From the IMG/VR virus record IMGVR_UViG_3300014539_000123: 18,127 nucleotides of DNA; one strand, 5' to 3'. This DNA is from a virus. Taxonomy: Duplodnaviria > Heunggongvirae > Uroviricota > Caudoviricetes. The translations under genes were made by a program, and so were the position numbers. The notes under the pieces are model-generated. The model did not search any database. It had not been told where the DNA came from and saw only the letters and a program-made list of their open reading frames with translations. Each line of letters begins with the position of its first letter. Positions within the stretch are counted from its first letter, which is position 1. Positions 1 to 18,127 of this stretch are shown piece after piece.

Positions 1-174
1 TCAGATTAAATTAATCTTGACATCATAGCTTTCAAGACCCGTCATTTTTTCCCGTGCGGTAAACTGAATACTGGTAACTTCTTTCCCGGTCTTTTTCTTA
101 AGTTCAATAATTTTTTTTGTTATATATTCAGAAATATCTGCTTCTGCTTTTGTTTTTAAGTTTTCAATATTCAT
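1..174 (-). CDS. gnsB: GnsA/GnsB-family small protein, 57 aa (MNIENLKTKAEADISEYITKKIIELKKKTGKEVTSIQFTAREKMTGLESYDVKINLI)
   Basis: Hand-translated from the minus strand; below the ORF-track size cutoff. Stop codon is the revcomp of positions 1-3. Two adjacent ATGs (172-174, 175-177); SD-like aagagga sits 4 nt before the second. C-terminal REKMTGLESYDVKI matches the Gns family as I recall it; position next to cspI fits gnsB. Confidence 0.7.
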   Translation of the reverse strand: MNIENLKTKAEADISEYITKKIIELKKKTGKEVTSIQFTAREKMTGLESYDVKINLI

Positions 175-345
175 CATTTCCTCTTTTAGTCTGTTATGAC
201 TTTCCAGTTACACAGTAAGTCGATTATATGGTGCAAACGTGTAAAAGATAAGATGAAACATCGCAATAATCAACATACGATAGTCTAAATTTTACACAAA
301 CAGACAAAGAGAATTTTCCTGAATTATCAATGCAATAGCATCAAA

Positions 346-576
346 TCAACTCAAGAGCCTTATTGCTGCTTCCAGAATTTCTTCTGAAGTAACATGTCGA
401 TCCGCGGCTACATAAATGACTTTATGATCTCCGGTCAGAGATGGAAACCCTGCGGCCATTACAGTAAGGTGTGTTTTTTCGCCATTTGGATATTCACGCA
501 TGATGGTGTTAACTCCAGTCATCGCTGGCACTACCACTGCTGGTTCAGAGTTAAAAAAAACTATGATTTTTTTCAT
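346..576 (-). CDS. small prophage protein, 76 aa from internal ATG (YmcE/YnfN-like by position)
   Basis: ORF track 346..618 begins with TTG; the first ATG (MKKIIVFF...) is at 576. Lies between gnsB and cspI like ynfN in K-12, but I do not recognise the sequence itself. Weak SD. Confidence 0.45.
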   Translation of the reverse strand: MKKIIVFFNSEPAVVVPAMTGVNTIMREYPNGEKTHLTVMAAGFPSLTGDHKVIYVAADRHVTSEEILEAAIRLLS

Positions 577-620
577 GATGTTACCGTAGTATGTGAGTAT
601 CCATCGAATAGACACCAAGC

Positions 621-640
621 AAAAAAGCTCCCGAAGGAGC
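621..640 (-). terminator. intrinsic terminator candidate downstream of cspI (hairpin gctcc-cgaa-ggagc followed by a T-run on the minus strand)
   Basis: Perfect 5-bp stem with 4-nt loop; A6 run at 621-626 on the plus strand becomes a U-tract after the hairpin on the minus strand. Confidence 0.45.
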
Positions 641-847
641 CTTCATTTTCACTTTTTCAAATCCAACGACAGACGGCTGGCATTTAAGTATTGTGAAATA
701 TTATCAAATGTAATCATCATTGATTTACAAAAGATACATTTTGCCCCGAAAGGATTCATGTCAGAAACATCAAAAGATGATGTTCTATACTGGGAACCAT
801 GACAACACGGGCATCTAAAGTGAATATGGTTTGTAATATTGTCTACC

Positions 848-1060
848 TCAAAGCGCCACTACATGAACAGCGGCAGGACCTTTAGGTCCGTTCTCAATAC
901 CAAATTCAACTTCCTGATTCTCAGTTAATGTTTTGAAATCGTTGCTCTGAATTGCTGAGAAATGGACAAACACATCTTTGCTGCCATCTTTCGGCGTGAT
1001 GAAACCAAAACCTTTTTCAGGGTTAAACCATTTCACTAAACCAGTCATTTTGTTAGACAT
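848..1060 (-). CDS. cspI: cold shock protein CspI (CspA family, 70 aa)
   Basis: [38 protein letters not shown]... carries the RNP1/RNP2 motifs of the CspA family. Upstream aaaggtaataatt-ATG resembles the cspA translation-initiation region. A roughly 360-nt upstream gap is consistent with a long csp 5' UTR. Confidence 0.9.
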
Positions 1061-1422
1061 AATTATTACCTTTTGAAGAAATTAGCCCTTGGGCAGAATG
1101 GTCCGAAAAAAAATATCAGAGAGAAAAACCAACAAGGAAATCTCAAGAGGTACAAATAATAAAATTATAACAATGACTGCTTCAGATAAATTTGTAACAA
1201 ACCAGAACACCATTAACGCATGATTAACCACCCATAGCAAGGATTACTTTTGTAAAGAAAAACACAGCAATGAAAGAATAGCTTTATTTATTAATAAAAC
1301 GTGTCATTCTGATTAAGACCTTTTATCTTACCCTTAAGATTTCAGGAATTTTGGCTCATGGAAGAGTCCTTTTTATTTAAATTTTACATTCCGCGATGTA
1401 AATGTTCCGATTTAATATTACC

Positions 1423-2446
<1,024 letters not shown>

Positions 2447-2450
<4 letters not shown>

Positions 2451-2758
2451 AGATATTTATGATGAGGACGCTCGTGCTTATTGGCAGGATTTTCAATCTT
2501 AAAGGAGTACTGATGCTGCAGATAAGACTCAACTTTTTCTGACAATTTTTCTGCTACTTCCAGGAAGACTTGCCGGACGCTCCTTCTGGCTGCTGCCTCA
2601 TAAAACTCCAGCGCAGCTCCTTCAACACGGTCCATGGCGACATCCAGGTCAAAAATTTCACCGTCAAAGCGTTCTTTGTCCTGTAAGGCTACAGTTACCG
2701 TAACTTTATTCTCAAAATTACGGACTCCTTTCACAACCAGTTCATAGTCTTGAGTCAT
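2447..2758 (-). CDS. ydfR: YdfR-like protein of unknown function (103 aa) inside the lysis cassette
   Basis: ATG start at 2756-2758; 4-nt overlap with rrrQ. Sequence and length match my recollection of K-12 YdfR. Function unknown. Confidence 0.75.
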
Positions 2759-2762
2759 TGGA

Positions 2763-2978
2763 TTACTCTCCTCTCGCAGCCTTACGCCTGTCTTCTTTAA
2801 TCTTGAAATAAAGATTTGTCAGATACGTCAGCAGGCCAAAAACCAGGCTACCCAGCACACCGATTGCAGCCCACTGTGACGGAGTTACTTTATCGAGTAA
2901 CTGCAATGCCCAGAAACCAGCATTACCCGCCGATGTGCCATAGGCAACACCTGTTGTTAACTTATCCATTGATTTCAT
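2763..2978 (-). CDS. essQ: phage-21-type pinholin with dual-start motif (71 aa; MKSMDKL...)
   Basis: ORF track 2763..3053 is a longer upstream extension. ATGs at 2976-2978 and 2967-2969 give the Met-Lys-x-Met dual-start arrangement of holin/antiholin pairs. Two hydrophobic segments and a charged C-terminus ([13 protein letters not shown]). SD gtgagg upstream. Confidence 0.8.
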
Positions 2979-3197
2979 ATCCTCACCCCGATGTACACGG
3001 ATGGTGCAATATGTTTGAAAAGATCGGAGTCTACGGGGTAGTTTTGACAGCACACGTTGTTCTCAACGGCGCTAAAAAAACATACACATTAAAAATGTGG
3101 GTAATTATTTTGAAAGAAAGTCATATATAAAATAATAATACGAGAAATGTTTTCATATTTAGTGTACTGTATACGGCCATTTATACAGGAAAAGCCT

Positions 3198-3368
3198 ATG
3201 TCAGAACGTAAAAACTCAAAATCACGCCGTAATTATCTCGTTAAATGTTCCTGCCCAAACTGCACCCAAGAGTCAGAACACAGTTTTTCAAGAGTACAAA
3301 AAGGTGCCCTTTTGATCTGCCCTCATTGCAACAAAGTATTCCAGACAAATCTTAAAGCTGTAGCCTGA
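3198..3368 (+). CDS. ynfU: small zinc-ribbon protein, 56 aa (C-x-C-P-x-C ... C-P-H-C), YnfU-like
   Basis: ORF track 3147..3368; internal ATG at 3198 preceded by agga (8-nt spacing) gives MSERKNSKSRRNYLVKCSCPNCTQESEHSFSRVQKGALLICPHCNKVFQTNLKAVA. Two Cys pairs suggest a Zn ribbon. Symbol from recall of a 56-aa Qin zinc-binding protein, not verified. Confidence 0.5.
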   Translation: MSERKNSKSRRNYLVKCSCPNCTQESEHSFSRVQKGALLICPHCNKVFQTNLKAVA

Positions 3369-3420
3369 TTGATTTTATTAGTAACAAGTATTTTTTATAT
3401 TTTAATAATATATTTAAAGC

Positions 3421-3450
3421 AGATAATAAAAAACCCGCCTGAGCGGGTTT
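3421..3450 (-). terminator. intrinsic terminator (hairpin aaacccgc-ctga-gcgggttt; U-tract on the minus strand)
   Basis: 8-bp perfect stem, 4-nt loop. A-run 3426-3433 on the plus strand gives a T-run immediately 3' of the hairpin on the minus strand. May work weakly in the plus direction for ynfU. Confidence 0.6.
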
Positions 3451-3731
3451 GAGATTGTGGTGCTTTTTGTGGGAGTCATCCACTTACGCACTTTGTTTTG
3501 CCATGCCAGCAGTTAGCTTCTGCTGTAAAACTATTCATGCAGCAAACCTGCACTTCACCACAATGGTTAGCATACTTTTCCTGATTAAGATTTTGCCAAA
3601 TATGCTAGCCATTGTTTCATGTATTGGACCTCCTTACTTTTTATTAAAGAGATCCAATATTCACTACTCTGTCCGTATCTCTACTCAGGCATCAGCCTTC
3701 TTCGTTATCGTATACAGACGAGCGATGAATT

Positions 3732-3947
3732 TTAATCAGTAATGATGACATTTGCTGCTGCAGGACCTTTAGCACCACTCTCTATAGAGAAGGTAACCTT
3801 TTGACCTTCAAATAAGGTTCGATAATTATCATTCTGAATCGCAGAAAAATGCACAAACACATCTTTACTACCATCAACAGGAGAAATAAAGCCGAAACCT
3901 TTATCAGCGTTAAACCATTTTACTAAACCAGTCATTTTATTTGACAT
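3732..3947 (-). CDS. cspB: cold shock protein CspB (CspA family, 71 aa)
   Basis: [45 protein letters not shown]... is a CspA-family sequence matching CspB as recalled. SD aagga upstream. Confidence 0.9.
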
Positions 3948-4247
3948 TCTACATTCCTTAACTTGAGCCTTTCGGCATAAATGGTTTGCATAACAGAAAC
4001 GACTTCGTACTTAATTGGAGAGACTCAAAGAAGGAATAAGTGAATAACACCTGAAATGAGAACTGCTTTAGTAAACTACTTCGTATATCGTCTGTTCTTC
4101 AAACCGACGCAATCATTAACGCATAGTTGAACATATGAAGCAATGTTTATTTTAGACATCCAGCCATCTTCAACCCCATCAAAAAACTATAGCTTTCTTC
4201 AGGAACGTGTGTATAGTGCGCCAAGTTATCAGTATTAAGGAATTTTT

Positions 4248-4460
4248 TTGTCCCGTAAAATGACAGGAATTGTCAAAACCTTTGACGGCAAAAGCGGCAA
4301 GGGTCTTATCACCCCATCCGATGGTCGTATCGATGTCCAGCTTCATGTTTCAGCGCTCAATCTCCGCGATGCAGAAGAAATTACCACCGGATTACGCGTG
4401 GAATTTTGCCGGATAAATGTTCTGCGTGGCCCTTCAGCTGCCAATGTTTACCTTTCATGA
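4248..4460 (+). CDS. cspF: cold shock protein homolog CspF (70 aa), probable TTG start
   Basis: [34 protein letters not shown]... Codon 4248-4250 is TTG with SD aagga 6 nt upstream. The first ATG (4260) would drop the MSRK residues that align with MSNK of CspB/CspI. Confidence 0.85.
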
Positions 4461-4514
4461 GCTATATTAAAGCTTTAATTTCAGGCCCCATCGGATCACA
4501 CATGGAGAGTTTTT

Positions 4515-4604
4515 ATGAATAACCCCGTCTGTCTTGATGACTGGTTGATTGGCTTTAAAAGCTTATGCTGTACTTTGGCCGTAATAGCTCTGCTAATAAT
4601 ATAA
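4515..4604 (+). CDS. candidate small hydrophobic protein, 29 aa ([29 protein letters not shown])
   Basis: Hand-translated; not in the ORF track because of size. SD ggagag sits 5 nt before ATG 4515; stop TAA at 4602-4604. C-terminal half is strongly hydrophobic and could span a membrane. No homolog recognised. Confidence 0.3.
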
Positions 4605-4752
4605 TAAGCAGACTCATTGTGTTTAGGGACATTGTACTGGAAGAAAACATTTTAAACATCAGGCAAATAACCAAGTCACCAGCTAAATAATAAGTTAACA
4701 GACATGAGTCCCGGGATGAGATTCAACATTACCATTGCCCCATTTAAAGCAC

Positions 4753-4786
4753 AAAACCCGCTCATCAGCGGGTTTTCTACTTTTTC
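4753..4786. terminator. bidirectional intrinsic terminator (aaaa-cccgc-tcatca-gcggg-tttt), candidate late terminator downstream of the Q gene
   Basis: GC stem flanked by A4 on one side and a T-rich tract (ttttctactttttctt) on the other. Could terminate cspF on the plus strand and the short late leader transcript on the minus strand. Confidence 0.6.
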
Positions 4787-4821
4787 TTAACGTCGGGTAT
4801 ACAAAGCCCATCGTTGAAAAA

Positions 4822-4850
4822 ATTTTATCCATATTTTTTGAAAAATGCAA
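4822..4850 (-). promoter_or_regulatory. candidate late promoter just downstream of quuQ (minus strand -35 TTGCAT, 17-nt spacer, -10 TAAAAT)
   Basis: Minus-strand reading: ttgcat-N17-taaaat. Located 30-60 nt after the quuQ stop and about 50 nt before the terminator hairpin, the arrangement expected for a lambdoid late promoter and qut region. Confidence 0.4.
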
Positions 4851-4881
4851 ACATCATGTCGCCATCTTCAGCAAAAATCAT

Positions 4882-5634
4882 TTATCTCGTCACCTTCCTC
4901 AATTGCGCTTCCGCGTATGCTTCTTCCTGCCAGCACTTTGTTACCAGTTTACCAATGACGTCCGCATACCCCTTATACCACTGATAATCGGTCAGGTCTG
5001 GTACCAGCTTCTGGACATGACGTCGTGCCAGCGTGGTCGGTAAACGACTAAACCGGTTTCCATTACAACGCCCACAAATCTTATATACCGGTACGCCATG
5101 AAACCGGGTTCTTTTTTCATCCAGAACAATCCCTTTACCCTTACACCCTCTGCACGCTGTGCTGGCTTCGCCCTTACCATGGCAATGCTGACATAGTTCC
5201 TTCACCCATTCTTCCTTGATTACAGATTCCCCGCGTCTGTAGTGTTTCACCACTTCGCGCAATACATTATAAAATCCCGTACCTGAACAATGCTCACAGC
5301 GAGCCTTACTTGCCGCAGACCTGGAGTAATCAGCAAAGGCAAAACTCACGAGGTAAGGAATAATCTGTAACCGGATTTCTTCACTCAATTTGTTCAATGT
5401 CGGGTTATCCAGTGCCATCGCGTAATTTAGCAGGCCTTCAATCGCAAACTGAGGGTCCTGAACACCAACTTTTGCCAGAAATAAGGCCAACCCAAGTGGT
5501 GCTTTCGACTGCACCATCCCCTGCGCTGCCATTACATCCGTAATTGTTAAACAACCGGTGCCTGTCGCTGGAGCGTCATCGCTCAATTTTGGAGATTTTG
5601 GGGAGTAATATTTTGGTAAGGCTTCAAGGTTCAT
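4882..5634 (-). CDS. quuQ: late-gene antiterminator Q homolog (250 aa from ATG at 5634)
   Basis: ORF track 4882..5664; ATG at 5632-5634 is preceded by SD ggag at 7 nt. Cys-rich motifs (CEHCSGTG, CQHCHGKGEASTACRGCKGKG, CGRCNG) suggest zinc binding. Position upstream of the late promoter and lysis genes matches Q. Confidence 0.8.
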   Translation of the reverse strand: MNLEALPKYYSPKSPKLSDDAPATGTGCLTITDVMAAQGMVQSKAPLGLALFLAKVGVQDPQFAIEGLLNYAMALDNPTLNKLSEEIRLQIIPYLVSFAFADYSRSAASKARCEHCSGTGFYNVLREVVKHYRRGESVIKEEWVKELCQHCHGKGEASTACRGCKGKGIVLDEKRTRFHGVPVYKICGRCNGNRFSRLPTTLARRHVQKLVPDLTDYQWYKGYADVIGKLVTKCWQEEAYAEAQLRKVTR

Positions 5635-5647
5635 GCTCGTTCTCCAC

Positions 5648-6697
5648 TTACGCCAGTACGCCAATTGCCAGCGCGCGATCGATAAAACGAAATATCAGCT
5701 CCAGTTGGGAGCCATACTTATCTTCAAATGCCACTGTATCCGTATGCAGCTCGTTGTGATGCTTTCTGCACAAAGGCAACACAAAGAGATCATGTGCTTT
5801 TGTTCCCATTCCGCCCTGCCCGTGACCAATCAGATGATGCGGATCGTCGGCTGGCATACCGCAGCAAGCACACGGCTGTGTCTTAACCCAACGTGTGTAT
5901 TTCTCCTTAACCCAGCGGCGACGTTTAGGCAGCTTCATGAAAGATTCCGGAGACTCTGGATCAACGGTGATGCTTACCACCGTCTTTTCCTGTGGTGATT
6001 TTTGTTGCTGGTGGGCGTAAGGCAACGGTGCAAGATTTTTTGTGCGTTGTTTCAATATGCTGGTGGCGGTCTGCTCTCCCGGTACGATGTCGCTTTCGCG
6101 GTACACCGAGCAGATTTTTTCCGCTGGTAATCCCAGCGAACGACGCGATACAGCCTCAGGTAGTGCATCCACCACCTGATTGCAGACCGCCCACCAGGAT
6201 AATTCAGCCAAAGATAATTCCCGCTCCTGCGTACCGCTTATTGCGTGACGGATGACGTCAATCACCCATGCTGTCAGATTTTGTTGAGCAAGCAGCTCCA
6301 GTGATTCCGATGTCTGGTCACGCAGTTGGTTGTCGCAGTGCCAGCACAACACCATTGCGCCGGTACCATAACGGTGAATGACTGTTTCAGTGTGATGGTA
6401 ATCGCCATTAGGCCACTGGCAGGATGTAACATGACGTAATAGCCAGTCGGACAATGCGCCAACGCCGCCAGCAGCACGAATCACCCGTTCGTTACTAAAA
6501 AACGGCAGCAATGTTTTGTCTCCCGCCAGCGGCTGGCGAACGGCAGGAACGACTCCGGATGGCAGATTACGCATGCTTTTTGGTTCCGGTTCCACCAGCA
6601 CTCGAGGATTATGAAATATCTGTATGGATTCACGGCCCGGCTTAAGGACCACCAGCCCAAGCTCAGGCACCAGAACAGGTCTAAGTAATACCCGCAC
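5648..6697 (-). CDS. ydfU: YdfU (DUF968-type) protein with C-terminal HNH-like Cys/His motif, 349 aa from GTG
   Basis: ORF track 5648..6736; GTG at 6695-6697 has a strong SD ggagg 5 nt upstream and gives 349 aa. C-terminus QPCACCGMPADDPHHLIGHGQGGMGTKAHDLFVLPLCRKHHNELH has HNH-like spacing. Sits where NinG is in lambda, just upstream of Q. Confidence 0.7.
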   Translation of the reverse strand: MRVLLRPVLVPELGLVVLKPGRESIQIFHNPRVLVEPEPKSMRNLPSGVVPAVRQPLAGDKTLLPFFSNERVIRAAGGVGALSDWLLRHVTSCQWPNGDYHHTETVIHRYGTGAMVLCWHCDNQLRDQTSESLELLAQQNLTAWVIDVIRHAISGTQERELSLAELSWWAVCNQVVDALPEAVSRRSLGLPAEKICSVYRESDIVPGEQTATSILKQRTKNLAPLPYAHQQQKSPQEKTVVSITVDPESPESFMKLPKRRRWVKEKYTRWVKTQPCACCGMPADDPHHLIGHGQGGMGTKAHDLFVLPLCRKHHNELHTDTVAFEDKYGSQLELIFRFIDRALAIGVLA

Positions 6698-6698
6698 G

Positions 6699-6977
6699 TT
6701 ACCTCCAGATCCGTTGCTGGAAAGTGCGGGACGCACGTGGTGGGCGTTCGGAATAAGGCAGCCTGACAGAGATTATCCAGTGCCGATAGTCGAGACTGAG
6801 AGCTTTCTTAACCTCGAACCCGCGCCTGCGGTAAGAATGAATCAGCCATTCGGCCTGTTCTGCAGTGCATGGAGGGTGCTGGAACCATTCAGACTTGAAT
6901 GCGTGAGAATACCGCCCGTGCGTGCAGGCAAGAACGGGCGAATTATCAGAATTGTAATATTTTGCGTTGCGTGCCAT
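6699..6977 (-). CDS. hypothetical protein, 92 aa, translationally coupled to ydfU
   Basis: ATG at 6975-6977 with SD ggag at 8 nt. Stop TAA is 1 nt before the ydfU GTG start and the ydfU SD lies inside this ORF. No recognisable family. Confidence 0.45.
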   Translation of the reverse strand: MARNAKYYNSDNSPVLACTHGRYSHAFKSEWFQHPPCTAEQAEWLIHSYRRRGFEVKKALSLDYRHWIISVRLPYSERPPRASRTFQQRIWR

Positions 6978-7043
6978 CGGTTTTCTCCGGTGGCACGGTG
7001 TTACTCAGCGGGAGTTCAGCCCCGCGCAAGATTGTAGATGAGT

Positions 7044-7295
7044 TTATTCTCCTGAAAAAGCAGAAAAGCCAGCTTTTATTCCGATCTCTTTCAATGCCTG
7101 TAATGAAGTGACAAACTCACCTTCGCGCAAGATAAATCCGTCCGTGACCCGAGCATCCACAAAATTAATTAACGCAGCCCCATTCTTTCGCAAACACATA
7201 ATGCGGTAATGACTAACAAGATTTCCATTTTCAACGCACACAGCATAGAGGCCATCTTCACAAAAAATTTTACGCAGTTCTTCGATGTTCATCAT
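7044..7295 (-). CDS. rem: Rem protein (83 aa), function unknown
   Basis: MMNIEELRKIFCEDGLYAVCVENGN... ATG at 7293-7295 with SD aagga 6 nt upstream. Matches K-12 Rem in size and position. Confidence 0.75.
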   Translation of the reverse strand: MMNIEELRKIFCEDGLYAVCVENGNLVSHYRIMCLRKNGAALINFVDARVTDGFILREGEFVTSLQALKEIGIKAGFSAFSGE

Positions 7296-7410
7296 CAGAA
7301 TCCTTCCGGATAATTAGCTCTCCCCTTTAAGGGACCATCCCTCTTATCCCTGCGCGCTACTTAAGTATTTTTGATTCTATTCCGGCACCGTCCAGAACTT
7401 CAAACGCGTT

Positions 7411-7441
7411 GAAAATAAAAACAAAAACCCGCCGAAGCGGG
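7411..7441 (-). terminator. intrinsic terminator of the relBE-hokD operon (cccgc-ttcg-gcggg + tttttgtttttatttt on the minus strand)
   Basis: Perfect GC stem with tetraloop followed by a long U-tract on the minus strand, about 70 nt after the hokD stop. Confidence 0.7.
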
Positions 7442-7511
7442 TTAAGTGCGGGTGCGTTGAGGATGCCTGCCACATCAGAGGTGGCGAGGGATTTCTCCCC
7501 CGCCGGGTCTC

Positions 7512-7667
7512 TTACTCCTCAGGTTCGTAAGCTGTGAAGACAGCGACCTCCGTCTGGCCGGTTCGGATTCGTACCTCGCAGAGGTCTTTCCTCGTTACCA
7601 GTGCCGTCACTATGACGGTTAAACAGATGACGATCAGGGCGATTAACATCGCCTTTTGCTGCTTCAT
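7512..7667 (-). CDS. hokD: Hok-family type I toxin HokD/RelF (51 aa)
   Basis: Hand-translated: MKQQKAMLIALIVICLTVIVTALVTRKDLCEVRIRTGQTEVAVFTAYEPEE. Single TM segment plus conserved Hok C-terminal region. Below the ORF-track cutoff. Lies downstream of relE. Confidence 0.85.
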   Translation of the reverse strand: MKQQKAMLIALIVICLTVIVTALVTRKDLCEVRIRTGQTEVAVFTAYEPEE

Positions 7668-7738
7668 AGCCTGCTTCTCCTGTCAACGCAAAGCAGAAGT
7701 GTCACCTTCGGTGCGAAACAGAGATGTCATGCTTTGGT

Positions 7739-8026
7739 TCAGAGAATGCGTTTGACCGCCTCGCTATATACTTCCGAGCGTTCTCTTTTCCCAACAGAAA
7801 TCACGAAAACGACAACTTTCTCGTCTATAACCTGGTATACAAGGCGATAGCCTGAAGACCGGAGCTTAATCTTGTAACAATCAGGCATACCACGGAGCTT
7901 GTTTGCTTCAATCCGGGGTGACTCAAGTACTTCAACCAGCTTCTTTTTCAACTGTTCACGTACCGTCGAGCCCAGCTTTCGCCATTCCTTTAGTGCCCGC
8001 TCGTCAAAATCCAGAAAATACGCCAT
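7739..8026 (-). CDS. relE: type II toxin RelE (mRNA interferase, 95 aa)
   Basis: MAYFLDFDERALKEWRKLGSTVREQLKKKLVEVLESPRIEANKLRGMPDCYKIKLRSSGYRLVYQVIDEKVVVFVISVGKRERSEVY matches RelE as recalled. ATGA overlap with relB stop. Confidence 0.9.
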   Translation of the reverse strand: MAYFLDFDERALKEWRKLGSTVREQLKKKLVEVLESPRIEANKLRGMPDCYKIKLRSSGYRLVYQVIDEKVVVFVISVGKRERSEVYSEAVKRIL

Positions 8027-8265
8027 CAGAGTTCATCCAGCGTCACACGTACTGGCTTAGGATTACGAAGCCGTTCTTTCACTATCTCCACAAGTTCAGC
8101 ATCTTCATCACTCAGGAGTGTCTGTTTGAACGGCAAGCGTTCATTGTCAGCAATATATTCAAGCATGAGGCGAAGCGCCTCAGAGGGAGTTACACCCATT
8201 TTTTCAAGCGCAGCGTAAGAACGCGCTTTAAGTTCATCGTCAATACGCAGGTTAATGCTACCCAT
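8026..8265 (-). CDS. relB: type II antitoxin RelB (79 aa)
   Basis: MGSINLRIDDELKARSYAALEKMGVTPSEALRLMLEYIADNERLPFKQTLLSDEDAELVEIVKERLRNPKPVRVTLDEL. SD agagg 8 nt upstream of ATG 8263-8265. Confidence 0.9.
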   Translation of the reverse strand: MGSINLRIDDELKARSYAALEKMGVTPSEALRLMLEYIADNERLPFKQTLLSDEDAELVEIVKERLRNPKPVRVTLDEL

Positions 8266-8275
8266 GTCTTACACC

Positions 8276-8302
8276 TCTTGTAATTACAAATGTCATTACA
8301 AG
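8276..8302. promoter_or_regulatory. relO-type operator: perfect palindrome TTGTAATTACAA (8278-8289) plus adjacent related half-repeat (tgtcattacaag)
   Basis: 12-bp perfect palindrome lies 13 nt upstream of the relB start, with a second TTGTAAT-like repeat next to it. RelB/RelBE is known to autoregulate through hexad repeats of this kind. Confidence 0.6.
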
Positions 8303-8595
8303 TATCGCACTACAACATGCTTAGGGCAAGTCACGAAGGAAGTCAGAAAGTAGTCGTAAGAACGGTGATCACTGTCCGCTTTGTGCCAGGAGCAGCCATT
8401 GCTAAGTCCATCCTGTATTGTGCAGGTCAGCTCGTTTTTAAAGAGTCTGGCCATCATCTTACTGGTACAGACACCATATACTTTGTGACGGTCAGGCTAC
8501 ATATGCACAACTCAACTTATTCATCTATTTTTTGCTTTAGCATGTCAGTGTTGCTTTCTCGTCGGCGGGTGAGCGGTGACCTGACCTGTCGATAA
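8290..8595 (+). CDS. ydfV: YdfV-like ORF (101 aa), uncertain protein-coding status
   Basis: ATG at 8290 overlaps the relO operator. Low-complexity composition and no clear SD. Kept only because a K-12 gene of the same length is annotated at this position. Confidence 0.3.
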   Translation: MSLQVSHYNMLRASHEGSQKVVVRTVITVRFVPGAAIAKSILYCAGQLVFKESGHHLTGTDTIYFVTVRLHMHNSTYSSIFCFSMSVLLSRRRVSGDLTCR

Positions 8596-8747
8596 AGGAA
8601 CGTAACACGTTTTATGCAACACCCGCATGCGGCAGAAAATTATTGCCGAACGTTTACCCCTGTCAACAAGCTTTACTTTCTGAGGCGCGCCAGCCCGCGA
8701 GGAAAACAATCTGAACATCAAACAATTAATGACACAAGAAATACGAT

Positions 8748-8774
8748 TAAAGATTTTTTTGTGCATGCCGATAG
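8748..8774 (+). promoter_or_regulatory. sigma-28 (FliA) class 3 promoter: TAAAG - 15 nt - GCCGATAG
   Basis: -35 TAAA at 8748-8751 and -10 GCCGATAG at 8767-8774 with exact 15-nt spacing, 24 nt upstream of flxA. Consensus is TAAA-N15-GCCGATAA. Confidence 0.6.
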
Positions 8775-8797
8775 TGCTTTTTTAAAAGGAGAAATCT

Positions 8798-9130
8798 ATG
8801 TCTGTCACAATTCAGGGAAATACCTCAACCGTTATTTCAAACAACTCCGCCCCGGAAGGAACATCAGAAATAGCCAAAATCACAAGACAAATTCAGGTGC
8901 TGACTGAAAAGCTTGGGAAAATCTCATCGGAAGAGGGGATGACGACACAGCAGAAAAAAGAAATGGCTGCATTGGTACAGAAGCAAATTGAAAGCCTCTG
9001 GGCTCAACTGGAGCAGTTGTTAAGGCAGCAGGCAGAGAAAAAGAATGAAGACGCGACAGTTCAGCCTGATAAAAAAGAAGAGAAAAAAGACGATACAAAT
9101 CCCGCTGGCACCATTGATATTTACGTCTAA
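8798..9130 (+). CDS. flxA: FlxA (FliA-regulated protein, 110 aa)
   Basis: MSVTIQGNTSTVISNNSAPEGTSEIAKITRQIQVLTEKLGK...; SD aaggag 7 nt upstream. Matches K-12 FlxA as recalled. Confidence 0.85.
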   Translation: MSVTIQGNTSTVISNNSAPEGTSEIAKITRQIQVLTEKLGKISSEEGMTTQQKKEMAALVQKQIESLWAQLEQLLRQQAEKKNEDATVQPDKKEEKKDDTNPAGTIDIYV

Positions 9131-9145
9131 GTGACAGCCGTATTG

Positions 9146-9167
9146 TGGCCCTCATCGGGCCACTTTT
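9146..9167 (+). terminator. intrinsic terminator after flxA (tggccc-tcatc-gggcca + cttttcg)
   Basis: 6-bp GC-rich stem 16 nt after the flxA stop, followed by a short T-run. Confidence 0.5.
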
Positions 9168-9209
9168 CGCCATCAGCCTTTTCTTTAAAGACATATTATC
9201 TTTGTATCA

Positions 9210-9258
9210 TTTCTGATAGTTAACATTACAAGAATTTCTGATAGTTAACATTACAAGA
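9210..9258. repeat. tandem direct repeat, 2 x 24 bp (tttctgatagttaacattacaaga) separated by 1 nt
   Basis: Two identical 24-mers at 9210-9233 and 9235-9258, each with a central gttaac palindrome. Intergenic, between the flxA terminator and the integrase-like remnant. Confidence 0.8.
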
Positions 9259-9358
9259 TATAAGTAATGGACGCACTCCCAATTAGTCTATTTAAATCGC
9301 CACGAGTTTAACTGACAACCCATGATCAATTATGAATTGCAACTATTTCTGTAGTCAC

Positions 9359-9381
9359 TTTTGTGGGGACAGTCCACAAAA
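9359..9381. repeat. perfect 8-bp inverted repeat (ttttgtgg - ggacagt - ccacaaaa)
   Basis: Read directly from the sequence; no flanking T-run, so not a classic terminator. Confidence 0.7.
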
Positions 9382-9539
9382 CTGCCAACTTCCGCTTCTT
9401 GCTCTTAGCGGACATTAGCATAGGCTATTTACCATAACGCCTCATTACGCGCACCGCCCAGACTGACTCAGCGCGTTTCTGGCATATCCCCGGTAAAACA
9501 AGTAACAAACCACCCGAAAATGAACACCAGAAACGCGAC

Positions 9540-9789
9540 TTAAGAATCTACCCTATGAATGGATATGCACTCAACCGAATCGATCTTGGTTTCAATCTTT
9601 TTTATCGGGATCAGGCTTCTTTTTAGGTAACTTCGGGGGCTTAACTTGCTGATGACTTTGCGTTCGGCGCGTAAGCCAGGGATGGTCAGCTTTAGGTTTA
9701 ACATAGTATTTTGAGCGTAAATCAATACGGGCATTATCCACTCGTTCATGGACACTCTTTTCATCATCCAGTGGTAAGGTCCGGATCAA
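9540..9789 (-). pseudogene. possible degraded gene remnant (two overlapping ORFs in different frames; integrase-fragment assignment is positional only)
   Basis: ORFs 9540..9767 and 9592..9789 overlap in different frames with no SD and no recognisable motifs. K-12 annotates an integrase pseudogene here (ydfW/intK), but I cannot see integrase motifs myself. Confidence 0.2.
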
Positions 9790-10060
9790 CCACAGCAGGT
9801 TTCTTCACCTTTGCCCTCGAGAGTTTTTTGCGGGCGTTTTGCCAGTCCTTACGCGCCTGTTCAGAGGGGAATAACCCGTAGCCGGAGTTGTATACATCGC
9901 CACTGGCTACCAGCTCTCTGGCAAGAACGCTCATCAGATATCTAGTCGCACCTGTTTTAGCTTCCAGTTGCCGTAACGTCTCACGGCCGCTCTGGCGCAC
10001 GAGTTCCACCACCTGCCATTTAATTTTTTCCCGCTCTTCTTGTGTAAAAACTTTTGCCAC
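9764..10060 (-). CDS. hypothetical protein, 98 aa (possible ydfX equivalent), GTG start
   Basis: GTG at 10058-10060 preceded by strong SD agggggac. Basic C-terminus. Immediately downstream of the replication initiator gene, the position of the helicase loader in lambda, but far too short for one. Confidence 0.5.
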   Translation of the reverse strand: MAKVFTQEEREKIKWQVVELVRQSGRETLRQLEAKTGATRYLMSVLARELVASGDVYNSGYGLFPSEQARKDWQNARKKLSRAKVKKPAVVDPDLTTG

Positions 10061-10100
10061 AAGTCCCCCTTAAAATTACCTCATGACCTGAAATCAACAC

Positions 10101-11066
10101 TTATCCTCTGAAACCAGGCGGAATTTCTGTATCCGGTTCAGAAATATGATTAACACAACGCTGTACAGGTGAACGTCCCAGGCGGATGACCAGTTCGTCC
10201 CATTTTTCGCGGAGCTTTGACGGGCTCATGATGTTTTTTACCCAGAATGGATCTCGCTGAACCCGACCAAACATTTCGCAAATTTGTCTGTGGCTTCTGC
10301 CATCCAGCATCCGCATTGTGCGCACGTCATTGGCCCAGGCAGTCCAGTTAGGCTCTTTTGGTCGCATGATCTCGCCATCATCACTGGCTGCCTGTTCGTA
10401 GAGACCCACGATCCGCCCCCAGATCCACTGCGCACACGCCAAATCCTCCCTGCTACCCCACTGGCGTTTTTTCGCACTAAACACAACCGCGTCGGAGTTC
10501 CGGGTTAAAAAATCCTGTTCAGTCGTCTGCGGGTCCGGTTGCGAAGCTTCCGGACGAAAAGTGTTTTTATTCTCTGTAGTAATCTCTGTTGTATTCTCTG
10601 TAAGATCATCAGGCCATTTTGACCCGATGACATTGGGTCGTTTTGAACCAATGGAGCGTTTCATTTTGACCTCTTCCATCGTGTCATTTTGACCTGATGG
10701 AGCGGCGCATTTTGAACCGATGGATTCGCTCAATTTGCCACCATCTAAAAGCTCGCTCCCATAGTTGATCGTGTAGAAATTGGTCATATCGCGCTTTGAT
10801 TTATTGAGCTTTTCACAACGCAAAAGCCCCAGCGTTTTCAGACTTGCAAACGCGCGCTTTAACGTTGACTCTGACCAGAATGGGAACTGTTCCAGCCATT
10901 GTTCCGTTGTGTTATAAATCCAGCGAACACCATCACATTCCATGCCGGAGTTGGTATCTCTCAACCAGTAGTGCAGTTGTTGCAAAACAATGGCTTCGTT
11001 TAAGCCAATTTTCATTGCCAGCTGCGTGTTTATAACCAGTGGGCGTTCAGCAAAAAGAAGGCTCAT
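10101..11066 (-). CDS. phage replication initiation protein, lambda O-like organisation (321 aa from ATG 11066; ORF extends to TTG 11120)
   Basis: The coding sequence contains five iterons in its central linker, which translate into the repeated peptide SIGSK; lambda O also carries its ori inside the gene. Start codon ambiguous; 5' end is near the assembly gap. Confidence 0.55.
   Translation of the reverse strand: MSLLFAERPLVINTQLAMKIGLNEAIVLQQLHYWLRDTNSGMECDGVRWIYNTTEQWLEQFPFWSESTLKRAFASLKTLGLLRCEKLNKSKRDMTNFYTINYGSELLDGGKLSESIGSKCAAPSGQNDTMEEVKMKRSIGSKRPNVIGSKWPDDLTENTTEITTENKNTFRPEASQPDPQTTEQDFLTRNSDAVVFSAKKRQWGSREDLACAQWIWGRIVGLYEQAASDDGEIMRPKEPNWTAWANDVRTMRMLDGRSHRQICEMFGRVQRDPFWVKNIMSPSKLREKWDELVIRLGRSPVQRCVNHISEPDTEIPPGFRG
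10560..10725. repeat. ori-like iteron array: five about 16-bp repeats (consensus cATTTTGAmCnnATGG, period 22-25 bp) flanked by an AT-rich tract with TCTCTGT repeats
   Basis: Iterons at 10615-10629, 10640-10654, 10662-10677, 10685-10700 and 10708-10723. AT-rich region 10560-10612 contains three copies of tctctgt. All lie inside the O-like gene. Confidence 0.6.
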
Positions 11067-11268
11067 AATTCCATCCAGCTTTTTGTTGGTATTGCTGTCG
11101 ATACGCAAGTTTGAAAGCAATTGCTTTTTCTATAAGTTCGTCAGTTTCACGATCCACTACGGCAGGATCAGCAAAAAGCAGTCCGGACTCCACCACATCG
11201 CCATATTCTTTGTTTAACCCGGCGATCATGCACGTGATGCTTTTTCCGTCAGTAATTTCACGATACAA
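11047..11268 (-). CDS. ORF of 73 aa abutting the assembly gap; possibly the C-terminal part of a longer protein
   Basis: Begins with TTG right at the gap edge with no in-frame stop before the N-run, so the true N-terminus may lie in unsequenced DNA. Overlaps the 5' end of the O-like ORF. Confidence 0.25.
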   Translation of the reverse strand: MYREITDGKSITCMIAGLNKEYGDVVESGLLFADPAVVDRETDELIEKAIAFKLAYRQQYQQKAGWNYEPSFC

Positions 11269-11278
11269 CCTGAAATCA

Positions 11279-11575
11279 TTAATCNNNNNNNNNNATAGCC
11301 TCCATAATTGCAGGCACTAGCGCCGTGAACTTTTCACGCTTATCCCTGGTGTCGATAGCCTTCCAGCGTTCAAATATCTTCACTCGATTAACGCCAAGCG
11401 CTCGCTGATCAATCGCGCCACCTTCATATGTGACACGCTGAACATCGATGTTCGGGCGCTCTTTCAAAGCCCAGAATGCTTCAGTGATTAATATCGTCGC
11501 CTGCTCCTGTGTCATTCCTGGTCGACATATCCAGGCATCCAGAGCCTCACGAGCCTGTTCAGGAGTGATTTTCAT
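11279..11575 (-). CDS. hypothetical protein in the cII position downstream of dicC (98 aa as read; C-terminus crosses the gap and is unreliable)
   Basis: ATG at 11573-11575 overlaps the dicC 3' end by 17 nt. The last codons include the N-run, so the real stop is unknown. Confidence 0.4.
   Translation of the reverse strand: MKITPEQAREALDAWICRPGMTQEQATILITEAFWALKERPNIDVQRVTYEGGAIDQRALGVNRVKIFERWKAIDTRDKREKFTALVPAIMEAXXXXD
11285..11294. other. assembly gap (run of 10 N)
   Basis: Ten consecutive n characters; true length unknown. Interrupts the coding region between dicC and the replication gene. Confidence 0.99.
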
Positions 11576-11789
11576 TGTTCAACCGCCCCGCCCGCTTCGT
11601 CTTACGATATTCATCATAAACTTTGGGATCATACTGAAGCTCCCCGCCAGATGCCTCCTGTAGACGCATCGCGCGACCTTCGGGAACTAAATCCCCTTTC
11701 CAGCTATAAAGCGAAGCCAAACGAATACCTGCTGCTTGTGCAAGTTTTGTTTTTGAACCGAAATACAAAAGAGCGTCAGTTTTAAGCAT
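11559..11789 (-). CDS. dicC: DicC, Cro-like repressor of the immunity region (76 aa)
   Basis: MLKTDALLYFGSKTKLAQAAGIRLASLYSWKGDLVPEGRAMRLQEASGGELQYDPKVYDEY... Divergent from dicA. Matches DicC as recalled. Confidence 0.85.
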   Translation of the reverse strand: MLKTDALLYFGSKTKLAQAAGIRLASLYSWKGDLVPEGRAMRLQEASGGELQYDPKVYDEYRKTKRAGRLNNENHS

Positions 11790-11803
11790 TTAAAACACCT
11801 TTA

Positions 11804-11870
11804 TTGTTAGTCATAACTAACAAGATAGATGTTAACAAAAACATAGTCAATACGATTTAGCATTAGCTAA
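11804..11870. promoter_or_regulatory. dicA/dicC divergent control region with two operator-like palindromes (ttgttag-N6-ctaacaa at 11804-11823; ttagc-N4-gctaa at 11857-11870)
   Basis: Both palindromes share TTAG...CTAA half-sites. The second ends 2 nt before the dicA ATG, and dicA has no recognisable SD. Confidence 0.55.
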
Positions 11871-11872
11871 CT

Positions 11873-12280
11873 ATGGAAACAAAAAATTTAACTATCGGCG
11901 AACGCATCAGGTATCGTCGGAAAAACCTCAAACACACCCAAAGGTCTCTTGCTAAAGCCCTGAAAATCTCCCATGTGTCTGTATCACAATGGGAACGGGG
12001 TGATAGTGAACCTACAGGGAAGAACCTTTTTGCCCTCAGCAAAGTATTGCAATGCTCACCAACATGGATTCTATTTGGCGATGAAGACAAGCAACCAACA
12101 CCACCTGTTGAGAAGCCAGTTGCCTTATCCCCCAAAGAACTAGAGCTCCTTGAGCTGTTTAATGCACTGCCAGAATCAGAACAGGATACCCAGCTCGCCG
12201 AAATGCGAGCTCGAGTAAAAAACTTCAATAAACTCTTTGAAGAATTACTAAAAGCCCGTCAGCGGACAAATAAAAGATAA
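11873..12280 (+). CDS. dicA: DicA, CI-like HTH (XRE-family) repressor (135 aa)
   Basis: METKNLTIGERIRYRRKNLKHTQRSLAKALKISHVSVSQWERGDSEPTGKNLFALSKVLQCSPTWILFG... has a helix-turn-helix N-terminal domain and matches DicA as recalled. Confidence 0.9.
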   Translation: METKNLTIGERIRYRRKNLKHTQRSLAKALKISHVSVSQWERGDSEPTGKNLFALSKVLQCSPTWILFGDEDKQPTPPVEKPVALSPKELELLELFNALPESEQDTQLAEMRARVKNFNKLFEELLKARQRTNKR

Positions 12281-12316
12281 CATCATCAATGAGTTATCTT
12301 TTACCACATCAATTAT

Positions 12317-12370
12317 GTTAGCTATAGCATACAAAATCACTTGACCGATATGTTAGTCATGGCTAATCTT
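12317..12370 (+). promoter_or_regulatory. candidate dicB-operon promoter with operator-like sites (-35 TTGACC at 12341-12346; TTAGTCATGGCTAA palindrome at 12352-12365)
   Basis: TTGACC is followed 15-17 nt later by a weak -10 (gctaat/taatct). The overlapping palindrome and an upstream tgttagctatagcata share the TTAG/CTAA half-sites seen in the dicA-dicC operators. Confidence 0.4.
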
Positions 12371-12446
12371 GTTTGCATCAACACACCGCACGGTGTTCTC
12401 AGCAAACAGTTCCGCTACCCCAGCGTTAAGGGGAAATGAGGTCAGC

Positions 12447-12602
12447 ATGGATACTATCGATCTTGGCAACAACGAATCTCTGGTGTACGGCGTGTTTCCA
12501 AACCAGGACGGCACGTTCACCGCAATGACGTATACCAAAAGCAAAACGTTTAAAACCGAAAATGGTGCCCGTCGCTGGCTGGAAAGAAACTCAGGTGAGT
12601 GA
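12447..12602 (+). CDS. ydfA: YdfA (51 aa)
   Basis: Internal ATG of ORF 12369..12602 with SD gagg 5 nt upstream gives MDTIDLGNNESLVYGVFPNQDGTFTAMTYTKSKTFKTENGARRWLERNSGE. Confidence 0.75.
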   Translation: MDTIDLGNNESLVYGVFPNQDGTFTAMTYTKSKTFKTENGARRWLERNSGE

Positions 12603-12603
12603 T

Positions 12604-12732
12604 ATGGATTTCGACACAATCATGGAAAAGGCTTACGAAGAATACTTCGAAGGCCTTGCCGAAGGCGAAGAAGCTCTCAGCTTCAGTGAGTTTAAACAGG
12701 CGCTTTCCAGTTCGGCAAAATCTAACGGCTGA
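12604..12732 (+). CDS. ydfB: YdfB (42 aa, acidic)
   Basis: Hand-translated: MDFDTIMEKAYEEYFEGLAEGEEALSFSEFKQALSSSAKSNG. Starts 1 nt after the ydfA stop. Confidence 0.65.
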   Translation: MDFDTIMEKAYEEYFEGLAEGEEALSFSEFKQALSSSAKSNG

Positions 12733-12761
12733 TAAGCGAAACAGCACCGCGAGGAATCAGT

Positions 12762-12980
12762 ATGCAGAAACGAGAACCCGTCATCATCGCGCCAGACTAT
12801 ACCGATGATGAACTTTATGAGTGGATGCGCCAGAAAATTAATGCAGCGCAGGATCTGAAATGGGCTAATGAAGCCAGGGCTAAGCAGGCTGAAAATCTGT
12901 CCGCTCTGGAGCAGGATATCACCAATCTGGAAAAAGCAGCGGCATTAAGCATTGCCAGAATGATTACATACCCGCGTTAG
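12762..12980 (+). CDS. ydfC: YdfC (72 aa)
   Basis: MQKREPVIIAPDYTDDELYEWMRQKINAAQDLKWANEARAKQAENLSALEQDITNLEKAAALSIARMITYPR. SD gagg upstream of ATG 12762. Confidence 0.75.
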   Translation: MQKREPVIIAPDYTDDELYEWMRQKINAAQDLKWANEARAKQAENLSALEQDITNLEKAAALSIARMITYPR

Positions 12981-13320
12981 TAGCTAATCAACAAAGCTAA
13001 GGTTAGTAATTAAGGAGTTCTCCACGGGTGAGGTGGAGTGCGTGCGCCGGACACGGGTGCGCATCCGGAACTGACAGTTTACTGAAAGGATATTTCCCTG
13101 AAAAGTCAGACCATAACGCGAAAGCGCACGGCGAGGTAGCTGGTTCATAGATAGCCTGTCGTTAAATTTTCGTCGACCGTGCGCTTCCGGTTGTGGCAAC
13201 CCGCGAAATGGCGCGGCGGTAAGTATGGCGGGGTTATTCCTTCCCCGTTGAGGACACCGGGTTGTCAGGTTGACCATACGCTTAAGTGACAACCCCGCTG
13301 CAACGCCCTCTGTTATCAAT

Positions 13321-13378
13321 TTTCTGGTGACGTTTGGCGGTATCAGTTTTACTCCGTGACTGCTCTGCCGCCCTTTTT
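13321..13378 (+). ncRNA. dicF: DicF small RNA (Hfq-dependent sRNA, known to target ftsZ and other mRNAs)
   Basis: tttctggtgacgtttggcggtatcagttttactccgtgactgctctgccgccctttttaa matches the DicF sequence as I recall it, ending in a GC-rich segment plus U-tract. 5' end is generated by processing, so boundaries are approximate. Confidence 0.75.
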
Positions 13379-13547
13379 AAAGTGAATTTTGTGATGTGGT
13401 GAATGCGGCTGAGCGCACGCGGAACAGTTAAAACCAAAAACAGTGTTATGGGTGGATTCTCTGTATCCGGCGTTAATTGTTAACTGGTTAACGTCACCTG
13501 GAGGCACCAGGCACTGCATCACAAAATTCATTGTTGAGGACGCGATA

Positions 13548-13736
13548 ATGAAAACGTTATTACCAAACGTTAATACGTCTGAAGGTTGTTTTGAAATTGG
13601 TGTCACTATCAGTAACCCAGTATTTACTGAAGATGCCATTAACAAGAGAAAACAAGAACGGGAGCTATTAAATAAAATATGCATTGTTTCAATGCTGGCT
13701 CGTTTACGTCTGATGCCAAAAGGATGTGCACAATGA
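13548..13736 (+). CDS. dicB: DicB, cell-division inhibitor (62 aa)
   Basis: Internal ATG of ORF 13443..13736 with SD gagga 8 nt upstream gives MKTLLPNVNTSEGCFEIGVTISNPVFTEDAINKRKQERELLNKICIVSMLARLRLMPKGCAQ. Confidence 0.85.
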   Translation: MKTLLPNVNTSEGCFEIGVTISNPVFTEDAINKRKQERELLNKICIVSMLARLRLMPKGCAQ

Positions 13737-13924
13737 ATTCAGCATTTGTGCTTGTTCTGACAGTTTTTCTTGTTTCCGGAGAGCTAGTTGATATTGCAGT
13801 CAGTGTTCACAGGACAATGCAGGAGTGTATGACTGTAGCAACCGAACAGAAAATTCCCGGTAACTGTTACCCGGTCGATAAAGTTATTCACCAGGATAAT
13901 ATCGAAATCCCGGCAGGTCTTTAA
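13733..13924 (+). CDS. ydfD: YdfD (63 aa, small membrane protein)
   Basis: ATG 13733 overlaps the dicB stop (ATGA). MNSAFVLVLTVFLVSGELVDIAVSVHRTMQECMTVATEQKIPGNCYPVDKVIHQDNIEIPAGL has a hydrophobic N-terminal segment. Confidence 0.75.
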   Translation: MNSAFVLVLTVFLVSGELVDIAVSVHRTMQECMTVATEQKIPGNCYPVDKVIHQDNIEIPAGL

Positions 13925-14016
13925 AACAGTTCCGTAATAAATATCCGGTTTCATTCTTATATGCCAGCAATGGCAGGGATTTGTTCATCCTTAAATCTGT
14001 CATGAGGTTAAAACAA

Positions 14017-16488
14017 ATGAGTAAAGTCTTTATTTGCGCCGCTATTCCTGACGAACTGGCAACAAGGGAAGAAGGCGCTGTGGCTGTAGCCACAGCCATT
14101 GAAGCTGGCGACGAACGCCGTGCTCGAGCAAAATTTCACTGGCAATTCCTGGAACATTATCCGGCTGCTCAGGACTGCGCTTATAAATTTATTGTCTGCG
14201 AGGATAAACCTGGCATACCCCGCCCTGCCCTCGATTCATGGGATGCTGAATATATGCAGGAAAACCGCTGGGATGAGGAGTCTGCTTCTTTTGTCCCGGT
14301 TGAGACTGAATCCGATCCGATGAACGTCACTTTTGACAAGCTGGCCCCTGAAGTACAGAACGCTGTCATGGTTAAGTTCGACACATGTGAAAACATCACC
14401 GTTGATATGGTTATTAGCGCACAGGAATTGTTGCAGGAAGACATGGCAACATTCGACGGACATATCGTTGAAGCGTTGATGAAAATGCCAGAAGTTAACG
14501 CCATGTATCCGGAGCTTAAGTTGCACGCCATTGGGTGGGTTAAGCATAAATGTATTCCTGGTGCTAAATGGCCCGAAATTCAGGCAGAGATGCGCATCTG
14601 GAAAAAACGTCGCGAAGGTGAACGCAAGGAAACCGGAAAATACACGTCTGTTGTTGATCTCGCCCGCGCCAGAGCCAATCAACAGTACACTGAAAATTCA
14701 ACAGGAAAAATCAGCCCGGTCATTGCTGCCATTCATCGCGAATACAAGCAGACATGGAAAACACTGGATGACGAACTGGCCTACGCTCTCTGGCCTAGTG
14801 ATGTGGATGCCGGAAACATTGACGGCAGCATCCATCGCTGGGCAAAAAAAGAAGTTATCGACAACGACCGCGAAGACTGGAAGCGTATCTCGGCATCAAT
14901 GCGCAAACAGCCTGATGCCCTTCGCTACGACCGCCAAACTATTTTTGGCCTTGTCCGTGAGCGTCCGATCGACATTCACAAAGATCCCGTAGCACTGAAC
15001 AAATATATCTGCGAATACCTGACGACAAAGGGCGTGTTTGAGAATGAAGAAACAGACCTGGGCACTGTTGATGTTCTCCAGTCATCAGAAACACAAACTG
15101 ATGCAGTGGAAACTGAGGTATCTGATATCCCAAAAAATGAAACCGCGCCGGAAGCTGAACCATCTGTAGAGCGTGAGGGGCCGTTCTATTTCCTCTTCGC
15201 AGATAAGGACGGAGAAAAATACGGTCGCGCAAACAAACTCTCTGGTCTGGATAAGGCACTGGCTGCTGGCGCCACTGAAATCACAAAAGAAGAATATTTT
15301 GCCCGAAAAAATGGCACATACACGGGCTTACCGCAAAATGTAGATACCGCTGAAGATTCAGAACAACCAGAGCCGATAAAAGTTACCGCTGACGAAGTAA
15401 ACAAAATTATGCAGGCAGCCAATATCAGCCAGCCTGACGCCGATAAGTTGCTTGCTGCATCACGTGGTGAATTTGTTGAAGGGATTAGTGACCCGAATGA
15501 TCCGAAATGGGTTAAGGGGCTCCAGACCCGCGATTCTGTGAACCAGAACCAGCATGAATCGGAACGGAACTACCAAAAAGCGGAACAAAACAGTCCAAAT
15601 GCGTTACAAAACGAGCCAGAAACGAAACAGCCTGAACCAGTAGCGCAACAGGAAGTGGAAAAAGTCTGCACCGCCTGCGGTCAGACCGGCGGCGGCAACT
15701 GCCCTGATTGTGGCGCGGTGATGGGCGACGCAACATACCAAGAAACATTCGATGAAGAGTATCAGGTTGAAGTTCAGGAAGATGATCCGGAGGAAATGGA
15801 AGGCGCTGAACATCCACACAAGGAGAACACTGGCGGCAATCAGCATCACAATAGCGATAATGAAACTGGCGAGACGGCAGATCACCCAATTAAGGTGAAC
15901 GGTCATCACGAAATCACATCCACCAGCAGGACGTGTGACCATCTAATGATCGACCTTGAAACCATGGGAAAAAATCCTGATGCCCCGATCATCTCAATAG
16001 GTGCAATATTTTTCGATCCGCAAACCGGAGATATGGGACCGGAATTTAGTAAGACTATCGATCTGGAAACTGCTGGCGGAGTCATTGATCGGGACACCAT
16101 TAAATGGTGGCTTAAGCAATCACGCGAAGCGCAATCTGCCATTATGACCGATGAAATCCCGTTAGATGATGCACTGTTACAATTGCGAGAATTTATCGAC
16201 GAAAACTCCGGTGAATTTTTTGTTCAGGTTTGGGGAAATGGAGCCAACTTCGACAACACGATTTTGCGCCGTTCATACGAACGGCAGGGGATCCCCTGCC
16301 CGTGGCGTTACTACAACGATCGCGATGTACGCACAATCGTTGAGCTGGGGAAAGCCATAGACTTCGATGCCAGAACGGCTATTCCATTCGAAGGTGAGCG
16401 CCATAATGCACTTGATGACGCCCGTTACCAGGCAAAATACGTTTCAGTTATCTGGCAAAAACTGATCCCGAGTCAGGCTGATTCTTAA
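14017..16488 (+). CDS. ydfE: large ydfE-class nuclease (823 aa from ATG 14017): N-terminal domain of unknown function, RecE-like central linker with C-x2-C...C-x2-C zinc ribbon, C-terminal DEDDh 3'-5' exonuclease domain
   Basis: ATG at 14017 with SD gagg 9 nt upstream; the ORF track extends to TTG 13981. C-terminal motifs MIDLET (Exo I, D-x-E), GNGANFDNTIL (Exo II), HNALDDARYQAKY (Exo III). Central ADKLLAASRGEFVEGISDPNDPKW...CTACGQTGGGNCPDCGAV resembles the middle of Rac RecE as I recall it. Symbol from position after ydfD. Confidence 0.75.
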   Translation: MSKVFICAAIPDELATREEGAVAVATAIEAGDERRARAKFHWQFLEHYPAAQDCAYKFIVCEDKPGIPRPALDSWDAEYMQENRWDEESASFVPVETESDPMNVTFDKLAPEVQNAVMVKFDTCENITVDMVISAQELLQEDMATFDGHIVEALMKMPEVNAMYPELKLHAIGWVKHKCIPGAKWPEIQAEMRIWKKRREGERKETGKYTSVVDLARARANQQYTENSTGKISPVIAAIHREYKQTWKTLDDELAYALWPSDVDAGNIDGSIHRWAKKEVIDNDREDWKRISASMRKQPDALRYDRQTIFGLVRERPIDIHKDPVALNKYICEYLTTKGVFENEETDLGTVDVLQSSETQTDAVETEVSDIPKNETAPEAEPSVEREGPFYFLFADKDGEKYGRANKLSGLDKALAAGATEITKEEYFARKNGTYTGLPQNVDTAEDSEQPEPIKVTADEVNKIMQAANISQPDADKLLAASRGEFVEGISDPNDPKWVKGLQTRDSVNQNQHESERNYQKAEQNSPNALQNEPETKQPEPVAQQEVEKVCTACGQTGGGNCPDCGAVMGDATYQETFDEEYQVEVQEDDPEEMEGAEHPHKENTGGNQHHNSDNETGETADHPIKVNGHHEITSTSRTCDHLMIDLETMGKNPDAPIISIGAIFFDPQTGDMGPEFSKTIDLETAGGVIDRDTIKWWLKQSREAQSAIMTDEIPLDDALLQLREFIDENSGEFFVQVWGNGANFDNTILRRSYERQGIPCPWRYYNDRDVRTIVELGKAIDFDARTAIPFEGERHNALDDARYQAKYVSVIWQKLIPSQADS

Positions 16489-16560
16489 TGTTCAACTGTC
16501 GCCGGTTGTGACTGGTATTCTGCAACCGGCGCTCGTCTGATGTAAGAGATAAAGAAATCG

Positions 16561-16812
16561 ATGAGCGAAGTAATCATGATTGTCTCTCCCGGCAAATGGG
16601 TATCCGAAGAGCAGTTAATTGCGCTGAAAGGAATAAAAAAAGGTACGTTAAAAAAGGCCCGGGAAAAATCGTTTATGGAAGGAAGGGAATATAAGCATGT
16701 CGCTCATGACGGTATGCCATGGGATAACAGTCCATGCTTTTACAACCTGGAAGAAATTGATCGCTGGATTGAGCGCCAGGCATCAGCGAGACCAAGACGT
16801 CATCTTACTTGA
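16561..16812 (+). CDS. excisionase-like small protein (83 aa)
   Basis: Small basic protein immediately upstream of the integrase on the same strand. Assignment rests on size and position, not on recognised motifs. Confidence 0.5.
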   Translation: MSEVIMIVSPGKWVSEEQLIALKGIKKGTLKKAREKSFMEGREYKHVAHDGMPWDNSPCFYNLEEIDRWIERQASARPRRHLT

Positions 16813-16846
16813 CTAAAAGCCACACTAACTAATGAGAGAAGTTGAA

Positions 16847-18127
16847 ATGAAATATCCGACAGGCGTGGAAAACCATGGAGGGAAATTACGTATCTGGTTT
16901 GTTTATAAAGACGTAAGAGTCAGGGAAAATCTGGGGGTTCCTGACACAGCAAAAAACAGGCGCGTTGCAGGTGAACTACGCTCCTCTGTTTGTTACGCAA
17001 TAAAAACTGGTGTTTTCGACTATGCAAAACAGTTTCCCTCCTCACGCAATCTGGAAAAATTTGGTGAGGCCCGACAAGATTTAACCATAAAAGAACTGGC
17101 TGAAAAATTTCTGGCACTGAAAGAAACTGAAGTCGCCAAAACATCACTCAACACATACCGTGCCGTCATCAAAAATATCCTGAGCATAATCGGTGAAAAA
17201 AATCTTGCCTCATCGATTAATAAAGAAAAATTACTGGAGGTTCGTAAAGAGTTACTGACTGGATACCAGATCCCCAAAAGTAACTATATTGTTACACAAC
17301 CAGGGAGATCGGCTGTAACTGTAAATAATTACATGACAAATCTTAACGCCGTGTTCCAGTTTGGTGTTGATAACGGTTACCTGGCAGATAATCCGTTTAA
17401 GGGGATCTCGCCATTAAAGGAATCAAGAACCATTCCGGATCCTCTTTCGCGGGAAGAATTTATCCGTCTTATCGATGCGTGCAGAAATCAGCAAGCAAAA
17501 AATTTATGGTGTGTTTCTGTTTATACTGGAGTTCGCCCTGGTGAGCTGTGTGCACTTGGATGGGAGGACATAGATCTGAAAAATGGAACAATGATGATCA
17601 GGAGAAATTTAGCAAAAGACCGTTTCACGGTACCAAAAACACAGGCGGGAACCAATCGGGTCATTCATCTTATTAAGCCAGCAATCGACGCTCTCCGGAG
17701 TCAGATGACATTAACGAGACTGAGCAAAGAGCATATCATTGATGTTCACCTCAGAGAGTATGGCAGAACAGAAAAACAAAAATGCACCTTTGTTTTTCAA
17801 CCTGAAGTGTCAGCGAGAGTAAAAAATTATGGTGACCATTTTACCGTTGACTCAATAAGGCAGATGTGGGACGCAGCGATAAAACGTGCCGGACTCCGCC
17901 ATCGAAAATCATATCAGTCGAGACATACTTATGCCTGCTGGTCGCTGACAGCTGGTGCTAACCCGGCATTTATAGCAAACCAGATGGGCCATGCAGATGC
18001 GCAAATGGTATTTCAGGTATACGGAAAATGGATGTCTGAAAACAATAATGCACAGGTAGCTTTGTTAAATACACAGTTAAGCGAGTATGCCCCAACCATG
18101 CCCCATAACGAAGCAATGAAAAATTAA
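16847..18127 (+). CDS. tyrosine site-specific integrase (426 aa from ATG 16847; ORF extends to 16832)
   Basis: C-terminal catalytic region has TGVRPGEL, SRHTYACW and QVYGKW matching the Arg, His-x-x-Arg and Tyr positions of lambda-family integrases. N-terminus MKYPTGVENHGGKLRIWF resembles the arm-binding domain of prophage integrases. Stop codon is the last 3 nt of the window. Confidence 0.85.
   Translation: MKYPTGVENHGGKLRIWFVYKDVRVRENLGVPDTAKNRRVAGELRSSVCYAIKTGVFDYAKQFPSSRNLEKFGEARQDLTIKELAEKFLALKETEVAKTSLNTYRAVIKNILSIIGEKNLASSINKEKLLEVRKELLTGYQIPKSNYIVTQPGRSAVTVNNYMTNLNAVFQFGVDNGYLADNPFKGISPLKESRTIPDPLSREEFIRLIDACRNQQAKNLWCVSVYTGVRPGELCALGWEDIDLKNGTMMIRRNLAKDRFTVPKTQAGTNRVIHLIKPAIDALRSQMTLTRLSKEHIIDVHLREYGRTEKQKCTFVFQPEVSARVKNYGDHFTVDSIRQMWDAAIKRAGLRHRKSYQSRHTYACWSLTAGANPAFIANQMGHADAQMVFQVYGKWMSENNNAQVALLNTQLSEYAPTMPHNEAMKN

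What the first reader, a model, noticed from the sequence alone, without database searches (positions are those of the whole stretch)
4745..4881. Late promoter and terminator unit just downstream of quuQ, separated from the lysis genes by a cold-shock gene insertion
On the minus strand a sigma-70-like promoter (TTGCAT-N17-TAAAAT) lies 30-60 nt after the Q stop, with a strong intrinsic terminator about 50 nt further on. That is the arrangement of lambda PR', qut and tR'. Here about 1.7 kb containing cspF (opposite strand), cspB, a second terminator (3421-3450) and ynfU (opposite strand) lies between this unit and the holin gene. Q-modified polymerase would have to read antisense through cspF and ynfU and through two terminators to reach the lysis cassette. 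This makes a clean test case for terminator-resistant late transcription across a moron island.
Basis: partly seen in the sequence, partly recalled or inferred. Interest (0 to 1): 0.5.

Follow-up and report, generated by a model that had tools for sequence, protein, structure and literature searches.

The report
Qin prophage late promoter-pause-terminator cassette
Just after the Q antiterminator gene of the E. coli Qin prophage sits a lambda-type late promoter with a built-in pause signal and a terminator; published maps show it makes a 67-nt RNA, so it is a real but ordinary example of a well-understood phage switch.

Summary
On the minus strand, TTGCAT (4850-4845), a 17-nt spacer and TAAAAT (4827-4822) follow the quuQ stop. 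A hairpin with a T run follows at 4776-4746.

Six nt after the -10 lies AACGAT-GGG (4815-4807). This is identical in sequence and position to the sigma70-dependent pause element of lambda PR'. QuuQ belongs to the lambda Q family (PF03589), not the phage 21 or 82 families.

This segment is 100% identical to MG1655, so published K-12 maps apply. They already contain the proposed tests:
- a dRNA-seq start at window 4815;
- sigma70-associated pauses at +14 to +18, the fourth strongest lambda-like pause in the genome;
- a Term-seq 3' end at 4749 in three conditions.

These define a 67-nt leader RNA.

The same architecture follows Q homologues of 40-100% identity in 16 of 17 genome loci and in four of five phage records. 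Cargo between terminator and holin varies: csp genes, a DNA methylase, or tRNAs plus stx2. Records deposited as complete phage genomes carry the csp island too.

Dependence of read-through on QuuQ remains untested. Verdict: a new member of a known kind, of low to moderate interest.

The parts
4882..5634 (-). quuQ (ydfT), a lambda-family Q antiterminator gene of 250 aa
   Evidence: Pfam PF03589 at 3.6e-54. 33% identity to lambda Q, E = 2e-40, with a 48-aa insertion in the zinc-ribbon arm. Matches PDB lambda Q chains 7ubm, 4mo1 and 7ubj. Annotated in MG1655 as b1559.
4845..4850 (-). -35 hexamer TTGCAT of the late promoter (the PR' equivalent)
   Evidence: Sequence. TTG is invariant in 11 aligned relatives. 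4/6 identical to lambda TTGACT.
4828..4844 (-). 17-nt spacer TTTTCAAAAAATATGGA, the inferred Q-binding element
   Evidence: Lambda Q binds between the -35 and -10 (PMC6266700, read). 11/17 identical to the lambda spacer. TTCAAAA and TG are invariant among relatives with 63-100% identical Q. The spacer differs where Q is only 40% identical. Binding was not tested.
4822..4827 (-). -10 hexamer TAAAAT
   Evidence: Sequence. TA..AT is invariant in relatives.
4815..4815 (-). Transcription start (+1), the first A of AACGAT
   Evidence: The Thomason 2015 dRNA-seq start is listed as 1640446 (-) in NC_000913.2 coordinates in the supplement of Sun 2021. The conversion offset of +1976 was set. That gives 1642422 in version 3, which is window 4815. 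This is the same position as +1 of lambda PR' (plus the known 194-nt length of lambda 6S RNA).
4807..4815 (-). Sigma70-dependent pause element: the -10-like AACGAT at +1 to +6, then GGG
   Evidence: Identical to lambda PR' in sequence and in its 6-nt distance from the -10. AA[C/T]GAT-[G/A]GG is kept in 16 of 17 genome loci.
4798..4802 (-). Promoter-proximal pause sites at +14 and +16 to +18
   Evidence: Sigma70-affinity RNET-seq in greAB-deleted cells. Pause scores are 6881 (17 nt from the start), 5783 (16 nt), 1653 (15 nt) and 1875 (13 nt). This is the fourth strongest entry of the lambda-PR'-like 'G1d' class.
4746..4776 (-). Intrinsic terminator (the tR' equivalent): hairpin at 4776-4753, then GTGCTTT
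   Evidence: dG -14.8 kcal/mol. A Term-seq 3' end lies at 1642356, which is window 4749, in three growth conditions. Homology with SfV-type phages ends at 4746-4753.
4749..4815 (-). 67-nt leader RNA, the counterpart of lambda 6S RNA
   Evidence: The 5' end comes from dRNA-seq and the 3' end from Term-seq. Fold energy is -29.7 kcal/mol, z = -6.6.
2979..4745 (.). 1.77-kb cargo island: ynfS(+), cspF(+), cspB(-) with its thermosensor 5' UTR, a bidirectional hairpin at 3431-3450, and ynfU(+)
   Evidence: Annotation, Pfam and Rfam RF01766 at 3716-4108. The cargo is variable in relatives.
1423..2978 (-). Lysis cassette essQ-ydfR-rrrQ-rzpQ/rzoQ, the presumed target of late transcription
   Evidence: Pfam holin PF04971, lysozyme PF00959 and DUF2514. 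Annotation.

Best explanation
This is the late regulatory cassette of a lambda-type Q antitermination system.

Shown (from sequence and published maps):
- RNA polymerase with sigma70 starts at window 4815 on the minus strand.
- Sigma70 then re-binds the -10-like AACGAT at +1 to +6 and holds the complex at about +16 to +18.
- The transcript ends at the hairpin and U run at 4749. This gives a 67-nt leader RNA that is made constitutively in K-12.

Inferred by homology with lambda:
- When QuuQ is made, it binds the conserved spacer between the -35 and -10.
- It then loads onto the paused polymerase and makes it resistant to terminators.
- Transcription would then run through the terminator and the 1.77-kb csp island. 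It would be sense to cspB and antisense to cspF and ynfU, and would pass the hairpin at 3450-3431 into the lysis genes.

Q gene, promoter, pause element and terminator travel together as one mosaic module. The cargo behind the module is exchangeable.
For: - Geometry and pause element are identical to lambda PR', with 32/44 identity.
- QuuQ is in the lambda Q family.
- Window 4600-5000 is 100% identical to MG1655, so K-12 data apply.
- There is a start at 4815 and sigma70-bound pauses at +14 to +18. These are the fourth strongest in the class that the authors equate with the lambda PR' pause.
- There is a 3' end at 4749 in three conditions.
- The pattern is expected 0 times by chance.
- The same -35/-10/6-nt/AA[C/T]GAT-[G/A]GG arrangement, with a hairpin and T run whose stem lies between +21 and +68, follows Q homologues of 40-100% identity. 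This holds in 16 of 17 genome loci from nine genera and in four of five phage records. The terminator stems differ in sequence.
- Homology between phages breaks right after the terminator (4746-4753) or right after the pause site (about 4799).
- Phage records deposited as complete genomes carry 1.2-3.5 kb of cargo between this unit and the lysis or stx genes.
Against: - No experiment shows that QuuQ binds here or causes read-through.
- The proposed Q-binding spacer rests on position and conservation only.
- Qin is a cryptic prophage, and quuQ may never be expressed in K-12.
- A promoter closer to essQ cannot be excluded. A weak promoter-like match at 3131-3104 exists, and I could not view the full start-site table.
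- A 3' end at window 4581 in one condition suggests that some transcripts pass the terminator even without induction.
- The variant in PhiR63_1 has a poor -10 (AAAGAG) although its Q is 89% identical at the DNA level.
Confidence: 0.85

Rival explanations
1. The unit is a functional relic in this host. The promoter fires and every transcript ends at the terminator. QuuQ is never made, or no longer works, so no late transcription ever crosses the island in K-12-like strains.
For: Qin is annotated as a cryptic prophage. Several minus-strand 3' ends lie upstream of ydfU and quuQ, at 1644572 and 1645082, so little transcription may reach quuQ. A relative with a truncated Q has a mutated pause element, AAAGAT (L021), which shows that such cassettes do decay.
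Against: quuQ is full length and 100% identical to the Q of PhiR42_1, a record deposited as a complete phage genome. The promoter, pause element and terminator are all intact and active. The lysis genes are intact ORFs.
Confidence: 0.1
2. The promoter and terminator form a stand-alone small-RNA gene. Its product acts in trans, as StxS of Shiga-toxin phages does. In this host, its use by Q is secondary or lost.
For: The 67-nt RNA is made constitutively and gives a strong 3' end in three conditions. It folds stably. Leaders from antitermination-controlled phage promoters can be regulatory RNAs (PMC7547250). The +1 to +28 region is well conserved even where Q is only 40% identical.
Against: No target or Hfq-binding data were found. 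The 3' end is UUUUGUGC, not the long U run typical of Hfq-dependent RNAs. The match to Rfam isrK is far below threshold, at 16.6 versus 50 bits. Conservation of +1 to +28 can be explained by exchange of the segment between phages. For example, L024 and SfV share an identical terminator. No compensatory base changes were seen.
Confidence: 0.05
3. The hairpin at 4753-4776 is mainly the terminator of the plus-strand cspF-ynfS transcript. It lies after the promoter only by chance.
For: The consensus scan lists it on the + strand, with tail CTACTTTTTC. It lies downstream of cspF and ynfS.
Against: Term-seq lists only a minus-strand 3' end there. Relatives that lack cspF altogether keep a hairpin and T run downstream of the start (stem between +21 and +68). 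These include SfV, Ayreon, the Stx2k phage, L014 and loci from other genera.
Confidence: 0.03

Closest known systems
Phage lambda PR' - qut - tR' (6S RNA) cassette
   Same: Q is of the same family. The -35/17-nt/-10 geometry matches. The 6-nt gap to an identical AACGAT-GGG pause element matches, and the start is on the first A of AACGAT. The pause falls at about +16 to +18, and a terminated leader RNA is made without Q. The CATGAT upstream of the -35 is also shared.
   Different: The leader is 67 nt against 194 nt in lambda. The spacer (Q-binding region) is 11/17 identical, and sequence beyond +9 is unrelated. QuuQ has a 48-aa insertion with two extra CxxC motifs in the DNA-contacting arm. Between terminator and holin lie 1.77 kb, including two opposite-strand genes. 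Lambda has about 0.4 kb there, with orf-64.
SfV, Ayreon, mEp460 and phiSTEC1575-Stx2k phages (and, at similar identity, Stx2c-converting phages)
   Same: The Q gene and cassette are about 90% identical at the DNA level. In the three aligned (SfV, Ayreon, Stx2k) the -35, spacer and pause element are the same as in Qin; the terminator sits at the same place and is annotated in the SfV and Ayreon records.
   Different: The cargo differs. SfV and Ayreon carry orf47 plus a DNA methylase. The Stx2k phage carries regulators, three tRNAs and stx2. All of this cargo is co-oriented with late transcription.
Shiga-toxin phage PR' - StxS - tR' - stx - lysis arrangement
   Same: Cargo genes lie between the Q-controlled late promoter and the lysis cassette, and are reached only by antiterminated transcription. 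A short terminated leader accumulates in lysogens (PMC7547250 and PMC6266700).
   Different: The StxS leader is 258 nt and is processed to 74 nt. It binds Hfq and has known targets. None of this is known for the Qin leader.
Phage 21 and phage 82 qut regions
   Same: [quoted passage not shown]
   Different: Their Q proteins belong to the unrelated families PF06530 and PF06323. QuuQ matches only PF03589.
Salmonella Gifsy-1 IsrK RNA (Rfam RF01394)
   Same: It is a short RNA made from an antitermination-controlled prophage promoter (PMC7547250).
   Different: The Rfam match is 16.6 bits against a threshold of 50, so the Qin leader is not a member of that family.

Membership tests
Lambda-type Q-dependent late regulatory cassette | A Q gene of the lambda family (PF03589) lies directly upstream | tested here: met
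   PF03589 at 3.6e-54. BLASTP to lambda Q gives 2e-40. PDB lambda Q chains are matched.
Lambda-type Q-dependent late regulatory cassette | An active sigma70 promoter lies just after the Q gene | tested here: met
   TTGCAT-17-TAAAAT. A published dRNA-seq start lies at window 4815.
Lambda-type Q-dependent late regulatory cassette | A -10-like pause element lies in the first transcribed bases, with a sigma70-dependent pause near +16/+17 | tested here: met
   AACGAT-GGG at +1 to +9 is identical to lambda. Sigma70-affinity RNET-seq pauses lie at +14 to +18.
Lambda-type Q-dependent late regulatory cassette | A Q-binding element lies between the -35 and -10 and is bound by Q | not testable with these tools
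   Only indirect evidence is available. The spacer is conserved with the Q type and is 11/17 identical to lambda's.
Lambda-type Q-dependent late regulatory cassette | An intrinsic terminator shortly downstream stops transcription when Q is absent | tested here: met
   Hairpin with a U run. A Term-seq 3' end lies at window 4749 in three conditions.
Lambda-type Q-dependent late regulatory cassette | Q-dependent read-through of that terminator and of later ones | not testable with these tools
   No data were found. This needs reporter, in vitro or RNA-seq experiments with quuQ supplied.
Lambda-type Q-dependent late regulatory cassette | Lysis and late genes lie downstream on the same strand | tested here: met
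   essQ, rrrQ and rzpQ lie at 2978-1423 on the minus strand, after 1.77 kb of cargo.
Phage 21-type or 82-type Q systems | A Q protein of PF06530 (Q21) or PF06323 (Q82) | tested here: not met
   The Pfam scan of QuuQ returns only PF03589 and a DnaJ-type zinc-finger match.
Rfam isrK (RF01394) or any other Rfam family | A score at or above the family's gathering threshold | tested here: not met
   There is no hit at gathering thresholds. isrK scores 16.6 bits against 50, and other weak hits are attenuator leaders.
PR'-derived regulatory small RNA (StxS-like) | Chaperone binding and trans targets | not testable with these tools
   The supplement of the RIL-seq paper is not held. No literature on this RNA was found.

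The most novel reading that the evidence does not exclude
The 67-nt leader is made constitutively from a cryptic prophage in about a third of complete E. coli genomes. It might be a trans-acting regulatory RNA of the host, as StxS is in Shiga-toxin lysogens, and not merely a by-product. A related possibility is that Q-driven transcription across the island is itself regulatory. It would co-induce cspB and silence cspF and ynfU by antisense transcription during induction.
Probability: 0.1. Interest if true: 0.5.

Novelty: new member of a known kind. Interest (0 to 1): 0.25.

Why it matters
It explains three signals in published E. coli K-12 maps: a start site, one of the strongest sigma70-bound pauses in the genome, and an RNA 3' end listed as 'orphan' (the two papers I could check do not link these signals to the prophage). 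Together they form one lambda-type late-gene switch belonging to the Qin prophage.

It also shows that a 'hypothetical protein' ORF annotated there is spurious, because it starts in the -35 hexamer.

It offers a natural chromosomal site in the standard laboratory strain for studying lambda-family Q loading. This Q has an enlarged zinc arm. The site also allows study of terminator-resistant transcription across opposite-strand genes.

The mechanism itself is textbook. Cargo between Q and the lysis genes is already well known from Shiga-toxin phages.

Tried and rejected
- Rfam at gathering thresholds gave nothing for the leader. Permissive searches gave only sub-threshold hits to amino-acid operon leaders and isrK, which I judged to be chance.
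- Literature searches for quuQ or ydfT, and for Qin plus late promoter, found no description of this element.
- The Thomason 2015 start-site paper is not held. The start was taken second-hand from the Sun 2021 supplement.
- The Cappable-seq start table was truncated before this region. The RIL-seq supplement is not held.
- A coordinate offset of 1975 between genome versions 2 and 3 was rejected in favour of 1976. With 1976, all four start sites in the region fall on purines.
- The 51-aa ORF at 4695-4850 was rejected as a gene. Its TTG start is the -35 hexamer, which lies upstream of the mapped start.
- The hairpin as a cspF terminator was rejected as its main role (see the rival explanations).
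- The alignment-based fold did not recover the terminator, because the stems are out of register in the alignment. Per-sequence folds were used instead.
- I could not confirm from the literature that PhiR42_1 is a plaque-forming phage. It is cited only as a record deposited as a complete phage genome.

Full report
**Where this is.** The window is a Qin prophage region of an E. coli strain close to K-12. The first 8.4 kb differ from MG1655 at 11 bases and one indel. Window 4600-5000 is 100% identical to MG1655, with genome coordinate = window + 1637607. The window is not MG1655 itself, because it has extra DNA at 9777-11295 and 14784-16967.

**The observation.**
- The quuQ/ydfT gene ends at 4882.
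- On the minus strand, TTGCAT (4850-4845), 17 nt and TAAAAT (4827-4822) follow.
- The hairpin AAAACCCGCT-gatg-AGCGGGTTTT lies at 4776-4753 and is followed by GTGCTTT.
- cspF(+), cspB(-), a hairpin with a T run at 3450-3431 and ynfU(+) lie between this unit and the holin start at 2978. That distance is 1.77 kb.

Six nt after the -10 comes AACGAT-GGG (4815-4807).
- Lambda PR' reads TTGACT-17-TAAATT-tgactc-AACGAT-GGG.
- The Qin sequence reads TTGCAT-17-TAAAAT-tttttc-AACGAT-GGG.
- The two match at 32 of 44 positions without gaps. The best other 44-mer in the window matches 25.
- The composite pattern is expected 0 times in shuffles.
- In lambda, AACGAT is the -10-like element that sigma70 re-binds to pause the polymerase at +16/+17, where Q loads. 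The cassette is defined in 10.1101/2022.03.25.485794.

**The protein.** QuuQ matches only Pfam PF03589, the lambda Q family.
- It is 33% identical to lambda Q over its full length, E = 2e-40.
- It matches the solved lambda Q chains.
- It carries a 48-residue insertion with two further CxxC motifs in the zinc-ribbon arm.

1. *Start site.* The supplement of Sun et al. 2021 (PMC7876045) uses NC_000913.2 coordinates. It lists the nearest dRNA-seq start, taken from Thomason 2015, as 1640446 on the minus strand.
2. *Pauses.* The same supplement lists sigma70-affinity nascent-RNA pauses at 1640429, 1640430, 1640431 and 1640433. Their scores are 6881, 5783, 1653 and 1875. The first is the twelfth row of the whole list. 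It is the fourth of the 'G1d' class, which the authors define by a downstream -10-like region and equate with the lambda PR' pause.
3. *Coordinate conversion.* I fixed the version 2 to version 3 offset at 1976. With it, all four listed starts in the region fall on purines. With 1975, three fall on pyrimidines. The start is therefore window 4815, the first A of AACGAT, as in lambda. The pauses are at +14 and +16 to +18.
4. *3' end.* Adams et al. 2021 (PMC7815308) uses NC_000913.3 coordinates. It lists an 'orphan' RNA 3' end at 1642356 (-), which is window 4749, in all three conditions, with the terminator sequence printed beside it.

The leader RNA is therefore 67 nt. The main text of the Sun paper has no occurrence of 'prophage', 'Qin', 'ydfT' or 'lambdoid', and the Adams table classes the 3' end only as 'orphan'. 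Searches for quuQ or ydfT found no description of the element.

**Comparative evidence.** A scan of one genome per species found 17 loci with Q relatives.
- All but one rearranged locus (L019) show the same architecture. That is a -35, 16-17 nt, a -10, 6 nt and AA[C/T]GAT-[G/A]GG. A hairpin with a T run follows, and its stem falls between +21 and +68.
- This includes loci where Q is only 63-71% identical (Mangrovibacter, Kosakonia, Phytobacter, Atlantibacter, Scandinavium, Buttiauxella). It also includes loci at 40-42% identity (another E. coli, Entomohabitans, E. albertii).
- Terminator stems differ in sequence: CCCGCT/AGCGGG, CCTCGC/GCGGGG and CCCGCC/GCGGG. Position and form are kept.
- The spacer is nearly constant where Q is at least 63% identical, and different where Q is 40% identical. 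This fits a Q-specific binding site but does not prove one.
- Among phage records, homology to Qin ends at window 4746-4753, right after the terminator. In three records it ends at about 4799, right after the pause site. The gene and its cassette therefore move as one module.
- One of those three, PhiR63_1, has a degenerate promoter with AAAGAG as the -10.

**The island.**
- The cargo behind the cassette varies. Some loci have the csp genes with cspF. Others have cspF truncated (L012) or absent (L014; Tritos has no annotated cspF and a shorter Q-cspB gap).
- SfV, Ayreon and several genome loci carry orf47 plus a DNA methylase. The Stx2k phage carries regulators, tRNAs and stx2.
- PhiR42_1 is 100% identical here, and Tritos is 97% identical. 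Both are deposited as complete phage genomes and carry the csp layout; 2H10 (91.5%) also matches beyond the terminator.
- The island is thus a normal cargo slot rather than a sign of decay. It is the same slot that holds stx in Shiga-toxin phages (PMC6266700 and PMC7547250).
- What is less usual here is that two cargo genes face the late transcript.
- On that path, the mapped minus-strand 3' ends are at 4749, at 4581 (one condition only) and at 3617-3619 (the cspB 3' UTR). The hairpin at 3450-3431 has a mapped end only on the + strand, where it ends ynfU.

**Mechanism.**
- *Shown:* the start, the sigma70-bound pause and the termination that yields a 67-nt RNA.
- *Inferred from homology with lambda:* QuuQ binds the spacer, loads at the pause and renders polymerase terminator-resistant. 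Polymerase then crosses the island into essQ-rrrQ-rzpQ.
- *Not shown:* any response to QuuQ, whether quuQ is expressed in K-12, and whether PR' is the only promoter for the lysis genes.

**Rivals considered.**
- A functional relic in this host is possible but not exclusive of the main explanation.
- A stand-alone small-RNA gene has no supporting data. The Rfam isrK match is far below threshold. A 5' hairpin at +1 to +27 is kept in 14 relatives but shows no compensatory changes.
- The hairpin as a cspF terminator is contradicted by relatives that lack cspF and by the strand of the mapped 3' end.

**Verdict.** The element is an ordinary lambda-family late cassette. It counts as a new, well-documented member of a known kind. 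Its main value is in explaining 'orphan' signals in K-12 data sets and in providing a convenient chromosomal test site.

Noticed in passing
window 5131-5274 (-), QuuQ residues 121-168: Relative to lambda Q, QuuQ has a 48-residue insertion with two extra CxxC motifs in the zinc-ribbon arm. This gives a DnaJ-like four-CxxC arrangement. In lambda, this arm contacts the Q-binding DNA and sigma region 4.
   Followed up: partly
window 3610-3731 (-): The cspB 3' UTR folds into two very stable hairpins (z = -7.6). The strongest RNA 3' end of the region, at 3617-3619, lies at their end without any U run. This suggests a processed, protected end rather than an intrinsic terminator.
   Followed up: partly
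window 4581 (-): Term-seq lists a 3' end 168 nt beyond the terminator in one of three conditions. Its score is similar to that of the terminator end, and only a weak hairpin lies there. This could reflect partial read-through of the terminator or an unmapped start.
   Followed up: partly
window 4695-4850 (-): A 51-aa ORF is annotated as 'hypothetical protein' in many RefSeq genomes and in PhiR42_1. It starts at the TTG of the -35 hexamer, upstream of the mapped transcription start, and runs through the terminator. It is almost certainly spurious.
   Followed up: yes
window 9777-11295 and 14784-16967: The window has extra DNA relative to MG1655 at these two places, so it comes from another Qin-bearing strain. 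PhiR42_1 has transposase genes annotated next to the first site.
   Followed up: no
L027 3195-3290 (MG1655 577194-577289, DLP12 prophage): The second-ranked sigma70 pause site of the published list has its start at 576452 in version 2 coordinates. It belongs to a promoter plus hairpin and T-run unit 168 nt upstream of essD. In DLP12, the nmpC cargo therefore lies between quuD and this unit. In Qin, the cargo lies after the unit.
   Followed up: partly
L013 (contig JAGZPX010000007.1): A contig binned as a Veillonella parvula metagenome-assembled genome carries a Qin-like region whose Q protein is 99% identical, with the same csp and lysis gene order. This is probably a binning contaminant from Escherichia.
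   Followed up: no
L021 3526-3700: In an E. coli strain where only residues 76-250 of Q are encoded, the pause element reads AAAGAT instead of AACGAT. This may be decay of the cassette together with its Q gene.
   Followed up: no
window 4789-4815 (-), leader +1 to +27: A predicted 5' hairpin (AACG/CGUU plus an inner helix) is maintained in 14 relatives, including those with only 40% identical Q. It shows one-sided changes only and no compensatory pairs.
   Followed up: partly
window 3178 (+): A published start site at 1638809 in version 2 coordinates, with a sigma70 pause 10 nt downstream, lies 20 nt upstream of the ynfU start codon. This small opposite-strand gene therefore has its own active promoter facing the late transcript.
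   Followed up: no

What the first reader, a model, noticed from the sequence alone, without database searches (positions are those of the whole stretch)
10560..10725. Candidate replication origin inside the O-like initiator gene: five iterons plus AT-rich tract
Five repeats of consensus cATTTTGAmCnnATGG are spaced 22-25 bp apart, about two helical turns, followed in the gene's reading direction by an AT-rich stretch with three TCTCTGT repeats. This mirrors the lambda ori, which lies within O as iterons followed by an AT-rich unwinding element. The iterons translate into a repeated SIGSK peptide in the protein linker. No helicase-loader gene of normal size follows, so the module may be a remnant whose ori could still be bound or fired in trans.
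Basis: seen in the sequence. Interest (0 to 1): 0.5.

Follow-up and report, generated by a model that had tools for sequence, protein, structure and literature searches.

The report
Lambda-type origin inside initiator gene
A prophage replication-initiator gene carries its own lambda-style replication origin (six protein-binding repeats next to an easily melted 12-base repeat), which is ordinary in kind, but that 12-base repeat is conserved almost letter for letter in phage origins across many bacterial phyla.

Summary
The repeats are real and non-random. There are five good copies and one degenerate copy of a 23-bp unit (core GGTCAAAATG on the gene's sense strand). Three 12-mers (ACAGAGAnTACn) and a short palindrome follow, all inside codons 108-178 of a 321-aa O-like gene (10101-11066, minus strand) of a Qin/mEp460-type lambdoid prophage.

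Comparative data place the constraint on the DNA, not the peptide. The cores fall in all three reading frames. Synonymous sites are frozen. The iteron sequence changes with the initiator's N-terminal domain while position and spacing stay fixed. A natural allele has an exact iteron-to-iteron deletion of 93 bp.

The protein is a hybrid. Its winged-helix N-domain is not lambda O's family. Its C-domain is 34% identical to lambda O's. Its last 20 residues are 70% identical to the C-terminal tail of host DnaT.

The "remnant" idea is not supported. Phages deposited as complete genomes (mEp460_ev081, HannyBb, PhiR42_1) carry the same loader-less module.

One result was unexpected. The 12-mer repeat sits just 3' of unrelated iteron arrays in hundreds of phage and prophage initiator genes from many phyla, with synonymous positions fixed. 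I found no description of this in the literature I could search.

Verdict: a lambda-type origin, very probably functional, and a new variant of a known kind.

The parts
10101..11066 (-). O-like replication initiator gene (321 aa, ATG at 11066, stop at 10101-10103). Its start overlaps the end of the upstream YdaT/cII-like gene by 20 nt.
   Evidence: ORF and translation. PHROG 391 'replication initiation O-like', E 1e-91. 100% identical to the gene annotated 'DNA replication protein O' in phage PhiR42_1. RefSeq names it 'hypothetical protein'.
10746..11066 (-). Coding region of the N-terminal winged-helix domain (codons 1-107), the presumed iteron-binding domain.
   Evidence: AlphaFold2 gives helices 14-20, 22-38, 54-60 and 66-78 and strands 47-51, 82-87 and 95-100. 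No match to PF04492 or TIGR01610. 12,343 relatives at E<=0.001 for the full-length query in the representative library, and most of the listed hits align only to this domain.
10607..10742 (-). Iteron array of six 23-bp units. + strand cores lie at 10615-10624, 10639-10648, 10662-10671, 10685-10694 and 10708-10717, with a degenerate sixth at 10731-10742. Sense-strand consensus: nnTccAtcaGGTCAAAaTGancc.
   Evidence: Consensus from 24 distinct relatives, with cores falling in all three reading frames. 0 of 16 third-codon positions in the cores vary among 43 alleles.
10566..10601 (-). Three tandem 12-mers (ACAGAGAnTACn on the sense strand), the candidate DNA unwinding element.
   Evidence: No variable site among 43 alleles. 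Unpaired in both single-strand folds. Same motif next to unrelated iterons in many phages.
10533..10555 (.). Short palindrome GTCCGG-N11-CCGGAC, with GAAGCTTC inside. It occupies the position of the right-arm palindrome of lambda ori.
   Evidence: Read directly from the sequence. It forms a hairpin in both single-strand folds. Compare lambda, 933W and phi80 TTCGTC(A/C)GAGAATTCTG(G/A)CGAATCC. Relatives carry GTCCGGTTGCG-N-CGCAACCAGAC. The functional role is inferred.
10176..10520 (-). Coding region of the helical C-terminal domain (codons 183-297), homologous to the lambda O C-terminal domain.
   Evidence: BLASTP against lambda O: 34% identity, residues 147-294 against 135-270, E 1e-26. tblastn hits to lambda, 933W and phi80 O genes. 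Helical in the AlphaFold2 model.
10104..10163 (-). C-terminal tail (codons 302-321, QRCVNHISEPDTEIPPGFRG) matching the last 20 residues of E. coli DnaT.
   Evidence: 14 of 20 identical to DnaT residues 160-179. PDB chains 2ru8, 6aep and 9zbt_D. NCBIfam DnaT model positions 160-179 only.
9764..10060 (-). Truncated DUF977 (LygF / 'Ren-like') gene in the position that ren holds in lambda. It is not a helicase loader.
   Evidence: Pfam DUF977, profile positions 1-82 of 134. Homology to PhiR42_1 breaks at 9775-9784, where that phage has about 3.3 kb more, including an IS.

Best explanation
This is the vegetative replication origin of a Qin/mEp460-type lambdoid prophage. It is embedded in the linker-coding part of the gene for its own initiator and is built on the lambda plan.

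Proposed sequence of events; every step is inferred by analogy with lambda O and oriLambda, and none was tested here:
1. The initiator's N-terminal winged-helix domain binds the six 23-bp-spaced iterons (core GGTCAAAATG, each with an A-tract) and assembles an O-some-like complex.
2. The stress of that complex opens the adjacent 36-bp tract of three ACAGAGAnTACn repeats, the least stable DNA in the gene. The letter-level conservation of the tract suggests it is also read sequence-specifically, probably as single-stranded DNA, and does not serve only as AT-rich filler.
3. The lambda-O-like C-terminal domain and the DnaT-like C-terminal tail bring in the host replicative helicase. With no P, DnaC or helicase gene in the module, this most likely happens by engaging host DnaB-DnaC directly.
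4. The origin is transcribed from the pR-like early promoter through dicC(cro), ydaT(cII-like) and the O-like gene, so transcription can activate it as in lambda.

Shown here: the anatomy, the DNA-level constraint, the covariation of iterons with the N-domain, the domain homologies, and the presence of the same module in complete phage genomes.
For: 1. Regular array far beyond chance.

2. Position. The array and the 12-mers fall in residues 108-175, which AlphaFold2 models as disordered (pLDDT about 25). This stretch lies between a winged-helix domain (residues 11-100) and a helical domain (183-297). In the BLASTP alignment to lambda O, the 12-mer-encoded peptide lines up with the peptide encoded by lambda's AT-rich tract, and the annotated lambda iterons lie just upstream of that in O.

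3. The constraint is on the DNA.
- The six cores lie in reading frames 2, 1, 0, 2, 1, 1, yet match GGTCAAAATG at 8.4-9.9 of 10 positions across 24 distinct relatives.
- Among 43 near-identical alleles, third-codon positions vary at 3 of 60 sites in the origin against 60 of 262 elsewhere (Fisher p=0.00095). In cores plus 12-mers the count is 0 of 28 (p=0.002).

4. Iterons covary with the N-domain.
- Relatives at 72% identity or more keep GGTCAAA(A/G)TG.
- At 55-62% identity some have GAGGGCAAATTGCCCT or GGACAAATTGTCCC instead, at the same place and spacing.
- Bacillus phage BMBtp2 (39% identical N-domain) has GTCAAAATG five times at exactly 23-bp spacing.

5. The scan used here recovers the annotated lambda iterons as a positive control.

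6. A natural 290-aa allele (P0018 and others) is an exact 93-bp deletion joining one iteron to another.

7. The 12-mer tract is the least stable 36 bp in the gene and stays unpaired in single-strand folds.

8. The gene is intact and identical to that of phage PhiR42_1. The same loader-less module is in HannyBb and mEp460_ev081. mEp460 completes both life cycles (PMC9836094).

9. The tail type tracks the partner in the few cases seen. A relative with a different tail (...DGWEDVL) is followed by a lambda-P gene. Relatives with the IPxGFRG tail are followed by a DnaC-like gene or by no loader.
Against: - There is no experimental evidence for binding, melting or firing of this sequence.
- The first unit of the array is degenerate in this window.
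- The low-stability tract is short (36 bp) and only moderately AT-rich (GC 0.30, 96.6th percentile of the window).
- How the helicase is recruited is unknown. The function of DnaT's own tail is not established in the papers I read: DnaB/DnaC recruitment is called 'unknown' in PMC13377028 and PMC4132743.
- The association between tail type and absence of a loader is weak (1 of 12 against 36 of 114) and was detected with an insensitive BLAST screen.
- The surrounding prophage shows decay: the DUF977 gene is truncated by a deletion. The element as a whole may therefore not be inducible even if the origin is intact.
- The AlphaFold2 model has low overall confidence (mean pLDDT 56.8).
Confidence: 0.8

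Rival explanations
1. The origin and initiator are an inactive remnant. This is the first reader's suggestion: the loader gene has been lost, so the origin can at best be bound or fired in trans.
For: No P, DnaC or helicase gene follows. The next gene (DUF977) is truncated by a roughly 3.3-kb deletion relative to PhiR42_1. Qin-type prophages are often cryptic, and alleles with deleted iterons exist. One close relative (P0025, same tail) does have a DnaC-like gene right after the initiator, so a loader could have been lost.
Against: The same O-like-then-DUF977 arrangement without a loader occurs in three phages deposited as complete genomes, one with confirmed lytic and lysogenic cycles. The gene is intact. 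Synonymous sites in the origin are under stronger constraint than the rest of the gene. Loader-less relatives are widespread in Citrobacter, Salmonella and E. coli.
Confidence: 0.1
2. The repeats are only a coding feature. A low-complexity, repeat-expanded peptide linker (SIGSK..., TENTTEITTEN) would be under protein-level selection or none, with no function at the DNA level.
For: The region encodes a disordered linker. Three units do translate to SIGSK. The 12-mers are read in the same frame (T-E-x-T) in 95% of viral hits.
Against: - Cores are conserved in all three frames.
- Third-codon positions are frozen.
- Extra T-E-x-T units defined at the peptide level use ACA in 25 of 26 cases and GAG in 25 of 26, against backgrounds of 25% and 43% in the same ORFs (p=2e-14 and 1e-8).
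- The freest position of the 12-mer is a second codon position.
- BMBtp2 carries CAGAGAnTAC in another frame at 10-11 bp spacing.
Confidence: 0.04
3. The repeats bind the initiator, but mainly for another purpose: autoregulation, titration or handcuffing, exclusion of related phages, or a conserved recombination joint for swapping N- and C-terminal modules. The true origin would lie elsewhere.
For: Iterons in plasmids also serve copy control. The 12-mer and palindrome lie exactly at the boundary where relatives switch C-domains (Kp4885-3, PEp14), so they could act as a shared joint for mosaic exchange.
Against: The order of iterons, low-stability tract and palindrome matches that of the annotated origins of lambda, 933W, phi80 and P22. 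No other iteron cluster exists in the 18-kb window. Nucleotide identity of the 12-mer across phyla is hard to maintain by recombination alone.
Confidence: 0.06

Closest known systems
Phage lambda O protein and oriLambda (also 933W, phi80, P22 gene 18)
   Same: - The origin lies inside the initiator gene, at the junction between the N- and C-domains.
- Direct repeats lie about 20-24 bp apart and have an A-tract centre (lambda CCCTCAAAACGAGGG, P22 CGGTAAAAC, here GGTCAAAATG).
- They are followed, in the reading direction, by a purine-strand-biased, low-stability tract and a small palindrome (TTCGTC.G.GAA...).
- The C-terminal domain is 34% identical to lambda O.
- 933W also has six iterons.
   Different: [quoted passage not shown]
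- The iteron sequence differs.
- The unwinding tract is a regular 12-mer repeat, ACAGAGAnTACn, instead of lambda's ACAAAAGAC...-type A-rich tract.
- The C-terminal tail is DnaT-like.
- No P gene (or P22-type helicase gene) follows.
E. coli DnaT (primosomal protein i)
   Same: The last 20 residues are 70% identical ([20 protein letters not shown] against QRCVNHISEPDTEIPPGFRG). dnaT lies directly upstream of dnaC, just as a relative of this initiator lies directly upstream of a DnaC-like gene.
   Different: Only the tail matches (16 bits against the 201-bit cut-off of the DnaT model). DnaT has no winged-helix iteron-binding domain and acts at forks with PriA and PriB, not at an origin (PMC13377028).
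DopC/DopE, domesticated lambda O/P-like genes (Brezellec et al. 2017, PMC5509034)
   Same: DopC is an O-related protein that also carries a DnaT C-terminal motif. The combination of an O-like protein with DnaT_C has therefore been seen before.
   Different: DopC was reported to lack iterons and to be a chromosomal, domesticated gene. Here the iterons and the whole origin are present, in a phage.
Replisome organisers and DnaD-like initiators of Gram-positive phages (SPP1 G38P, TP901-1 Rep) with origins inside their genes
   Same: The architecture is the same: N-terminal DNA-binding domain, repeats inside the gene, variable C-domain. The N-domain of this protein is 39-46% identical to initiators of Bacillus and Staphylococcus phages. 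BMBtp2 shares the iteron core, the spacing and the CAGAGAnTAC motif.
   Different: There is no Pfam match to Phage_rep_org_N or DnaD_N for this protein. TP901-1 rep lacks the 12-mer motif. That the SPP1 origin lies inside gene 38 rests on my own knowledge, not on a tool result.
Iteron plasmids (RK2, F, pSC101) and DnaA-trio elements of oriC
   Same: Initiator-bound repeats lie next to an unwinding element made of short repeats. In those systems the initiator reads the unwinding element sequence-specifically as single-stranded DNA (from my own knowledge and from reviews PMC4980987 and PMC5043065, listed but not read in detail).
   Different: The initiator families are unrelated. Here the element lies within a coding region and is conserved across phyla. 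Binding of the 12-mers as single strands is a hypothesis only.

Membership tests
Lambda-type intragenic iteron origin | Four or more direct repeats of an initiator-sized site at about two helical turns, inside the initiator's own gene | tested here: met
   Five good units and one degenerate unit at 23-24 bp spacing within 10607-10742 of the O-like gene.
Lambda-type intragenic iteron origin | An adjacent low-stability (AT-rich) tract on the 3' side of the iterons in the gene's reading direction | tested here: met
   10566-10601: GC 0.30 and the least stable 36 bp of the gene. Lambda, 933W and P22 have an A-rich tract on the same side of their iterons.
Lambda-type intragenic iteron origin | Located in the linker between the DNA-binding N-domain and the C-domain of the initiator | tested here: met
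   In the AlphaFold2 model, residues 108-175 have pLDDT about 25 and lie between folded domains. The alignment to lambda O residues 135-270 begins inside this linker.
Lambda-type intragenic iteron origin | Iteron sequence covaries with the initiator's DNA-binding domain among relatives | tested here: met
   GGTCAAAATG type at 72% N-domain identity or more. GAGGGCAAATTGCCCT and GGACAAATTGTCCC types occur at 55-62% identity. Position and spacing are kept.
Lambda-type intragenic iteron origin | The initiator binds the repeats, and the segment supports initiator-dependent replication | not testable with these tools
   This needs EMSA or footprinting and an ori-plasmid assay.
Lambda O protein family (Pfam PF04492 Phage_rep_O; NCBIfam TIGR01610) | The N-terminal domain matches the family model | tested here: not met
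   No hit at E<=0.1 in Pfam or at E<=0.01 in NCBIfam. Lambda O itself scores 5.7e-36 and 5.4e-39 as a control.
Lambda O protein family (Pfam PF04492 Phage_rep_O; NCBIfam TIGR01610) | The C-terminal (P-interacting) domain is homologous to lambda O's | tested here: met
   34% identity over 148 residues, E 1e-26. tblastn E 2e-16 to lambda and 933W.
Lambda O protein family (Pfam PF04492 Phage_rep_O; NCBIfam TIGR01610) | A partner P gene lies immediately downstream | tested here: not met
   The next gene is DUF977. A lambda-P gene follows only in a relative with a different tail.
PHROG 391 'replication initiation O-like' | Full-length match to the family profile | tested here: met
   E 1.1e-91, residues 17-321 against profile positions 11-298 of 298.
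DnaT (NCBIfam NF002770) | Full-length equivalog match | tested here: not met
   16.2 bits against a cut-off of 201. Only profile positions 160-179 align. BLASTP aligns only the last 20 residues.
Initiators whose origins carry (ACAGAGAnTACn)n 3' of their iterons (a grouping defined here) | Two or more in-phase 12-mers directly 3' of three or more iterons, inside an ORF whose N-domain belongs to this winged-helix superfamily | tested here: met
   The window has three 12-mers directly after six units. 155 of 164 such ORFs are reached by an iterative profile seeded with the window's N-domain.

The most novel reading that the evidence does not exclude
The (ACAGAGAnTACn)2-5 repeat may be a previously undescribed, sequence-specific origin-opening element. 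It is shared by a very large superfamily of phage initiators across bacterial phyla, whatever their iteron specificity or C-terminal domain. It would be read by a conserved surface of the winged-helix N-domain, or by a universal host replication protein. The closest analogy is the DnaA-trio or the Rep-bound 13-mers of plasmids. In this prophage it would work together with a DnaT-mimicking tail that lets the initiator capture host DnaB-DnaC without a phage-encoded loader.
Probability: 0.3. Interest if true: 0.8.

Novelty: new variant of a known kind. Interest (0 to 1): 0.55.

Why it matters
**Annotation.** The gene is named 'hypothetical protein' in RefSeq and has no Pfam family. Yet the full-length protein has more than 12,000 relatives at 50% clustering (most matching through the N-domain), and the gene marks the replication origin of a common class of enterobacterial prophages. 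The rule 'winged-helix domain, then iterons, then ACAGAGAnTACn' would allow origins to be called directly from sequence in many phages and prophages.

**Biology.**
- A 12-bp DNA motif whose synonymous positions are fixed from Proteobacteria to Firmicutes, Chloroflexi, Cyanobacteria and CPR bacteria implies a conserved reader. The motif lies next to iterons that vary freely.
- Loader-less modules with a DnaT-like tail offer a direct way to ask what DnaT's own tail binds, and how DnaB-DnaC is recruited. The recent preprimosome structure paper states that this remains unknown.

Tried and rejected
- **Pfam and NCBIfam on the initiator.** Nothing beyond the DnaT tail, so the family had to be defined from PHROGs and homology searches.
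- **PDB sequence search.** Only the tail matched. I did not run a fold search because the model confidence was low.
- **The search for related loci with the family alignment.** It returned only relatives at 98-100% identity. These were useless for covariation but were used later for the polymorphism test.
- **BLAST of a pure 12-mer repeat against the phage collection.** No match, presumably because the query was masked as low complexity.
- **Full-text searches for the motif string.** Only primer noise came back. Concept searches for phage iteron origins, unwinding elements and replisome organisers found no description of the motif. Searches for PhiR42 and HannyBb found nothing relevant. Subscription literature, for example Weigel & Seitz 2006, could not be searched.
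- **Rfam.** No RNA family in or near the origin.
- **Promoter and terminator scan.** Nothing above chance in the origin. Only a pR-like site upstream of dicC.
- **Tail type against downstream loader.** The trend is not significant.
- **Known host-factor sites.** By eye, the 12-mer does not resemble a DnaA box (4 of 9 positions) or an IHF consensus. This was not tested with a tool. Its complement contains CTG, the E. coli primase start triplet, but primase triplets differ between phyla, so I did not adopt that reading.
- **Other origins.** TP901-1 rep and the classical origins of lambda, phi80, 933W and P22 lack the exact 12-mer. Lambda and P22 have a looser ACAAAAGAC... repeat at the same place.
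Full report
**What the window is.** The 18-kb window is the early region of a Qin-type lambdoid prophage of E. coli.
- From about 4037 to the end it is 99.3-99.8% identical to phage PhiR42_1, apart from one deletion.
- The stretch from the repressor to the initiator is 97-98% identical to phages HannyBb and mEp460_ev081.
- Gene order on the minus strand is: pR-like promoter, dicC (cro), a YdaT/cII-like gene, the gene of interest (10101-11066, 321 aa), then a DUF977 gene.
- RefSeq calls the 321-aa product 'hypothetical protein'. Phage depositors call it 'DNA replication protein O', 'replication initiation O-like' or 'Primosomal protein I'.

**Checking the observation.** CATTTTGAMC matches at 10615, 10639, 10662, 10685 and 10708, and the remaining matches in the window are at chance density.
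- The repeat finder and TRF both report a 23-bp period, and also a 12-bp period of 2.7 copies at 10571-10602.
- No other spot in the window has four or more copies of any 10-mer within 220 bp.
- Relatives show that the array has six units. The sixth is degenerate here (CAATTTGCCACC at 10731-10742).
- On the gene's sense strand the 23-bp consensus is nnTccAtcaGGTCAAAaTGancc.
- Then come three 12-mers, ACAGAGAATACA / ACAGAGATTACT / ACAGAGAATAAA (10566-10601). This tract has GC 0.30 and is the least stable 36 bp of the gene, about 2.8 sd from the gene mean.
- A small palindrome, GTCCGG-N11-CCGGAC, follows at 10533-10555. It is read and forms a hairpin.

**The protein.** AlphaFold2 on a shallow alignment gives a low-confidence model overall, but the domain pattern is clear:
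- a winged-helix domain at residues 11-100;
- a segment with pLDDT about 25 at residues 108-175;
- a helical domain at residues 183-297;
- a floppy tail.

The disordered segment is exactly what the iterons and 12-mers encode. Residues 147-294 are 34% identical to lambda O residues 135-270 (E 1e-26). The N-domain matches neither PF04492 nor TIGR01610, although lambda O does match both. Instead it belongs to a very large uncurated family. The full-length query finds 12,343 representatives at E<=0.001, and most of the listed hits align only to the N-domain. The family includes initiators of Klebsiella, Erwinia, Pseudomonas, Staphylococcus and Bacillus phages. The last 20 residues are 70% identical to the C-terminus of host DnaT, which explains the 'Primosomal protein I' annotations.

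1. Because 23 is not a multiple of 3, the six cores are read in frames 2, 1, 0, 2, 1, 1. They give SIGSK, SGQND and EEVKM. Even so, the cores match GGTCAAAATG at 8.4-9.9 of 10 positions over 24 distinct relatives.
2. Among 43 distinct alleles at 98-100% identity, third-codon positions vary at 29 of 107 sites in the N-domain and 31 of 155 in the C-terminal part. The counts are 0 of 16 in the cores, 0 of 12 in the 12-mers and 3 of 32 in the spacers. Origin against rest gives Fisher p=0.00095.
3. The iteron sequence changes with the N-domain, while place and spacing are kept. Erwinia phage PEp14 (54% identical N-domain) has GAAGAGGGCAAAWTGCCCT at 23, 25 and 47 bp. Relatives at 55-62% identity split between GGTCAAAATG-type and GGGCAAATTGCCC- or GGACAAATTGTCC-type iterons. 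Bacillus phage BMBtp2 (39% identical) keeps GTCAAAATG five times at exactly 23 bp. The same scan recovers the annotated lambda iterons.
4. A set of 290-aa alleles (P0016-P0021) differ by an exact 93-bp deletion that joins one iteron to another in frame. This is the product expected of recombination between functional direct repeats in a decaying prophage. From my own knowledge, it is reminiscent of the lambda ori- 'r' deletions.

**The helicase-loader question.** Nothing resembling P, DnaC or a helicase lies between the initiator and Q in the window, HannyBb or mEp460_ev081. The genes there are DUF977, a methyltransferase, QueH, hok/mok, rem, DUF968 and RusA. mEp460 is one of 26 phages whose lytic and lysogenic cycles were confirmed (PMC9836094). 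The loader-less module is therefore a working design, not a remnant.

Relatives show that the family is modular:
- P0036 has a different tail (...DGWEDVL, resembling lambda O's ...DWIYGVDL) and is followed by a Phage_lambda_P gene.
- P0025 has the same IPPGFRG tail and is followed by an IstB/DnaC-like gene.
- P0048 and P0038 have IPxGFRG tails and no loader.

This suggests that the extreme tail is the element that selects the partner, and that the DnaT-like tail addresses DnaC-type loaders, whether phage or host. A wider but insensitive screen gave only a non-significant trend. The role of DnaT's own tail is not established in the papers I could read. A DnaT C-terminal motif on an O-related protein has been noted before, in DopC (PMC5509034). 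In the window itself the DUF977 gene is cut short by a deletion of about 3.3 kb relative to PhiR42_1, so this copy of the prophage is decaying downstream of an intact initiator and origin.

**The 12-mer repeat.** This was the unexpected result. Kp4885-3 has a different C-domain and PEp14 has different iterons, yet both keep CTTACAGAGAnTACAACAGAGAnTACTACAGAGA almost letter for letter.
- By my arithmetic, 17 fixed bases in 596 Gb on two strands should give about 70 chance hits in the genome set. Consistent with that, only 67 of 115 analysed genome hits have the origin context. The others include proteins with R-D-Y-N-type repeats.
- In the viral set, 102 of 117 hits have three or more copies of some 9-mer in the 170 bp upstream, against 10 of 114 in a downstream control (p=2e-36).
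- The upstream iterons are unrelated from one contig to the next.
- The motif is in the frame ACA-GAG-AnT-ACn in 111 of 117 viral hits.
- The real genome hits come from Proteobacteria (gamma, alpha and delta classes), Bacillota, Chloroflexota, Cyanobacteria, Gracilibacteria, Fibrobacterota and Spirochaetota.

Three results place this constraint on the DNA as well.
- Extra T-E-x-T units defined only at the peptide level use ACA in 25 of 26 cases and GAG in 25 of 26. The same ORFs use these codons at 25% and 43% elsewhere (p=2e-14 and 1e-8). The genome set gives the same answer.
- In the un-ascertained third unit of 146 distinct loci, the consensus is again ACAGAGAnTACn at 65-83% per position. 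The freest position is a second codon position.
- BMBtp2 carries CAGAGAnTAC three times at 10-11 bp spacing in another reading frame.

An iterative profile seeded with the window's N-domain reaches 155 of 164 motif-bearing ORFs, while only 27 of 201 share the lambda-O-like C-domain. The motif therefore travels with one N-domain superfamily and is indifferent to the C-domain. It is not universal in that superfamily. Among relatives found through the protein, five of those inspected lack it (Vibrio 1.247.B, QH16, SSP002, BF766P1, H6/1).

Lambda, 933W, phi80 and P22 have, at the same position, a looser purine-rich repeat (ACAAAAGAC..., P22 ACAAAAGACAATAn twice), followed in lambda, 933W and phi80 by TTCGTC.GAGAATTCTG.CGAATCC. 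Several motif-bearing phages have that same right arm. The 12-mers thus occupy the place of lambda's AT-rich tract, which from my own knowledge is the region that O unwinds. I found no description of the motif in the searchable literature, but subscription journals were out of reach.

**Mechanism.** The N-domain binds six phased, A-tract-containing iterons and builds a wrapped complex. The adjacent 12-mer tract melts. It is the weakest duplex in the gene and is unstructured as a single strand. Its letter-level conservation argues that it is also recognised, most simply as single-stranded DNA by a conserved surface of the N-domain oligomer. The C-domain and tail then recruit the helicase. Every step is an inference from anatomy and from homology with lambda.

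**Verdict.** The origin interpretation is supported by every comparative test available, and the 'remnant' rider is not. In kind this is a lambda-type origin. It departs from lambda in four ways: the DNA-binding domain belongs to another family, the unwinding element is a conserved 12-mer repeat, the tail mimics DnaT, and no loader gene is present. I therefore rate it a new variant of a known kind. The origin as such is of moderate interest. The 12-mer element has higher potential interest if it proves to be undescribed and functional.

Noticed in passing
window 10566-10601; loci L092-L331: The 12-mer repeat ACAGAGAnTACn lies directly 3' of unrelated iteron arrays in at least 100 IMG/VR contigs and about 67 prophages of many bacterial phyla. 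Its synonymous positions are fixed. Not found in the literature searched.
   Followed up: yes
window 10104-10163 (minus strand): The last 20 residues of the initiator are 70% identical to the extreme C-terminus of host DnaT. The same tail ends other, unrelated phage initiator families: PHROGs 18526, 3729 and 1701 match only residues 297-321, and phage Evi's 'Primosomal protein I' matches only residues 302-321.
   Followed up: partly
window 9764-9784: The DUF977 (LygF) gene is cut at about residue 96. Homology to PhiR42_1 jumps here across about 3.3 kb that in the phage holds an IS, a methyltransferase gene and the rest of DUF977. Other E. coli strains have an ISEsa1 remnant at this spot.
   Followed up: partly
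window 11285-11294: A run of ten N interrupts the YdaT/cII-like gene just upstream of the initiator. It splits the gene into two listed ORFs (11047-11268 and 11279-11575).
   Followed up: no
window 11047-11066: The initiator's start overlaps the end of the YdaT/cII-like gene by 20 nt. Some gene callers fuse the two into a 448-aa product (P0001, P0002, P0004).
   Followed up: no
window 13322-13373 (+); 3716-4108 and 821-1206 (-): Rfam finds the DicF antisense RNA and two cspA-type thermoregulator leaders, as expected for a Qin-type prophage.
   Followed up: no
L334 (Bacillus phage BMBtp2), gene nt 329-480: A Bacillus thuringiensis phage shares the E. coli prophage's iteron core (GTCAAAATG), the exact 23-bp spacing and the CAGAGAnTAC motif, with only 39% protein identity in the N-domain. 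Initiator and iteron specificity are therefore conserved across the Gram divide.
   Followed up: partly
L087 (phage vB_EcoS-569R4), gene nt about 317-400: A relative with the same C-domain (44% identical) but an HTH_36-type N-domain has five CGTCAAAATC repeats at 15-bp spacing and no ACAGAGA 12-mers. This is a different origin design joined to the same C-terminal module.
   Followed up: no
L237 (Gracilibacteria MAG): The motif and three long direct repeats are present, but no frame is open under genetic code 11. This may be because these bacteria read UGA as a sense codon, which was not checked.
   Followed up: no
L341 4101-5450 (mEp460_ev081): A 449-aa hypothetical gene on the opposite strand lies between DUF977 and hok/mok in mEp460_ev081. 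The window has nothing at the corresponding place. It may be a moron or a defence gene.
   Followed up: no
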